Shown in pieces: positions 1-64,000 of a stretch of 64,000 nt of DNA. Below the pieces are notes generated by a model. It ran no database searches and was not told where the DNA came from. It saw only the letters and a program-made list of their open reading frames with translations. The translations under genes were made by a program, and so were the position numbers. Location: assembly GCA_965215185.1 (NCBI GenBank), contig OZ244034.1, forward strand, positions 2,400,001 to 2,464,000, written 5' to 3'. This stretch comes from Acidimicrobiia bacterium. Lineage in GTDB: Bacteria > Actinomycetota > Acidimicrobiia > Spongiisociales > ZC4RG35. Within the stretch, counting starts at the first letter, position 1. Each line of letters begins with the position of its first letter.

Positions 1-285
1 CGGGGCGGGCGGCGTTTGTTCCAACGCCCTCACCATCCACACCGCCATCACCCACCGCTGTAGTGCCTCTTCAGGACAGAACGCATCCTCCCCGCACTCG
101 GTGCCCACGAATATCCCCCTACCGGCCAGCGCGTCGATCGCCGGAGCGTGAACACTGCCATTGTCATCCCCGAAGGCCCCGGATCCTTGCGCTCCCACGG
201 GTCCCAACAGTCCCAGGACCAATCCCGCCACGCCCAGAAACACCAATGAGCCACGCAACCGAAACTTCTCCCTATCAGCAACCAT
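1..285 (-). CDS. SLH-domain secreted surface protein, N-terminal part (runs off window edge; not in ORF track)
   Basis: Manual translation from ATG at 285 (AGGAGG upstream): MVADREKFRLRGSLVFLGVAGLVLGLLGPVGAQ...AIDALAGRGIFVGTECGEDAFCPEEALQRWVMAVWMVRALEQ. Signal peptide plus SLH-like repeat; aligns with the gene starting at 2290. Confidence 0.85.
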   Translation of the reverse strand, partial: MVADREKFRLRGSLVFLGVAGLVLGLLGPVGAQGSGAFGDDNGSVHAPAIDALAGRGIFVGTECGEDAFCPEEALQRWVMAVWMVRALEQTPPAP

Positions 286-412
286 CACAGACAACCTCCT
301 CTTGGTCGGGCCGCCCGGGGCCGAGCGCCCAACCCACGTCCTGAGAAAACGCCCCCGCACGGGCTTGCCAGCACGCCACCCCACTTCAAGGTCCATCAGC
401 CGGGCAGCCCGG

Positions 413-2290
413 TTACTTGCCTATCGGCGACCATGTGACACCGAAGTCATCAAGGTCGTTGTCGGTGATCTGTCGAACGTTGGAACCGTCCGCGTCCATC
501 ACAAAAATCTGCCAGCTGCCCGCGCGATAGCTTTCGAAGGCGATATACGAACCATCGGGGGACCACACCGGGTACTCATCCTCAAAATCCGTGTTGGTAA
601 GTTGTCGAACGTTGGAGCCGTCCGCGTCCATCACAAAGATGTTTCTGTTGCCCTCGCGTTCGCTGTGGAAAACGATGCGGGTCCCGTCTGGAGACCACGA
701 CGCACCGCCGTCCGTCACATCATTGTCGGTTAGCAGCCTTTGGTTCAAGCCATCCGCGTCCACCACCGCCACTTCCGAATATCCCTCACTGGTACTTTCG
801 AAAACGATGCGGGAACCATCTGGGGACCACTTTGGATACTCGTTGTCGTGTTCATTGTCGGTGAGTAGCCGCAGGTTGGAACCGTCTGGGTCCATCACAA
901 AGACCTTCCAACCCGTGGGCTGCCGGCTCTCGAAAGCGATTAGCGAACCATCAGGAGACCATCTCGGCCCCCATTCGAAGGAATCGAAATTCGTCAGTTG
1001 CTGAACATTGGACCCGTCCGCATCCATCACATAAATGTCGCCGTCACCGTCGCGGGTACTCATGAAGACAATACGAGAACTATTGGGAGACCACGTTGGA
1101 CGTATGTCGTGGGACTCGTTGTCGGTTAGTTGCTGGAGATTGGCGCCGTCCGCATCCATCACAAACAGCTTCGCGTCGCCGTCACGGGTACTGGTGAAGA
1201 TCATCCGGCTACCGTCGGGCGACCACACCGGAAGGGAAATCCAGGGAGGCGGTGTCCGTGAGTTGCCGGCGATTCGAACCGTCAGCATCGATTGCAACCA
1301 CATCGTAGCGACGGTCGCGGTTGCTGGTGTAGGCGATCTGCGTTCCGTCAGGAGACCACACCGGATACTCGTCGTGGTGTCGGTCGTTGGTGACCGCCTG
1401 GCGGTTGGCGCCGTCCGCATCCATAACCACAATCTCCCCGTAGCCGTCCTCGTGACTCTCGAAAGCGATTCGGGTGCCGTCAGGAGACCACACCGGATCA
1501 GAATCCCTCACGTCGTTATCGGTAAGGCGGCGAGAACCATCCGCATCCATCACAAAGATCTCATCGTTTCCCTGGGCACTGGTGAACGCGAAGCGCCCAA
1601 CGGGCGCTGCAGGCAGAGGGGCAATGAGATCGAGAGCGCTGGCCAAGGAAACCGCAGAGACATTGGAACCATCCGCATTTCTCCCCGGGTCACCTCCGCG
1701 CCAGGACAAAACCGGAAACTCCCGGTCGGGCAGCCCTGCACAATACCTGCCGCAGCCGCCGCCCCGATGTTCTCCCGGCGCCTATTCCCCGCCACATCGA
1801 TGAACCCGACCACATCCACCGGCTCCAAACGCAAGGCGCGAGCCAGGAAGGTGGCCATCTGCCCGCGAGTGACCGGAGAGTTGGGACAGAACCGATCAGG
1901 TTCCGTCGCGCATCCCCTGGTCACTCCCAACTCCGCCAAGCGCTCAACATATGGCGCCCACCACTGTCCGGCGTCCACATCCTCAAATCGAGAGGTTTCC
2001 ACTGGGGCAGATGGCCCTCCCTCCAGGGCTCGGACAAGCCACACTGCAGCTACCCACCGTTCAATCATCTACTCCAGACAATCCGACTCCCCCTTACAGT
2101 CAGTGTCATCCAAAATGCCTAGCACCGCCAGTGCATTGATCGCTGTGTCTTGACGTGCCTGTTCAGCATCACCTTCTGCGTCTGCTACCACTGGACCGAA
2201 CATGCCTGACAACAGCCCCACCACCCCTAGGACCACCAGCGAACCACGATACCGCCACCGTACTCTTCCCAACAGGTGACCGCCCACCAC
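413..2290 (-). pseudogene. Disrupted SLH + PD40/TolB-like beta-propeller surface protein
   Basis: Four consecutive ORF pieces: 2069-2290 signal peptide, 1550-2068 SLH motifs (FEDVD...TRGQMATFLARA), 1209-1709 and 413-1432 WSPDG/DADGSN repeats. In-frame TAG at 2069-2071 and frameshifts near 1660-1680 and 1235. Confidence 0.85.
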
Positions 2291-2523
2291 AGACTCCTAT
2301 TTCAATAGACACAAAATCGCGGCTAACAAGGCAATACACCACGGTTGCCGTGCGCCCATAGCAAAATGCTATTTCCGCACGCTCCCAGGACAAGGCGCCG
2401 TTTGAACGCCTACCTGTTAGGTGCCGCCTCCAGATAGCGAAGGGAGTCGAAATAGTTCTGGCGGTAGAGGTCCCCTACAAACCCGGATTCTCGTCCAACT
2501 ATCCGTCATATCCTCTGGATGAA

Positions 2524-3255
2524 ATGGTTTATCACGTGGTATGGGACTGGAACGGGACTCTTTGGGACGATCTTCCCCAGGTGCATCTGGCCACCAACGA
2601 TGCTCTCCAGTTGGTCGGCGCCGGCCCGCTTGATCTCCCCGAATACGTCAAATTGTTCACCCGGCCCCTCCCTATGTTCTACCGGCGGGCCCTCGGGCGG
2701 GATCTCACCCCATCGGAGTGGGAGCAGGTAAGTAACCGCTTTCTTGTTTCTTACGAAAGCAGTCTCCACCTCGCCCAGCTTGCCACCGAAGCCATCCCGG
2801 CCCTGGAGATGGTGGCCCATAACGGCGCCACCCAGTCGATTCTCTCACTGTATCCCCACGACTCCTTGAACACCCTGGTCGCAGAGCTTGAAATTGCCCA
2901 TTATTTCACTCGCGTCGACGGCCTGCGGGGATCTCCGGACCGAAGCAAGGTCGGCATGTTTCCTGATCACCTCCAAGAGGCGGCAAAAGGAATTCCACCG
3001 CACCGGGTAGTCATGATCGGAGACACCGATGATGATTTGACCGCCGCCCAGGCGGCCGGGAGCGCCGGGATTCTCATCAACCATCACGGATATCACCCTC
3101 TCGGGGATGCCTCACTTGATAGTTATTTCGCAGGAGGGCTGTTGCAAGCCCTGACCAGAGCAGGTTTACTTCTCCCAGAGGCTCCGAACGCGGTCTCTCC
3201 CGATAAGGACCGTCATCAGATGTTGCACAAATCCCTGGCCGCCCCGCTTAAATAG
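2524..3255 (+). CDS. HAD-superfamily hydrolase (phosphoglycolate phosphatase-like)
   Basis: Motif I DWNGTL, motif IV MIGDTDDD. Confidence 0.85.
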   Translation: MVYHVVWDWNGTLWDDLPQVHLATNDALQLVGAGPLDLPEYVKLFTRPLPMFYRRALGRDLTPSEWEQVSNRFLVSYESSLHLAQLATEAIPALEMVAHNGATQSILSLYPHDSLNTLVAELEIAHYFTRVDGLRGSPDRSKVGMFPDHLQEAAKGIPPHRVVMIGDTDDDLTAAQAAGSAGILINHHGYHPLGDASLDSYFAGGLLQALTRAGLLLPEAPNAVSPDKDRHQMLHKSLAAPLK

Positions 3256-3284
3256 AAAAGCACCACCCGATCATCTTGGGAGCA

Positions 3285-4130
3285 ATGGATTACCAGAGTA
3301 TTCGCTACGAAGTCTCCAGCCGGATAGCCACCATCACCCTCAACCGTCCCGAACGGCTCAACGCCATCGACATGCAGATGCCGGGCGAGATCCGGGCGGC
3401 CGTGGAAGCGGCCGATGCCGACCCACAGGTTCATGTGGTGATCCTGACCGGAGCGGGCCGGGCCTTCTGCGCAGGATATGACCTGAAAGAGTTCGCCGAG
3501 CAGGCCGACGAGCCCCACACCCAGGAAATGCCTTGGGATCCCACCGTGGACTATCGGATGATGAGCCGCAACACCCGGGACTTCATGTCACTGTGGCGCT
3601 GCACCAAGCCCACCATCGCCAAGGTTCGAGGATACGCGGTGGCGGGAGGATCGGATATCGCACTGGCCTGCGACCTGGTGGTAATGGCTGAGAACGCCAA
3701 GATCGGATACCCGCCCGCCCGCGTGTGGGGCGTCCCCACCACCGCCATGTGGGTCTACCGGGTAGGCGCCGAACAAGCCAAACGGATGCTGTTGACCGGC
3801 GACCTGATCGACGGAGTGGAAGCCAGACGCATCGGTTTGGTGATGGACACCGTCCCCGAAAACCAACTCGACGCCCGGGTAGCGGAGTTGGCCGACCGGA
3901 TCAAAGGCATTCCCCGCAATCAGTTGATGATGAACAAGATGATGATCAACCAGGTGCTGGACAACATGGGACTGGCCGGAACCCAGATGCTCGCCACCCT
4001 GTTCGACGGAATTGCCCGCCATTCGCCCGAGGGCCTCTGGTTCAAGCAGCGAGCCGAACAGGTTGGGTTTGCCCAAGCGGTGCGTGAACGAGACTCCGGC
4101 CACCCCATTGCGCCTGACGTCGCCCGCTGA
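3285..4130 (+). CDS. Enoyl-CoA hydratase/isomerase (crotonase) family protein
   Basis: LNRPERLNA, FCAGYDL, AVAGGSDIALACD motifs. Confidence 0.92.
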   Translation: MDYQSIRYEVSSRIATITLNRPERLNAIDMQMPGEIRAAVEAADADPQVHVVILTGAGRAFCAGYDLKEFAEQADEPHTQEMPWDPTVDYRMMSRNTRDFMSLWRCTKPTIAKVRGYAVAGGSDIALACDLVVMAENAKIGYPPARVWGVPTTAMWVYRVGAEQAKRMLLTGDLIDGVEARRIGLVMDTVPENQLDARVAELADRIKGIPRNQLMMNKMMINQVLDNMGLAGTQMLATLFDGIARHSPEGLWFKQRAEQVGFAQAVRERDSGHPIAPDVAR

Positions 4131-4225
4131 CCTCAATGCTCACAGCCAGCACTGGACATTTGACCCTTCCTCAAACCATCTCTCTTCTCTGGTTGGCCCG
4201 GACCTCAACTCCTGTCTGATCGTGT

Positions 4226-5197
4226 CTATTGTCCTTCCAACCGAGCCAAGTTGTGGTAGGTCTGGATGTAGCGGATGGTCCCGGTGCTGGCTCGCATGGT
4301 GACGCTATGAGTGATGGCCTGTTCGTGACCGAACGCCACGCCCCGTAAGAACTCACCGGTGGTCACCCCAGTGGCGGCCAGATAGGCTTCGCCTCCTCCC
4401 ACCAGATCGGCGGTGGTCATCACTTGATCGAGGTCCTGATCATGTTCTCTCGCATATTGGCGCTGCTGTTCCGTGCCCGCCCATAGACGCGTTTGGATCT
4501 CTCCCCCCATGCATCTCATCGCAGCGGCTGCTATCACAGCCTCCGGCGATCCTCCGATACCCACCAGCAGATCGATTCCCGTCTCAGGCTGAGCCGTGGC
4601 GATCGCCGCAGAGACGTCACCGTCACCGATTAGCCGGATCCGCGCTCCCACTGCGCGGACCTCCCTCATGTAATCCTGGTTGCGGGAACGGTCCAACATG
4701 ATCACCGTCAACTGGTCGAGGTCCAGGCCCTTTGCCTTGGCCACCTGGCGGAGATTGTGGCTCACCGGGGCCTCCAAATCGATCACTCCCACGGCCTCCG
4801 GGCCCACCACCAACTTGTCCATGTAGACCAGACCCCCGGGTGAGAACATGGTCCCCCGCTCAGATAAGGCGATGACCGACAGAGCTCCCGGGCCCCCACG
4901 AGCGGTCAGGGCGGTGCCGTCCACCGGATCGACGGCTATGTCGACCCGGGCGCCTCGTCCGCTCCCCACTCGTTCCCCGTTGTGAAGCATGGGAGCGTGG
5001 TCCTTTTCCCCCTCTCCGATCACCACCACTCCGTCCAGATCGATGGTGCCCAGATGTTCGCGCATCCCATCCACCGCCGCCTGGTCAACGGCCTCTTTGT
5101 TGGCTCTCCCCTGCCAATGGGCAGCAGCGATTGCCGCCCGCTCCGTTACTTTGGCCAAATCGAAGGTGTAACTGTGACCGGAGACCGAGGCCATCAC
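4226..5197 (-). CDS. glpX: Class II fructose-1,6-bisphosphatase
   Basis: VVIGEGEKDHAPML, DIAVDPVDGT, YMDKL, DGDV motifs. Confidence 0.95.
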   Translation of the reverse strand: MMASVSGHSYTFDLAKVTERAAIAAAHWQGRANKEAVDQAAVDGMREHLGTIDLDGVVVIGEGEKDHAPMLHNGERVGSGRGARVDIAVDPVDGTALTARGGPGALSVIALSERGTMFSPGGLVYMDKLVVGPEAVGVIDLEAPVSHNLRQVAKAKGLDLDQLTVIMLDRSRNQDYMREVRAVGARIRLIGDGDVSAAIATAQPETGIDLLVGIGGSPEAVIAAAAMRCMGGEIQTRLWAGTEQQRQYAREHDQDLDQVMTTADLVGGGEAYLAATGVTTGEFLRGVAFGHEQAITHSVTMRASTGTIRYIQTYHNLARLEGQ

Positions 5198-6384
5198 TCC
5201 ACCCTTATAACCAATGCATCACCCTGGCCGCCGCCGCCGCACAGGGTCGCCGCTCCGTAACCACCGCCGGCCTCTCGCAACGCATTGACCAGAGTGACCA
5301 CCAGGCGGGCGCCGGTGGCGCCGATGGGATGCCCCAAGGCTACGGCCCCCCCGTATACATTGACTTTCTCAAATGGGATTCCCAGAACTTGGGCCGACCA
5401 CAAAGAAACCGCGGCGAATGCCTCGTTGATTTCAACCATGGCCAGATCGGATGGAGCTAGGTCAGCCCGTTTGAGCGCCACCGCCAAAGCGTCGGCCGGC
5501 CGCTCATGAAGCGTGGCGTCAGGTCCCGCCGACTGGCCATAGGAAAGTATCTCCGCCAGGATCGGGACGCCGATGGCCTCGGCTGCCGAGCGACTTGCCA
5601 CCACCAACGCCGCCGCTCCGTCCGAGATCTGCGACGAGTTCCCAGCTGTCAGCGTTCCCTCGGAAGTAAAGGCACTGCGCAGTCCTGCTAGCTTGTCGGC
5701 GGTGATTCCGGGGCGGATGCCTTCATCGGCTGCCATGGTCACCGGGTTGCCGCGGTGTTGGGGGACCTCCACCGCAACGACCTCCCGGGAAAAGTGGCCC
5801 TCATCAGTGGCGTGGGCGGCCCGGCGATGACTCTCTGCGGACCATTCGTCCTGCTGAGCGCGAGTGAGGCCCAATTTGGTGTTGACCCCATCCGACATCT
5901 CGCCCATAGTGCACTTGTTGAAAGCACAGAACAGACCGTCGTGAGTCATGACATCCACCAACGCCGCGTCTCCCATCCGCCGCCCGGAGCGCAGACCTCG
6001 CAGCATGTGGGGTGCATTGCTCATCGACTCCATTCCTCCCGCCACCACGAAGTTCGCCTCGCCCAAACGAATGGACTGGGACGCCAAGTTCAAGGCAACC
6101 AGACCCGAAATACACACCTTGTTGACGTTCAAGGCGGGAACCGTCATGGGCAGACCGGCTCTGATCGCCGCCTGGCGGGCCGTGATTTGACCCTCTCCTC
6201 CCACCAGAACGTGACCGAAAACCACTTCGTCTACATCGCCCGGGGAAACGCCGGAACGCGCCAAGGCTGCCGCGATGGCCCGTCCTCCCAGATCAACAGC
6301 CCGCAGCGGCGCCAGACCTCCCAGGTACCGACCGATGGGCGTACGGGCGATAGAACAAATGACGGGATTGGCAAGACTCATCAT
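5194..6384 (-). CDS. Acetyl-CoA C-acyltransferase (thiolase)
   Basis: NKVCISG, GGMESMS, NEAF, GHPIGATG, LCGGGG motifs. Confidence 0.95.
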   Translation of the reverse strand: MMSLANPVICSIARTPIGRYLGGLAPLRAVDLGGRAIAAALARSGVSPGDVDEVVFGHVLVGGEGQITARQAAIRAGLPMTVPALNVNKVCISGLVALNLASQSIRLGEANFVVAGGMESMSNAPHMLRGLRSGRRMGDAALVDVMTHDGLFCAFNKCTMGEMSDGVNTKLGLTRAQQDEWSAESHRRAAHATDEGHFSREVVAVEVPQHRGNPVTMAADEGIRPGITADKLAGLRSAFTSEGTLTAGNSSQISDGAAALVVASRSAAEAIGVPILAEILSYGQSAGPDATLHERPADALAVALKRADLAPSDLAMVEINEAFAAVSLWSAQVLGIPFEKVNVYGGAVALGHPIGATGARLVVTLVNALREAGGGYGAATLCGGGGQGDALVIRVE

Positions 6385-6487
6385 CTACAGGGAGGGTAGT
6401 TGAGTGCTCGGGCAGCCTTTTTCGATTGTTGCCCTTTGCCCGTAACCTGAGGGTGTTTTGTAGTGTCTAAAGGCCGGACAGCGGGTA

Positions 6488-6901
6488 TTGCTTATCAAAC
6501 TCTTGAACCTTGATCACGTCGGCATAGCCGTGCATAACCTTGACCACGCCTTGGGCGAGTACCGGACCAAATACGGGATCACCCCCTTGTATCGGGAGAC
6601 GGTCGCCTCGCAGGGAGTGGAGGAGGCGATGCTTCCTTTGGGCGGATCATTCATCCAATTGCTCCAGCCGCTCGGACCCGACACTCCGGTGGGCCGGTTC
6701 CTGGCCAGGAATGGAGAAGGAGTTCACCACCTGGCAATGGCGGTGGCCGACATCGAGGTGGCCTTGGAACATCTGAAGTCCCAAGGAGCAAGACTGGTCG
6801 ATTCCAAGCCTCGTCAGGGCGGCGGAGGTAACCGGATCGCTTTCGTTCATCCCCGCGATTTGGCGGGGACGCTGATCGAATTGGTGGAGCCATCCCAATG
6901 A
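6488..6901 (+). CDS. mce: Methylmalonyl-CoA epimerase
   Basis: DHVGIAV, GEGVHHLA, AFVHPR...GTLIELVE (VOC fold). Confidence 0.9.
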   Translation: MLIKLLNLDHVGIAVHNLDHALGEYRTKYGITPLYRETVASQGVEEAMLPLGGSFIQLLQPLGPDTPVGRFLARNGEGVHHLAMAVADIEVALEHLKSQGARLVDSKPRQGGGGNRIAFVHPRDLAGTLIELVEPSQ

Positions 6902-7173
6902 TTGACAGGTTCGAGATAAAAGGCGGGGCCGGTGAATACGAGGCGGCAGTGCTGGCGGCGGTGTTAGAGCAGGTTCGGAGACGAAAGCAGGCAGCCCGGG
7001 CTCGTCGCCCTCACGCTTCCAAGCAACTGTCCGCCTGGATGCGAGCCGGGCGACTTACTCCCGCCGATCTTATGCCGCGCCCCGACCCAGGCCTCAACGG
7101 CAACACGGCTCCCACCAGACCACCCGAACAACCCTGGCTGAAAACTTCTGCTCGACCAGGGGCATTCGGCTGA
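6898..7173 (+). CDS. Small protein resembling acyl-CoA carboxylase epsilon subunit
   Basis: ATGA-coupled to mce; pattern EIKGG...EAAVLAAVL...SAWMRAGR. Confidence 0.5.
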   Translation: MIDRFEIKGGAGEYEAAVLAAVLEQVRRRKQAARARRPHASKQLSAWMRAGRLTPADLMPRPDPGLNGNTAPTRPPEQPWLKTSARPGAFG

Positions 7174-7323
7174 ATCACTGTTTAGCGCGATACGCCCAAG
7201 TCAGTGCCCGGGGATGGGCTGTAAGGTAGTGAGCAGGTAAACTTTGCCGTGGCAAACCTTCCGGTGCAGCAAGGCCGCAAAGAACGCTGGTGGGACTTTA
7301 CAACTAAGGGAAGGAACAGCTTC

Positions 7324-7974
7324 ATGCTGAGATTCGCAGAGGAAATCATCCTGCTCCTGCTTCGTGATCATGATGGAAGGTTCGTGCGCGTGCCCAACTG
7401 GTCGCTCGAGTACGGCATCGCGGGCGGGGTGCTGATGGACCTGGCAATGGAGAACCGGATCGATACCGACCTTGAGAATTTGGTTTTGATCGACTCCACG
7501 CCGGTTGGCGACAGCCTGCTGGACCCAACGTTGGCCGAGATAGCCGCAGAAGGGATGAAACCTACCCGGTACTGGGTGGAACGAACCGTGGAACACGCCC
7601 GCGCTCTCCACGAGGAGGCCTTATCGAGGCTGGTGGAACGCGGCATCCTGGAGCGCCAGGAAAAACGTGTTCTGTGGGCATTTCGGTCCCGCCGCTATCC
7701 GACTGTGGACGGCAAGGCGGAGCGGGAGGTGAAGCTGCGCATCATGGAGGTCCTTTTCGGCCAAGAGATCCCCGACCCCCGCGACGTAATGCTCATCTGC
7801 CTGGTAGATGGGTGCGGCATTTTCAGCGAACTGCTCTCCAAGCACGAACTTAGCAATGCGGCTGACCGCATCGCTCAGGTCCGCCAGATGGACCTCATCG
7901 GCCAGGCCACCTCGCAGGCAATCCGTGACATCGAATTGTCGATCGCCGTGTCGGTTCAGCCCCACATGTACTAA
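7324..7974 (+). CDS. GPP34/GOLPH3 family protein
   Basis: LRFAEEIILLLL, AGGVLMDLAMENRI, GDSLLD, LVERGIL, RRYP; GAAGGA upstream of ATG 7324. Confidence 0.85.
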   Translation: MLRFAEEIILLLLRDHDGRFVRVPNWSLEYGIAGGVLMDLAMENRIDTDLENLVLIDSTPVGDSLLDPTLAEIAAEGMKPTRYWVERTVEHARALHEEALSRLVERGILERQEKRVLWAFRSRRYPTVDGKAEREVKLRIMEVLFGQEIPDPRDVMLICLVDGCGIFSELLSKHELSNAADRIAQVRQMDLIGQATSQAIRDIELSIAVSVQPHMY

Positions 7975-8005
7975 CCGGTACGAAGGCGCGCCGATCTCAC
8001 AGCAA

Positions 8006-9604
8006 TCACGCCTCTTCTGAAGAGTGTCGGCCGAAGTTTCGGAGCCATCCGGCCCACAGTGATTTAACTTCCCTGCTTCCCATCATCCGGGCTGCACCCG
8101 CGAAAACCAGGGCGACCGTTGCTCCTCCCACCACGAAGGCGCCCAGCGCCTCGGCGACTTCCCAGGTCCCTTCTTCGGAGAACCATCGGGCAACTAGCCA
8201 GCCGGCCCCGGCTGCCGCCGCCCCGGCCACTATGGAACGAGCCATTCCCAAGACCAAGCGCCTCCCCTCCAACCCTCGGCCTCGCAACCAAAAGAAAGTG
8301 AGGGCCGTCGTATAGGCGGCCATGGACGCAACACTGGCCCAAACCAGCCCGTGGGTGTCCCAAGCCGAAACCAGCGCCAAGGAGAGCGGGACTGCCGCCG
8401 CGGCAGCCAGGGTGCCGATCACCACCGGTGGCCACATCCTTCGCTCTGCGTAGAACGAACGGGAGATCACCTGATGAAGACCCCAGGCGGGAATAGCCAG
8501 CGCGTAGACAGCCAACAGTTGTGCGACCATCGTCGAATCCGCGGCACTAAAAGCCCCCCATTGAAAGACCAGCCTCACCCCGGGACCCCCTACCGCCAGC
8601 ACCGCAGCCGCCGCGCCGGTCCCCAAGAATAGGGTCATCCGGGCGGTTCGCAAGGTCGTCTCGGTCAGTTCTGAGTGGCGACCCGAAGCCGCCAGGGAGG
8701 CCAAGAAGGGAAAAGCCGCCACTCCGGCGGCCTGGGCCACCATTCCCACTGGGACCATGTTCAGTACTCGCGCGAAAGAAAGGGCCGAAATCCCACCTTC
8801 TCCAGCCAGTTGGCCGAAAAACCGGACGAACTGCTCATCGAGAACCGCCACCGACTGGCCGACCATCAGCGGAATGGCCAGCGCCAAATAGGTTCGGACC
8901 GCTGGATGCTTCCACGCCACCCCCCTTACCAACCGCAGACCCACGCGGCGGGCGCCCCACCACTGGATGGAGAAGTTTCCGATCACCGCACCCGCCAGCG
9001 CTCCCCAAACGAATCCATCGGCGGGAGGCGGATCGGTTAGGAGTCCACCCGCCAGTCCTCCCACGATTATGGACAGGTTGTAGACAATGGGGGCGGTGAC
9101 CGGAACCAGGAAGCGGCGATGAACATATTGGTAGCCCATCAGCAGGGACCCCCCCACGAAGAACACTTGGGCGGGTAGGGCAATCCGAGTGAGTCTGATC
9201 ACCTCTTCGAGTTGGGCGGGGGACAGCTGCGGATAGATCAGGCCCATGAGCGGTTCCGTCCAGATCATTAGCCCCACAGTGAGCAGAGCGGTCAGGCCGG
9301 TCACCACTCTGAAGACCGCCACGAACGCCTGGTTGCCTCCGTGGGGATCGCTCGCCTGCAGGCGGGAAGCCAGGATCGGCACGAAGGTGATGGTCAGATA
9401 GCCCCCAGCCAAGAGATAGTTGAGAAGATCGGGAACCAAGAAGGCGGCCCGGTAGACGTCTCCCACCGCATTGACTCCGATGAAAGCGGCCAACATCGTC
9501 TCTCGCGCCAATCCCAGCACCCGGGACAGCAACACCCCGCCCGACACCACCAGGGCGGCGGCGCCCATCCCCATAGCCCTGCCCTTTATGATCGCCCTGG
9601 CCAA
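8006..9604 (-). CDS. murJ: Lipid II flippase MurJ/MviN (start may be ~9574)
   Basis: LSRVLGLARE, AAFLVPD, many TM helices, RSFYA. Confidence 0.9.
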   Translation of the reverse strand: MARAIIKGRAMGMGAAALVVSGGVLLSRVLGLARETMLAAFIGVNAVGDVYRAAFLVPDLLNYLLAGGYLTITFVPILASRLQASDPHGGNQAFVAVFRVVTGLTALLTVGLMIWTEPLMGLIYPQLSPAQLEEVIRLTRIALPAQVFFVGGSLLMGYQYVHRRFLVPVTAPIVYNLSIIVGGLAGGLLTDPPPADGFVWGALAGAVIGNFSIQWWGARRVGLRLVRGVAWKHPAVRTYLALAIPLMVGQSVAVLDEQFVRFFGQLAGEGGISALSFARVLNMVPVGMVAQAAGVAAFPFLASLAASGRHSELTETTLRTARMTLFLGTGAAAAVLAVGGPGVRLVFQWGAFSAADSTMVAQLLAVYALAIPAWGLHQVISRSFYAERRMWPPVVIGTLAAAAAVPLSLALVSAWDTHGLVWASVASMAAYTTALTFFWLRGRGLEGRRLVLGMARSIVAGAAAAGAGWLVARWFSEEGTWEVAEALGAFVVGGATVALVFAGAARMMGSREVKSLWAGWLRNFGRHSSEEA

Positions 9605-10455
9605 CTGGCAACCGACCGCAAGGCTGCCGCCCTGCGCAGTTCGGTCAGCGCTTCATCGGGGACCACCAGGTCGCCCCGACCCACTCCCAGCCTTGTGTCT
9701 GCTTTGAAGCTCCCGTGATAGTCGGAACCTCCGGTGGGTATCAGCCCATGGCGTCTCGCCAAGCAGGCCAATGATCGACGAGTGGGCGGCCCATACGTTC
9801 CGTAGTAGGCCTCCATCCCATCCAGCCCCTGCTCGGTCAGTTCCGAAAGCAACGCCGAAAGTGCCCCACCCTCCACTCCCAGGGTGAGCGGATGAGCCAA
9901 GACCGCGACTCCACCCACAGCGTGAGCCAACCCGATTGCCTCGGCCGAGGAAAGACGGTACCTCTCCACATAAGCGGGACACCCCCTGCCCAGGTATCGG
10001 GAAAAGGCCTCTGGAATGTCGGTGACATAACCCTTCCTCACCAAGAGGGCCGCGAAGTGAGGTCTTCCGACAGTTCCCTTTCCACCCTCGCGTTTCACTT
10101 CACCAACAGATATATTGACGCCTTGGCCACGGAGACGCTCCACAATCTCCAAATTGCGAAGGTCCCTGCCTTGCCGAACCTGCTCCAGTTGGGAGGAGAG
10201 CAACTCGCGGTCTCGGATCATCAAAACCAACAGATGCATACCGCCCCTATTCCACTGCAGAGAAAGCTCCACTCCTGCGACCAGTTCTATGCCGGTGGCG
10301 GCAGCCGCCTCCTCGGCCTCCTGCAACCCCTCGGTGGTGTCGTGATCGGTGATGGCCACCGCCGACAATCCCAGTGCGGTGGCCGACACTATCAGTTCCG
10401 TTGGCGAGTCGGATCCGTCCGAGGCGGTGGTGTGGGTATGCAGGTCGACCCCCAT
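9586..10455 (-). CDS. PHP-domain phosphoesterase (TrpH/YciV-like)
   Basis: DLHTHTTASDG, AITDHD, GRPH, LAHP, TGGSDYHG. Confidence 0.92.
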   Translation of the reverse strand: MGVDLHTHTTASDGSDSPTELIVSATALGLSAVAITDHDTTEGLQEAEEAAAATGIELVAGVELSLQWNRGGMHLLVLMIRDRELLSSQLEQVRQGRDLRNLEIVERLRGQGVNISVGEVKREGGKGTVGRPHFAALLVRKGYVTDIPEAFSRYLGRGCPAYVERYRLSSAEAIGLAHAVGGVAVLAHPLTLGVEGGALSALLSELTEQGLDGMEAYYGTYGPPTRRSLACLARRHGLIPTGGSDYHGSFKADTRLGVGRGDLVVPDEALTELRRAAALRSVASWPGRS

Positions 10456-10468
10456 CAGCGGGGCCTGA

Positions 10469-11260
10469 TCAGGATCCTACGGTGATCTCTACCGACTCGA
10501 TATAAACGGCTTCGCGGGGAAGGCTCTGCTCGCCGGTGGGAGACAGGGAGGTGCGTATTTGAGTAATGCGGTCCAAGGCTTCCCATCCTTCGGTTATGCG
10601 ACCCAACACGTTGTATTGCGGATTCAGAAATGGAGCATCGTCCAGCATCCAGAAGAATTGGCTGCCGGTGGTGTTCTTGCCGGCGTTGGCCATGGCCACA
10701 ACTCCCCGGGTGTACTGGAAGTCCTCAGCGGGGAATTCGTCGGCGATCTCGTACCCGGCATTTCCCCGCCCGGTGGCGGTGGGATCGCCTCCCTGGGCGA
10801 CGAAACCTTCCAAGATGCGATGAAAGACCGAGCCGTCGTAGTACCCCTCCCGGGCCAGGAACACGAAAGAGTCGACCGTTTGGGGGTAATTCGTGTCAAG
10901 TTGTATCACCACTTCCCCGCACGAGGTTTTCACCCGAGCGGTTACCGTGGTCCCGGCCGTGATGTCTTGGGTTTGGAAGTTCTCGAATCGCATCATCCGC
11001 AGGGGAGGCGGGGCCTGCGCCCCGCATGCGGTGGGCTTATCTCGATATTCCTGGTAGGTATCGGACACTTCCATGAAAGCTGCCTCTTCTTCCTCGCCGG
11101 CCCCCAGGTTGCAGACCACCAGCACCGTCACCAGGGCGATGGCCATCCCCATCCCGATTCCCAGTCGCCTGATGTTCTCTTTACGGGAATGCTTCTTCTT
11201 TTCTGCCTGCAGACGCGCCGTCTTAGCCGCTTTTTGCCGCTGTCGCTTCGTGTTAGCCAC
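10469..11260 (-). CDS. Membrane-anchored cyclophilin-type peptidyl-prolyl isomerase
   Basis: N-terminal TM; FHRI, QGGDP, AMANAG, GSQFF. Confidence 0.92.
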   Translation of the reverse strand: MANTKRQRQKAAKTARLQAEKKKHSRKENIRRLGIGMGMAIALVTVLVVCNLGAGEEEEAAFMEVSDTYQEYRDKPTACGAQAPPPLRMMRFENFQTQDITAGTTVTARVKTSCGEVVIQLDTNYPQTVDSFVFLAREGYYDGSVFHRILEGFVAQGGDPTATGRGNAGYEIADEFPAEDFQYTRGVVAMANAGKNTTGSQFFWMLDDAPFLNPQYNVLGRITEGWEALDRITQIRTSLSPTGEQSLPREAVYIESVEITVGS

Positions 11261-11473
11261 GGAAAGGGGCTCCTTGCGTTATCGGTTTACAAAATGGCTG
11301 GCGCGTGGAACAACAAGATCTATGTTGCCATTCCCTAGAGTCAACCGCTCCCTATTTTACGCGCCGGAAAAGCTGTGCGGGGTGTTGCATCTCTCCCCGT
11401 CGCAAAACCGGTGGCCGGAGGAGGGAGGCAAAGCCGTAAGATTGGGGCCTGGCCCTCTTTCTCTTCCTCGGAT

Positions 11474-12718
11474 ATGTCGCGGATCGTACAAAAATTCGGT
11501 GGTTCTTCTCTCGCCACACCAGATCGGATAAAGAACGTGGCCTCGCGGGTGGTGAGCGCTCGCCGGACCGGCGCCCAGGTGATGGTGGTGGTCTCCGCCA
11601 TGGGCGACACCACAAACAACCTGATGAGTCTGGCTCGGGAAGTTAACCCCCAACCGCCGGCTCGAGAGATGGACATGCTGCTCACCGCCGGGGAGCGTAT
11701 CTCGATGGCCTTGACCGCTATGGCCATCGCCTCACACGGCGTGGAGGCGGTGAGCCTCACCGGCAGCCAGGCCGGGATTCTCACCGATGACACCCACGGG
11801 GCGGCCAAGATCCAGGGGATTACCGGATCTCGTGTCACCGACAACCTCGCCGAGGGGAAGGTCGTGATCGTGGCCGGCTTCCAGGGAGTGAGCCCCCGAT
11901 CCAAGGAGATCACCACCCTAGGCAGGGGTGGCTCCGACACCAGCGCCGTGGCTTTGGCGGCCGCGCTGGGGGGAGACGTGGTAGAGATTTACACCGATGT
12001 GCCGGGGGTGATGACCGCCGATCCCCGGATCGTCCCCGAGGCGCAGAAACTCGATGAGGTCTCTTATGAGGTAATGATGGAGTTGGCCGCAGGGGGAGCG
12101 GGAGTGCTCATCCCTCGGGCGGTGGAAGTGGGGCGGCGATATGGCGTCCCCATCCACGTACGATCTTCTTTCAGCGACTCACCCGGCACTTGGATTAGAA
12201 AGGCGACCGAGATGGAAAGTATGGAACAAGCCATAATCAGCGGAATAGCCCATGACGCCTCGGAGGCGAAGGTCACATTAAGGGAAGTTCCCGACCAACC
12301 GGGCGTTGCGGCTTCCATCTTCGAACCGCTGGCCAAGGCTGGTGTGAATGTCGACATGATCGTGCAAAACGTTTCCCGGGAGGGTCTGTCCGACGTCAGC
12401 TTCACAATCCCCAAGAGCTGCATGGATTGGGCGGAAGAGGTGGTGAGGATGATCGGACGTCAGGTGCGTGCTTCGGCGGTGGAGATTCACCACGACATCG
12501 CCAAGGTGTCACTGATCGGAGCGGGGATGAAAACCGAGCCGGGCGTGGCGGCCCGGGTGTTTCGTACCCTGGGCCAGGCCGGGATCAACATAGAGATGAT
12601 CTCCACCTCCACCATCAGAATCTCCTGCGTGGTGGACCAATCGGAGATGAGCAGAGCCGTGCAGGCGCTTCACCGCGAGTTCAGACCCCCCCTCATCAGA
12701 AGCGAGTGGGGAGCATGA
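11474..12718 (+). CDS. ask: Aspartate kinase
   Basis: [28 protein letters not shown] domains. Internal MEQAIISG matches the actinobacterial beta-subunit start. Confidence 0.96.
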
Positions 12719-13728
12719 GCGTCGACCTGGCTTTGGTGGGCGCCACCGGGGCGGTCGGTCGCACCGCCCTTGAGATACTGGCCAACCGGGACTTTCCCAT
12801 CGGCCGGTTGCGCCTGATCGCTTCGGCTCGCTCCGCCGGGCAGAAGATCTCCACTGCCTGGGGAAAGGTGGAAGTGGAAGATCTCGACGAGGTTGAACCC
12901 GACGGGATCGAACTGGCGATCTTCTCGGCCGGGGCCTCCCGCTCTCGGATCCACGCCCCTCGCTTCGTGGCAGGGGGAGCGGTGGTGGTCGACAACTCGT
13001 CCTGTTTTCGCATGGACCCCTCGGTTCCGTTGGTGGTGGCCGACGTCAACGACCATGCACTGGGGTCGCACCAGGGAATCGTGGCCAATCCCAATTGCAC
13101 GACCATGGTGTTGATGATGGCGGTCGCTCCCCTTCACCGGGAAGCAGGCATTCGCTCGATGGTGGCCACCTCGTATCAATCGGTTTCGGGCTCGGGACAG
13201 AGAGGGATGACCGAGCTCTCCGAGCAGATTCATCATTTCCTGGAGAACCCCTCCGGCCTGACACAGGGAGGCTGGGCCGATCCCCACGGCGACGTGTACA
13301 GCCGTCCCATCGGGTTCAACGTGCTGCCCTTGGCCGGAACGGAGACGCAACGCAGCTACACCGACGAAGAGTGGAAGCTGGTAAACGAGTCCCGAAAAAT
13401 CCTCGAACAGGCAGAGTTGGCCGTTGAACCCACCTGTGTGAGGGTCCCGGTCATGGTTGGCCACGGCCTGGCCGCCTCGGTGTGGTTCGACCGTCCCGTG
13501 AATCGAACCGAGACGCTGCAGATTCTGGGTGAGGCGCCGGGTTTGGAGGTCTGGGAAGATGTCCCCCCCACCCCTCTGGACAGCGCCGGAAAAGACCACG
13601 CCCTGGTAGGCCGAATACGGGAAACGGTGGGAATACCCGGTGGGATCAACCTGTGGGTGGTGGGCGACAATCTCCGCAAGGGGGCGGCGCTCAACGCCAT
13701 CCAACTAGCCGAGCGACTCACGCTTTAG
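12715..13728 (+). CDS. asd: Aspartate-semialdehyde dehydrogenase
   Basis: [34 protein letters not shown]; ATGA-coupled to ask. Confidence 0.96.
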
Positions 13729-13860
13729 GTTGTTCTTTCCAGGCCGCGAATAACCTTTCGCAAACGGGGTTGGCTCTTGTCCCAACCGTTCCTTTTTGGA
13801 TAGATGGTTGTTCCTATCCCGGCGTTCCGAACGATCTTGAACGCCTGTGCAACTCACTAA

Positions 13861-15435
13861 TCAGGGTTCCGCTCGGGCGGTCGTAACACCCACAGAATGT
13901 GAGCGCTCGCGCCGGTCGTTGTCTGTTGTGTGCGCCATGCCAGTTGCATTAGCGGTCTGCTGGACAGTTGCTTTCCCGTGCCTATCCTCCGGTAGGCAAG
14001 AGCTCTGACTGCTTTTACGCTTCTCGCTATATCCCTGGCTTCTTCTGCCGATCACCACTGCGGCCGCCTGGTGGCGGTCGCCGCGTTGTCGGCGAGATCT
14101 ATCTAAGGGCTTCTTCCAGTATCTGGCTCCCCAGATACTGGTGTAGGCCGGATCCACCGCTATCACCACCATGCCATGACGGTACGCCGCCGAGGCAATG
14201 GTGTGGACGAACTTGGCGGTGGGTATGCCGCACACCTTGCGGCGGGTGGTCTTGCCTGCTTTGCCTCTCCGTCCCCTCTGCCTGGTGCGAATGTCCTCAA
14301 AGTTGAGCTTCTCCACGGCTATGACCGTCACGCCCTGTTGTTTGGCACGTTTGACGAGATGGCTGACCCCTTCTCGCAGCCCTCCGAGGCGGTGAGCCGA
14401 GGATCCCCGTTCGGGAATGTTTTCTCTGACGGGTCCGCCTATCGGGTTGCCGTGAACATCCAACACCCGTGCGTCCACATGTCCCGAGTTGACGTCTATC
14501 GCCAAGCACCTGCCCGACCTGGCCGCTTCTTTAACTCCGGGACTTTCTTTGGGTGGCTGAGACCATGAGGCGGTGATGTACCAGCGCTCCCTGCCTGGGT
14601 CGAAACGAATGTGGTAGCCGACCGCCCGGTCAGAAGAGGCCTGCGTGTTCCACTCGTCGGCCAGGTGATGCCAGCGTATGGGTGTGGAGAGCCGGTAGGT
14701 GGGTGTTCTGCCCGGAGTGTTGGACAGATGGCTGAGAGGTGCGGGTAGGCGGATAGTCACCGTGTATTCATCTCCGCGGTGAGGGGCGACTCTGATGGTC
14801 TCGTTGCCGAAAGGTTTTCCCGCCTCACCGTCGGCGGAGAGGAACATTCGTTTAGCGTTCCACTGGTAGCGCCACTCATCCAAAGAGAGGCCTGCTGCTT
14901 CGAGGTTGTGGCGTTTGCGAGCCAGGCGTGTGCCGCCCACCACCACTGATACACGGCCCTCGGCCAGGCGCTGCTCTGTGCTAGCCAGCCTGGCTACCAG
15001 TTTCTGGCGGCGGCGCTGCTTCTGGTAACGCTCGGAACGGCTGGCATAGCCGCGCTTCTTGCGTTTCCCTTCTCCTACCGGCAGAACGAGGCGGCGATCC
15101 AACTCGGCTAACTCCTTGCGATCCCGATACTCCAAGTCCTCCAAATTGAGCAGTTCTCTTTCCCACATGTCATCGGTAGTGCGGGTAATAGCACCCGCCC
15201 AGCGAGAAGAACACTGTGGAGTCAACACACGTTTCCGTTTGGCGCGTCCCAGGTACTTAGGTCCCGCTCCGAGGCGGCACCGCGTAGCCAGGTCGGAACG
15301 CAACAGGCTGCCCAAATGTTCGCCTATCTCCCGCAACACTGTCTCATCAGAATCCGAAGGGAACAAACGCGTTCTGGAACTCACCGCTTGGGGAGGGGCG
15401 ACCACAAAGGGCTCGATCAGAGCACGCTTGGTCAC
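13861..15435 (-). CDS. tnpB: TnpB-like RNA-guided nuclease, large actinobacterial type lacking the Zn finger
   Basis: RuvC-I LAIDVN, RuvC-II AVEKLNF, VDPAYTS, RuvC-III region DRHQAAAVVIGRR; GTG start overlaps the tnpA stop. Confidence 0.85.
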   Translation of the reverse strand: MTKRALIEPFVVAPPQAVSSRTRLFPSDSDETVLREIGEHLGSLLRSDLATRCRLGAGPKYLGRAKRKRVLTPQCSSRWAGAITRTTDDMWERELLNLEDLEYRDRKELAELDRRLVLPVGEGKRKKRGYASRSERYQKQRRRQKLVARLASTEQRLAEGRVSVVVGGTRLARKRHNLEAAGLSLDEWRYQWNAKRMFLSADGEAGKPFGNETIRVAPHRGDEYTVTIRLPAPLSHLSNTPGRTPTYRLSTPIRWHHLADEWNTQASSDRAVGYHIRFDPGRERWYITASWSQPPKESPGVKEAARSGRCLAIDVNSGHVDARVLDVHGNPIGGPVRENIPERGSSAHRLGGLREGVSHLVKRAKQQGVTVIAVEKLNFEDIRTRQRGRRGKAGKTTRRKVCGIPTAKFVHTIASAAYRHGMVVIAVDPAYTSIWGARYWKKPLDRSRRQRGDRHQAAAVVIGRRSQGYSEKRKSSQSSCLPEDRHGKATVQQTANATGMAHTTDNDRRERSHSVGVTTARAEP

Positions 15436-16034
15436 GTCGAGGCTGCTTTCAGGGCTTTCTCGGCGCGTCTCGCCGCCGATCTCTTGCCGTACAGACGGGC
15501 ACAAAACAATGTCAACACCTCAGTCACATCTCGCACCAGGTCATCCTCCACCTCGCCATCCTCCATCACCACGATCTCCCCACCGCCGCCACGAACAGCC
15601 GCTTCCACCATCTCAAATCCGAACCTCGCCAACCGGTCCCTGTGTTCCACCACCAGCCGCACAGCACCACCGGATCCCAACACTCTCAGTAGCTTCCTGC
15701 GCTTGCCGTTCATGCCCGACGCTGTTTCCATCACAACCTCGTCCACTACCCAGCCTCTCTTGCGAGCAAACACTTGAACGCGTTCCACCTGTCGTATCAA
15801 ATCGGCGGACTGACCAGAACTGGACACTCGGGCGTACAGCACCGTGCGTATACCCGACGCTACAACCGCTGAACGGGACCGGACATAATAGATACGTCCG
15901 ATCTTCTGCACTTCCAAGTCTTTGGGAAGGCGACCATCTTTCATCATCTGCCACGACACTCTCGGCACCCGTCCGAACTGTCGTCCCCAGTCGGACAAAC
16001 GAACCCAGCCACCACTAGAAAGGTCAGCACTCAT
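15432..16034 (-). CDS. tnpA: IS607-type serine recombinase/transposase
   Basis: N-terminal MerR-like HTH, YARVSS, EHRDRLARFG, DLVRDVTEVLTLFCARLYGKRS. Confidence 0.93.
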   Translation of the reverse strand: MSADLSSGGWVRLSDWGRQFGRVPRVSWQMMKDGRLPKDLEVQKIGRIYYVRSRSAVVASGIRTVLYARVSSSGQSADLIRQVERVQVFARKRGWVVDEVVMETASGMNGKRRKLLRVLGSGGAVRLVVEHRDRLARFGFEMVEAAVRGGGGEIVVMEDGEVEDDLVRDVTEVLTLFCARLYGKRSAARRAEKALKAAST

Positions 16035-16196
16035 CAACAACAATCTACTAAAACGGCAACAGTTGTCAACCCCTTTTCATATTGCTTAAGAGCCAAATAC
16101 ACGAAAAGCGGTCTGGGGACGCTTTCAAGGTGCCCGGCTCGGTGCTCATGAATCTTGTCCGAATCCGCCGCTAACCCGATGGCTATGCTCGCAAAT

Positions 16197-17036
16197 ATGA
16201 CTGCCTGGATTACTACTTCCGACGGAGCGCGCATCGCCTATCACGAAATGGGCGCCAGCGACCCGCCCATAGTCTTTGTCCACGGTATCTACGGCAACCG
16301 GAGAGGCTTCGGCTTCCAGGAGGAGTATTTCTCGCCCAACCACCGGTGCGTGGCGGTTGACCTGAGGGGCAACGGAGATAGCGACAAGCCCAATGAGGTT
16401 TATTCGATAGCTCAATATGCCGATGACGTCGCTGAATTGATCCGGCAACTGGGCCTGGGGCGATCCGTCTTGGTAGGCCATAGCATGGGCGGGCAGGTGG
16501 TGATCTCGGTCGCCGCTCGTCACCCTAAACTGGTGATGGCCGTGGCCAGCTTGGACTCACCCAGCAACATCCCTGGGTGGCAAAACCGCTTTCATGCACC
16601 CTTTGACCACCTGATGACTTTCGACGGTCCCTACCGGGAGGCAGTGCATGCCTTCCTGAAAGCCGCTTATCTTCCCACCGATGATCCCTCTCGTGTCGGG
16701 GGGCTGGCCGACCGGCTGGCCGGGATTCCCGATCATGTGATCGTCAGGGCTTGGCAGGCGATGAGCGCCTACAACCCGACCTCCACCCTTCGCCAGATGA
16801 GGTGTCCCTATCTCTATATCGATTGCGGCCAGCCCGATCTCGACCTGGGTCTGTTACGAGAACTATGTCCACAGGTGGTGATCGGCAAGACGGTGGGCGC
16901 CGGGCATCAGGCCACCAAGGATGTGCCGGACCAGATCAACGCCATGCTCAATCGTTTCATTCAACACGCCGAGGGCATCGCCGCCGAAATGATCCGCACC
17001 GGCGGAGTCTTCCAATACAATTTTCCCTCAGCTTGA
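16197..17036 (+). CDS. Alpha/beta hydrolase, tandem copy 1
   Basis: HG oxyanion motif, DLRGNGDS, GHSMG elbow, GAGH. Confidence 0.92.
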   Translation: MTAWITTSDGARIAYHEMGASDPPIVFVHGIYGNRRGFGFQEEYFSPNHRCVAVDLRGNGDSDKPNEVYSIAQYADDVAELIRQLGLGRSVLVGHSMGGQVVISVAARHPKLVMAVASLDSPSNIPGWQNRFHAPFDHLMTFDGPYREAVHAFLKAAYLPTDDPSRVGGLADRLAGIPDHVIVRAWQAMSAYNPTSTLRQMRCPYLYIDCGQPDLDLGLLRELCPQVVIGKTVGAGHQATKDVPDQINAMLNRFIQHAEGIAAEMIRTGGVFQYNFPSA

Positions 17037-17050
17037 AAGATCGCCCGCAT

Positions 17051-17890
17051 ATGACTGAACGATTCACCACCTCCGACGGCGTACGCATCGCCTACCACCA
17101 AGTAGGGGAGGGCGACCTCGCCATCATCTTCATCCACGGCGCCTACAGCAATCGAAGAGGCTTCGGCTTCCAAGAGGAGTACTTCTCCCCCAACCACCGC
17201 TGCGTGGCGGTCGACCTGAGGGGACACGGGGACAGCGACAAGCCCGATCACCTTTACACCATGTCCCAGCATGCCGATGATGTAGCGGAACTGATCCGGC
17301 ATCTCGGGCTCCAGCGACCGGTGCTGGTGGGCCAGAGCTTGGGCGGCCAGGTGATCATCGCCGCCGCCGCTCGGCATCCCGAACTGGTGGGCGCCGTCGC
17401 CAGCCTGGACTCACCCAGCAACATCCCCGGATGGCACCAGCGTTTTCACGAACCCTTCGACCACCTGATAGCCAAGGGCGGCCCACTCCGGGAGACGGTG
17501 CAGATGTTTCTGAGCGCCGCCTACCTGCCCACCGACGACCCCTCCCGACTGGGGGGAATGGCTGCACGGCTGGCAGAGGTTCCCGATCATGTGATATTCA
17601 ATAGTTGGCACGGCAAAAGCGATTTCGATCCGGGGCCGATGCTGCGCCGACTTAAGTGCCCTTATCTCTACATCGATTGCGGCCAGCCGGATCTCGACCT
17701 GGATCTGCTGCGGGAGTTGTGCCCGCAGGTGGTGATCGGCAAGACAGTGGGCGCCGGACACAAGGCTCTCCTGGATGTCCCGGACCAGATCAATGCCATG
17801 CTCAACCGTTTCATCCAGCACTCCGACGGCATCGCCGCCGAAATGGTCCGCACCGGCGGAGTCTTCCAATACAACTTCCCCGAGACCTAA
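17051..17890 (+). CDS. Alpha/beta hydrolase, tandem copy 2
   Basis: DLRGHGDS, GQSLG, GAGH; same length as paralogs. Confidence 0.92.
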   Translation: MTERFTTSDGVRIAYHQVGEGDLAIIFIHGAYSNRRGFGFQEEYFSPNHRCVAVDLRGHGDSDKPDHLYTMSQHADDVAELIRHLGLQRPVLVGQSLGGQVIIAAAARHPELVGAVASLDSPSNIPGWHQRFHEPFDHLIAKGGPLRETVQMFLSAAYLPTDDPSRLGGMAARLAEVPDHVIFNSWHGKSDFDPGPMLRRLKCPYLYIDCGQPDLDLDLLRELCPQVVIGKTVGAGHKALLDVPDQINAMLNRFIQHSDGIAAEMVRTGGVFQYNFPET

Positions 17891-17905
17891 AGAAAGCCAG
17901 GCTCG

Positions 17906-17930
17906 CCAACCGGACCAGGTTGCCGGTTGG
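17906..17930 (+). terminator. Stem-loop after hydrolase copy 2 (possible terminator)
   Basis: CCAACCGG-N9-CCGGTTGG; weak U tail. Confidence 0.4.
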
Positions 17931-17995
17931 TTCAGGACTTTCTGGGACGAACTTTCTGATGTTCCACCCACACGCCGACAACTAGGCTGTGGCCC

Positions 17996-18835
17996 ATGAC
18001 TGAATGGATCACCACCTCCGACGGCGTACGAATCGCCTACCACCAAGTGGGGGAGGGCGACCCCGCCATCATCTTCATTCACGGCGCCTACAGCAATCGA
18101 AGAGGCTTCGGCTTCCAAGAGGAGTACTTCTCCCCCAACCACCGCTGCGTGGCGGTCGACCTGAGGGGACACGGCGAAAGCGACAAACCCGACGAGATCT
18201 ACACCATGGACAGACACGGGGATGATGTGGCTGAACTCATCCGCCACCTGGGGTTGGAGAAGCCGGCGCTGGTGGGCCAAAGCATGGGCGGCCAGGTGAT
18301 CATCGCCGCCGCGGCTCGGCATCCCGAACTGGTGGGCGCCATCGCCAGCCTCGACTCACCCAGCAACATACCCGGATGGCACCAGCGCCATCACGGTCCC
18401 TACCAACACCTGATGACCAAAGACGGCCCATTCCGAGAGACACTCATCGCCTTTCTGAGCGCCGCCTACCTTCCCACCGACAACCCTACCCGGCTCGGGG
18501 GAATGGCCGAGCGGCTGGCCGAAGTCCCCGACCATGTGATTACCAACAGTTGGCAGGGTAAAGAGAACTACGACCCCACACCGACCCTACGCCGGGTGCG
18601 ATGCCCCTATCTTTATATCGATTGCGGCCAGCCGGATCTCGAGCTGGACCTGCTGCGAGACTTGTGTCCGCAGGTTGTGGTTGGAAAAACGGTCGGCGCC
18701 GGACACAAGGCGCTCCAGGATGTACCCGACCAGATCAACGCCATGCTCAACCGTTTCATCCAACACGCCGACGGCATCGCCGCCGAAATGGTCCGCACCG
18801 GCGGAGTCTTCCAATACAACTTCCCCAAGACCTAA
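17996..18835 (+). CDS. Alpha/beta hydrolase, tandem copy 3
   Basis: DLRGHGES, GQSMG, GAGH. Confidence 0.92.
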   Translation: MTEWITTSDGVRIAYHQVGEGDPAIIFIHGAYSNRRGFGFQEEYFSPNHRCVAVDLRGHGESDKPDEIYTMDRHGDDVAELIRHLGLEKPALVGQSMGGQVIIAAAARHPELVGAIASLDSPSNIPGWHQRHHGPYQHLMTKDGPFRETLIAFLSAAYLPTDNPTRLGGMAERLAEVPDHVITNSWQGKENYDPTPTLRRVRCPYLYIDCGQPDLELDLLRDLCPQVVVGKTVGAGHKALQDVPDQINAMLNRFIQHADGIAAEMVRTGGVFQYNFPKT

Positions 18836-18936
18836 ACCCCGCTTCTCGCAAGGGACTCAAGTTCTTACCAGTCCTGTGACCAGCGTGGAGGGTGACCTTG
18901 GAATTCCACCCGCACCCGGCAAGTAAGCTCCGGTCC

Positions 18937-19776
18937 ATGACTGAATGGATCACCACCTCCGACGGCGTACGCATCGCCTACCACCAAGTAGGCGCCGGCG
19001 ACCCGGCCATCATCTTCATTCACGGCGGATTCGGAAACCGGGGCGGCTTCGGCTTCCAAGAGGAGTACTTCTCGCCCAGCCATCGCTGTGTGGCAGTGGA
19101 CCTGCGGGGCCATGGTGAAAGCGACAAACCCGATGAGATATACACAATGGAGGGTCATGCCGACGACGTGGCGGAACTGATCCGTCAACTGGGCCTCAAA
19201 AGACCGGTGCTGGTGGGCCAGAGCATGGGCGGCCAGGTCTTAATCTCCACCGCCGCCCGCCATCCCGAGTTGGTGGGCGCCATCGCCAGCCTCGACTCAC
19301 CCAGCAACATCCCCGGATGGCACGACCGCCATCATGGTCCATTCGATCACCTGATGACCAAGGACCAGCCGTTCCGCGATACCCTGCGCGACTTCCTCAA
19401 AGCCTCCTACCTACCCACCGACGATCCCTCGCGGGTGGCCACCATCGGCAACCGGTTGGCGGAAGTGCCTGACCATGTCATCCTCAACGGCTGGCAGGGG
19501 ATGATGGGCTTTGACGCGGGGCCGCTACTGGCCGGGGTGCAGTGTCCGTATCTGTACATCGACTGTGGACAGCCGGATCTCGATCTCGAACTACTCCGCG
19601 AGTTATGCCCCCAAGTTGTGATCGGAAAGCCCGTCGGCGCCGGACATAAGGCGCTCCAGGATGTGCCCGACCAGATCAACGCCATGCTCAACCGTTTCAT
19701 CCAACACGCCGACGGCATCGCCGCCGAAATGATCCGCACCGGCGGAGTCTTCCAATACAATTTCCCTGACGTTTAG
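18937..19776 (+). CDS. Alpha/beta hydrolase, tandem copy 4
   Basis: HGGFG, DLRGHGES, GQSMG, GAGH. Confidence 0.92.
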   Translation: MTEWITTSDGVRIAYHQVGAGDPAIIFIHGGFGNRGGFGFQEEYFSPSHRCVAVDLRGHGESDKPDEIYTMEGHADDVAELIRQLGLKRPVLVGQSMGGQVLISTAARHPELVGAIASLDSPSNIPGWHDRHHGPFDHLMTKDQPFRDTLRDFLKASYLPTDDPSRVATIGNRLAEVPDHVILNGWQGMMGFDAGPLLAGVQCPYLYIDCGQPDLDLELLRELCPQVVIGKPVGAGHKALQDVPDQINAMLNRFIQHADGIAAEMIRTGGVFQYNFPDV

Positions 19777-19921
19777 AAGACCCCTGCCGCCTGAAGATCA
19801 GGCTGGTTAATACTTGCTGCCTTGACCGAGGTCGACCCTCAAGGCCTCTAGCAACTAGCAGCTGAAGGGGCGGCAGCCGCTAATACCGGGCAAGGCCGCG
19901 GCCGATCTCAAACCGCCGTCG

Positions 19922-20836
19922 CTAGCCAGCGATGGACATAACCAGGCCAACCCCCACCAGCCCGACCCCGGTCCACTGCAGGCTATGGAGCCGTTCGTTG
20001 AAGAACATCACCGCGCCGATCACGGCTATCACCCGCCCACTTTGGGAGAGGATCCCGATCAACCAAGCCGGCGCATAAGCCAAGCCATATCCGAAAGTCA
20101 CGAAAGAAACGGCGTCGATCAACCCCACCAACCCCAACATCCATCCGCTCTTCCAGGTCAGTTTGGCTATTACCTGCTCACCAAACCTTGACGGGGAGTC
20201 AACTCCCCTGCGTAATCGCCGGTCGGCGACCCGGGAGACTATCACAAACACGAAGAAGACGTAGGCCACCGTGTAGGCACGCTGGGTGATGATGGTCCAG
20301 TTGGAATCCAGTCCATCACGGATGGGTATCTTCAAGCCAGCATTGGATAGGGACCCCACCAGTACCGCGATCATGGCAAAGACCGGCCCCCAGGTGACCA
20401 GTCGGATCTTGGCGCCTTTTTCGATCACCAGCGAAGCCAGCACCGCTCCCAGAGCCGCGATCGGGATCCCGATCCACTGCACCGTACTCGGCCTCTCGGC
20501 CAGCAACCAATAGGAGTAGACCACGGTGACAGCCCCCGACAGGGCGCTGATAGGGCTCACCACCGAGATCGGACCTAAGCGCAAGGCCATGTAACTGCCT
20601 AGAAACGACCCTCCCGCTGCCGCGCCCAGCCATCCCAGAAAGATGATCTGGTCTTTGTTGATCGCCAACGGCACACCGATGGCCAACGCCCAGGCGATCA
20701 TCACCACAAAGGCTATGGACAGAGTGATGGTGGTGGAACGCAACACGCCGAAGCGGCGAGCAACCACCGCAGTTAATAGGTTGTTGACACCCAGCGTCAC
20801 CGCCGTAATCAGCCCGAATACGACGCCGGTCACCAT
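19922..20836 (-). CDS. DMT/EamA family transporter
   Basis: About 10 TM in two repeats; GPISVVSPI, LAERP / FNERL. Confidence 0.85.
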   Translation of the reverse strand: MVTGVVFGLITAVTLGVNNLLTAVVARRFGVLRSTTITLSIAFVVMIAWALAIGVPLAINKDQIIFLGWLGAAAGGSFLGSYMALRLGPISVVSPISALSGAVTVVYSYWLLAERPSTVQWIGIPIAALGAVLASLVIEKGAKIRLVTWGPVFAMIAVLVGSLSNAGLKIPIRDGLDSNWTIITQRAYTVAYVFFVFVIVSRVADRRLRRGVDSPSRFGEQVIAKLTWKSGWMLGLVGLIDAVSFVTFGYGLAYAPAWLIGILSQSGRVIAVIGAVMFFNERLHSLQWTGVGLVGVGLVMSIAG

Positions 20837-20924
20837 AGTGCTATACGTCCCGGATGTAGAGGAACACCGGACAACCAGTCGGCCTTGACAGGCTCCTTCG
20901 CCTCAAACCGAATCCGGTTAGGAC

Positions 20925-22142
20925 TCAGACCTCTTGAACGATTTCAGCACGGGCCGCGCCAGCCACCCCGGCCACCTTGGAGATATCGGTCCGGCCGGTT
21001 CGCTGTGGCATCCAACTTACCAGCTTGTTGAACATCTGGTTGAGCATGTAGAAGGTCAGCAGCGAATAGAAAGCCACCACCACCGCCACGATCACCAACC
21101 GAGCTGTGTTGGTTTCCTGCACAGCAATGCTGGCCATATGGCCCAGTCCGGTGGGAAAACCCAGGAATTCTGCGGCAATGGTCAAGGACCATCCCAAGCC
21201 AGCAGAGAGCAACAGAGCAGTACGCAACTCAGGCATCGCCCCAGGCACGATCACCTTGAAGTAGGTGTACGGTCGCGAAGCGCCCAGTGTCCGGGCGCTT
21301 TCAATGAACCGGTCAGGCACATTGGCCACAGAGTTCATGGTGGCCACCACCAACGTCACCCACACACCGAAAGCAATAAAGGCGACGGCGCCCCGGAAGT
21401 TGGCGCCCAACCCGAACTGCAACCAGGGAATGGCCGCCAACAGGGGGATCATCCGCAGGAAGTTCATAGGAGCCCAGGCGGTCTGGCGCAAGACCGGCCA
21501 ATAGGGAATGGCCAAACCGGTGGCAATGCCGATCACCAGACCGATAGCCAAACCAACCAACAACCTGGAAAGGGTCATGAACGAGTGAAAACTCAGCGCT
21601 AGAAACACCGCCGGCCAAGTCCGAGCAGCGTCACCGCCCAAGGCGGGGTAGGGCGCCAATTCCTCGAATCGCACCTCTAAAAAGAGAATTGGGACTTTAT
21701 TAAGGAACCAGTCCCCGGACATTCTGAAAAGAGTGTCTCCGAACACGTAGTCCCATCCAGGAACCAAGGGGTGTTCCAGAGTCCCTTCCGGCGCCACATA
21801 AGACACCAATTGCCATCCCACCAACAACACTGCCCAGGTGATGAAGAAAAGCGGGTTATTCCGCATCGCGTTCAGCAACCTGCGAGGCGCGTTTCGCAAA
21901 CCCTGACCTATCCTGGCAAGCCTGCTCACGGAACCAGAAAAGCGAAGCGTGAGGGGCCAAACCCAGAACAGAATCACCCACAAAGCCAAGAATGACCAGG
22001 TGATAAAAAGCACATCGTCCTGTCGCGTCCAAGTCGTCAGAGAAAAGCTGTCAGGCAGCAGCAGCAGCAGCAGCCAAGGCACCAACAGGAACCAAACAAA
22101 CCACCCTATCCAGAAAAGACTGGGGCGAAGCGACTTATTCAA
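20925..22142 (-). CDS. ABC transporter permease (NitT/TauT type)
   Basis: EAA loop IESARTLGAS, VPGAMP, AAEFLG; TTG start overlaps the ATPase stop. Confidence 0.88.
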   Translation of the reverse strand: MNKSLRPSLFWIGWFVWFLLVPWLLLLLLPDSFSLTTWTRQDDVLFITWSFLALWVILFWVWPLTLRFSGSVSRLARIGQGLRNAPRRLLNAMRNNPLFFITWAVLLVGWQLVSYVAPEGTLEHPLVPGWDYVFGDTLFRMSGDWFLNKVPILFLEVRFEELAPYPALGGDAARTWPAVFLALSFHSFMTLSRLLVGLAIGLVIGIATGLAIPYWPVLRQTAWAPMNFLRMIPLLAAIPWLQFGLGANFRGAVAFIAFGVWVTLVVATMNSVANVPDRFIESARTLGASRPYTYFKVIVPGAMPELRTALLLSAGLGWSLTIAAEFLGFPTGLGHMASIAVQETNTARLVIVAVVVAFYSLLTFYMLNQMFNKLVSWMPQRTGRTDISKVAGVAGAARAEIVQEV

Positions 22143-22915
22143 ACCTTGGTCGCCTCTTCTTCGGTGATGCCCAAATGCTGCAGGATCACCTTGGTGATCT
22201 GTACCGCCTCGGCGCCAGCCCGGACATCTTCGTCGCGGGGACGGGGAAGGGTGACCGGGATGTCGTCCACCAATTTGCCTTCGGCCAAAAGGATCACCCG
22301 ATCGGCCAAGATCAGCGCCTCCTCGATGTCGTGGGTAACGAAAAAGATGGTCTTTTGGGTCTCTCCCCACAAATCCAGGAGCACATCATGAAGGTTGCGG
22401 CGTGTGAAGTAGTCGAGCGATCCGAAGGGCTCATCCATCAGAATCACATCCGAACCCACCGCCATGGCCGACGCCAGCGCAACCCGCTTGCGCATACCTC
22501 CCGAGAGTTCCCGCGGCCACGAGTCAGCAAAATCGGTCAAACCCACTGCCTCCAACCAATGGGCGGTGATCTCCTCTCGTTCCTCTTCGGGCGCTTTCAT
22601 GGCCCGCAGGCCGAATTCCACATTCTCCTTGACATGCAACCAAGGGAACACCGTGTCCTGCTGGAAGACCATTGCTCTATCGGCACCCGGCCCGGTCACC
22701 ACTTCGTCACCCAATTTCACCTGCCCGGCGGTGGGAGGCTGCAGGCCTGCCAGTACTCGAAGAAGGGTGGTCTTGCCGTGCCCGGAGCGTCCCACCACAC
22801 ATACGAACTCGCCGCTCTGCACGTCGAAGTTGACGTCTTGAAGAGCATTAACCAACTGGCCGGACCGGTGTTCGAACACACACCACAGGTTCTCGAAAGT
22901 GACGACTCTTGACAT
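22139..22915 (-). CDS. ABC transporter ATP-binding protein (TauB/SsuB-like)
   Basis: GRSGHGKTT, LSGGMRKR, MDEPFGSLD, VTHD. Confidence 0.95.
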   Translation of the reverse strand: MSRVVTFENLWCVFEHRSGQLVNALQDVNFDVQSGEFVCVVGRSGHGKTTLLRVLAGLQPPTAGQVKLGDEVVTGPGADRAMVFQQDTVFPWLHVKENVEFGLRAMKAPEEEREEITAHWLEAVGLTDFADSWPRELSGGMRKRVALASAMAVGSDVILMDEPFGSLDYFTRRNLHDVLLDLWGETQKTIFFVTHDIEEALILADRVILLAEGKLVDDIPVTLPRPRDEDVRAGAEAVQITKVILQHLGITEEEATKV

Positions 22916-22931
22916 ACTGTTTCCTCCTTGT

Positions 22932-23882
22932 TTAAAGCCCTAGTCGGCGGCCGGACTCGGACCACCTGGTTATGAAACGGATTCCCAACACCAGCAAACC
23001 GTCGACCACCACGGCCAGCACACCGAGAAACACCGTCAGGGAAACCAGCGCCTCCGCAGCGCCGACCGTACCCATCAAAAAACTCCATATTCGGATCAGA
23101 AACCCTCCCCCCAACTGTGGCCCAAGCACCTCCACTAAGGCGCCCAGCCCCCAGGCGCCAGCCAAGGCGATCCGAAAGCCACCGGCTATTTCGGGCACCG
23201 TCCCCCTCAAGTACACCCATCGGAATATGGATCTGGGGGTCCCTCCCAGGGTAAGAGCGGACTCCACAATACCCACCGGGATGTTCTCCGCTGCCCGACG
23301 GCTGAAAAAATACATGAGCAGAGTGGTGTAGAAGGTAATCAACCCGATCGTGGTAAGGAGAGGAATCTCGATCCCGAACCAGATCACGAAGAAAGGGGCA
23401 GCGATAAAGATGGGCGCCGTCCCGAAAAAGGAAGCAACCGGTGTTACTACCTCGGCAATCTTGGGAAAGACCAGGCTTCCCAATCCCATCGATAAGCCTA
23501 AGATCGTCCCAAGGGCAGCCCCTATCAGGATGTTCTTGGTGGTCTCCGCCAGATGGAGCGCATATCCAAAGCAGATATCGGGGATGTCTACAATTCTCTC
23601 GCCGGCCAAATCCGGGCAGGCTTGCGTGATATATCTGCTTCGCAAACCCTCGCTAAACAAAAAATTCTGTACGAAATGGGTGATTGTATTCCAAGGCCTC
23701 GGCATAAAGGTCTGAGGATCATCCATCAGAAACAGGAGAGGCGAAATGGACGAGGCCATCCACTCCCAGACCGCGAAAAACGCCAGCATCCCAAGTATCA
23801 AATACAGTACGTAGGCCACTCGGCGCCGCCGACTGGCGCGCCGCGCCTTCGCTCTCACATCAAGAACATCGGTTCTCGTCAT
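22932..23882 (-). CDS. ABC transporter permease (NitT/TauT type)
   Basis: VESALTLGG EAA loop, multiple TM helices. Confidence 0.85.
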   Translation of the reverse strand: MTRTDVLDVRAKARRASRRRRVAYVLYLILGMLAFFAVWEWMASSISPLLFLMDDPQTFMPRPWNTITHFVQNFLFSEGLRSRYITQACPDLAGERIVDIPDICFGYALHLAETTKNILIGAALGTILGLSMGLGSLVFPKIAEVVTPVASFFGTAPIFIAAPFFVIWFGIEIPLLTTIGLITFYTTLLMYFFSRRAAENIPVGIVESALTLGGTPRSIFRWVYLRGTVPEIAGGFRIALAGAWGLGALVEVLGPQLGGGFLIRIWSFLMGTVGAAEALVSLTVFLGVLAVVVDGLLVLGIRFITRWSESGRRLGL

Positions 23883-23930
23883 CGTCACTGGAGATCTGGT
23901 CCTTGCTTGTTTTTGGTTTTTACAGGCCAA

Positions 23931-23965
23931 ACGCGGGGCCGGACAGACTTTGTCCGGCCCCGCGT
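23931..23965. terminator. Perfect 15-bp stem-loop between SBP and permease genes (mRNA stabiliser/attenuator)
   Basis: ACGCGGGGCCGGACA-GACTT-TGTCCGGCCCCGCGT. Confidence 0.7.
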
Positions 23966-24007
23966 CAGGCTTTTCTCTTGTCTACTCAGACAAACGCTTC
24001 TCAGAGC

Positions 24008-25774
24008 TTAGCCGATAAGGGCGGCTTCGAGATAACGCTGGGCGTCGTAGAAGTTGTAACGGTCATAGAAGACATGGGCCTGATCGATCAACGCCTGCTG
24101 GCTCTCAGAGAGGCTCATGTCCATCGCCCGGGCGAACAGGTCATCAGAGCGATCCTGCATGCCCTTCAGGTCGTAGTAGAGCTCCTGGGCCAGCAAGAAC
24201 TGCTCCAAGCCTGCCTGCGTATCGTAGGTCGCCGACAAAGTCCCTTGAGACTTCAGCTTCTCGATCTGGGTCCTGAACACCGTCTCGGGGTGATAGCTGG
24301 GCAGAGTCAAGTCCCACAGGGCTGCCTGGTCTTCCCAGTTGAAGGACGGGTCGATCGTGTCCCAGATGATCCCGATGTCGGCGGGCTCCATGGACAACTG
24401 GCGCTTCTCGTTGATGAGGTTAGCTTCAATAGCCCAGAGTTCCTCCTGAGTGGCGGGATCTTCCAGAGCGGCGAAAATGCGGTTGGCGACGGAGATAACC
24501 CGGTAAGCCAGGTCCTTGTTCTCCTCCACCCACTCGCGGCGGGCCAACAGTCCGGTACCACCGACAGTGGCCGAAGCAATAGCTGTCTGCTGCGAAAGAG
24601 CGTCGTGCTCATACATCTGCGCGAAGTTGATCAGCGGATCCCATCCGTTGCGCATCATCTGCACCAGCGTGGGAGCGCCATAGGGCATGGCGAAGTCAAT
24701 ACGACCTGCAACAGCCGAGAGCTCCACGATCGTGGGGTCATCGACATACACCGGCTGAGAGTAGTTACGCCAGTCGTTGGTGGTTATGCGGATGGGCTGC
24801 GTGTTGCCGTCAGCGTCCAGAGCCGGCGTGCCGTCCCTGTTCAAAAGCACCAGCGGGTTGCCTTCACCATCCAGAGCCGGGATGTCCGCTTCCACATCCT
24901 CCCACCACTGGGGCAGATATGCAAAAAAGGCGTCCGAATACTGGGACTGGGTGGTGCTGTGCGGCGGGATGTGAACCTCGGAACCGACCAACTGCTGGAC
25001 AGCCGCAGTGGCCGCCTCGGGATAGGTCATCCCTTCATCCATGAACTCCAACGCAGTCTTGGCATCGCTGTCGGGCGATACCAGGATGGCGTATCCCACA
25101 TAGATGTCCGCGAAGTGGATCGCAGGAAGGGACTGACCGAAGGTCTCCAACGTTCCGAACACTCCTGGCACCCAGGCTTGGGCCACATCACCGTCACCAC
25201 GCTGCAACCAGGGAACGATTTCCTGGGAAGCGGTGAAGTAGTGATAAGTGGGCGAATTGGGGGTGATGGTGATATTCAGTTCATCCCACCAGCCCAACTC
25301 GATCGGAATCTGCCAATAGGCGAGGTCGGCGCAGCAGGGATAGATACCCATGGCCACTTCGGCGGACCGGATCCCGGGCGCCTCGACCATCGAAGCCATC
25401 TCCAATTCCATCTGGGCTTGGGACGCAGCATCAGCAGCAGCAGCAGCATCCGCCTCCGCCGCAGCAGCAGCAGCCTGAGCATCCGCCAGCGCAGCATCAG
25501 CATCCGCGCCACCGGCTGCGGCATCCGCCTCCGCATCGGCCAGCGCAGCCTGAGCATCAGCCAGCGCAGCCTGAGCATCAGCAGCAGCAGCATCCGCCGC
25601 AGCAGCAGCAGCCTGAGCATCAGCAGCAGCAGCAGCTTGGGTAGCAGCATCCGCCTCCGCCGCAGCAGCAGCAGCCTCAGCCGCAGCAGCAGCATCGTCG
25701 TCACCACCACCGCAGGCCGAAGCCAACAACGCCAGAGCAGCCATCAATACGATGACACCTCTAAGTTTCTTCAT
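24008..25774 (-). CDS. ABC substrate-binding lipoprotein with long Ala-rich N-terminal stalk
   Basis: Lipobox LASAC; about 90 aa of A/D/E/Q repeats; first gene of the ABC operon; GGAAGGAAG RBS-like sequence. Confidence 0.8.
   Translation of the reverse strand: MKKLRGVIVLMAALALLASACGGGDDDAAAAAEAAAAAAEADAATQAAAAADAQAAAAAADAAAADAQAALADAQAALADAEADAAAGGADADAALADAQAAAAAAEADAAAAADAASQAQMELEMASMVEAPGIRSAEVAMGIYPCCADLAYWQIPIELGWWDELNITITPNSPTYHYFTASQEIVPWLQRGDGDVAQAWVPGVFGTLETFGQSLPAIHFADIYVGYAILVSPDSDAKTALEFMDEGMTYPEAATAAVQQLVGSEVHIPPHSTTQSQYSDAFFAYLPQWWEDVEADIPALDGEGNPLVLLNRDGTPALDADGNTQPIRITTNDWRNYSQPVYVDDPTIVELSAVAGRIDFAMPYGAPTLVQMMRNGWDPLINFAQMYEHDALSQQTAIASATVGGTGLLARREWVEENKDLAYRVISVANRIFAALEDPATQEELWAIEANLINEKRQLSMEPADIGIIWDTIDPSFNWEDQAALWDLTLPSYHPETVFRTQIEKLKSQGTLSATYDTQAGLEQFLLAQELYYDLKGMQDRSDDLFARAMDMSLSESQQALIDQAHVFYDRYNFYDAQRYLEAALIG
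25425..25695 (-). repeat. Low-complexity GCT/GCG repeats encoding ADAQAA/EADAAA helices
   Basis: Recurrent gcatccgcctccgccgcagcagcagcagcc and ccagcgcagcctgagcatca units. Confidence 0.8.
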
Positions 25775-25837
25775 TCGATCTTCCTTCCGCTCGCTTGCAT
25801 ATCGGGCCCCAAGGGCACACGACTAGGACATGGCTAT

Positions 25838-25851
25838 GTCGGTATACCGAC
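25838..25851. promoter_or_regulatory. Palindromic operator candidate (GntR/FadR-like)
   Basis: Perfect 14-bp palindrome GTCGGTATACCGAC just downstream of a minus-strand TATATT -10 candidate for the ABC operon. Confidence 0.55.
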
Positions 25852-25945
25852 TCCAGCCCCTAAATATATAGCGACTTCACCCGGTTAATGCCAAAAACAG
25901 AGAGAACTTTTGATCTAAAGCAGGCAACTGCCACGTAGCACAGCC

Positions 25946-28180
25946 CTACCCAACGGATCGCAAACCGGTCGACACTTGGCCGGGAGTGAGGGGAAGTTCG
26001 TCGAACCACACACCCACCGCGTCGAACAAGGCGGCGGAAACGGCCGGGGCCAAGGGAATGAAAGGCATCTCGGCCATTCCCCGCACCCCCCATGGGCCTC
26101 TCGGATCGGGAATCTCCATTATCACGCTCTCCACTCGATCAGGTATGTCCCCGATGCCCGGAATCAGATAGGTGCTGAGGTGGGGATTGAGGATCTTTCC
26201 CTGCTCGGTTACCAGCCGCTCGGTGACCGCGTAGCCGTGGGCCTGGACCACTGCTCCCTCGATCTGTCCTCTCACCAACCCCGGATTGATGGCCTTTCCC
26301 ACATCCACCGCACAGACCACTGTCTCCACCTTCAGGTGCCCGGTGTCCAGATCGACCGTCAACTCCACTGCTTCGGCCATCCAGCCATAGGCGAAGTTAA
26401 TGTCCCCCCCTCCGGTATGAGGATCGAAGGCTTCGGTGGGCGGGGGCACGAACCGGAACTTGCCCAGCGCGGGACGATCGCCCTCCAGCCACCGTTTCTG
26501 AGCCTCCTCGGTGGCCCCCAGGATGGAGTTGCCTGCCATCCAGGTCAGCCGGGAAGCGGAAGCCGATCCCGAATCGCCGGTATGGGCAGTGTCCGAGTAA
26601 TGAGTCTCAACCATCTCCACATCCACCCCGGCCGCCTCGGCAGCCATCTGAGCAAAGGCGGTGTGAGCGCCCTGCCCCACCTCTGCTCCACCGTGATAGA
26701 GCACCACTCGCTCCACTTCCTTGTCCCCCCACAACTCGATAGCCGCTTCGCATCGCTCCGGGAAGCCGAACGAAAAGCCGACGTTCTTCATTCCGCAGGC
26801 AAATCCCCGTCCCCGGCGCTGACGGGAAGGATCGGCGGGAAGGGAACGGAACACCGGGAAATGGGATGGCCTGGGCTTTTGGGGATCCTTCCACCCCGCC
26901 CGATCAGCGCACGCCTCAATCACCTCGGGAATACTCACCACCGATGGAAGCACCGTTCCCGAAGCGCCCACATCACCTTCCCGGTAACAGTTGAGCAGCC
27001 GGATGTCCACTGGATCCATGCCCAACTTGACAGCCAATCGGTTCATCTGCCCCTCGGCGGCCATCGCCCCCTGCGGCGCTCCGAATCCGCGGAATGCCCC
27101 GCCAGGAACCGAGTGTGTATAGACCGCCCGGGAGTCAATCCACAGGTTGGGAACCCGATATGGACCCAGTGTGCACAGGTGCATGTTCCCCAGCACTTTT
27201 TCGGAGGTGTAGTTATAAGCCCCGGCGTCCAACCACCCCTCGGCCTCCACGGCGGTCAACCGGCCTTCTCGCGTAGCCCCCCAGCGGGCGTGGATAACAG
27301 CTCGGTGCCGCTTGTGGTGACCGACGATGCTCTCCTCCCGCGACCACACGGTCCTGACCGGCCGGTGGATCCCCCTTCGGGCCAGCTTCCGCACCGCCAG
27401 AGCCAACACGATTTGAAGCGACATGTCCTCGCGGCCACCGAACGCTCCACCGATGGCCGGGTAAATGACCCTGATCCGCTCTGGTGGCAGATCCAGGGCA
27501 TGGGCGATCTGCTCCTGATCCTCGTGGGTCCACTGCCCGGCAATCTTCACAGTGATGCGGTTCTGGGAATCGAGATAGGCCAAGGCTGCCTCTGGCTGCA
27601 GATAGGCGTGCTCCTGGAGAGGAAGCACATACGTGCCGCTCACCTCCACCTCCGCGTCCCGCCATCCCTGCCCCATATCCCCCACCCGAAACTTGAAATG
27701 CTTGTAGGTGTTGGTGCCCAGCCCGTTCTCGGGATGTACCAGCACCGAGTCGGTTCGAGCAGTCTCCAGATCAGGGACCAAGGGAAGGTCCTCCCATTCA
27801 ACCCTAAGGCGCTTGGCCCCTTCCTCGGCCTCTTGGCGGGTCTCTGCCACCACCACCGCGATTTGATCTCCTTCCCAACGGCTTATCTGCGAAGGGACCG
27901 CGCTTACACCCGTTGCTCCTAGTCCCACCAGCACCGGTTGATCGAAACGGGTAAGCCCGTATTCGTTGACAGGCACATCCGAGGCGGTCACCACCTCCAC
28001 CACTCCCGGCGCGGTCAGCGCGTCGGAGAAATCCATGGCCAGCATCCGGGCATGGGGTCGCCCGCTGAACACCACCTTGGCGTACAGAGCATCGGGGCGG
28101 TGCAGGTCCGCCGGATAGAGCGCCTCACCGGTGGTCTTGGCGAGGGCGTCGCGGCGCGGCGTCGACTGTCCGACACTCAC
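25946..28180 (-). CDS. Xanthine dehydrogenase-family molybdopterin-binding subunit
   Basis: QEHAYLQPE, GGAFGGRE, GAFRGFGAPQ, GQG, GQIEG, RGMAE (catalytic Glu). Confidence 0.93.
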   Translation of the reverse strand: MSVGQSTPRRDALAKTTGEALYPADLHRPDALYAKVVFSGRPHARMLAMDFSDALTAPGVVEVVTASDVPVNEYGLTRFDQPVLVGLGATGVSAVPSQISRWEGDQIAVVVAETRQEAEEGAKRLRVEWEDLPLVPDLETARTDSVLVHPENGLGTNTYKHFKFRVGDMGQGWRDAEVEVSGTYVLPLQEHAYLQPEAALAYLDSQNRITVKIAGQWTHEDQEQIAHALDLPPERIRVIYPAIGGAFGGREDMSLQIVLALAVRKLARRGIHRPVRTVWSREESIVGHHKRHRAVIHARWGATREGRLTAVEAEGWLDAGAYNYTSEKVLGNMHLCTLGPYRVPNLWIDSRAVYTHSVPGGAFRGFGAPQGAMAAEGQMNRLAVKLGMDPVDIRLLNCYREGDVGASGTVLPSVVSIPEVIEACADRAGWKDPQKPRPSHFPVFRSLPADPSRQRRGRGFACGMKNVGFSFGFPERCEAAIELWGDKEVERVVLYHGGAEVGQGAHTAFAQMAAEAAGVDVEMVETHYSDTAHTGDSGSASASRLTWMAGNSILGATEEAQKRWLEGDRPALGKFRFVPPPTEAFDPHTGGGDINFAYGWMAEAVELTVDLDTGHLKVETVVCAVDVGKAINPGLVRGQIEGAVVQAHGYAVTERLVTEQGKILNPHLSTYLIPGIGDIPDRVESVIMEIPDPRGPWGVRGMAEMPFIPLAPAVSAALFDAVGVWFDELPLTPGQVSTGLRSVG

Positions 28181-29640
28181 AGTGACGCTCCACGGGCTCC
28201 GGCGGCCGCTTCGGAGACGGCATCAATAATCGGGTAGTAACCGGTGCAGCGACACAAGTTGCCGCTCAGAGCGGTTCGGATCTCCTCGGTGGTGGGATCG
28301 GGAATCTTCTCCAATAGCTTGGTGGCCGACATCAAAAAGCCTGGCGTGCAATAGCCGCATTGGACGGACCCGGTCCGACAAAAGGCGGCTTGAACCGGGC
28401 TGAGGCCACCATTGGCCAGTCCCTCCACGGTGACGATCTGCGCCCGGTGGGCGCGGGGAGCAGGTGTCAGGCAGGAGAGGGCCGCCTCGGAGTCCAAAAA
28501 GACCAGGCATGCCCCGCACTCTCCCTCCGCGCAACCCTCCTTGGTCCCGGTCAAGGGTGTCCCAGACGTCGGGCCGGCCACATCCCGCAACCAATCCAAG
28601 AGCGTCAAGTCGGCGCCGGTTCGGGTGGTTACCGGTGAACCATTGATCACCGTCTCGATGGCGTCGCCCTCCCGGTGGGAGTGCGCCTCGGCCAGAGTCG
28701 GCTGGCCGGAGGATCCGAAATGGACCGGACGAGAGGGAATCGTCCGCCGTTGGTCGCCATTGCGCAGGGCGGTGAGAGCCCGCCGGACCATCACTTCGGT
28801 CATCCACCGCCGGTATTCAGCCGTGCCCCGCAGGTCGTCGATGGGATTGATCCCTTCGCCGGCCGCCCGCGCCGCCTCCATGATGGCGACATCGTCCAGC
28901 TTCCGGCCCAACAACGCTTCCTCAGCCCCGGACGAGCGGACGATCACCGGCGCCACGCTTCCCAGGGCGATGCGAGCCCCGGTGGTAACGCCCTGCCCGT
29001 CTCTCTCGATCACCAACGCCACATGCACCACCGAGATGGCCTGCGCCATCCGCAGTCCCAGCTTGACAAATACCCCCGATTGGCCTCCGGTCAGCCCTCG
29101 AAAGCTCACCCCGGTCACCATCTCGGCCGAGGCCAAGGTGGTGCGTCTGAATCCGGCGTAGAAGTCGGCCAGCGCCTCCTGTCGCTCTCCACCCGCCGAC
29201 CGGATGGTCAGCCAGGCGTCCAAGGCGGCAAGAGCGGAGATGGTGTCATTGGCCGGGCTGGCGGTGACCAGGTTTCCCACCACCGTGGCCCGGGCCTGAA
29301 GGGGCGGAGCCCCCACCTCCAATGATGCCTGCGCCAGGGGAAGAGCCCGGTTCCAGAGCATGTCGGAAGCGACCACGTCGGAGTGGGTCACCAACGGTCC
29401 CAGGTGAATGATCCCTGCTGAGTCCTGTTCGATGCCATCCAGGCCCTTCACGCGGGAGATGTCCACCAGCATCTCCACCCCCGGACGCGCGCCACGGCGT
29501 ATCTCCAACACCAGATCGGTTCCTCCCGCAATCAGTCGGGCCTGCTCTCGATGGTCGGCCAGAAGCGCCAGCGCCTCCTCAACCGTGGAGGGCGACTCGT
29601 AACGGTCGGTCAGGTCGGCTCGATGCTGAACCTCGTGCAA
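28177..29640 (-). CDS. Fused FAD-binding + 2x[2Fe-2S] subunit of xanthine dehydrogenase family
   Basis: IAGGTDL, ATVVGNL, DLRGT; C-terminal GCAEGECGAC, QCGYCTPG, NLCRCTGY. Confidence 0.92.
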   Translation of the reverse strand: MHEVQHRADLTDRYESPSTVEEALALLADHREQARLIAGGTDLVLEIRRGARPGVEMLVDISRVKGLDGIEQDSAGIIHLGPLVTHSDVVASDMLWNRALPLAQASLEVGAPPLQARATVVGNLVTASPANDTISALAALDAWLTIRSAGGERQEALADFYAGFRRTTLASAEMVTGVSFRGLTGGQSGVFVKLGLRMAQAISVVHVALVIERDGQGVTTGARIALGSVAPVIVRSSGAEEALLGRKLDDVAIMEAARAAGEGINPIDDLRGTAEYRRWMTEVMVRRALTALRNGDQRRTIPSRPVHFGSSGQPTLAEAHSHREGDAIETVINGSPVTTRTGADLTLLDWLRDVAGPTSGTPLTGTKEGCAEGECGACLVFLDSEAALSCLTPAPRAHRAQIVTVEGLANGGLSPVQAAFCRTGSVQCGYCTPGFLMSATKLLEKIPDPTTEEIRTALSGNLCRCTGYYPIIDAVSEAAAGARGASL

Positions 29641-29645
29641 AGTAG

Positions 29646-30239
29646 TTATCCCTCCGTCATGGAACTGTTGTAGACGAGACCCCCACCCTCCACATAGTCC
29701 CGGAGCACGGCGACCGCCTCTGCCCGCAGCACATCTTCGACAACCTCGATTCCCCGCCGCTGCAAGCCTTCCACCCAGTCCGATGGTCGATTTCCCTCGT
29801 CGAATCCCACTGAGCGGGCATCTTCCTCACGGGCGGCGATCAGCACCCTGGAGACGCCCGACCAGGGGACCGCCCCCAGGCACATCGCGCAGGGAGCGCA
29901 ACTGGTGACCAGTTCAGTGGGTCCCCCGGCGCCCGCGGTCAGGTCGAAGTTCCTCACCCGCTGTCCGGCCAGACAGATCGCCACCACCTCGGCATGAGCG
30001 GCGGCAGAGGAGGTAGGCACCACCAGGTTGACCCCCAGCGCCAGGGGACGGAAGGTGGAAAGATCGAACACCGCCGACCCGAACGGGCCCCCCGTTGCTT
30101 CCAGCACGTTTCGGCGGGAAAGCTCCACCGCCAAACCCATCCGTGCCGCCGGGGTGGGGAAAGACTGTCCCGGCTTCACCAGTTCATGCGCCCAAAGGGG
30201 CAGATCCCAACGCATGCTGACGGGGAGAGACAAGAACAT
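29646..30239 (-). CDS. Zn-dependent nucleobase deaminase, guanine deaminase (NE0047-like)
   Basis: GGPFG, AHAE, PCAMC, WSG, GFDEG, C-terminal VYN. Confidence 0.85.
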   Translation of the reverse strand: MFLSLPVSMRWDLPLWAHELVKPGQSFPTPAARMGLAVELSRRNVLEATGGPFGSAVFDLSTFRPLALGVNLVVPTSSAAAHAEVVAICLAGQRVRNFDLTAGAGGPTELVTSCAPCAMCLGAVPWSGVSRVLIAAREEDARSVGFDEGNRPSDWVEGLQRRGIEVVEDVLRAEAVAVLRDYVEGGGLVYNSSMTEG

Positions 30240-30247
30240 GGTGGACC

Positions 30248-30817
30248 CTATTTCTCCCCTCCCCCAGCCGCATATTCCCGAAGCACCCCCACCGCCTCGG
30301 CTCTAAGGACATCCTCTGTAACCGCGATCCCCTGCCGCCTCAACCCTTCCACCCAGTCGGCAGGCCGGCTACTGGTGCCCAATCCCAACGACCGGGTGTC
30401 CTCTTCGCGGGCGGCGATCACCAGGCTGGACACCCCCGACCCCAGTATCGCACCTTGGCACATCATGCAAGGGGCGCAGCTGGTGACCAACTCGATCGGA
30501 TCCCCACTCCCCACCCCCACGTCGTAGTTCCCCACCGCTATACCGGCCAGACAGAGAGCCACGACCTCGGCATGGGCGGCGACGGTGGCGCTCGGCACCA
30601 CCACATTGACTCCCAGCGCCACCAGACGGAAGGTGGAAAGGTCGAACACCGCCGCCCCGAACGGCCCCCCCGTAGCTTCGAGGAGATTTCGGCGGGAGAG
30701 CTCTACAGCCAGCGCCATCCGCTCCGTTACGGTGGGATAACGCTGTCCCGGCGCCACCAGACCGTGCGCCCAGGAAGGCATCTCCCAACGGAGCGCCAGG
30801 GGAACAGCCGGGTCCAT
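30248..30817 (-). CDS. Divergent tandem deaminase paralog
   Basis: GGPFG, AHAE, PCMMC retained; FDEG and YN tail lost. Confidence 0.85.
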   Translation of the reverse strand: MDPAVPLALRWEMPSWAHGLVAPGQRYPTVTERMALAVELSRRNLLEATGGPFGAAVFDLSTFRLVALGVNVVVPSATVAAHAEVVALCLAGIAVGNYDVGVGSGDPIELVTSCAPCMMCQGAILGSGVSSLVIAAREEDTRSLGLGTSSRPADWVEGLRRQGIAVTEDVLRAEAVGVLREYAAGGGEK

Positions 30818-30820
30818 CTC

Positions 30821-32281
30821 TTAATACCCGGCCGCCATTTGGTTGAACTCGTCAATCAGCGGATCGATCCTTTCCCCGGCGCGGCGGATCCTCTCCCAGT
30901 ACTCGTCGTTGTACCACTGGTCCTCCAGTTCGGAGGCGGACTTGCCTTGCTGCTCCACCCAGGTGAAGTACTTGAGGCTGTGGATGCGTCGCCGCTCGGG
31001 GTAATCCAGCTCCGCCATGTGATCGGTGGAGGCGCCCAGAAGGTAACGGTGATAGAGTCCTGCCGCGTCGGCGGCGCTTAACTCCCCATGATCTTCGGTT
31101 AGTTCCACCAGGCGACTGCGGTAGAGATCCATGGAGTCCGTGAGGATGGTGAACACCAGGTCCCTTCGGCCCAACTCGTACCACTTGGCCATCTTGATGG
31201 CCGACAGCAAATTGGCCACCCCCGATATCCCCAGCAGGTCAAGGCTCTCAATGACTTGAGAGGACACTCCCTGACCGGTCAAATATTCCCGGCCGGCCGG
31301 TTCGTTGAAAAGGCGGATCAGTCCCAAGGGGGCGGCGTCATCGATGGCCACCACCATGTCGGTGTTGCGCACATTATGTATCCAGGGAATGTGCTTGTCT
31401 CCGATCCCTTCTATGCGGTGCTCCCCGAAGCCCCCGTGGAGCATGGTGGGGCATTGCAACGCCTCCCCGGCCACGATCCGGCTGCCGGGATACTGCTCCT
31501 TCAAATAGTCACCTGAAGCCAACGTCCCCGAAGAACCGGTGGTGAGGGCAATTCCTGCCAGGCGGTCGCCCGGACCCATGAGTTGCTCCGCCAAATCGCC
31601 GAAGGCCGGACCTGTCACCGAGTAGTGCCACAGGTAGTTTCCGAACTCATCGAATTGGTTGAAGATCACAATATCCCTGCCCGAGCGGCGCAACTCCCAG
31701 CATTTGTCGAAGATCTCTTTGACGTTGCTCTCCGAACCGGGGGTGGCGATGACCTCGTCGGCCACGCTGTCCAGCCATACAAACCGTTCCCTGCTCATCC
31801 CCTCGGGGAGAATTGCGATGGAGCGACAAGACAGGATACGGGAGTCGTATGCCCCCCCACGGCAGTAGTTACCCGTTGATGGCCAAGCCGCCAGTTGGCG
31901 GGTCGGATCGAACTGACCGGTGACCAGGCGCGGCGCCAGACAGCCGAATGCTGCGCCAACCTTGTGAGCGCCGGTTGGGAACCACTTACCTACTATTGCC
32001 ACAATCCGGGCGTCGACGCCGGTCAATTCCGGAGGGAACTCCAGATAATTCAGCCCGCCGAACCCCCCGCCCTGTTCCACCGGGTCATTTCGCCAGGTAA
32101 CCCTGAACAGGTTGGCCGGGTGCAGGTCCCACAAGCCCACTCCCTTGAGTTGTTCTTTGATCGAGTCGGGCGCCGACTCGGGGGAGCGCATCTGGGCGAA
32201 GGTGGGAATCAGTAGCCCCAGTTCAGCGGCTCGGCGAGCGGCCCGTTCCCGTACCTCAGGAACGATGGTCAGATCAATCAT
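30821..32281 (-). CDS. Fold-type II PLP-dependent enzyme (cysteine synthase/TrpB-beta-like)
   Basis: PTGAHKVGA (PLP Lys), STGNY, NQF, GSSGT, HRIEGIG. Confidence 0.85.
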   Translation of the reverse strand: MIDLTIVPEVRERAARRAAELGLLIPTFAQMRSPESAPDSIKEQLKGVGLWDLHPANLFRVTWRNDPVEQGGGFGGLNYLEFPPELTGVDARIVAIVGKWFPTGAHKVGAAFGCLAPRLVTGQFDPTRQLAAWPSTGNYCRGGAYDSRILSCRSIAILPEGMSRERFVWLDSVADEVIATPGSESNVKEIFDKCWELRRSGRDIVIFNQFDEFGNYLWHYSVTGPAFGDLAEQLMGPGDRLAGIALTTGSSGTLASGDYLKEQYPGSRIVAGEALQCPTMLHGGFGEHRIEGIGDKHIPWIHNVRNTDMVVAIDDAAPLGLIRLFNEPAGREYLTGQGVSSQVIESLDLLGISGVANLLSAIKMAKWYELGRRDLVFTILTDSMDLYRSRLVELTEDHGELSAADAAGLYHRYLLGASTDHMAELDYPERRRIHSLKYFTWVEQQGKSASELEDQWYNDEYWERIRRAGERIDPLIDEFNQMAAGY

Positions 32282-32355
32282 GGCGCTTTACCTTTTGTAC
32301 AACGTTTTTGGAAAGCTTAGCCACCAGCAGCGGGCTTTAGGAATCCCCTGCCCCT

Positions 32356-33630
32356 TTATCCGCCCAGGAAATGGCTGGACAACCGTTCAGCCAGGGCTTC
32401 TATCTCGGGGTCAACAGTGAGCGGACCCTCGCCGCTTTCGGTCACCGCCCGCATGGCGGCGTCGATGTCCTTGAGACCGCTACCGGTGCTGATCACCACC
32501 ACGCGTTCTCCCTCCTCCACCAAGCCCTCCCAGCGCGCCACCCTCAGTCCCGCCATAGCAGCCGCCGCCGCCGGTTCGGCGAACACGCCCATGCGCTGAC
32601 CCATGGTGACCATCGCCGACAGTATCTGTTCATCGGAGACCTCCACGAATGCGCCCCCCGTCTCGGTCACCGCCGCCATTGCCTTGAAACGGTCCCGGGG
32701 AAGATCGGCAGAGATGCTGTCGGCCACGGTCTTTGCTCGAATCGGTGGCTTGGTGTTGAGATCTTCGCCTCTCTTCCAAGCTTCGAACATATAAGCGCTC
32801 CCCGCCGCCTGGGCCCCGATCAGCCTGGGAACACGGTCGATCCATCCCAGTCTGAGAAGGTCCAAGAAACCTTTGTGTACGCCGCCGATGATGCATCCGT
32901 CCCCCACGCTCACCACCACCACATCAGGGACCTGATGGCCCAACTGTTCCCATATCTCATACGAGACGGTTTTCTTCCCCTCAGTCATATAGGGGTTGTA
33001 GCCGGTGTTGCGGTTGTACCAGCCGTATTCGCCGGAGGCCCACAGGCAGAGGTCGAAGGCCTGGTGATAGGAGCCATTCACGAGAGCCACAGTGGCGCCG
33101 AAGGAGAGCAGCTGGGCCACTTTCGGCTGGGGGGCGGTAGCTGGCACGAAGATGACGCTGGGAATCTCGGCAGCGGCACATAGGGCGGCCAAGGCTGCCC
33201 CGGCGTTTCCGGTGCTGGCGGCGGTGATAATGCTTGCCCCCTTTTCCTTGGCCTTGAGAACCGCCAAGGCCGATGCCCGATCTTTGAGAGAGGCCGTGGG
33301 CTGACGTCCCTCGTCTTTCACCCACAGCCGGACCTTCAAACCCCGTTCCAACACTCTTCCCCGCAGCAGAGGAGTGCCGCCCACCTGCAGGGGAGGGGGA
33401 TCGGCATCGGGAGAAACCGGAAGGAGTTGGCGATACCGCCAGATCGACCGGTCGGGATCGGAGGCAATCTGGTCGGGGCTGGTCAACCCGGCCAGGTACT
33501 CATAGTCGTACACAACCGACAGGGTGGCCGCTCCGCCGTGGTGGGGGCAAACATAGTCCACTTCCTCGGTTGAATAGAGTCGCCCGCACAGCAGGCAGGA
33601 AAGCCCAAGGACGGAACGGGTGGGTCGCAT
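32356..33630 (-). CDS. Threonine synthase-like PLP enzyme
   Basis: N-terminal CxxC, PTASLKDR, ASTGNA, EGKKT, VGDG, AEPA, TGSGLKD; GGAGG RBS. Confidence 0.88.
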   Translation of the reverse strand: MRPTRSVLGLSCLLCGRLYSTEEVDYVCPHHGGAATLSVVYDYEYLAGLTSPDQIASDPDRSIWRYRQLLPVSPDADPPPLQVGGTPLLRGRVLERGLKVRLWVKDEGRQPTASLKDRASALAVLKAKEKGASIITAASTGNAGAALAALCAAAEIPSVIFVPATAPQPKVAQLLSFGATVALVNGSYHQAFDLCLWASGEYGWYNRNTGYNPYMTEGKKTVSYEIWEQLGHQVPDVVVVSVGDGCIIGGVHKGFLDLLRLGWIDRVPRLIGAQAAGSAYMFEAWKRGEDLNTKPPIRAKTVADSISADLPRDRFKAMAAVTETGGAFVEVSDEQILSAMVTMGQRMGVFAEPAAAAAMAGLRVARWEGLVEEGERVVVISTGSGLKDIDAAMRAVTESGEGPLTVDPEIEALAERLSSHFLGG

Positions 33631-33682
33631 CGGCAATACCTCCAAGACGCCGTACCGGGCCAGAGGAAAGATCCTCTGTTGA

Positions 33683-33698
33683 GGTGACTTGCGTCACC
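33683..33698. promoter_or_regulatory. CRP/FNR-like palindrome upstream of the PLP-deaminase-XDH operon
   Basis: GGTGA-CTTGCG-TCACC (GTGA-N6-TCAC), directly after a minus-strand TATATT/TATTAT -10 candidate. Confidence 0.45.
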
Positions 33699-33767
33699 CG
33701 ATAATATATCCGGCCCCTCTAACCCCTTGAACCCAATCCTGATCCGGCGGGTAACATGCAAGTTTGG

Positions 33768-33844
33768 CGGGACGTGGCGCAGTATGGCAGCGCGCAGCGT
33801 TCGGGACGCTGAGGTCGCCGGTTCAAATCCGGCCGTCCCGACCA
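33768..33844 (+). tRNA. tRNA-Pro(CGG)
   Basis: Acceptor CGGGACG/CGTCCCG, D arm GCGC, anticodon arm CAGCG-TTCGGGA-CGCTG, T arm GCCGG-TTCAAAT-CCGGC, encoded CCA. Confidence 0.97.
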
Positions 33845-33862
33845 ATCAGGGTGAATACCAGC

Positions 33863-35173
33863 CTAGGAAGAGTTCTGTGGATGGTCGGTTGCGGGGTCGA
33901 CCCATACTGCCAGACGCGAGATGCGCAAACGATCCATGGACAGCACTCGGAAAGTGACCCCATCCACCACGGTGCTGTCATCGGGGCGGGGGATCTTGCC
34001 CGACAGATAGAGGTACAGCCCCGCCACTGTGTCATAGGGGCCGGAAGGAAGCTCCCGGCCGATCATCTCGGCCAACTCTTCCACTTGCAGCCGGCCCTCC
34101 ACCATCCATCGACCGGGACCGGAGGGAAAGGCGATGGGAGCGTCAGGGTCGTGTTCATCCTGGATCCCTCCCACCAACTCGGAGACCAGGTCTTTGGCTG
34201 TAACCACCCCTTCCACCCCACCGTGCTCGTCGATCACCACCGCCAGACTGATCCGATTGCGCCGCATGACCATCACCGTGGAAAGGATCGGAAAGCTCTC
34301 GGGTATCACCAGTGGATCGCGGATCAGTTTTCCGGGGGCGATGGTCTCCGTGGCGGCGGGAGCCTCGTATCGCAACCAGTCCTTCACGTAGAGAACCCCC
34401 ACCAGATCATCGAGATCGCCTCCCGATCTAACCACCGGGTATCGGGAGTGGCCGGTCTGAGCCACCGCCTTCCGGATCTGTTCGAAATCAACCGGCGCCT
34501 CCAGGGAAATAACTTCCAAACGGGGTGTCATAACTTCCCGTACCGGGCGATCAGCCAATTCGAATAATTTCTCGATGATCTCCTGCTCGGCGACGTCGAT
34601 CTCTCCGGCCTCGGCGCTGAGTCCCGCCAAAGCCCGAATGTCCTCCTCGGTGGCGGGACTGAATGGCTCAGAGCGCACTCCTATCAGCCGCAGAACCACG
34701 GTGCTCACCGCCGAAAAGATCCGAGCAATCGGGCCAAGCCCTCGGGAGACCGCCCACAAGGTGGGCGCCACCCTCGACGCAAATTTCTCGGGGTGCCGGG
34801 AGGCAATGGTCTTGGGGGTGATCTCCCCAACCACCAAAATGATCGAAGTGAGCACCCCGGTGGCCAACCACGGTCCCCAGGCTTCTCCTGACTGAGGGTC
34901 GCTCACCGCCGTTATCAGGTCCACCGCCAAGATCGTGGCCAAAGAGGCGGCAAGGATGTTGACAAAGTTGTTGGCCACCAACAGCATGGCCAGGGTCTTC
35001 TCCAGTCTTTGGACCAAAAGCGCCACCTTTTCTCCCCTCCGGCCCTCCCTGGCCAATTGTGGAATTCGCTCGCGTGGCAAGGACAGGAGCGCTGTCTCAG
35101 AGCCGGAAAAAAACCCAGAGGCCACGATGCACAGGATGATTCCCGCCACCGCTGCAATCTGAAAGGAGGTCAC
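33863..35173 (-). CDS. Hemolysin/CNNM family protein (DUF21-CBS-CorC)
   Basis: FFSGSETA, GEITPK, VMTPR, HSRYPV, VIDEHGG; GTGA-coupled to upstream gene. Confidence 0.92.
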   Translation of the reverse strand: MTSFQIAAVAGIILCIVASGFFSGSETALLSLPRERIPQLAREGRRGEKVALLVQRLEKTLAMLLVANNFVNILAASLATILAVDLITAVSDPQSGEAWGPWLATGVLTSIILVVGEITPKTIASRHPEKFASRVAPTLWAVSRGLGPIARIFSAVSTVVLRLIGVRSEPFSPATEEDIRALAGLSAEAGEIDVAEQEIIEKLFELADRPVREVMTPRLEVISLEAPVDFEQIRKAVAQTGHSRYPVVRSGGDLDDLVGVLYVKDWLRYEAPAATETIAPGKLIRDPLVIPESFPILSTVMVMRRNRISLAVVIDEHGGVEGVVTAKDLVSELVGGIQDEHDPDAPIAFPSGPGRWMVEGRLQVEELAEMIGRELPSGPYDTVAGLYLYLSGKIPRPDDSTVVDGVTFRVLSMDRLRISRLAVWVDPATDHPQNSS

Positions 35174-35574
35174 GAACCTGGTTGGGACCCCGTCCCGGGA
35201 GAGTGCAGTTTGCCCACGCCGTCCAGAGCCGAGCGAAGTTGATGGGCGGTGAAGGGCTTCAACACCCAATCCGCCGCCCCCGCTCGGCGAGCCAGGAAGG
35301 CATCAGCAGAACGATCCAATAGCAGTATGACCGGCAAGGGCGAAACGGAGCGTGTGGCCCTTGCTTCCCGGATCGCCCTGCACAAAGCCATGCCTCCCAT
35401 ATTTCCCACCTGCATGTCCACCACCACTATCGACCCCGTCTCAACGGCGCCTATCCGCTGGATTGCCTCATGGGGATCATCGATAACGGCTATCTCATGA
35501 CGGGTATCATCGGTGGCCGACAATACGTCGTTGCGAACCCAGGGGGCCTCGGCAACGAGAAAGATGCTGGTCAT
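35170..35574 (-). CDS. Stand-alone (atypical) response regulator receiver domain
   Basis: VVDMQ, GMALC, LPVILL, GAADWVLKPF. Confidence 0.8.
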   Translation of the reverse strand: MTSIFLVAEAPWVRNDVLSATDDTRHEIAVIDDPHEAIQRIGAVETGSIVVVDMQVGNMGGMALCRAIREARATRSVSPLPVILLLDRSADAFLARRAGAADWVLKPFTAHQLRSALDGVGKLHSPGTGSQPGS

Positions 35575-35646
35575 TTCAAACAACAAGGGTACCGGTCCCA
35601 AGCTATCTCCGTTTCCGCGAAACCGGTCTGTGCCAGGACTGCGGCG

Positions 35647-36972
35647 TTGATCAGTAGAAACCGTTTGCGAGCCGTCAGCCTCTTCTTCGGAATAGCGGCG
35701 ATAGTCTGGGCCCTTCTCACACCTGTCGGATTGACGGCGGCCAAAGCCCTACCGACCACTATCGAGTTGGTGGCTGTGGAAGGCGCCGTTCACAATGCAA
35801 CAGTCCACTTCATTCTTAATGCCATAGATGATGCCGCCCGAACCCGGTGGCCGGGCCACGAGTCCTTGGGAAAAGTAGAACTTGTGATTCTGATGATCGA
35901 CTCTCCGGGGGTGGTGGCCGACCCCGAACTGTTCGCCGACCTTGTGGAGGTGGTCCGCCACCCGCCCCTCCCTCTGGGGGTGTGGGTAGGGCCTGCTCCG
36001 GCGGTGGCCTACGGCGGGGTGGCCCAACTGGTTTCCTTGGCCCCTATCCGTTCCGCCGCGCCCGGAGTAGAGATAGGCCACTGGCAGCCCACCCTGGTCG
36101 GCGAGACAGACGGCGCCACTTTGTTGGAGGGCGCCTATGCAGCGAATGCCGGAGTCTTACAGGTAGACGGTCCTATTCCGGGACTCATCGATCTGTCTTC
36201 GGCCGATACGGCATCACCCCGGCAACTGTTGCAACTGCTCAACGGGACCAGCTTCGACCTTGATAGAGAGACCATCAATCTGACAACCACTCGACCCTTC
36301 GTCGGTGAGGACGGAGAGGAAGGCGTAACGGTCCTGGAGACCGTGCTCCGCCGCCCGGGCCTGTGGACCCAGTTGGTCGGATTGTCCACCCGCCCCGAAG
36401 TTGCCTTCTTTTTCCTGATGGCCGGGCTGACAATCGCGGTTTTCGAGTTCTATGCGGTGGGCCCCGGGGTAGCCGCGGTGATAGCCGCCATCTCGCTCGG
36501 CCTCGGCGCCTATGGTCCGGCTTCCCTTCCCATTCGATGGTGGGCACTGGCCCTCATGCTGGCGGGGGTGGGACTGCTTGCCTTCTCTTATCAGCGAGGA
36601 GGAGTCCTGCTCCTGTCAACGACCGGAATGGCCGCGGTAGCCTCTTCGGGTCTCTTCCTGTTCGACGCCGCTCCTCAGATCACCTTGGGTTGGGCAGGAT
36701 GGGCGCTCACCGTGGCGGCGGTGGCTTTTTTCTTCCTGCTGGCTATGCCGACCGTGGCCCGGGTCCGGTTCAGTTCACCTGTTATAGGAAGAGAGGAACT
36801 GGTGGGCGAGATAGGACAGGCGATCAATGATCTCACTCCGGACGGGGTTGTGGAAGTGGGCGGCGGAAGGTGGAAAGCCACGTCTCAACGCGCCGCCGCC
36901 CTGCGCGCCGGGGACCAGATAAGGGTTGCGGGGGTACATGGAGATACACTGGAAGTAACCCCTGTCGATTGA
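35647..36972 (+). CDS. NfeD family membrane protein (start uncertain)
   Basis: ClpP-like N-domain (IDSPG), TM bundle, C-terminal OB fold (GEIG...LTPDGVV...WKA). Confidence 0.82.
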   Translation: MISRNRLRAVSLFFGIAAIVWALLTPVGLTAAKALPTTIELVAVEGAVHNATVHFILNAIDDAARTRWPGHESLGKVELVILMIDSPGVVADPELFADLVEVVRHPPLPLGVWVGPAPAVAYGGVAQLVSLAPIRSAAPGVEIGHWQPTLVGETDGATLLEGAYAANAGVLQVDGPIPGLIDLSSADTASPRQLLQLLNGTSFDLDRETINLTTTRPFVGEDGEEGVTVLETVLRRPGLWTQLVGLSTRPEVAFFFLMAGLTIAVFEFYAVGPGVAAVIAAISLGLGAYGPASLPIRWWALALMLAGVGLLAFSYQRGGVLLLSTTGMAAVASSGLFLFDAAPQITLGWAGWALTVAAVAFFFLLAMPTVARVRFSSPVIGREELVGEIGQAINDLTPDGVVEVGGGRWKATSQRAAALRAGDQIRVAGVHGDTLEVTPVD

Positions 36973-37049
36973 GGAGTGGAAAGATTTTCCTTGACATCCC
37001 GCCGAGACCGTTCTATTTTTAGGCAATCGGAAGCGGACGGAGGTCCCCC

Positions 37050-37310
37050 ATGGCTGGCATGAATACCAACTGGCAAAGACAGGCTCTGTGCAAAGGAGTC
37101 AGATCAAGTCTCTTCTTTCCACCAAGCACCTCGGAGAAAAAGGACGAAAAGGGGCGGCGGGAAAACCGCGCCAAAGCAATATGCGGGCGATGTAGGGTGG
37201 TAAACCCCTGTCGGCAGTACGCGTTAACCCTCAAAGAGCCCTACGGCATATGGGGGGGTTTGAACGAGTCCGAACGCAACCTACTCCTTGTCCGGGCCGC
37301 CGCCAGCTAG
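37050..37310 (+). CDS. WhiB family Fe-S transcriptional regulator (WhiB3-like)
   Basis: WQ..ALC, LFF, AKAICGRC...C, EPYGIWGG. Confidence 0.95.
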   Translation: MAGMNTNWQRQALCKGVRSSLFFPPSTSEKKDEKGRRENRAKAICGRCRVVNPCRQYALTLKEPYGIWGGLNESERNLLLVRAAAS

Positions 37311-37418
37311 AGAAACATTGCTCTGTTTCGCCTCCTTTAGGGACTGAACAAACGACAATTCTTGCCTCGGCTCTTCTCGGATAACATGACGTGGTGACGA
37401 TAGACAGGAGTACCTCTG

Positions 37419-37826
37419 ATGCTTTCTTTCAATGATTTGAACTGGTTGGCCATTCTGGTGGCCGCGGTGGCCTTTTTCGCATTGGGTGCCTTGTGGTACC
37501 AGCCGAAGGTGATGGGGAACAAGTGGATGAAGGCCGCCGGGGTGGATCCTTCTGAGGCTTCGCCAAATCCCTGGATCTTCGTGGGGACCCTGATCGCCTA
37601 CTTCCTGATGGCGATGGTTCTCGCCTTGATCGCCCAAGGTATCGGAGCATCTTCGGTCGGCGACGGGTTAGTGCTTGGGCTGTTCACCGGCATGGTGTTC
37701 GTAGGCGCCCAGGCATGGGTCAACGCCACCTACGAGGGCAGATCACTGGATCTGGTGCTGGTGAATGGGGGAGTCGGCGTTCTCGGCCACGTGATCATGG
37801 GAATCATTGTCTCAGTGTGGACATGA
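37419..37826 (+). CDS. DUF1761-like membrane protein
   Basis: NWLAILVAA, GALWY..P..G..W, 4 TM; AGGAG RBS. Confidence 0.8.
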   Translation: MLSFNDLNWLAILVAAVAFFALGALWYQPKVMGNKWMKAAGVDPSEASPNPWIFVGTLIAYFLMAMVLALIAQGIGASSVGDGLVLGLFTGMVFVGAQAWVNATYEGRSLDLVLVNGGVGVLGHVIMGIIVSVWT

Positions 37827-37909
37827 GCCCCTCCCCGAACGGATAGGCATCGGCAGAGATTGAAGCCGTCCGCCCCAATCGGTGAGCTGCAAGCAAGCGC
37901 ATGAATCCT

Positions 37910-39694
37910 CTAGGAAACCAGATAACGGAGATCTCCCCGACGGCGGGTTATCCCTTGTTTGTCCGTCCACTCCATGAATGGGACTGCATACTTGCGTGAC
38001 AGCCCCGCCGCCGCCCGGAAGGCGCTGACGGTAAAGGGCTGCTCCAAATCCCCGGCGGTACGAAGCAACCCTTCCACCTGTTCGGGCAAATAGCAGATCG
38101 AAGAACTGATCCTCACCAATAGACCGGTTCGCACGAGGGCATGCGCCAAGTCTTCGTCCAGACCGAGTTCCACCGGCGAGGGCGTCAGCAGTCCTCCCTC
38201 CGTAAGTTGCCGGTGCGCCGTGACCCAGTCCGGCGCTTGGGCAGGGTCAAGGTCCGTGCGTGCCTCCGGGTCCCTAATCACCGTCCCCTCCACCCGCAAA
38301 CGAGGATGCGAATCCACCAGCTTCATCAAGAGGGCCTGTTCGATCCCCAACGCCGAGGCGACTAGGGCGGCAGGCATCCCCATTCGGTAGGGGCGCTCCC
38401 GCTGATAACGCCTTATGGCTTCTTCGAGTTGGGCGGTGATCGACTGGGCCGCTTCCTCGGACACAGCCATCCCCTCCGCCGTTACGGACCTGTTCGGAAC
38501 ACCTCCTCGGGTGTGGGCCGCCAGCGCGGCAAGGGATGCCATTCCTCGCGCCACCAACAACCCATCGGCCTGCTCCACGGACGAAACCCCGGTCAAGGTC
38601 CGTAAGAGCTGTCCGTGCCGACGCCGCCGGGCGAAGGAATCGGGAGGGGAGGGATCTATCACCCGGCCACCACCCACCACCATCCGTCGTCCTGTCTCCC
38701 GCAGCACAAACCGGTCCCCCATTGCCAGGCAAAGGGGCGTGGCCAGCTGTAGATGCACCAACACCGAGCCGGGCCCCTTCTCCAAAGGGGTGAACCGCAC
38801 CGGCCAGGCCCCGCTCCCCACATGAAGGTGATAGGCTCCCCGGGCAGATAATCCCTTTACGTACCGGGCGGGGCGCACTACGGCCAGCACCGAGTCGGTG
38901 CTGTGCCATTGCTCGGGAGAAGTTAACATGCTTCCCCTTTCCGGGGTATGGCGACCCAGCCCGGCCAGGTTTGCTGCCACTCGCCAACCAGGGCCCACCT
39001 GCTTTAGGGCTTGTCCATGAGATTCCAGCCCTCTGATGCGAGCCGCGGCCCGGCCCGGCCAGATCTCCACCCGATCTCCCACCGCCAGTTCACCGTCTAG
39101 CAGGGTGCCGGTAACCACCGTTCCCGCGCCCTTGATAGTGAAGGCGCGGTCGATCCATAGCCGGGGCCTATCCCGGTCCTCCGGGATGTACCCCATCAGC
39201 GCCTCCTCCAAACCCTGGGCCACCTCCGTCAGCCCTATGCCCTGCACCGCGGACACCCGGATCACCGGCCATCGATCGGCAACGGTCCCCGACATCTGTT
39301 CGGCAATGTCCATCTCCACCAGGGAAGCCAGCTCTTCATCCACCAGATCGACCTTGGTGAGCGCCACCACCCCCCGGGAGACTTCCAGCAAATCGAGGAC
39401 CGCCAGATGCTCCTCGGACTGAGGCATCCAACTCTCGTTGGCCGCCACCAAGAACAATGCGACATCGATAGCCTCGATCCCGGCCAGCATATTTTTTATA
39501 AACCGCTCATGGCCGGGCACATCCACAAAGGAAACTTTCCGGCCGCCGGGGAGATCGGCCCACGCAAAACCCAAATCGATGGTGAGGCCGCGGCGACGCT
39601 CTTCGGCCCAGCGGTCAGGGTTGATGCCGGTGAGGGCGGCTATAAGTGTGGACTTGCCATGGTCAACGTGACCGGCTGTCCCGATTACCGGCAT
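37910..39694 (-). CDS. selB: Selenocysteine-specific elongation factor
   Basis: GTAGHVDHGKS, RGLTIDLGFA, DVPGHE, C-terminal SRKYAVP...RRGDLR. Confidence 0.96.
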   Translation of the reverse strand: MPVIGTAGHVDHGKSTLIAALTGINPDRWAEERRRGLTIDLGFAWADLPGGRKVSFVDVPGHERFIKNMLAGIEAIDVALFLVAANESWMPQSEEHLAVLDLLEVSRGVVALTKVDLVDEELASLVEMDIAEQMSGTVADRWPVIRVSAVQGIGLTEVAQGLEEALMGYIPEDRDRPRLWIDRAFTIKGAGTVVTGTLLDGELAVGDRVEIWPGRAAARIRGLESHGQALKQVGPGWRVAANLAGLGRHTPERGSMLTSPEQWHSTDSVLAVVRPARYVKGLSARGAYHLHVGSGAWPVRFTPLEKGPGSVLVHLQLATPLCLAMGDRFVLRETGRRMVVGGGRVIDPSPPDSFARRRRHGQLLRTLTGVSSVEQADGLLVARGMASLAALAAHTRGGVPNRSVTAEGMAVSEEAAQSITAQLEEAIRRYQRERPYRMGMPAALVASALGIEQALLMKLVDSHPRLRVEGTVIRDPEARTDLDPAQAPDWVTAHRQLTEGGLLTPSPVELGLDEDLAHALVRTGLLVRISSSICYLPEQVEGLLRTAGDLEQPFTVSAFRAAAGLSRKYAVPFMEWTDKQGITRRRGDLRYLVS

Positions 39695-41013
39695 GCCACC
39701 CGAAGGGCTGTCGCCAATGCCTGGTCATCGCTGGGAGAAACGGTGCGCAAATCTACTTTCAACCGACCTCGCTCCCGACGGGCAACCACCGGAGGATCCG
39801 ACCTCAGCAACCGCCCAAAAGCCCGGTCGGCGCGCCCTTCGATCGCCATCACCGGACCGGATATTACTGCCCCGGGAACACTCCCCGCCCCGGGTGTGGC
39901 CGCCCCTTCTTCGATAACAGCCACTATCCCTGCGACTTCGATCACATGTCCAATTCGTTTCTCCAGGACCGTTCGATCCAAACCAGCCATCTTCCAAAAG
40001 GGAACCTGTTCCGCCCGACCGTCAGCGTACGCTTCGGCAGTGGACACCAGGGCGGCAGCGGTTGGACCGTCGATGCGCAGAGCGCGGGCCGCCGGATGCC
40101 GCCGAAGCCGGGACACCAGTTCCGCCCGTCCGACGATGATTCCCGCCTGTGGCCCGCCGAACAGCTTGTCGCCGGAGAACAGCACCAGGTCCGCCCCCGC
40201 TTCCAGGCTCTGAATCACTCCCGGCTCTCCCGCCAACCAAGAAGGGGGCGGCCCCGACCACCAGGGAACCCGCTCGTCGATCAAGCCACTCCCCGCATCG
40301 AAAACCAGTGGCGCCTCCACCGACGCGGCCAACGAGGAAAGCTCCTCCAACGTCGCTTCCTCCGAAAACCCGACTATCCGGTAATTAGAGGGGTGGACCT
40401 TCAGCAACAGTGCCGTGTCGGGACCAAGCGCCCGTCGGTAGTCGTCAGAACGAGTGCGGTTGGTGGTACCCACCTCCACCAGTTCGGCGCCCGAAGCCTC
40501 CATCAACTCCGGAAGTCGATAAGAACCCCCTATCTCAATCAACTCCGAGCGGGAGACCGGGACCTCTTTCCCTGCAGCCAGGGCCATCAGGGTCAGGAGC
40601 AGGGCGCCGGCATTGTTGTTCACCACCAGGGCCGCCTCAGCCCCGGTTATCAAGGTCATCAGCCGATGCAAATACCCAGACCGCCCTCCCCGATCACCCT
40701 GAGTGAGATCCAACTCCGTATTGGAATAGCCGGCCGCCACTTCCCGCCCCATATCCACGGAACCCGAATGCCACGGAGCGCGGCCCAGGTTGGTATGGAG
40801 CAATACCCCCGTGGCGTTGATAACCCGAACCGGGCGACTGCGTTTCACATCGGCCAAGACGCGTCCCGCATCGTCTTCGGTCCACACCTCTCCGTGCTCA
40901 CGAGCGCTGGCTATTGCCTGTCTCATCACCTGGACAACCAGACTGCGAGGCAGGGATCCGTCGTACAGAGAACCGGCCAACCGGTCTACGGATGGGAACC
41001 TTTTCTTCTCCAT
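39685..41013 (-). CDS. selA: L-seryl-tRNA(Sec) selenium transferase
   Basis: VINATGVLLHTNLGRA, VNNNA, EVGTTNRT, FSGDKL.GGPQ. Confidence 0.96.
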   Translation of the reverse strand: MEKKRFPSVDRLAGSLYDGSLPRSLVVQVMRQAIASAREHGEVWTEDDAGRVLADVKRSRPVRVINATGVLLHTNLGRAPWHSGSVDMGREVAAGYSNTELDLTQGDRGGRSGYLHRLMTLITGAEAALVVNNNAGALLLTLMALAAGKEVPVSRSELIEIGGSYRLPELMEASGAELVEVGTTNRTRSDDYRRALGPDTALLLKVHPSNYRIVGFSEEATLEELSSLAASVEAPLVFDAGSGLIDERVPWWSGPPPSWLAGEPGVIQSLEAGADLVLFSGDKLFGGPQAGIIVGRAELVSRLRRHPAARALRIDGPTAAALVSTAEAYADGRAEQVPFWKMAGLDRTVLEKRIGHVIEVAGIVAVIEEGAATPGAGSVPGAVISGPVMAIEGRADRAFGRLLRSDPPVVARRERGRLKVDLRTVSPSDDQALATALRVACR

Positions 41014-41096
41014 GTCGTGGAAGGCTACCGAGCCCCGGTTTCCCCGGCCTGAAAGGGGATATCGCTACCTCGTTAAGAGGGGTATCGTTAGATCCG

Positions 41097-41495
41097 ATGT
41101 GGCGCCTAGTAGTTTTTGTGGGAGTTCCGCTACTGGAGCTTTATGTGCTGTCTTTGGTGGAGGATCGGATAGGCCTGATCAATACCCTAGGCCTGGTGGT
41201 GGCCACTGGCATGTTGGGAGCGGTGGTCATGAAGAGACAGGGCGCCGAGGTGTGGAGATCGGCGCAGATGCGAATGGCTCGGGGAGAAATCCCCGCCGAA
41301 GAAATCCTCGGGGGCATGATGGTGCTGGTAGGGGGCGCCATGATGATCACCCCGGGAATTATCACCGATGCAGTGGGGCTTTTGCTGATGGTCCCCGCGG
41401 TCAGAAGCCTGATCATTCCCTCTTGGTCCAAGAAGAGATTCTTCATGACCTTCAACGACCGTGACGAGGGGGTCTATGACATCGGCCCTTCCTAG
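41097..41495 (+). CDS. fxsA: FxsA family membrane protein
   Basis: VPLLELY, KRQG, GG...TPGIITDAVG. Confidence 0.85.
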   Translation: MWRLVVFVGVPLLELYVLSLVEDRIGLINTLGLVVATGMLGAVVMKRQGAEVWRSAQMRMARGEIPAEEILGGMMVLVGGAMMITPGIITDAVGLLLMVPAVRSLIIPSWSKKRFFMTFNDRDEGVYDIGPS

Positions 41496-42216
41496 GAAAC
41501 CTCCTCTCCGCCCCGTTACACCGTTACCCAGTTCCACCGTTTTGCTGCTGAGGGACCGTGCCGGGGGGATGGAGGTGCTGATGGTGCGCAGATCCCGATC
41601 AACGGTGTTCGGCGGCGTGTTCGTGTTCCCCGGAGGAGTGGTGGATCCGGTCGACAATGGCCCACTGGCCAAGGAGGCTCTGGTTGGGAACTGGCCGGGG
41701 GACAACAGTTGGCGGGCGGCGGGACTGCGGGAGACCGCCGAAGAGGTGGGGATTTACCTTACCGATCAACCCATTTCCCTACCTGACCGTCCGTTGAGCG
41801 GCGAAGCTGTCTATCGGTGGGTACTAAGCCAAGATGCCCGCTTCGATGCCAGAAGGCTTCGCTATCTCTCCAACTGGGTAACTCCCCGTCCCGCGCCTCA
41901 CCGCTTCGATGCGCGGTTTTACGTGGCAAGAGTGGCGGGAGACGAGACACTTGTTTTGGCTCACGCCGAGTTGACCGAGTCGGTGTGGATTCGACCAGAT
42001 CAGGCCTTGGACCGTGTGAGCACGGGGGAGTGGGACATGATCCTGCCCACCGAAAAAAACCTGGAGCGCCTGTTGGGATTCACCACTTCCGGGGAGGCTT
42101 GGGAGTCGATCGATGACACCGGTGAGGTGATCCCCGTGCTCCCCAAAATGGTGATCCACCAAAATGGATTCGACGCCCTGCTTCCCGGGCAGCCCGGCTA
42201 TGAGGAGGCCGAGTGA
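41476..42216 (+). CDS. NUDIX hydrolase (NUDT19-like)
   Basis: VFPGGVVD, RETAEEVG, WVTP, RFDARFY. Confidence 0.9.
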   Translation: MTSALPRKPPLRPVTPLPSSTVLLLRDRAGGMEVLMVRRSRSTVFGGVFVFPGGVVDPVDNGPLAKEALVGNWPGDNSWRAAGLRETAEEVGIYLTDQPISLPDRPLSGEAVYRWVLSQDARFDARRLRYLSNWVTPRPAPHRFDARFYVARVAGDETLVLAHAELTESVWIRPDQALDRVSTGEWDMILPTEKNLERLLGFTTSGEAWESIDDTGEVIPVLPKMVIHQNGFDALLPGQPGYEEAE

Positions 42217-42995
42217 GAGTACGGCGGATCCTGGCGCCTAATCCCAGCCTGTTCACCGGACCGGGCACCAACACCTACCTGATAGAGGAGGGGGGCGAGG
42301 CAGTGATTCTCGACCCCGGACCAATCGAGGCTTCCCATCGGCAGGCCATCGTGGCGGCGGCCGAGGGTTTGACTGTCCGAGCGGTGATAGTTACCCATAC
42401 CCATCCCGACCATGCCCCCTTGGCCAATCCCCTGGCGAGTCTGTTTGAAGTCCCGGCCGTCGGGTATGAGCCGGGGCCAGAGTTCCAACCCGACCATTGT
42501 GTGGAGGACGGGGAAATAATAGAGGTGGGCGCCACCGCTTTGGAGGCGATCTATACGCCTGGGCATTCCGACGATCACCTGTGCTTCCGCAACGACGACG
42601 TGCTTTTCACCGGGGATCACATCATGGGAGGCTCCTCGGTACTAATCACGGATGCGGGGCCTTACATGGATTCCTTGCAGAGACTCGCGCAAATGAAGCT
42701 GGCTCGCTTGTACCCCGGACACGGAGAGCAGATAGACCGCCCCGCCCAAGCCATTGCCTGGTACATCGCCCATCGTCAGGCCCGCGAACGAGAGATTGTG
42801 ACGGCTATAGCCTCTGGATGCCGGACAGTCGGCGAGATAGTGGAACACGTCTACCAAAAAGTGGACCCGGCGCTCCATAATTTGGCCGCTTACTCGGTGG
42901 TGGCTCATCTCAAGAAGCTGGCCGCCGAAGGCACGGTTCGATTCGGGGGCGAAGGAGGGTGGAACACGCCGGTGGAGTTGGCAGAGATCTCATGA
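42213..42995 (+). CDS. MBL-fold metallo-hydrolase (LACTB2-like)
   Basis: APNPS..TGPGTN, THTHPDH, TPGH, GDH, PGHG. Confidence 0.92.
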   Translation: MRVRRILAPNPSLFTGPGTNTYLIEEGGEAVILDPGPIEASHRQAIVAAAEGLTVRAVIVTHTHPDHAPLANPLASLFEVPAVGYEPGPEFQPDHCVEDGEIIEVGATALEAIYTPGHSDDHLCFRNDDVLFTGDHIMGGSSVLITDAGPYMDSLQRLAQMKLARLYPGHGEQIDRPAQAIAWYIAHRQAREREIVTAIASGCRTVGEIVEHVYQKVDPALHNLAAYSVVAHLKKLAAEGTVRFGGEGGWNTPVELAEIS

Positions 42996-44242
42996 TCTCC
43001 GGCGGGCAACGGCCGAAGTTGTTGGTCGGGCTTCTGGGGGTGGCGGTTATCGCCATGCTGCACATCCCCATAGTCGGCGCCCAATCCGACCAAGTGGAGG
43101 ACGCCCGCCAAAGAGTTGCCAAGATTCAAGCCCAACAAGAGGAGCTGGCCTTGTTGATCGAAGAGACCTGGGTGGCTCTGGTAATAGCCGAAGACGGGCT
43201 GGCCGGCGCCGAGGACTCCCTCCGGAAGGCAGAGTCGGAACTGTGGCTGGCCCGATCCTCCCTGGAGGAGTTGGCGGTCCTCCTCTACATGGATGTGGCT
43301 ACCGGCAGGACGGTGAGCCTCCTGATGGCTGACGGGCCGGAAGGATTCGAGGCTGGGGTCGGCTATCTCGAGGCTTTGGGAGACGACGAAGAGGCGGTAT
43401 GGAATCACTACCGAACCGTCACCAATGACCTCGATCGTCAGCAGGCGGGTTACCAATCGCAACTTGAACAACTGGACGGGATCAGAAACGAGCAGGAACG
43501 GCTCTTCTCACAGTTGCTCCTGAAGCTCGATCAGGCCCAAGAGGAACTCTCCTTGCTGGAGTCCTTAACCGTGGCCCTCCCCGAAACAACCACCACCGCA
43601 CCCACAACCACCACCGCACCCACAACCACCACCGCACCCACAACCACCACCGCACCCACAACCACCACCGCACCCACAACCACCACCGCACCCACAACCA
43701 CCACCGCACCCACAACCACCACCGCACCCACAACCACCACCGCACCCACAACCACCACCGCACCCACAACCACCACCGCACCCACAACCACCACCGCACC
43801 CACAACCACCACCACCCGACCTAACGACGGCTACGACTATGAAGGCATCTGCCCGGTGGATCAGCCCAACACCTTTGTGGACACCTGGGGCGCTCCCCGG
43901 TCGGGAGGACGCACCCACCAGGGAGTCGACATCTTGGCTGGTAGAGGAACTCCCGTGAGAGCCATCCATGAGGGCGACCTTTTTCGTGTTGACCGGGGGG
44001 GCTTGGGCGGTCTCTACATCTGGCTACGCTCCCCTTGGGGAGACGAGTACTACTACGCCCATCTCGATGGATTCGGTCCCGGGATCCGCAGCGACGTCCA
44101 GGTATCCCAGGGAGACCTGATCGGCTACGTCGGCACCTCCGGGAATTCTCCCGACTACATTCCCCATCTTCATTTCGAATACCACCCCGGAGGTGGAAGA
44201 GCGATCAATCCCTACGAAGTCGCGGTAGCAGCCTGCCAATAG
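42992..44242 (+). CDS. M23 peptidase with coiled coil and Thr-rich linker
   Basis: Signal peptide, coiled coil, HQGVD, YAHL, HLHF. Confidence 0.92.
   Translation: MISGGQRPKLLVGLLGVAVIAMLHIPIVGAQSDQVEDARQRVAKIQAQQEELALLIEETWVALVIAEDGLAGAEDSLRKAESELWLARSSLEELAVLLYMDVATGRTVSLLMADGPEGFEAGVGYLEALGDDEEAVWNHYRTVTNDLDRQQAGYQSQLEQLDGIRNEQERLFSQLLLKLDQAQEELSLLESLTVALPETTTTAPTTTTAPTTTTAPTTTTAPTTTTAPTTTTAPTTTTAPTTTTAPTTTTAPTTTTAPTTTTAPTTTTAPTTTTTRPNDGYDYEGICPVDQPNTFVDTWGAPRSGGRTHQGVDILAGRGTPVRAIHEGDLFRVDRGGLGGLYIWLRSPWGDEYYYAHLDGFGPGIRSDVQVSQGDLIGYVGTSGNSPDYIPHLHFEYHPGGGRAINPYEVAVAACQ
43586..43813 (+). repeat. Perfect 18-bp tandem repeat (12 units + partial) encoding TTTTAP
   Basis: ACAACCACCACCGCACCC repeated without substitution. 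Confidence 0.97.
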
Positions 44243-44301
44243 CACGGCCAACCTATGTTGGAACACAACATTTGTGGTGATATTTCAAACGGCCTTGAGG
44301 G

Positions 44302-44962
44302 GTGCGGGTATTGTCTTTGATGCAAGAGAAGGGGCTCGTGGGTTTAGGTATTGGGCGGAAGTCACCTCGCCGTGCGGTCCATCTTCTGGGGATGCTCGTC
44401 ACCGTTGCGATGCTGGGCAATGCCCACGCTAAAGACAACCCCTTGCACTTCAATGAGGCTCCTGTCCTCTGGGAGGGACAAAGCGTCACCTACAGTGAGT
44501 ACCACCATCACTGTCCAGTACTCCTATTACTACAGCGACGTAGTCTCAATCACTAAGACCAATGCCCTCGAAGAGGAACCACCCCCTGCAAGGAGAATAG
44601 ATGTTCTAGAGTTTTTCAAAGCGAGTTAGAGGTAGGACAGATACTCTTCGGCGAAGCAACAAGCGGTAGAAATCAGCGCGCTTCATTTCGTTCCGCAAAA
44701 GGATGGCTGGAGGTCTGGGTGCTCAGTTAGTAGCGGGGTCACCTTGGCCGGCGAAGGCGGGCTCGTTTATACCATTGACGCTGCCTTTGGTTCAGGCATG
44801 CCTCCCCTCAAAGTGGTAGGTGATTCTGGCAACGGGGAAGTGGGCTCCTACCCCCGTTTGGTCGATGGCCAAAGCGTCGCCATATGGGGCTACACCATCA
44901 CAGTTAGCTCCACCGCCTACTACACCGACACCGTAACCATCACCAAAGCCGGTGACCCTTAA
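44302..44962 (+). pseudogene. Two decayed copies of a secreted-protein C-terminal beta module
   Basis: PVLWEGQSVTYSEY/TITVQYSYYYSDVVSITK (frameshifted) versus PRLVDGQSVAIWGYTITVSSTAYYTDTVTITK. Confidence 0.55.
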
Positions 44963-45000
44963 ACCGACATGGGAACCCTCGGTCCCCAAAGGTGGAAAGA

Positions 45001-45477
45001 TCAGGTGTCGGAGAAAGCCAGCACCAGAGTCAGGTGGTTGACATCGTTTTCCCGCCGATAGAGCATGTCCTGGACCATGGATCGTACCAAATGAATGCCC
45101 AGACCGCCTATGGCCATATCCATCAACGAAGAGGAGTCATGTTCGGGAGGGGTTGGAGCTTCGGTCGGATCGAATGGCATCCCGTTGTCGATTATCTCGA
45201 ATTCGGCTTCGTGCCGGCGGGAGGCCAACTTCATAACCACCGGATCGGTGGCGCCCGAATGGGTCATGACATTGAGCATCATCTCTTCGAGAACCAGTTG
45301 GGCCTGCAGAACGAACTGCATGGACCATCCCACCCTTTCGCCGAACTCCTCAACAGCCTCGAAAACGGCCGGCAACTCTTCGGCATCAGCCTGGATTTCC
45401 ACAGAAACGGACACCTCACAGCAGGTGTCGGTGCCGCTGTTGTCACCGCCGTGGCATTCCTCGTGCGCAGGGCTCAT
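45001..45477 (-). CDS. Anti-sigma factor / RsbW-like Ser/Thr kinase (HATPase)
   Basis: EEMMLNVMTH, DNGMPFDP, GGLGIHLVR. Confidence 0.88.
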   Translation of the reverse strand: MSPAHEECHGGDNSGTDTCCEVSVSVEIQADAEELPAVFEAVEEFGERVGWSMQFVLQAQLVLEEMMLNVMTHSGATDPVVMKLASRRHEAEFEIIDNGMPFDPTEAPTPPEHDSSSLMDMAIGGLGIHLVRSMVQDMLYRRENDVNHLTLVLAFSDT

Positions 45478-45490
45478 TTGTTAATAGATG

Positions 45491-46657
45491 TTAGCCAATC
45501 CTGTGAATTGTCAGGCAGGTGATATCGTCGAACTGGGGAGATTCTCCCATGTATCCCCTGGTAGCGGCAAAAACCTCCCGGACCGTCTCTTCCGCAGTCT
45601 CGGCGTCGGCAGCATCCCGAAGGGCATTGCTCAATCCCTCGACTCCAAAGAGCGAACCCTCCTCGGTTTGGGCTTCTGTGATTCCGTCGGTGTAAAGCAC
45701 CACCCTCTCACCCGGTTCCAAGGTGACCATCCGCTGTTGGTACTCGAAGTCCGGTTGGACCCCCAGAGCTATGCCTTCCGTAAGGGGCAGCAGTTCGGCC
45801 TGTCCGTCGCACCGCACCAGGAGCGGAGCATCATGCCCGCCGCTGGCGTAGGTGAAAGAGCTGGCTTCCGGGTCGTATACCGCATACAGCACTGTGACAA
45901 ACTGGGTGGTGTCGTTATCTTCGCACAGAAGGTTGTTCACCTCTGCAAGCACTTCTCCGGGGTTGAGAAGGCCGATCACTACCCCTTTCATCAACGTGCG
46001 ACAGGTCATCATGAACATGGCTGCGGGGATTCCCTTGCCGGAGACATCCGCCATCACCACACCTATCCGACCCCGGTCTAAAGCGATGACGTCATAGAAG
46101 TCTCCCCCCACATCCTGGGCTGGTTCCATGTTTCCGAACATCTGGAACTGGGAGGTATCAGGGAGGTCGGAGGGAAGAATTGACCTCTGGATGTTGCTCG
46201 CCACCTTCAGTTCGTTTTGAATGGACACCAGCTTGTCGCGGTAGGAAAGCGCCTCCTTCCATTGCCTGGTATGTGCCAAGGTTCGCTCAATGGTGATCTG
46301 CAAATCCCTGAAGTCCACCGGCTTGGTCACAAAGTCGAAAGCGCCCCGGTTCATGGCGGTCCGGATGTTCTTCATGTCCCCGTAGGCGGAGACAACCACC
46401 GCTCGCACGTTGGGGTTGATCCGGGGTATCTGCTCCAGCATCGCCAGTCCGTCCATCTCGGGCATGTTTATATCGGACAGCACTATTTCGATGTCGGGGT
46501 CCTCCTCCAGTCTGCTCAGAGCATCTGCCCCATTGCAGGCGAAGAGAAACTCATACGTGCCCGTTCTGATGTGCCGTCGCATCCTTTGGAGCATTAGGGA
46601 CTCCAGATCCGGTTCGTCGTCCACTACCAGGATCTTGGCGGGGGAATTAAGTTTCAT
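45491..46657 (-). CDS. Receiver + PP2C (SpoIIE/RsbU-like) phosphatase
   Basis: LVVDDE, SDINMP, KP; VGGDFYD, ADVSGKG, YTDG, DDIT. Confidence 0.93.
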   Translation of the reverse strand: MKLNSPAKILVVDDEPDLESLMLQRMRRHIRTGTYEFLFACNGADALSRLEEDPDIEIVLSDINMPEMDGLAMLEQIPRINPNVRAVVVSAYGDMKNIRTAMNRGAFDFVTKPVDFRDLQITIERTLAHTRQWKEALSYRDKLVSIQNELKVASNIQRSILPSDLPDTSQFQMFGNMEPAQDVGGDFYDVIALDRGRIGVVMADVSGKGIPAAMFMMTCRTLMKGVVIGLLNPGEVLAEVNNLLCEDNDTTQFVTVLYAVYDPEASSFTYASGGHDAPLLVRCDGQAELLPLTEGIALGVQPDFEYQQRMVTLEPGERVVLYTDGITEAQTEEGSLFGVEGLSNALRDAADAETAEETVREVFAATRGYMGESPQFDDITCLTIHRIG

Positions 46658-46764
46658 AAGTTAACACCAGGAAGATCGGGGATGGTCCTCTGGGCTTATC
46701 TGCTCACCGCCGGTGTGCAAAAGTATCAATGCCCACTGTCCTTTGAGGTTAACAAAAATGTCCA

Positions 46765-47955
46765 CTAAGGAGTGGCCGAAGCCAACAGTTCCTGATCCAT
46801 TCCTGCCTGGGCAAGGCCTTCCAGCAGCTTGGCCAACCGACCCGTACAGGTCTCGTCTTGGGCGGGAGGAACCAGTTGCACCAGTAACGCGGCGATCTCC
46901 GCAAAGGCCAGGGCGGCACCGGTGGGTGGGACTGTCGAAGCGACCGGGCTGCCGCAGTCTCCCCCTTCCACCACCCTGATGTCGAAGGGAACCCGGCTCA
47001 AGAGCGGCGTTGCGATGCTGTCGGCCAACTCCTGCCCTCCACCCTGCCCGAACAGATGATGCACCTTCCCATGCCCGCAATCGAAGCCAGACATGTTCTC
47101 GATCACTCCCACGATTGGCATATGGGACCGACGGGCCATATCCGCAATACGGGCTGCCACCTTTTGCGAAGCGCTCTGCGGGGTGGTGACCACCACCATC
47201 TCTGCTTGGGGAAGCATCCTGGAAAGCGCCATCTGTATGTCGCCGGTGCCGGGTGGCATATCTATCACCAAGTAGTCCAGATCTCCCCAATCCACCTGTT
47301 TAAGAAACTGCTCCACAGCCTTGGCCAGCATCAGGCCTCTCCACATCAACGCCGTTTCCTCCGAATCGATGATCAACCCGGTAGAGACCACTTTCAACCC
47401 ATGCGCATCCACCGGAATGATCAATCGAGAGTCGTCATCGGCCACCATCCGCCTGGTTATGCCCAACAGGCGGGGAACCGAAAACCCCCAAATGTCCGCG
47501 TCCATCAAGCCCACCCGGAAGCCGAGGTTCTTGATGGCAATGGCCAGGTTGACGCTAACCGACGATTTCCCCACTCCCCCTTTGCCGGAACTGACGGCAA
47601 TCACCCGGGTGGTAGGAGACACTTGGGTGGGTTCGGCCTGCTGGCGCGCCTTTTCCCGAGCTCTTGACATCAATTCGGCGCGTTGGCGTTTGGTCATGGC
47701 GGTGGTGTGGATAACTACCTCATTGACCCCCGGCAAGGAAAGAGCCCTGCGTCGGGTGTCTCCCTCGATCTGATTGCGCAGGGGGCATTCGGCAATGGTC
47801 AGGGCCAACCCGATGGTCACCGTTCCATCCAAGGTGACGTCCACGGAGGCGATCATGCCCAAATCAACTACATTTTCGCCGAGTTCGGGATCAATTACGC
47901 CCCGCAGAGCGGCCCACACGTGATCGGCGGTAGGCATATTGGAGTTGTTAGACAC
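46765..47955 (-). CDS. mrp: Mrp/ApbC/NBP35 Fe-S carrier ATPase with N-terminal DUF59
   Basis: DPELG..VVDLG, CPL, SGKGGVGKS, DMPPGTGD, ENMS. Confidence 0.93.
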   Translation of the reverse strand: MSNNSNMPTADHVWAALRGVIDPELGENVVDLGMIASVDVTLDGTVTIGLALTIAECPLRNQIEGDTRRRALSLPGVNEVVIHTTAMTKRQRAELMSRAREKARQQAEPTQVSPTTRVIAVSSGKGGVGKSSVSVNLAIAIKNLGFRVGLMDADIWGFSVPRLLGITRRMVADDDSRLIIPVDAHGLKVVSTGLIIDSEETALMWRGLMLAKAVEQFLKQVDWGDLDYLVIDMPPGTGDIQMALSRMLPQAEMVVVTTPQSASQKVAARIADMARRSHMPIVGVIENMSGFDCGHGKVHHLFGQGGGQELADSIATPLLSRVPFDIRVVEGGDCGSPVASTVPPTGAALAFAEIAALLVQLVPPAQDETCTGRLAKLLEGLAQAGMDQELLASATP

Positions 47956-48069
47956 GGATCACTCTCCCTGTCCTTACAGGTCATAGATGGTATACACCAT
48001 TCCCAACAATAGACAGTTCACACATTTGTCGCCTTTACATTCTGTTCACCAAGTCGTTAGACTGACGCA

Positions 48070-49374
48070 GTGGTGGTTACAACCGCTTCGGACATGATGG
48101 CACTAGATGCAGCGATTCCCCTCATGGAATGGGACTCGGGGATGTACCGGGAGGCTGTTGGCCAATTCGACCAGGTAGCCGCTTACATGGACCTGGATCC
48201 CAATATCTCCCAGCGGCTGCGGCTCCCCCAGCGGTCTCTGATGACCACCTTTCCCTACCGCAGGGATGACGGCTCGGTGGAGACGGTGTTCGGCTACCGC
48301 GTCAAGCATGTCCTGACCATGGGCCCCACCAAGGGCGGCATCCGTTATGCCCCCACCGTCAACTTGGGCGAGGTGGCAGCGCTGGCCATGAACATGACCT
48401 GGAAGTGCTCACTGGTCGGGCTTCCGTTCGGAGGGGCCAAGGGCGGGGTCCGCGTGGCGCCCGAGGAACTCAGCCCCAGCGAACTGCAGCGCTTGACCCG
48501 TCGCTACACCTCCGAGATTTTCACCTTCATCGGTCCGCAGACCGACATCCCAGCTCCGGATCTGGGAACCGACTCCCAGGTGATGGCCTGGATCATGGAC
48601 ACCTACAGCCATCACGTAGGCCACGGGGCACCGGGGGTTGTGACCGGAAAGCCAGTCGAGTTGGGAGGTACTGCGGTGCGCCAGGAATCTACCGGCCTGG
48701 GCTTGGCCTACCTGCTTCCAGAGGCTCTGGAAATGGTGGACCTACCCGTGGAGGGAACCCGGGTAGCAATTCAGGGCTTCGGCCAAGTGGGAAGAAGCGC
48801 AGCGCAGGCGGTGACCAAACTAGGCGCCCGAGTGGTAGCGGTCAGCGATCTGTCGGGGGCCATTCACAATCCGGACGGTCTGGACATCGAGGCACTGCAG
48901 CGGTGGACGGACCAAAACATCTGGGTGAGGGACTATCCCGGGAGCGACGCTATCGACGGGAACCAGCTTTTTGAGATCGAGTGTGAGGTGCTCATCCCTG
49001 CCGCTGTCCAGGAAGTCATCCACGCCCAGAACGCTCACAACATCAAGGCCGCGGTGGTTGTGGAGGGCGCCAACCACCCAACCACCATAGAGGGCGACCG
49101 CATTCTCCAGGAAAGAGGCGTGCTGATAATCCCCGACATTCTTGCCAACGCCGGAGGAGTGACCGTCTCCTACTTCGAGTGGCTGCAGGGCCTGCAATAT
49201 TATTTCTGGACAGACAGCGAGACCCGCCAGCGTTTGCACGAGATTATGACCAGAGCTTTCCAAGAAGTCCGACAGGTGGCCGACGCCGAGAACGTCGACC
49301 TGCGCACCGCCGCCCTCATCAAGGCCGTTACGCGGGTTACCAAAGCCAAGCTGCTGAGAGGCTTGTTCCCCTGA
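48070..49374 (+). CDS. gdhA: Glu/Leu/Phe/Val dehydrogenase (glutamate dehydrogenase)
   Basis: GPTKGGIRY, GGAKGG, DIPAPD, QGFGQVG, EGAN, NAGGV.VSYFEW. Confidence 0.93.
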   Translation: MVVTTASDMMALDAAIPLMEWDSGMYREAVGQFDQVAAYMDLDPNISQRLRLPQRSLMTTFPYRRDDGSVETVFGYRVKHVLTMGPTKGGIRYAPTVNLGEVAALAMNMTWKCSLVGLPFGGAKGGVRVAPEELSPSELQRLTRRYTSEIFTFIGPQTDIPAPDLGTDSQVMAWIMDTYSHHVGHGAPGVVTGKPVELGGTAVRQESTGLGLAYLLPEALEMVDLPVEGTRVAIQGFGQVGRSAAQAVTKLGARVVAVSDLSGAIHNPDGLDIEALQRWTDQNIWVRDYPGSDAIDGNQLFEIECEVLIPAAVQEVIHAQNAHNIKAAVVVEGANHPTTIEGDRILQERGVLIIPDILANAGGVTVSYFEWLQGLQYYFWTDSETRQRLHEIMTRAFQEVRQVADAENVDLRTAALIKAVTRVTKAKLLRGLFP

Positions 49375-49457
49375 TCGGGATCGCCTCCCCTGGTTTTCCC
49401 ATTTATAATCCCAACGCAGGTTTGTAGTATCCATAGAAACAGATTACGGATCATCAC

Positions 49458-49817
49458 ATGCAGTTTCTCACAATCAAAAGCTCAACACCACAAAAACCCA
49501 TCTTGCTCACCGATTCGGCGGTTGCCAAAGTCAAGGCCCTGCTGGCCTCGGAGGGGGAGGACAATCTCGGATTGCGCGTGGCGGTAAGGCCGGGCGGGTG
49601 CTCGGGTTTCTCATATGAAATGTTCTTCGATGCCGACGTGGAGGAAGAGGACATCATCGCCGACTTCGAGGGTGTGCGGGTGCTGGTGGATTCGCAAAGC
49701 GCCAAGCGCATCAGCGGAGCGGTCCTTGACTACCGGGAGGGCTTGATGGATTCTGGGTTTTCCATCGACAATCCCAACGTAACCCGCTCTTGTGGGTGCG
49801 GCAACAGCTTCTCCTAA
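49458..49817 (+). CDS. A-type Fe-S carrier (HesB/IscA/ErpA)
   Basis: GGCSGFSY, NPN...CGCGNSF. Confidence 0.95.
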   Translation: MQFLTIKSSTPQKPILLTDSAVAKVKALLASEGEDNLGLRVAVRPGGCSGFSYEMFFDADVEEEDIIADFEGVRVLVDSQSAKRISGAVLDYREGLMDSGFSIDNPNVTRSCGCGNSFS

Positions 49818-49825
49818 AGAGAACC

Positions 49826-50206
49826 ATGCCAAAACAGGTTCCTCAGCTCACCGGTGCTCCCCCTCCCCTCGCTCCCTACTCTGTGGTTACCGAAGCGCAG
49901 GGGTTGGTTTTCATCTCGGGCCAGATAGCCCTCGATCCGCAAGGCGGCCCAACCCCCGAATCGGCCACCGACCAAGCCGACCTTATTCTCAGAAACATCG
50001 GGAACATATTGACAGAACTTGGCCTTGGCTACTCTGACATCGTCAAAACCACAGTCTTTTTGACAGATATTCGCGACTTCGCAGCGGTCAATGGTGTCTA
50101 CGGCGGATTCTTCGACGGGCCACCCCCCGCCCGCTCAGCGGTGGGAGTGGCGGCTCTACCTCTACCCGGCCTGAAAATCGAGATCGAAGCGATCGCCGCC
50201 CGCTGA
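49826..50206 (+). CDS. ridA: RidA/YjgF family enamine deaminase
   Basis: PYS, SGQI, VKTTVFL, PARS, IEIEAIA. Confidence 0.92.
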   Translation: MPKQVPQLTGAPPPLAPYSVVTEAQGLVFISGQIALDPQGGPTPESATDQADLILRNIGNILTELGLGYSDIVKTTVFLTDIRDFAAVNGVYGGFFDGPPPARSAVGVAALPLPGLKIEIEAIAAR

Positions 50207-50221
50207 CCTTTCGTTCAAGAG

Positions 50222-51627
50222 GGGACTTATATACCTAGGTTGACAGGGCGCCGAATATTTTTGTCACAGGGGTGGGATATTCTCAGGATCGTGGTTCCTT
50301 GGGTGCAGACGATCCGGTTGAAAGGGCGTTGTTCCCGTTCGGCGCACCGTCGCCTGGACGACATCTTCCGCGCAGTGTTGCGAGTTGTGTAACGCATGCC
50401 TGGAATCTTGGAAGGGCACATACCGGTGGTGGAGGGAACACCATCCCGATGAGCCTCTTCCCCTAGAACTGAACCAGTCTCACTATGACCGCCTGGTGAT
50501 GTTCACAGATGTGCGCAAGGACCATCCTGAGTGGGACCGTTTGAGCCTTCAAGTGGGTCGCGGAACGTTGCGCCGCTTTGACCGGACTATCCAATCCTTC
50601 TACGAGAGGTGCAAGGACCCTTCCAAGAAGGCCGGGTTTCCCCGTTTCAAGCCGCGTCACCGGTGGAAGTCGGTAGAGATTGTGAACGCTGACCGCGCGA
50701 TGCTTAAGGCTCCGGGAGAGAGGAAGAACCACAGCGAGAAGTGGTGGAGACTGACGGTGAAAGGCGTGCCGCAGATACGGTTCGAGGACAAGCATGACCG
50801 CCTCATTACCGCGTTGGAGAGCGGCCGGTTGGTGGAACTGCGAGTGGTCCGCACTCCTCTGCGAGTCGAGATACACGCGGTTATCAAGCATCCTGACCGC
50901 CCACCGGTGGCAGATCCTGTCAATCCTGTGGGTTTGGACAAGGGCCTCAAATCGCGTCTGGTCACTTCTGATGGAGAGCACCTACCACCCACAACCGTGG
51001 ATCTGCGACAGGTGCTGCGCGTTCAGCGTCTGTTCAGCAGATCCGTCAAAGGCTCACGGTCTCGCATCAAGAAGCGCAAACACTTAGCCAAACAGCACCG
51101 CCGCCTGCGGGAACAGGCCATCCAAGCCGATTTCCGCCTGGCCGACCGCCTGGTCAAGGCCTACGACAGCATAGCTGCCGAGAAGCTCAATGTCGCCCGA
51201 CTACTGAAAACCAAGCTGTTCTCCAAGAAGATGTCACAGCAACGCTGGGGATCCTTCGATCTCATACTGGAATACAAAGCCGCGAAAGCTGGTATCCGGT
51301 ATGCGGGGGTGAACCCCAGCCACACCTCCACCGGCTGTTCTCGATGCGGGCATCACCAGAAGATGCCCCTCAACGTGAGAACCTTCCGGTGCGAACAGTG
51401 TGGACTATCCATATGCAGAGACCACAATGCTGCAATCAACATATGCGCCCGAGACTATCCCACCTGGGATCCTTGGGGTCGGGTGGGACATGACCTCGTG
51501 TTTCCCGACGCGGTGCGCTCTACAAATCTCTGTTGTAAGACATCTTTCGGCTCAGGCCGGAAGATGCTGGCAGACACCGCAGAACAGTATCACCTAGACG
51601 CTCCGTCAACCTAGGTATATAAGTCCC
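50222..51627 (+). mobile_element. TIR-bounded non-autonomous element carrying only tnpB
   Basis: Perfect 23-bp inverted repeats GGGACTTATATACCTAGGTTGAC (50222-50244) and GTCAACCTAGGTATATAAGTCCC (51605-51627); flanking direct repeats TTCAAGAG (50214-50221) and TTCAAAAG (51628-51635). Confidence 0.85.
50291..51614 (+). pseudogene. tnpB: TnpB RNA-guided endonuclease with a +1 frameshift near 50369 (real or assembly error)
   Basis: N-terminus VQTIRLKGRCSRSAHRRLDDIF in one frame, AQCCELCNACLE onward in the next; GFPRFK, VGLDKG, AEKLNV, CSRC/CEQC, RDHNAAIN. Confidence 0.85.
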
Positions 51628-51628
51628 T

Positions 51629-52846
51629 TCAAAAGACCTCTTGGCACCAGGGCTGGGGATGCCAATCGAACATCGCATCGGCCAGCGCCCAAGCCGATGG
51701 CGCCCCTCGCAAACGTCCCACCATCCCAAGCCGGCGAAACCGAGACCGACCCAGGAAGCTCGCCCCCAGGTCCTCCATATCGAGAATGAGGTCAGGTTCG
51801 TCGCAGACCAGACGACACGATCCCACCCCTCCCACAACCTCCAGGCGATATCGGGAGGACTCGTCCTCCATTGGATCGAACACCTCGATGACGATTGACC
51901 CGTCAGCCGAGTAGCGCCGAGCGGAAAGGGCGACCGGCACATCCAGGATCCTCACCCACAGGCCGTCACAGAGGGTTTGGGACTCTCGAAAGTTGGAGAA
52001 CAGGTGATGCAGGGCTGTCTCGGCGGGGATGTTCCAAGCCTGAAGACGGCTAATGAGATCCTGGTTCACCAAGAAACTCCACAGACCGGAATAGGCCTCC
52101 GGGGTGAGCGCAATCATCTCTGTCAGCAGAACGGTTATCCCCATGGAAATGCCAACCCATGAACCCTGAGTGCGGTACTGCACATATCCGATGGCTTCGC
52201 CGGCGGAGTCAAGCGCCAAGGCGTAGCGGTAACTGCTGGCGTTTTTCCTGTGCCGGGGGTAGTCACCGAGGACTTCCAGTTCCCACCAGGCCGGCGAGCG
52301 GGCAAACATCCCTGGCACCTCTTGGCGCTTGCGTTCGAATATGGGCGGCAAGGCATCCTTAGCCTCAGTGGAATCGATCAGGACGACCCGCGCCGGCCGG
52401 GGCGCCAGCCGGTGTGGAAGCAGCGGAAAGCTATCGATCACCAATTGGGTAGTAACTCCGGCCGCTCCGTATCCAAACCGGCCATACAACGGAGCCTCCG
52501 ATGCCCACAACACGGCCAGCGCCTCCCCTCTCTGCCGGGCATCGGCCAGCAGGTCGGTCATCATCCGGCGCATCAACCCGCGTCGGCGATGACTGGGGAG
52601 CACCGTTACATTGCTTACGCCGGCGGCCGCCACTTCCCCACCCGGGATGGTCAAGTCGAAGCTGTAAACCCCGGCCGCGCCTACCAGCCGCCCTCCGTCG
52701 AAAGCCCCCCGGTTGCGGTCGAGTTCCAGGAGCCGGCGGTCTCTCTCCTCTTCGACGGGATCGGGATCCTGTCCGAAGACAAGGGCCACCGTCCGGCGCA
52801 ACGCTTCCAACTCCTCGGGAAAAACGCCCCGTATCTCCACATCCAT
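51629..52846 (-). CDS. Eis-like GNAT acetyltransferase with C-terminal SCP2 domain
   Basis: VTVLPSHRRRGL, LWASE..LYGRFGYG, LWVRILDV..AL..RRY. Confidence 0.92.
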   Translation of the reverse strand: MDVEIRGVFPEELEALRRTVALVFGQDPDPVEEERDRRLLELDRNRGAFDGGRLVGAAGVYSFDLTIPGGEVAAAGVSNVTVLPSHRRRGLMRRMMTDLLADARQRGEALAVLWASEAPLYGRFGYGAAGVTTQLVIDSFPLLPHRLAPRPARVVLIDSTEAKDALPPIFERKRQEVPGMFARSPAWWELEVLGDYPRHRKNASSYRYALALDSAGEAIGYVQYRTQGSWVGISMGITVLLTEMIALTPEAYSGLWSFLVNQDLISRLQAWNIPAETALHHLFSNFRESQTLCDGLWVRILDVPVALSARRYSADGSIVIEVFDPMEDESSRYRLEVVGGVGSCRLVCDEPDLILDMEDLGASFLGRSRFRRLGMVGRLRGAPSAWALADAMFDWHPQPWCQEVF

Positions 52847-52859
52847 CGCCCGAGGGCCG

Positions 52860-53504
52860 TCAGGACGAGATGGTGTTCTGGGCTCGCGTCACGGCTGAGA
52901 TGAACGCCGACGCCGCGGAGTCGAAGTCGGCCGCCGCCCCTCGGCGCACCTCTCCTGTGTCGGAGCTGCGCAGTCCCTCCACCACAGTGGTGGCGGCCAC
53001 TGCCGCCCGGGTGGAGGCGGTCAACATGTCCTGGTGGGAGGCGGCAAACACCGAGGGCGCGTTCAACTGGACCACATTGTCCTGCCAAACGATGACATCC
53101 TCCATCACTGCCACCAGCCTCTCCTCGGTTTCCGCAAAGGTGATCGTCTTCTCCTCCCAAGCGGCGTTGACCTCTCTGACTTCCGTTGCCAAAGCGGTGA
53201 ACTGTTCGCCCAGCGCCTCAATGGAGGCCAGGTAGGAGACCACGGCGGGGGGAAGGGTGGTGGTGGTAGGCGTTTCCTCCTCGGCCCCGCCCTCGTCATC
53301 GGGGGCCCCGCCCTCGTCATCGGGGGCATCGGCTTCCTCCGAAGAGTCGTCCTGGGTGGTGGGGGTGGCCGAGGTGGTGACGGGCCGAGGTTCAACCTCG
53401 GCTTTCGGCAGGGTGCGCACGAACATGAAAGTAAAGGCGAACATAGCCAGAATGGCCAGAGGAAGGAGCCAACGGCCCGGCTTGGGATCGGGATTGACCA
53501 CCAT
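52860..53504 (-). CDS. Hypothetical membrane-anchored protein with acidic linker
   Basis: N-terminal TM, duplicated APDDEGG (21-bp tandem near 53283-53325), helical C-domain. Confidence 0.7.
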   Translation of the reverse strand: MVVNPDPKPGRWLLPLAILAMFAFTFMFVRTLPKAEVEPRPVTTSATPTTQDDSSEEADAPDDEGGAPDDEGGAEEETPTTTTLPPAVVSYLASIEALGEQFTALATEVREVNAAWEEKTITFAETEERLVAVMEDVIVWQDNVVQLNAPSVFAASHQDMLTASTRAAVAATTVVEGLRSSDTGEVRRGAAADFDSAASAFISAVTRAQNTISS

Positions 53505-53632
53505 CTCCCAAACAGCTTAGTTGGAATCCTTGGTCCACAATGACACCAGGCAAGGTCGCGACACAGTGCCTTCTTTCGCGTTCTGCGGGAAACACCCCTT
53601 GAAATAGGCGCCCGCCCCAACCACACTGCAGA

Positions 53633-54533
53633 ATGAGAGAGCCAAAATCATCTGATCAAGAAGTGTTCGAATCGATCCCTTGGGAACAACTGCGCGACCC
53701 GGGAGACACCTCCCGCCGGCGCCGGATCTGGTATCTGATGGGCGGTGCGGCAGTGGTGGCGGTGCTGCTGTTCAGCATGGTCCGCACCTTCTCGGCGCCC
53801 GATTCCGCAGATCATCGTCCCAACAACCATGCCTCCCACCACGGCCTTCCATGCTCCCACCCTGCCACCCGAAAGCGAAACGCCACTCCTCCTCCCTCCC
53901 CTTCACCCCCAGCCAGGGACCGGATATCCGGTAAACGAGGCTGACCTCATGGCGGGCGAGGACCCTTGGATGGCTGCCAACCAGGCAGAGGTGTGGCAGG
54001 CGGCCTCCTACTCGGAGTGGTTCGTCCTGGAACTCTTCAACCTGGACGGTTCGGGACGTTCCGTGACGCCGGAGAGATGGCTACCCGATATGGTCGCCTC
54101 CGAGACGCCCGATGCCCTCTCTTATGTGGAATGGGCGAAAACTCTGTGGGTCGAGCCGTTGGGCGATGGGCGTTGGCGGGCAGTGGTTGCGCTCCGTCGG
54201 CTGGTTTCCACCGATGGCATCGACTACAGCCGTCTCCCCACTCAAGCAGTGGAGGTGGTGATCGACATGGGGGCAGGGGTCCCCGCCATTGTGGATCTTC
54301 CCCGGTTCGTCCCGTTGCCGGAACCGGCACCCGCCCAGTGGTGGGCCGGAGAGTTGTGGGAAACGCCGCCCGCGGCGGTGACCAGAACCGCCCGGGACGA
54401 ACTGCTGCTCAGTGAAGCGGGAGACATCGTGGGCAACCCGGTGATCAGCAGGACCTCAGACGCGTGGCGGGTGGAATGGGCCGTAGTCGATCCGGTCGGC
54501 ATCACCTGGCCGGTCAGTCTCTGGATCGGGTAG
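53633..54533 (+). pseudogene. Membrane-anchored hypothetical protein split by a +1 frameshift near 53798
   Basis: TM-bearing N-part (53633 frame) joins the Pro-rich linker and globular C-part (53745 frame) if one C is removed from GCGCCCGATT. Confidence 0.65.
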
Positions 54534-54563
54534 GAGAGGACGCCCGTTCCTGCCGGCGGTTAA

Positions 54564-54824
54564 CTACGCCTCCCCGAAGTGCTCCTCCAGAGCCGACACC
54601 ACGGCGGGCTGGATCAAGGCCCAGTCAGCGTCGCCCTCCTTGCTAACCGTGACGAAATCAGCGGTCCAGAACACCGAAGTCACCCCATCGGCGGCCAGAA
54701 TCGCCGCGGCCAGCGGATGGTCGGCATCACCGCCAGCCAGATAGGTGACCGGGCCACCCACCGGGGTGCCCACCTCAAATTTCATGGCGTTTGGGTTGGG
54801 AGTGGGCTGGGAGATTACCGGCAT
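54564..54824 (-). CDS. NifU/Nfu N-terminal scaffold domain protein
   Basis: PTPNPNAMKF, HPLA, GVTSVF..DFVTV.K...W. Confidence 0.88.
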   Translation of the reverse strand: MPVISQPTPNPNAMKFEVGTPVGGPVTYLAGGDADHPLAAAILAADGVTSVFWTADFVTVSKEGDADWALIQPAVVSALEEHFGEA

Positions 54825-54880
54825 CAGAGAAACAAACCTGTGTAGGGGGAAGGTGGGGGCCGTTGTTATTCTAGCCGAAT

Positions 54881-56326
54881 ATGGCCGCCGCGTTCACCTC
54901 GACCAACACCGGACTCCACCGGGAACTCGTCGGTGTGCTTGGAAAGGACCGTGTGATGGATTCGGCCTTGGAGCGCCATATCTACGGCAAGGATGCCGGT
55001 GTATATCGGGGGAACCCCACAATGGTGGCGATGATCGAGACCACCGAGGAGGCCGCGGCGGTAGTAAAGGCCGCCCGACGGCACGGGGTTCCGGTGGTGG
55101 CCCGGGGGGCAGGTACCGGCCTGTCAGCGGGAGCGGTGCCCGAGGTGGGGGGGGTAGTGCTGGTGACCACCCGCATGAACCGGATAGCAGACATCGATGT
55201 CGAAAACCGCACGGCCTGGGTGGGCCCCGGAGTCATCAATCTGGACTTGTCGCGGGCGACCATACCCTATGGGCTCCATTTCGCGCCCGATCCTTCCTCC
55301 CAGTCGGCCTGCACCGTGGGTGGAAATATCGCCTGCAATTCGGGTGGACCGCACTGTTTGGCGGAAGGCAGCACTGTCAATCACATCCTTGCTCTGGAAT
55401 TCGTCACCGACACTGGAGAGGTTCTGATGGTGGGGGGCCCTGCTCCCGATCCGATCGGGCTGGACCTGCGGGGAATCATGGTTGGATCCGAAGGCACCCT
55501 CGGAATTGTTACCCGGGCCTTGGTGAAGTTGACTCCCAATGCGCCAGATGTGCGAACCATGGCCATCGCCTTCCCCACCATAAAAGACGCTGCCACCACC
55601 GTTTCGGGAATCATCGCGGCGGGGCTGATCCCCGCGGCCCTGGAGATGATGGACCAACTGATGATGCAGGCCATAGAGAACTGGCTGCATGCCGGCCTCC
55701 CCATCGAAGCCGGCGCCCTGCTGCTGGCGGAAGTCACCGGGGTGACCGAAGCGGTGGAAGCCGAGGCGAAGATCGTCTCCCAAATCGCCCATGACAACAA
55801 CGCCCTGTCAGTGCAGATAGCCGCCTCCCCAGCAGAGAGGGACCTGTTGTGGAAGAGCCGCAAATCGGCCTTCGGAGCGGTGGCGCAGACGGCGCCCGAT
55901 TACTACCTGCACGACACGGTGGTGCCCCGCACCCGCCTGGTGGAAGCCATGAGCAAGGTATATGAAATCGGGGAACGGTATCAGATCACCATGATGAACG
56001 TGTTCCACGCCGGAGACGGCAATCTCCATCCCCTGATGGCATTCGACGCTTCCGAACCCGGCCGGCTGGAGCAGGTCAAAGCAGCTGCTGACGAGTTGGT
56101 ACGGATCTGCGTCGAACAAGGCGGAGTGCTCTCTGGTGAACACGGGATCGGCATCGAAAAGCGGCACTTGATGCCCTTGCTTTTCTCGGAGATAGATCTC
56201 GACGCTCAAGCCCGCGTGAAGGAGGTGTTCGATGCCAATGGGATTTTCAACCCCGGCAAAGTTCTTCCCGCGGGATCCCGCTGTTTTGACTTTGGACGGC
56301 CGGTGCCTGAGGGCGCCTGGGTGTGA
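54881..56326 (+). CDS. glcD: Glycolate oxidase-like FAD subunit
   Basis: RGAGTGLS, PDPSS, GSEGTLG, HAGDGNLHP, GEHGIG. Confidence 0.88.
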   Translation: MAAAFTSTNTGLHRELVGVLGKDRVMDSALERHIYGKDAGVYRGNPTMVAMIETTEEAAAVVKAARRHGVPVVARGAGTGLSAGAVPEVGGVVLVTTRMNRIADIDVENRTAWVGPGVINLDLSRATIPYGLHFAPDPSSQSACTVGGNIACNSGGPHCLAEGSTVNHILALEFVTDTGEVLMVGGPAPDPIGLDLRGIMVGSEGTLGIVTRALVKLTPNAPDVRTMAIAFPTIKDAATTVSGIIAAGLIPAALEMMDQLMMQAIENWLHAGLPIEAGALLLAEVTGVTEAVEAEAKIVSQIAHDNNALSVQIAASPAERDLLWKSRKSAFGAVAQTAPDYYLHDTVVPRTRLVEAMSKVYEIGERYQITMMNVFHAGDGNLHPLMAFDASEPGRLEQVKAAADELVRICVEQGGVLSGEHGIGIEKRHLMPLLFSEIDLDAQARVKEVFDANGIFNPGKVLPAGSRCFDFGRPVPEGAWV

Positions 56327-57426
56327 AAAACCGCTTCGGCGTCATCCCCCTAGCCGACCCAGAGGACCTACCTCCGGCCGACATCGCTTTGGCGCCCGGA
56401 ACTCTGGAAGAGGCTGCCCAAGCCCTCCGAATAGCCACCGATCACCGGATGAAGGTCCTTATCTGGGGGGCTGGAAACCATCAGGGATACGGCTATCGGG
56501 TGCATCCCGACGTGGTGCTGACCACCGCCTCTCTCAACCGCTTGGAGGTGTGGGAACCTGAAGACTTGACGCTGGTGGCCGAGGCCGGCGTTCGGATAGC
56601 GAAGTTGGAGGAAAGGCTGGCCGAACACCGCCAGACCACCCTCTTGCCTCAACATTCACCGACCGCCACCATCGGCGGTGCGCTGGCCACCGGACTCAGC
56701 AGCTACCGGCGTTTCCGCTATGGGCCCAGCCGGGACCGCCTGCTGGAAAGCAGAGCGATAACCGGTGACGGGCGCATTGTCCGAAGCGGAGGGCGGGTGG
56801 TAAAAAACGTGACCGGATACGACATTCCCCGCCTCATGGTGGGCTCCCTGGGAAGCATGGGCCTGATCGGCTCGGTCTGTTTGAAGCTGATTCCCACCCC
56901 GGCGGCCGCCGTGACCGTGACCGTGGAGGATCCGGCCGCGGCTCTGGCGGCGCTCTACCGTCCTTTGGCGGTACTTACCACGCCCATCGGACATCAGGTG
57001 TTTTTGTGGGGAACCACCGCCGAAGTGGAGGCGCAAGCCGCTCAAGTGGGGAAGGAGGCCACCAGTGGCCACGATTGGCCTCCCCGGCCCACGGGCCTGG
57101 CCACCTGGTCACTGAGGGTTCCCCCCTCCCGCTTGCTGGCGGCTGTGAATCGCCTTCCCCCCACCTGGGACTATGTGGCCCAGCACGGGGTAGGGATTGT
57201 GGAATGCGCGTCCGAGGGTCTGGATCTTGAACTCGCTGAGGACCTCCGGGAATGGGCCGAATCGGTGGGAGGGGCCCTGGTTCTCACCGGCGGCCCAGAG
57301 ACACTCTACGAACGCATAGACCCCTGGGGAACTCCACCGAATGGTCTCGATTACCAACGGAGGCTGGTGGCGGAATTCGATCCCTATCGGGTCCTCAATC
57401 CCGGTCGGCTGCCGGGAGGTATCTAA
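56323..57426 (+). CDS. glcE: Glycolate oxidase FAD-binding subunit
   Basis: ATIGG, GGRVVKNVTGYD, FDP..LNPGR. Confidence 0.85.
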   Translation: MKNRFGVIPLADPEDLPPADIALAPGTLEEAAQALRIATDHRMKVLIWGAGNHQGYGYRVHPDVVLTTASLNRLEVWEPEDLTLVAEAGVRIAKLEERLAEHRQTTLLPQHSPTATIGGALATGLSSYRRFRYGPSRDRLLESRAITGDGRIVRSGGRVVKNVTGYDIPRLMVGSLGSMGLIGSVCLKLIPTPAAAVTVTVEDPAAALAALYRPLAVLTTPIGHQVFLWGTTAEVEAQAAQVGKEATSGHDWPPRPTGLATWSLRVPPSRLLAAVNRLPPTWDYVAQHGVGIVECASEGLDLELAEDLREWAESVGGALVLTGGPETLYERIDPWGTPPNGLDYQRRLVAEFDPYRVLNPGRLPGGI

Positions 57427-58652
57427 TGGGCTATCAGACACCCTACGCCCCCACCAGATCTGAGCTTTCCAGTTGCATTCAATGCGGTCTGTGTCTCCCC
57501 CATTGCCCGACTTTCCGTATCACCGGTAAGGAGACCGACTCTCCCCGGGGGCGGCTGTCCGCCATGACCGCGGTGCTGGATGGGGTCATCGATATGGATG
57601 ACGTCTTCGAGGAGACCATGTCCTTTTGTTTGGGTTGTCGCGCCTGCGAGCCGGTGTGTCCAAGCATGGTTCCCTACGGAAGAACCCTGGAAGGCGCTCG
57701 GGCGGAGATCTTTGCTCAGAAGGGCGGGGCCGCCCGGCGTTTGAGGGCCTGGATTCTGGAGACGTGGCTGGGGAGTCGGAGGATAATCGGGATGATCACC
57801 TGGGCGACCGCACTGGCGCAACGCACCGGCCTGGCTAGGATCGCGCCTCGACGACTCCGCCGCGGCCTGGAGGGCCTGAGACGCGTCAAATGGATAACGC
57901 CCTCCCTGCTGGGGAAAACCTTCGAGCCCGATCAGGAGCCTCTCGCTACCGTGGGGTTTCTGATCGGTTGCATAATGGGACCTTGGTTCCCAGAGGTTCA
58001 CCAGGCCAGCATTTCATTGCTGGTTCGCGGCGGCTATCGGGTGGTGGTGCCAGCGACCCAAACCTGCTGCGGCGCCCTAGCCGCCCACGACGGCGCCGCC
58101 GACGGAGCCCGTAGGCTGGCGACCCGCAACGCGGCGGCTTTTGGGGAAGTGGACTATGTGGTGGCCGATGCGGCCGGCTGCTCTGCCCACCTCAAGGACT
58201 ACCGGCATTGGGTCCCGGACCGGGACTTGGGACCCCGGTGGCAGGTTAGGGACATCACCGAATTGGTAGCCGAGGCCATCAAAGACAGCCGCCTTCCCCA
58301 ACTGGGGGAGAAACGGGGTACGGTGGCTCTTCAGCACCCCTGTCATCTCCGCAACGCCCAGCGGATAACGGATCAGCCCAAGGCGATCCTGGCCGCCGCT
58401 GGATATGACGCCGTGGATATCGATCCGCAGTGCTGCGGTGCGGCGGGGTTCTACTCGATACTACGTCCGGACACCTCCGCCCGGCTTGGAGAGGACAAGG
58501 TGGCCGATATCCAACGAAGCGGCGCGCAGGTGGTGGCCAGCGCCAACCCCGGCTGCGAAATGCAATTGCGATCCCACCTGGGCGATGGATACCAGGTTCT
58601 TCACCCGGTGGAGTTGTATGAACAAGCGCTGTCGGAACAGGCTGCGACGTGA
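57426..58652 (+). CDS. glcF: Glycolate oxidase Fe-S subunit
   Basis: CIQCGLCLPHCP, CLGCRACEPVCP, two CCG domains, NPGC. Confidence 0.88.
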   Translation: MGYQTPYAPTRSELSSCIQCGLCLPHCPTFRITGKETDSPRGRLSAMTAVLDGVIDMDDVFEETMSFCLGCRACEPVCPSMVPYGRTLEGARAEIFAQKGGAARRLRAWILETWLGSRRIIGMITWATALAQRTGLARIAPRRLRRGLEGLRRVKWITPSLLGKTFEPDQEPLATVGFLIGCIMGPWFPEVHQASISLLVRGGYRVVVPATQTCCGALAAHDGAADGARRLATRNAAAFGEVDYVVADAAGCSAHLKDYRHWVPDRDLGPRWQVRDITELVAEAIKDSRLPQLGEKRGTVALQHPCHLRNAQRITDQPKAILAAAGYDAVDIDPQCCGAAGFYSILRPDTSARLGEDKVADIQRSGAQVVASANPGCEMQLRSHLGDGYQVLHPVELYEQALSEQAAT

Positions 58653-59227
58653 CCGGTTCCAGCTCCCCGATGGTCAGTTTGGGTGATTGGTATCGCCTGG
58701 CCGCCGGCTCTTTTCGCTCCATGCTCCGGGTGGGCTTCTTGGCCGCCGGGGTGGCGCTCCTGGGCTTGGCATTGGCTTCGCTCCTGTTGGAGTTGGATCT
58801 GGTGGAAGGCGGCCCGGAACTGACTGTCATGGAAGCTATGGGAGCCATCGCCGCGGTGGGAGCAGTGGGAGGGGTGATCCTGGGTTTGGGAGCGGAAGCT
58901 TCCTACGGCGCGGCCGTACTGGAAGCCGAGCAGGATGTCTGGAGGCGGGCGGGCGGCAGAGTGGTGGCCGGGTTGGTTGTATCGACGATTCTGCTGGTCC
59001 TAGGAGCCCTAGTCCCCCTACCTGCAGATCTGCCCATCACCATCGCATACGCTCAGTCCACTCTGCTAGCGGCAGGGGCAGCCGGGCTCATAACCTGTTC
59101 GCTGGTCTCTCCTCTAATCGGGTGGCTTACCCTCCGGGTGGCGCGCTGGAAGCCGCAATGGGATCCCTATCTGCTTTTTGGTGCCTGGATAATTCTGATC
59201 CTGGCGCTGTTTTCTCCCCCAGTCTGA
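58649..59227 (+). CDS. Hypothetical integral membrane protein
   Basis: About 5 hydrophobic segments; GTGA-coupled to glcF. Confidence 0.65.
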   Translation: MTGSSSPMVSLGDWYRLAAGSFRSMLRVGFLAAGVALLGLALASLLLELDLVEGGPELTVMEAMGAIAAVGAVGGVILGLGAEASYGAAVLEAEQDVWRRAGGRVVAGLVVSTILLVLGALVPLPADLPITIAYAQSTLLAAGAAGLITCSLVSPLIGWLTLRVARWKPQWDPYLLFGAWIILILALFSPPV

Positions 59228-59233
59228 AGCCAC

Positions 59234-60997
59234 TCACATCCGCTGCGGAACCTCGATTCCCAATAGGTCCAAGAGCATCGCCAATACCTGCCCTGTGTGG
59301 CAAGCCAAGGTGAGCCAGGAGCCGCGCCGATCCGGGTCGGGCTCGCTGAGGATGTGACACTGGTCGTAGAAGCGGGTGAAGTCGGCCGCCACCCGGTAGG
59401 AGTATTCCGTCAGGTGATGAGGGGCGCGTTCGGAAGCCGCCCTGCTGATGGCCTCGGGCAAGAGGGTCAAGGTGATCATCAACTCCCGCTCGGCAGGCGC
59501 CGATGGCGGGGCGAGCGGACCATGCTCCATGTTCTGAGTGGCGGCTCTCGCCAGGACTGACCTGATCCGCACCACTCCATATTGCAGGTAGGGACCGGTC
59601 TTGCCGGAGAAAGAGACGAACCGGTCCGGGTCGAACACATAGTTGGAAACACGATTTGTGGATAAGTCCCCAAACTTGAGGGCAGCCAGCCCTACCGCCT
59701 CGGCTATCGCTTTTCGTTCTGCGACCGGATAGGCCTTGGCGAGATCGTTCTCCTCCAAGCGTAAGCGAGCCGCCTCTGTCACCGTCTCTATCAACTCCTG
59801 CAAGCGGACCACTCCGCCTTCCCGGGTGCGAAACGGTCGACCATCAGGACCGTTCATGGTGCCAAACCCGATGTGTTCCAGACCCACCCCGGACGGGACC
59901 AGTCCGGTGAGCCGCGCCGCCCGGAACACCCCTCGGAAGTGATCAGCCTGTCGGGAGTCCACCACGTAGAGGATTAGGTCGGCCTTCAAATCGTCCACCC
60001 GCATCTCGATGGTGGCCAGGTCGGTGGTGGCATAAAGGACCGCTCCGTCCGATTTGCGCAGGATCAGGGGAGGCAAAGGGGCTCCGTCGGAGGGCGTGGC
60101 GACTTCCACCACAGTGGCTCCTTCGCTCTGCATGACCAGCCCGCTCTTTTCCATTTTCCTGATCATCTCATTGATCCGATCGGCGACGGCGCTCTCTCCG
60201 TACCAAAGATCGAACTCCACTCCCAGCCGGGCAAAGTCGGCCCGCTGACTTTCCATGGAGACCCGCACCATCTGCGCCCACAAAGCGCGATACCCCGCTC
60301 GTCCCTCTTGCAACTCCAAGGTGGCGCGACGGGCCTCCTCCGCCCTCTTCGGGTCGGCTGCACAGGAGGCTGCGATCCGCGGATAAAGCTCAGACAGCTC
60401 GGCCAGGGTCACCGGAGCTGCGGCCGGATAGACCTGAGCCCCCGGCTGGAAATAGGCCAGTTCAGGAAACTTCTCCCGCACTCCAATAATCAGCATCCCC
60501 ATCTGGGTTCCCCAGTCTCCAAAGTGTGGATCGCGCGTCACCCGGTGCCCGATCGCGGTGAAGGTCCGGGCCAAGGAGTCCCCGATAATCGTGGAGCGCA
60601 GATGTCCCACATGCATGGGTTTGGCGACATTCGGACCCCCGTAGTCCACCAAGATGTGCAGGGGAGCATCGGTGCGGGGCACTCCCAGATGTGGATCGCC
60701 GGCCATGCCAGCCACCCACTCGGCCAGGAAGTGGTCGGAGAGTTTCACATTCACAAACCCTGGTCCCGCCAGGGAGACCTCCAGCAGTTCCTCGTGTTGA
60801 CCCGCCAGTTCCGCCACCCGGGCCGCCAATAGGCGAGCGGGTTGTTTGGCTGACCGGGCAGCAGCCAAGGCCCCGTTGCACTGAAAATCCCCAAATTCGG
60901 GACGCTGCGATGGAAAGACCTTGCCGAAATCCCCATCGAGGCCCAATTTTTCGAAAACCGAACCGAAAACTGTTCCCAGGTGGGAAATCAACGACAT
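59234..60997 (-). CDS. argS: Arginine--tRNA ligase
   Basis: GDFQCN, AGPGFVN, PNVAKPMHVGHLRS, GDWGTQMG, YLQY. Confidence 0.96.
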   Translation of the reverse strand: MSLISHLGTVFGSVFEKLGLDGDFGKVFPSQRPEFGDFQCNGALAAARSAKQPARLLAARVAELAGQHEELLEVSLAGPGFVNVKLSDHFLAEWVAGMAGDPHLGVPRTDAPLHILVDYGGPNVAKPMHVGHLRSTIIGDSLARTFTAIGHRVTRDPHFGDWGTQMGMLIIGVREKFPELAYFQPGAQVYPAAAPVTLAELSELYPRIAASCAADPKRAEEARRATLELQEGRAGYRALWAQMVRVSMESQRADFARLGVEFDLWYGESAVADRINEMIRKMEKSGLVMQSEGATVVEVATPSDGAPLPPLILRKSDGAVLYATTDLATIEMRVDDLKADLILYVVDSRQADHFRGVFRAARLTGLVPSGVGLEHIGFGTMNGPDGRPFRTREGGVVRLQELIETVTEAARLRLEENDLAKAYPVAERKAIAEAVGLAALKFGDLSTNRVSNYVFDPDRFVSFSGKTGPYLQYGVVRIRSVLARAATQNMEHGPLAPPSAPAERELMITLTLLPEAISRAASERAPHHLTEYSYRVAADFTRFYDQCHILSEPDPDRRGSWLTLACHTGQVLAMLLDLLGIEVPQRM

Positions 60998-61081
60998 CCA
61001 ACCGTCCCTTCCATCAAGGAAAGAATCCTACAAAGGGCTGGAGTTCCACATAGTTTTGGTGAACTTGCCATCATTGGCGGC

Positions 61082-62584
61082 ATGCAGGTAGCAGATTATC
61101 AACAGCACGACGCGGTTGGTATCGCGGAACTCATCGCCCGTCGGCAGCTGTCGGCGAAGGAGGCTCTGGAAGCGGCCATCTGTCAGGTAGAACGCCTTAA
61201 CCCGGCCCTCAACGCCGTTATCCACACCACTTACGACCGGGCTTTTCAGGCGGCGGAAGCGGAGCTTCCCCGCACTCCGTTGGCGGGAGTTCCCTTTCTA
61301 CTCAAAGACCTCGGCCAGTTCTGGGAGGGGGTACCCACTTCCTCCGGCTCGCGGGCGTTCCTAGGCTTCATTGCCCCCTTCACCTCCACTCTCACCTCTC
61401 GCTATCTAGCCGGGGGTCTGATCATTCTCGGGAAAACCTCTACCCCTGAGTTCGGGATGGCGTCGGTAACCGAGCCTGCTGTGCATGGCGTCACCAATAA
61501 TCCGTGGGATCCGCAGATAACTGCGGGCGGTTCGTCGGGAGGATCCGCCTCAGCAGTGGCGGCAGGAGTAGTGCCAGCAGCCCACGCCAGCGACGGAGGC
61601 GGGTCGATACGCATACCGGGCTCCGCCTGTGGCCTGGTCGGCCTGAAACCCACCAGAGGAAGAAACCCGGTGGGCCCCATTGTTGGTGAGGGGTGGTACG
61701 GCTTGGCCGCCTCTCATGTGGTTTCCCGGACAGTAAGGGACTCGGCGGCTTTTCTGGATCTCAGCCATGGGCCCGAACCGGGGGATCCTTATGCGGCGCC
61801 ACCGCCTCAAAGCACTTACCTGGAAGCCTTGAGCGCCCCACCTCGTCCAATGCGCATCGGCGTGGTGGAGGGGGCGGTGACGGGAGACGTGCCCATAGCT
61901 TCCGAGTGCCGGAAGGCGGTGGACCGAACCGCCTCTCTTCTAGAGGATTTGGGTCATGAAGTCGAGCCGGTCTCGACCGGCATAAGCTCCGGGCCGGGAA
62001 GAAGGGCGATGTTGACCCTGGCGTCGGTGGATACTGCCTGGATGGTCGAGACATTCGGTATCGACCAAACCTTGATAGAGCCTGCTAACCAAGTGGCGAT
62101 ACGGGCTGGGAAGACCATTTCAGCCACTGAGTTCGCCGCCAACCTCTTTTTGGTGCGCAGCTACGGACGGCAATTGGGCCAACTCATGGAAAGTCACGAT
62201 GTGCTGGTTACCTCCACCCTGGCCACCCCGCCATGGCCTCATCTGATTCTCCAACCTGGAGCCAAACAAAACGAGCGGATTTCGGCCCTGCTGGAGGGGG
62301 ACTCCTCCGAGGACCCCTTCGAATTGATGGAGGAGTTGGCGGTCAAGAACATGGATCGGATCCCCAACACCTGGCTGTTCAATATAACCGGGCAGCCGGC
62401 CATGACTCTTCCTCTTCATCAAACAGCGTCCGGGCACCCGGTTGGAGTGCAGTTGGTTGGCCGCTTCGGTAAGGAGGACGATCTGTTCAACCTGGCCGGC
62501 CAACTGGAAGAGGCCCGACCTTGGGGTTTTCCATTCAGCGACCCGCTCCATACTCAGTGGGCCGGAGTATCTCCCTCTGGGTAG
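61082..62584 (+). CDS. Amidase signature family enzyme
   Basis: LKD, GKTSTPE, GGSSGGS, SDGGGSIRIP. Confidence 0.93.
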   Translation: MQVADYQQHDAVGIAELIARRQLSAKEALEAAICQVERLNPALNAVIHTTYDRAFQAAEAELPRTPLAGVPFLLKDLGQFWEGVPTSSGSRAFLGFIAPFTSTLTSRYLAGGLIILGKTSTPEFGMASVTEPAVHGVTNNPWDPQITAGGSSGGSASAVAAGVVPAAHASDGGGSIRIPGSACGLVGLKPTRGRNPVGPIVGEGWYGLAASHVVSRTVRDSAAFLDLSHGPEPGDPYAAPPPQSTYLEALSAPPRPMRIGVVEGAVTGDVPIASECRKAVDRTASLLEDLGHEVEPVSTGISSGPGRRAMLTLASVDTAWMVETFGIDQTLIEPANQVAIRAGKTISATEFAANLFLVRSYGRQLGQLMESHDVLVTSTLATPPWPHLILQPGAKQNERISALLEGDSSEDPFELMEELAVKNMDRIPNTWLFNITGQPAMTLPLHQTASGHPVGVQLVGRFGKEDDLFNLAGQLEEARPWGFPFSDPLHTQWAGVSPSG

Positions 62585-62595
62585 TCTTATAGGTT

Positions 62596-63456
62596 GTGTC
62601 GCAAGTCAACTGGCGAAACTACAGGCCACTGGGGCCGCCCACCGCCTTACTCGCCTACCGGGGCTGGGGAGATGCAGGGGAAGCTTCCAGCCGGGCCGTG
62701 GCGCATGTGCTCTCCGTCTATCCCTCGGTGTTGCTGCAAGAGATAGATGCCGAGGAGTATTTTGATTTCCAGGTGCTCCGCCCGGAGATCCACTTTGAGG
62801 AGGGCGGAGCAACGTCACTCACTTGGCCAAGCACCAAGGTGTACCTGACCACACCGCCCGCCGAAAGCCCGCTCTTGGTGATAACCGGTGATGAGCCGCA
62901 TTCCCGATGGAAGTCGTACTCCCGCCAGGTATTGGATCTGTGCCGGGCCGCGGGCGTGGAGAGGGTGCTGACTCTGGGCGCCTTCATGGGCCAAATCTCT
63001 CATACCTTTCCGGTACCAATGGTGGGTAGGGCCGCATCTGCAGACCAACTCGACCTCCACGGGCTGTTCGGCACGGACTACCAGGGTCCCACTGGAATCG
63101 TGGGAGTGCTGCACCAAGCCTTCACGCAGGAGGGATGGGATGCTGTGACTCTTTGGGCGGCCGTGCCCCATTACTTGTCCACCCAGGATTACCCCCCTGC
63201 CTGTCTGGCGCTGGTTGAGAAGGCTTCTCAAGTCCTCCAGATGGATCTTGATCCCTCCCCCTTGGAGGTGGAGGTGGCCAGATTCCGTGAAAAACTGGAC
63301 GCGGTGATCGCCGAATCCGAAGATCTCGCCGGGTACATCAAGCACTTGGAGGAGGAGGTAGCCAAAGAAGCCGATCTCCACCCCGAAAGCTTGGAGGACG
63401 CCCGGGATCAAATGATCTCTGACATTGAGGACTTTTTGCGCAGCCCCGACAACTAG
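62596..63456 (+). CDS. PAC2 family (proteasome assembly chaperone-like) protein
   Basis: GWGDAGEA, YFDFQVLRP, GDEP..W, YQGPTGI, AVPHY. Confidence 0.9.
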   Translation: MSQVNWRNYRPLGPPTALLAYRGWGDAGEASSRAVAHVLSVYPSVLLQEIDAEEYFDFQVLRPEIHFEEGGATSLTWPSTKVYLTTPPAESPLLVITGDEPHSRWKSYSRQVLDLCRAAGVERVLTLGAFMGQISHTFPVPMVGRAASADQLDLHGLFGTDYQGPTGIVGVLHQAFTQEGWDAVTLWAAVPHYLSTQDYPPACLALVEKASQVLQMDLDPSPLEVEVARFREKLDAVIAESEDLAGYIKHLEEEVAKEADLHPESLEDARDQMISDIEDFLRSPDN

Positions 63457-63607
63457 CGATTCTCACGGCTTCTGGCGCCGGCAGGGGATACGATACCCGA
63501 CGCCTCCCCACGAAGGTTTTGGCAACCGCCGCTTGCAGGCAGCCTGAAGCCAACCGCAGGACCGCCCATCACCCACCTCAGCCAGGTTCCATCCCTCTAC
63601 CGCCCCT

Positions 63608-64000
63608 CTACCGCCGCCCTTGGACGAAGAGCCCGGCGTTATCGGAGCGAAGAGCGGTCTTTTGTACCTTTCCCATGGCATTGCGAGGCAGGCTTTCTGT
63701 TACCAGAATCCTCTTGGGGATCTTGTACCCCGCCAGTTGAGAGGACAGCGAATGACGAAGGCGCGCCGGGGAAGGTTCGCCTTCGCCGCCCCAAACCACA
63801 GTGGCCACCACAGCCTCGCCGAAGTCGGGGTGGGGCGTTCCGAATACCGCCGATTCCACTACCCCCGGCAGAGCATTCAGCGCCGACTCGACCTGCAAGG
63901 GATAAACGTTCAGGCCGCCGGTGATGATCACATCCTTGGATCTGCCCACCAGGGTCACCCGGCCCCGCTCATCAAGAACCGCCAGATCGCCGGTGGCCAC
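63608..64000 (-). CDS. Acyl-CoA synthetase (AMP-binding) C-terminal part
   Basis: TGD, GRSKDVIITGGLNVYP, PHPDFGE, LPRNAMGKVQK. Confidence 0.92.
   Translation of the reverse strand: MATGDLAVLDERGRVTLVGRSKDVIITGGLNVYPLQVESALNALPGVVESAVFGTPHPDFGEAVVATVVWGGEGEPSPARLRHSLSSQLAGYKIPKRILVTESLPRNAMGKVQKTALRSDNAGLFVQGRR

Follow-up and report, generated by a model that had tools for sequence, protein, structure and literature searches.

What moves a solitary tnpB gene that lies between perfect terminal inverted repeats (TIRs), and what part do these repeats play in its guide RNA? The question is raised by a locus in a window of 64,000 nucleotides, the whole stretch of DNA analyzed here, from the genome of an Acidimicrobiia bacterium. 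TnpB is the ancestor of Cas12, and the transposases with which it is usually associated leave no scar on excision and target a fixed motif, which also serves as the TAM. Elements of the IS200/IS605 type have neither TIRs nor target-site duplications (TSDs), have Y1 TnpA as partner, and insert 3' of a fixed tetra- or pentanucleotide. The IS1595 family is characterized by TIRs that start with GG, 8-bp TSDs, a DDE transposase with an N-terminal zinc ribbon, and passenger genes, and Siguier, Gagnevin, and Chandler reportedly described the family together with its passenger-carrying derivatives in 2009. Bao and Jurka are said to have placed Fanzor, the eukaryotic TnpB, in transposons with TIRs and TSDs in 2013.

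Boundaries of the element

The element comprises 1,406 bp (50222-51627) and lies between ridA (Ribonuc_L-PSP; 49790-50206, + strand) and a gene for an Eis-like GNAT acetyltransferase (GNAT/SCP2; 51629-52846, - strand), both identified by open reading frame and domain match. The initial annotation had described perfect 23-bp TIRs around a solo tnpB, and its coordinates proved exact, as confirmed by a repeat search and by shuffles. The left TIR, GGGACTTATATACCTAGGTTGAC (50222-50244, + strand), is also carried by sister copies; the right TIR (51605-51627, - strand) ends in GTCCC (51623-51627), the proposed 3' strand of a pseudoknot described below. The TIR is perfect over 23 bp and begins GGGACTT, with the GG start and within the range of about 20-30 bp of IS1595 elements. 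The repeat search returned inverted arms at 50219-50250 and 51599-51630 (32 nt, 91% complementary), and an 18-mer of the TIR core, allowing up to three mismatches, had two matches in the window, whereas two or more were reached in 0 of 100 shuffles. The TIR is AT-rich relative to the host, as had been claimed, with a GC content of 43% versus 60.7% for the genome.

Near-identical 8-bp repeats flank the TIRs directly, neither with an assigned strand: TTCAAGAG at 50214-50221, read directly from the sequence, and TTCAAAAG at 51628-51635, which match at seven of eight positions. The insertion also occurs in three other metagenomes, where the duplication is 8/8; contigs of these three runs have A at 50219, which restores a perfect TTCAAAAG pair. 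The left copy is thus the drifted one, as the initial annotation had supposed, and the right copy does contain the stop codon of the Eis-like gene (51629-51631). Neither the open reading frames nor a domain search of the element revealed a transposase between the TIRs, in agreement with the earlier description.

The tnpB gene and its damage

The main tnpB frame (50385-51614, + strand) encodes 409 aa and is N-terminally truncated. It matches Pfam OrfB_IS605 and Cas12f1-like_TNB as well as NCBIfam guided_TnpB (178 bits), the last from profile position 27 onward, and its predicted RuvC residues D185/E266/D346 and its zinc-finger cysteines have aligned counterparts in ISDra2 TnpB. The TAG stop of this frame (51612-51614) falls within the right TIR, as noted before, 13 nt from the element end. 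An N-terminal piece, VVPWVQTIRLKGRCSRSAHRRLDDIF... (50291-50392, + strand), is out of frame: compared with two sister copies, an additional C at about 50368-50369 severs it, leaving the first ~33 codons out of frame with the 409-aa ORF. Sister and intact copies have one continuous frame reading ...DDIFAQCCELYNACLESW.

This frameshift had been overlooked in the initial annotation. Contigs without the extra base at 50368/50369 exist in runs X6 and X7 and are possibly derived from other copies. Intact tnpB relatives exist, such as the 445-aa gene of L118 and the 468-aa gene at 1952615-1954021 of this genome (G000), whereas all three copies of this tnpB subfamily in the genome are damaged, so that any TnpB activity here is hypothetical.

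Copies, duplications, and empty sites

We found 21 matches to the TIR core in this genome, versus 2 for a reversed control, and 15 TnpB matches. Further copies of this tnpB carry the same TIRs and differing 8-bp TSDs (TAATCGAA, ATTGTTTA, and TAAAGGAG), the pattern that had been named in advance as support; tnpB copies without the TIRs had been named as a possible refutation. Across seven genomes of the genus, 28 TIR pairs were compared: the TSDs matched at 8/8 positions in 16, at 7/8 in 3, and at 5/8 or fewer in 9, one of which is a nested false pair. The 16 perfect TSDs are mutually different and AT-rich. One apparent pair in this genome, at 1865160-1870858, was rejected as an element because what it encloses are ordinary genes (MgtE, NAD synthase). 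The same genomes also contain deletion derivatives of 275-572 bp, and a short "empty" TIR-TIR site turned up in none of the genomes searched.

Of 16 further genomes from the genus, 6 contain a 15-mer of the TIR; 44 genomes from outside the genus yielded none. In each of the 16 congeners, at most 17 bp separate the ridA and eis flanks, and all 14 of the junctions read are single sites in which neither TIRs nor hairpin arms were found, in line with the empty site that the initial annotation had predicted. The empty allele was not seen among the read contigs of X5, X6, X7, and X20, none of which spans the whole element or bridges the right junction by 31 letters on both sides.

The association of tnpB with TIRs holds across several phyla: the lineage ranges over Acidimicrobiia, Rhodobacterales, Binatia, and other groups, with dozens of independent insertions. 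Genome G011 contains many young copies (95-99.6% identical).

The same chassis also carries other cargo, namely methyltransferases, a 627-aa TnpB-like protein (L075), and unknown ORFs. A 3.5-kb element with three ORFs gave nothing above the cut-off in Pfam, PADLOC, and NCBIfam, and its 640-aa ORF shows no relation to that 627-aa TnpB-like protein.

A predicted omegaRNA and a candidate TAM

A predicted omegaRNA scaffold (51443-51627, + strand) overlaps the 3' end of tnpB and the right TIR. Compared between subfamilies and between phyla, it shows conserved blocks along with compensatory changes; a search of 50000-51900 against Rfam in E-value mode gave no match. The scaffold includes a conserved hairpin (51480-51507, + strand), the stem of which pairs CGGG (51480-51483) with CCCG (51504-51507) in 94% of cells, and the loop of which begins GGGAC (51485-51489). 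Further downstream, a conserved motif, CAGTATCACC (51585-51594, + strand), is followed by a subfamily-variable segment of 10-15 nt (51595-51604 here).

The loop GGGAC and the TIR terminus GTCCC can pair in 90.5% of cells, versus at most 63% in slid controls. At pair 129-306, 16 rows have AU and 3 have GC, with no row unpaired; at pair 130-305, 6 of 19 rows are unpaired. On three measures, the observed values were reached by 0 of 500 shuffles, for a pseudoknot that had been read off the same sequences before counting and a loop that also lies within coding sequence. RNAalifold on the broad 19-row alignment recovered only the 4-bp stem. In single-sequence folds, with dot-brackets read by eye, the CAGUAUC segment paired with the TIR in 13 of 16 right ends, a weak signal, as only 3 of the 16 folded ends beat all but three or fewer of 200 shuffles. 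Because the omegaRNA loop covaries with the last bases of the TIR, the comparison suggests a pseudoknot and a scaffold that would run to the element end, a lead that is new here. In one RNA library from one study (X20), the contigs reach no part of the element beyond 51475-51602, besides covering ridA, at a depth of 2-4; they have no bearing on transcription, strand, or ends and were not counted as evidence.

At the opposite end of the element, the base immediately preceding the left TSD copy on its 5' side (50213, + strand) is a G. Among elements with a TSD match of at least 7/8, oriented with tnpB on the + strand, this G was present in 21/21, 5/5, and 2/2 of three sets, or 28/28. Elements without tnpB had it on 2 of 8 sides, and one tnpB copy without a TSD (L109) has C instead. 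The G is tied to the orientation of tnpB though the TIRs are symmetric, at p ~0.5^28 under a one-sided random model. This invariant G, likewise a new lead, looks like a TAM, and a one-base TAM would be unusual for TnpB. The pseudoknot and the G together point to the TSD and right flank (51628-51647, + strand) as the predicted template of the guide.

These patterns have to be weighed against a simpler account in which TnpB is a mere passenger and the G stems from the target preference of the transposase or from another internal asymmetry, with no TAM involved. The free decay of tnpB copies and the other cargo on the same chassis are in its favor, and DDE excision itself leaves a break, so that a homing nuclease adds less, according to a 2026 review (PMC13565253). 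We nevertheless consider this account unlikely, if far from negligible: a preference of that kind sits poorly with a G that follows tnpB in 28 of 28 cases between symmetric repeats, the omegaRNA loop covaries with the TIR terminus, and the association of tnpB with the TIRs persists over several phyla.

It is improbable that the guide is instead internal, made up of the variable 10-15 nt together with the inner TIR and directed at TIR-bearing DNA, for example at empty MITEs from this family. Scaffold conservation does drop past CAGTATCACC, 33 nt before the element end, where such a guide would begin. However, the variable segment is fixed within each subfamily and pairs in each with the inner TIR, like a structural stem; the terminal TIR bases covary with the upstream loop; and the empty TIR-TIR sites that such a guide might target were absent from the genomes searched.

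IS1595-family relatives and the proposed mobilizing transposase

Transposase-bearing elements with comparable ends occur in congeners. One of these, L076, measures 2,924 bp and has a perfect TIR of 30 bp (GGGAATTATATACCTAAGTGGCG...) and the TSD TTACGTTT. Its 324-aa transposase matches PF12762 (1.8e-37), PF12760, and NF033547 (183 bits), and the TIR of L076 agrees with that of the window element at 19 of 23 positions. A second element, L131 (2,746 bp, TIR GGGAATTACATACTTGGGTAGACG, TSD ATAACTAA), has a TIR almost equal to that of tnpB subfamily 2, and a third transposase-bearing end, L130, reads ...AGTTGAC. In one Binatia genome, tnpB elements co-occur with an IS1595 transposase element of similar TIRs. 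The ends of the transposase elements are similar to those of the tnpB element, not identical. The check for an IS1595-type transposase flanked by the same TIR came out in favor of the initial annotation, as did its other checks: congener elements with 8-bp TSDs and closely related TIRs exist. We found neither an IS1595 transposase with the exact TTGAC-type TIR together with tnpB nor, in this genus, a single element carrying both transposase and tnpB.

This genome (G000) has no intact IS1595 transposase, only a 96-aa IS1595 remnant. The search for a mobilizing transposase gave none in G011, where PF12762 had no match, or in G003, sub-threshold matches only in G004 and G015, and a 163-aa piece in G002. 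The mobilizing enzyme is therefore inferred from sibling species, there being no intact IS1595 transposase in G000 or G011. Both of these genomes hold multiple copies, those of G011 being young, which could indicate that another enzyme moves the chassis and that the IS1595-like ends reflect shared ancestry or chance. We regard this as very improbable, given that transposase-bearing IS1595 elements of congeners have matching TIRs over 19-23 positions, the inner part among them, alongside 8-bp TSDs, and that tnpB elements and a transposase element with like TIRs share the Binatia genome; moreover, because completeness is ~95%, the transposase may lie on unassembled or lost DNA.

The suggestion that an ordinary IS200/IS605-type (IS1341-like) tnpB inserted after TTGAC in a host palindrome, the supposed TIRs being the arms of the target hairpin, draws on the resemblance of TTGAC to IS200/IS605 target or TAM motifs (TTGAT for ISDra2; PMC13565253) and on a right end reading ...GTCAA, and has practically no probability left: it is already refuted by empty sites without arms (0 of 14 read) and by dispersed copies with the same TIRs, each with its own 8-bp TSD, and the genome lacks Y1 TnpA (PF01797 gave 0 matches, while control profiles did match) and TTGAC recurs in the TIR of the transposase-bearing IS1595 element L130. 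An ancestral IS605-type insertion with TTGAC as its TAM was likewise dropped, the motif also being present in the TIR of a transposase-bearing element.

Since the genome has no intact IS1595-type transposase and no IS200/IS605 TnpA, and the tnpB is frameshifted, the element is a stranded, decaying copy, and the tnpB in the window is broken. The central claim of the initial annotation, a TnpB/omegaRNA module on an IS1595-like DDE chassis moved in trans, is supported by the copies, the empty sites, and the transposase partners.

Proposed explanation and relation to known systems

Our best explanation, to which we assign a probability of about 0.85, is that the window holds a stranded TnpB/omegaRNA element of the IS1595 lineage. 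A non-autonomous element of this DDE family, with a tnpB nuclease gene and its omegaRNA as cargo, would have been recognized at its 23-bp TIRs by an IS1595-type transposase supplied in trans and inserted at the 3' end of the Eis-like gene, where an AT-rich 8-bp target was duplicated in the process. The omegaRNA scaffold of intact relatives would pass through the right TIR to the last base of the element, the guide would be read from the TSD and the right flank, and TnpB would cut unoccupied insertion sites with a G just upstream. Recombination may then copy the element back, a form of homing or retention as proposed for IS200/IS605 TnpB. The 9 of 28 TIR pairs without a good TSD are unfavorable to this explanation.

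The general design has been known since 2023, and the novelty that the initial annotation implied for the capture of TnpB by a DDE transposon was overstated. Altae-Tran et al. (2023, PNAS; PMC10691335) described DDE-associated TnpB branches, DDE-1 to DDE-6, with inverted ends, solo TnpBs mobilized in trans, and tnpB 3' ends within 250 bp of the transposon end. The element studied here resembles these in having tnpB inside inverted ends, with its stop 13 nt from the end, and in that the ends of solo tnpB elements resemble those of transposase-bearing elements, implying mobilization in trans (PMC10691335). In the main text of that paper, IS630 is the only family named, and "IS1595" does not occur. 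The pairings listed in a 2026 review are ISL2, IS630, and IS1031, and inflexible target recognition is suggested there as the reason that such pairings are rare (PMC13565253). Our literature searches found no published pairing of such a TnpB with IS1595; two co-occurrences of the terms were irrelevant (an IS66 "TnpB" and a gene table). To judge from these searches, the known design now extends to one more transposon family, with tnpB riding on an IS1595 chassis.

The element shares with the IS1595 family GG-starting TIRs of 23-30 bp, 8-bp TSDs, a zinc-ribbon DDE transposase in autonomous members, and passengers, features tested on relatives, and differs from autonomous members in carrying no PF12762/zinc-ribbon transposase. 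With IS1341-type solo tnpB it has in common a length of ~1.4 kb, tnpB as the only gene, and a predicted omegaRNA that overlaps the 3' end of the gene; unlike IS1341-type and IS200/IS605 elements, it has TIRs and TSDs, and its genome is without Y1 TnpA. Similar to MITEs and mobile insertion cassettes, it is multi-copy, TIR-bounded, TSD-flanked, and free of transposase, whereas its cargo is an RNA-guided nuclease with an RNA apparently built onto the TIR. In eukaryotes, Fanzor carriers have the TIR and TSD within the reRNA scaffold (Yoon et al. 2023; PMC10711439). The parallel lies in a nuclease and guide RNA on a cut-and-paste type element with the TIR in the predicted guide-RNA scaffold (PMC10711439); in contrast to Fanzor, the present system is prokaryotic, with a compact TnpB and a canonical D-E-D. 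The TSDs of Fanzor carriers are a fixed TA or TTAA, whereas here the TSD is variable and AT-rich, which rules it out as a constant portion of the scaffold.

On a DDE chassis, where targets vary, insertion motif and TAM are no longer linked. It is possible, though we lean against it, that this TnpB clade has co-adapted to such a transposon, with an omegaRNA scaffold whose 3' portion is the IS1595 TIR, tied in by a GUCCC/GGGAC pseudoknot, a guide that starts at the TSD, and a TAM reduced to a single G. Because the lineage spans several groups with dozens of independent insertions, where the guide starts and what replaces the TAM become testable questions. If this were true, the nuclease could home into nearly any site that the transposase chooses, and a genuine single-G requirement would make these TnpBs compact nucleases with a very relaxed TAM.

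The element and its insertion site

Reading of the sequence reproduced the element as placed by the initial annotation: left target-site duplication (TSD) copy at 50214-50221, left terminal inverted repeat (TIR) at 50222-50244, right TIR at 51605-51627 and right TSD copy at 51628-51635. The TIR arms are perfect over 23 bp and 91% complementary when extended to 32 nt. Within the 64-kb window their 18-nt core has exactly two matches (<=3 mismatches), a count reached by 0 of 100 shuffles.

The ORF at 50385-51614, which matched Pfam OrfB_IS605 and Cas12f1-like_TNB and NCBIfam guided_TnpB (178 bits, cut-off 100), is by its sequence a TnpB; alignment with ISDra2 TnpB showed that RuvC residues D185, E266 and D346 (ORF numbering) and the zinc-finger cysteines are retained. 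Its TAG stop falls within the right TIR. ridA flanks the element on one side and an Eis-like GNAT gene on the other; the stop codon of the latter lies within the right TSD copy. Relative to two sister copies, the window tnpB carries an additional C at ~50368-50369, a feature absent from the initial annotation. This places the first ~33 codons (50291-50392) out of frame, and the guided_TnpB match therefore starts only at profile position 27. The gene is probably dead.

The ridA and eis matches are separated by no more than 17 bp in every one of the 16 congeners (the other genomes of the genus). None of the 14 junctions read at the sequence level (G010 and G011 are outside those 14) contained a TIR arm, as in G002 (...CGCTGACCCTTCCTCAGAAAACTTCC...), which rules out that the two arms were a pre-existing hairpin target. 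Contigs from three other metagenome runs of three studies (records 7, 15 and 22) span the left junction and read A at position 50219, so that the TSD there is a perfect TTCAAAAG pair and the left copy is, as had been proposed, the drifted one. In other metagenome runs, contigs that bypass the element were not seen.

Copies and contents of the chassis

The window's own genome, G000 (3.12 Mb, single contig, 60.7% GC), contained 21 TIR-core matches (<=3 mismatches) versus 2 for the reversed control, and 15 TnpB matches. The expected further copies with shared TIRs and differing 8-bp TSDs were seen at three other loci, where tnpB with the same or a variant TIR is flanked by perfect TSDs: 1556143-1557546 (TAATCGAA), 1844345-1845777 (ATTGTTTA; this copy has a tandem duplication close to its 3' end) and 1861661-1862912 (TAAAGGAG). 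Along the 40 kb at G000:C1:1844000-1885000, TIR ends are densely packed together with tnpB copies from three subfamilies, some of which are truncated or nested. The TIR 15-mer (<=1 mismatch) was present in 6 of the 16 congeners, versus 0 of 44 genomes from outside the genus. Among 28 TIR pairs from seven genomes of the genus, the AT-rich TSDs matched at 8/8 positions in 16, at 7/8 in 3 (window included) and at <=5/8 in 9, one of these nine being a nested false pair.

The chassis carries tnpB elements of ~1.4 kb, deletion derivatives (MITEs) of 275-572 bp, transposase-bearing elements and two larger forms. One, at L075:500-2401 (G007:C17), is 1,902 bp long with the same TIRs, TSD TTGCTTTA and an enlarged 627-aa TnpB-like protein (PF07282, 8e-12). 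The other, at G000:C1:952908-956420 (L038:908-4420), is 3,513 bp long with the perfect TSD ACAGAAAA; its ORFs of unknown function (640, 170 and 253 aa) gave no match above cut-off in Pfam, PADLOC or NCBIfam, and both its ends look like the omegaRNA-type right end of tnpB elements. At a single insertion site (TSD AAAGATTA), G002 (L081) holds a 530-bp tnpB-less derivative versus a full 1,403-bp tnpB element in G004 (L115); this site catches the origin of a MITE by internal deletion.

The transposase partner

IS1595-family elements have GG ends, generate 8-bp repeats and form passenger-carrying derivatives, traits that we checked directly on transposase-bearing relatives. Two congeners encode an IS1595-type transposase between like TIRs and TSDs, the partner that the initial annotation had called for. 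L076 (G007; 2,924 bp, perfect 30-bp TIR GGGAATTATATACCTAAGTGGCGAAACCGG, TSD TTACGTTT) encodes a 324-aa IS1595-family transposase (PF12762 1.8e-37, PF12760, NF033547 183 bits) with a DNA methyltransferase passenger. L131 (G009; 2,746 bp, TIR GGGAATTACATACTTGGGTAGACG, TSD ATAACTAA) encodes a homologous 318-aa transposase and a methyltransferase, and the TIR of tnpB subfamily 2 (GGGACTTATATACTTGGGTAGACG) almost equals its TIR. The passengers of these two autonomous elements (L076:687-2042, L131:260-1612) are ~450-aa N6/N4 DNA methyltransferases, one with a weak Mrr_cat match; they are orphan methylases carried by a transposon. The motif TTGAC also occurs in the transposase-bearing end at L130 (G016; GGGAATTATAGCTAATAGTTGAC); it therefore belongs to the TIR and was discarded as a TnpB signal.

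Copies, empty sites and congener transposases thus support an IS1595 chassis mobilised in trans, but the window's own genome retains only a remnant of the transposase. This 96-aa DDE-domain fragment (G000:C1:2082731-2083021), the sole such trace in G000, directly adjoins a TIR-like end (GGGACCTATATAC). No Y1 TnpA was found in G000 by a search that matched controls in 6 of 14 reference genomes. G011 has the most tnpB copies (95-99.6% mutual identity), with at least six elements, mostly with perfect TSDs, on G011:C10 (L105-L109, L074); this genome (95% completeness) gave no PF12762 match and no detectable IS1595 transposase. Neither G000 nor G011 has an intact IS1595 transposase match, and for these two genomes mobilisation in trans is thus inferred from the transposases of sibling species.

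Breadth of the TIR among TnpB relatives

A scan of 61 genome loci encoding relatives detected flanking inverted repeats at 27, 25 of them of the GGG(A/G)nTTAT type, in other Acidimicrobiia, Rhodobacterales/Paracoccaceae (~39% identity), Thermodesulfobacteriota, Binatia, Arenicellales and Dehalococcoidia. The scan scored four Binatia loci as 'none' at which a motif search finds such TIRs; one of the four adjoins an IS1595 element that encodes a transposase and has a similar TIR. Among 62 metagenome loci, the TIR was present in 4 of 5 at >=58% identity, versus any repeat in only 1 of 57 at ~30% identity (TSD there 2/8), so the TIR is, on these sequences, a trait of this TnpB clade rather than of TnpB at large. 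A distant tnpB (27% identity) in an Actinomycetes MAG (L214:2388-3700) has a differing 18-bp TIR (GGTAGCGGGTCAATTTGA); its 8-bp TSD (AAGAAAAA) is perfect.

An invariant G 5' of the TSD

With elements oriented so that tnpB is on the plus strand and TSDs matching at >=7/8, the base directly 5' of the left TSD copy was G in 21/21 of a first set, in 5/5 further loci (L176, L180, L181, L214 and, oriented by its TnpB-like gene, L075) and in 2/2 (L221, L222). The overall count is 28/28 independent sites (L224, apparently the L222 insertion in another sample, was excluded), giving p < 1e-13 at a genomic G of 0.306 and p ~0.5^28 even granting that one side is always G at random. Copies with poor TSDs had G in 5/6 (C in L109), as did L177 and L223. 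No constraint is seen on the base that follows the right TSD copy (the first 16 include 9 with A). In elements without tnpB, G stood on 2 of 8 sides, and at 0 of 4 tnpB-less single ends, judged by reading of the flanks, as the second end and hence the TSD was not found for these four. Because the TIRs are symmetric and the G is orientation-bound, it implicates the tnpB/omegaRNA part of the system and may represent a minimal target-adjacent motif (TAM).

In tnpB copies without a matching TSD (G000:C1:1876117-1877529, 1882825-1884228, 1952610-1954085; L104, L107), the left side keeps a G plus an AT-rich 8-mer and the right flank is unrelated, GC-rich in some; replacement seems to affect the right flank, on the guide side.

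A predicted pseudoknot at the TIR terminus

The final ~185 nt of the elements contain conserved blocks and compensatory changes. A CGGG/CCCG hairpin, whose loop is within the coding sequence, opens that loop with GGGAC, complementary to GTCCC, the terminal pentanucleotide of the right TIR. TIR ends GCCCC accompany loop GGGGA (L153, L159, L164), and TTCCC accompanies GGGAA or GGGAG (L170, L180, L193). The five pairs, read off the same sequences before counting, were formed in 90.5% of cells over 19 rows, one of which (L182) is misaligned in this region; shifting the partner by 1-3 columns gave <=63%. Pair 129-306 formed AU in 16 rows and GC in 3, with none unpaired; pair 130-305 was unpaired in 6 of 19. 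The observed percentage paired, double-change cells and covariation score were reached by 0 of 500 shuffles, and two further measures by 73 and 92 of 500.

Pseudoknots that join the final scaffold bases to a loop further upstream are known from the TnpB guide RNA (reRNA), and Fanzor carriers have the TIR inside the scaffold (PMC10711439). Given these precedents, the omegaRNA scaffold would extend to the element's end, with the guide templated by the TSD and flank.

Implications

A retention role of TnpB was reportedly described by Meers and colleagues in 2023. Altae-Tran et al. 2023 described six DDE-associated TnpB branches, with tnpB 3' ends <=250 bp from the transposon end, and solo tnpBs, 'mobilized by transposases in trans', whose ends are almost the same as in systems that carry a transposase (PMC10691335). 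Among DDE systems, its main text names only IS630, and 'IS1595' is absent from it. A 2026 review lists ISL2, IS630 and IS1031 and argues that DDE pairings are rare since excision leaves a break anyway and OMEGA systems are inflexible in recognising targets (PMC13565253). Our search found no relevant paper pairing TnpB with IS1595; the supplements of PMC10691335, which may include the clade, were outside it.

Overall, the initial observation of a solo tnpB in an IS1595-like cassette was confirmed, and its interpretation was supported. The window copy itself is probably dead and sits in a genome that lacks its transposase. The novelty is modest, adding one more DDE family as a TnpB chassis; the leads that merit attention are the pseudoknot predicted at the TIR terminus and the invariant G.
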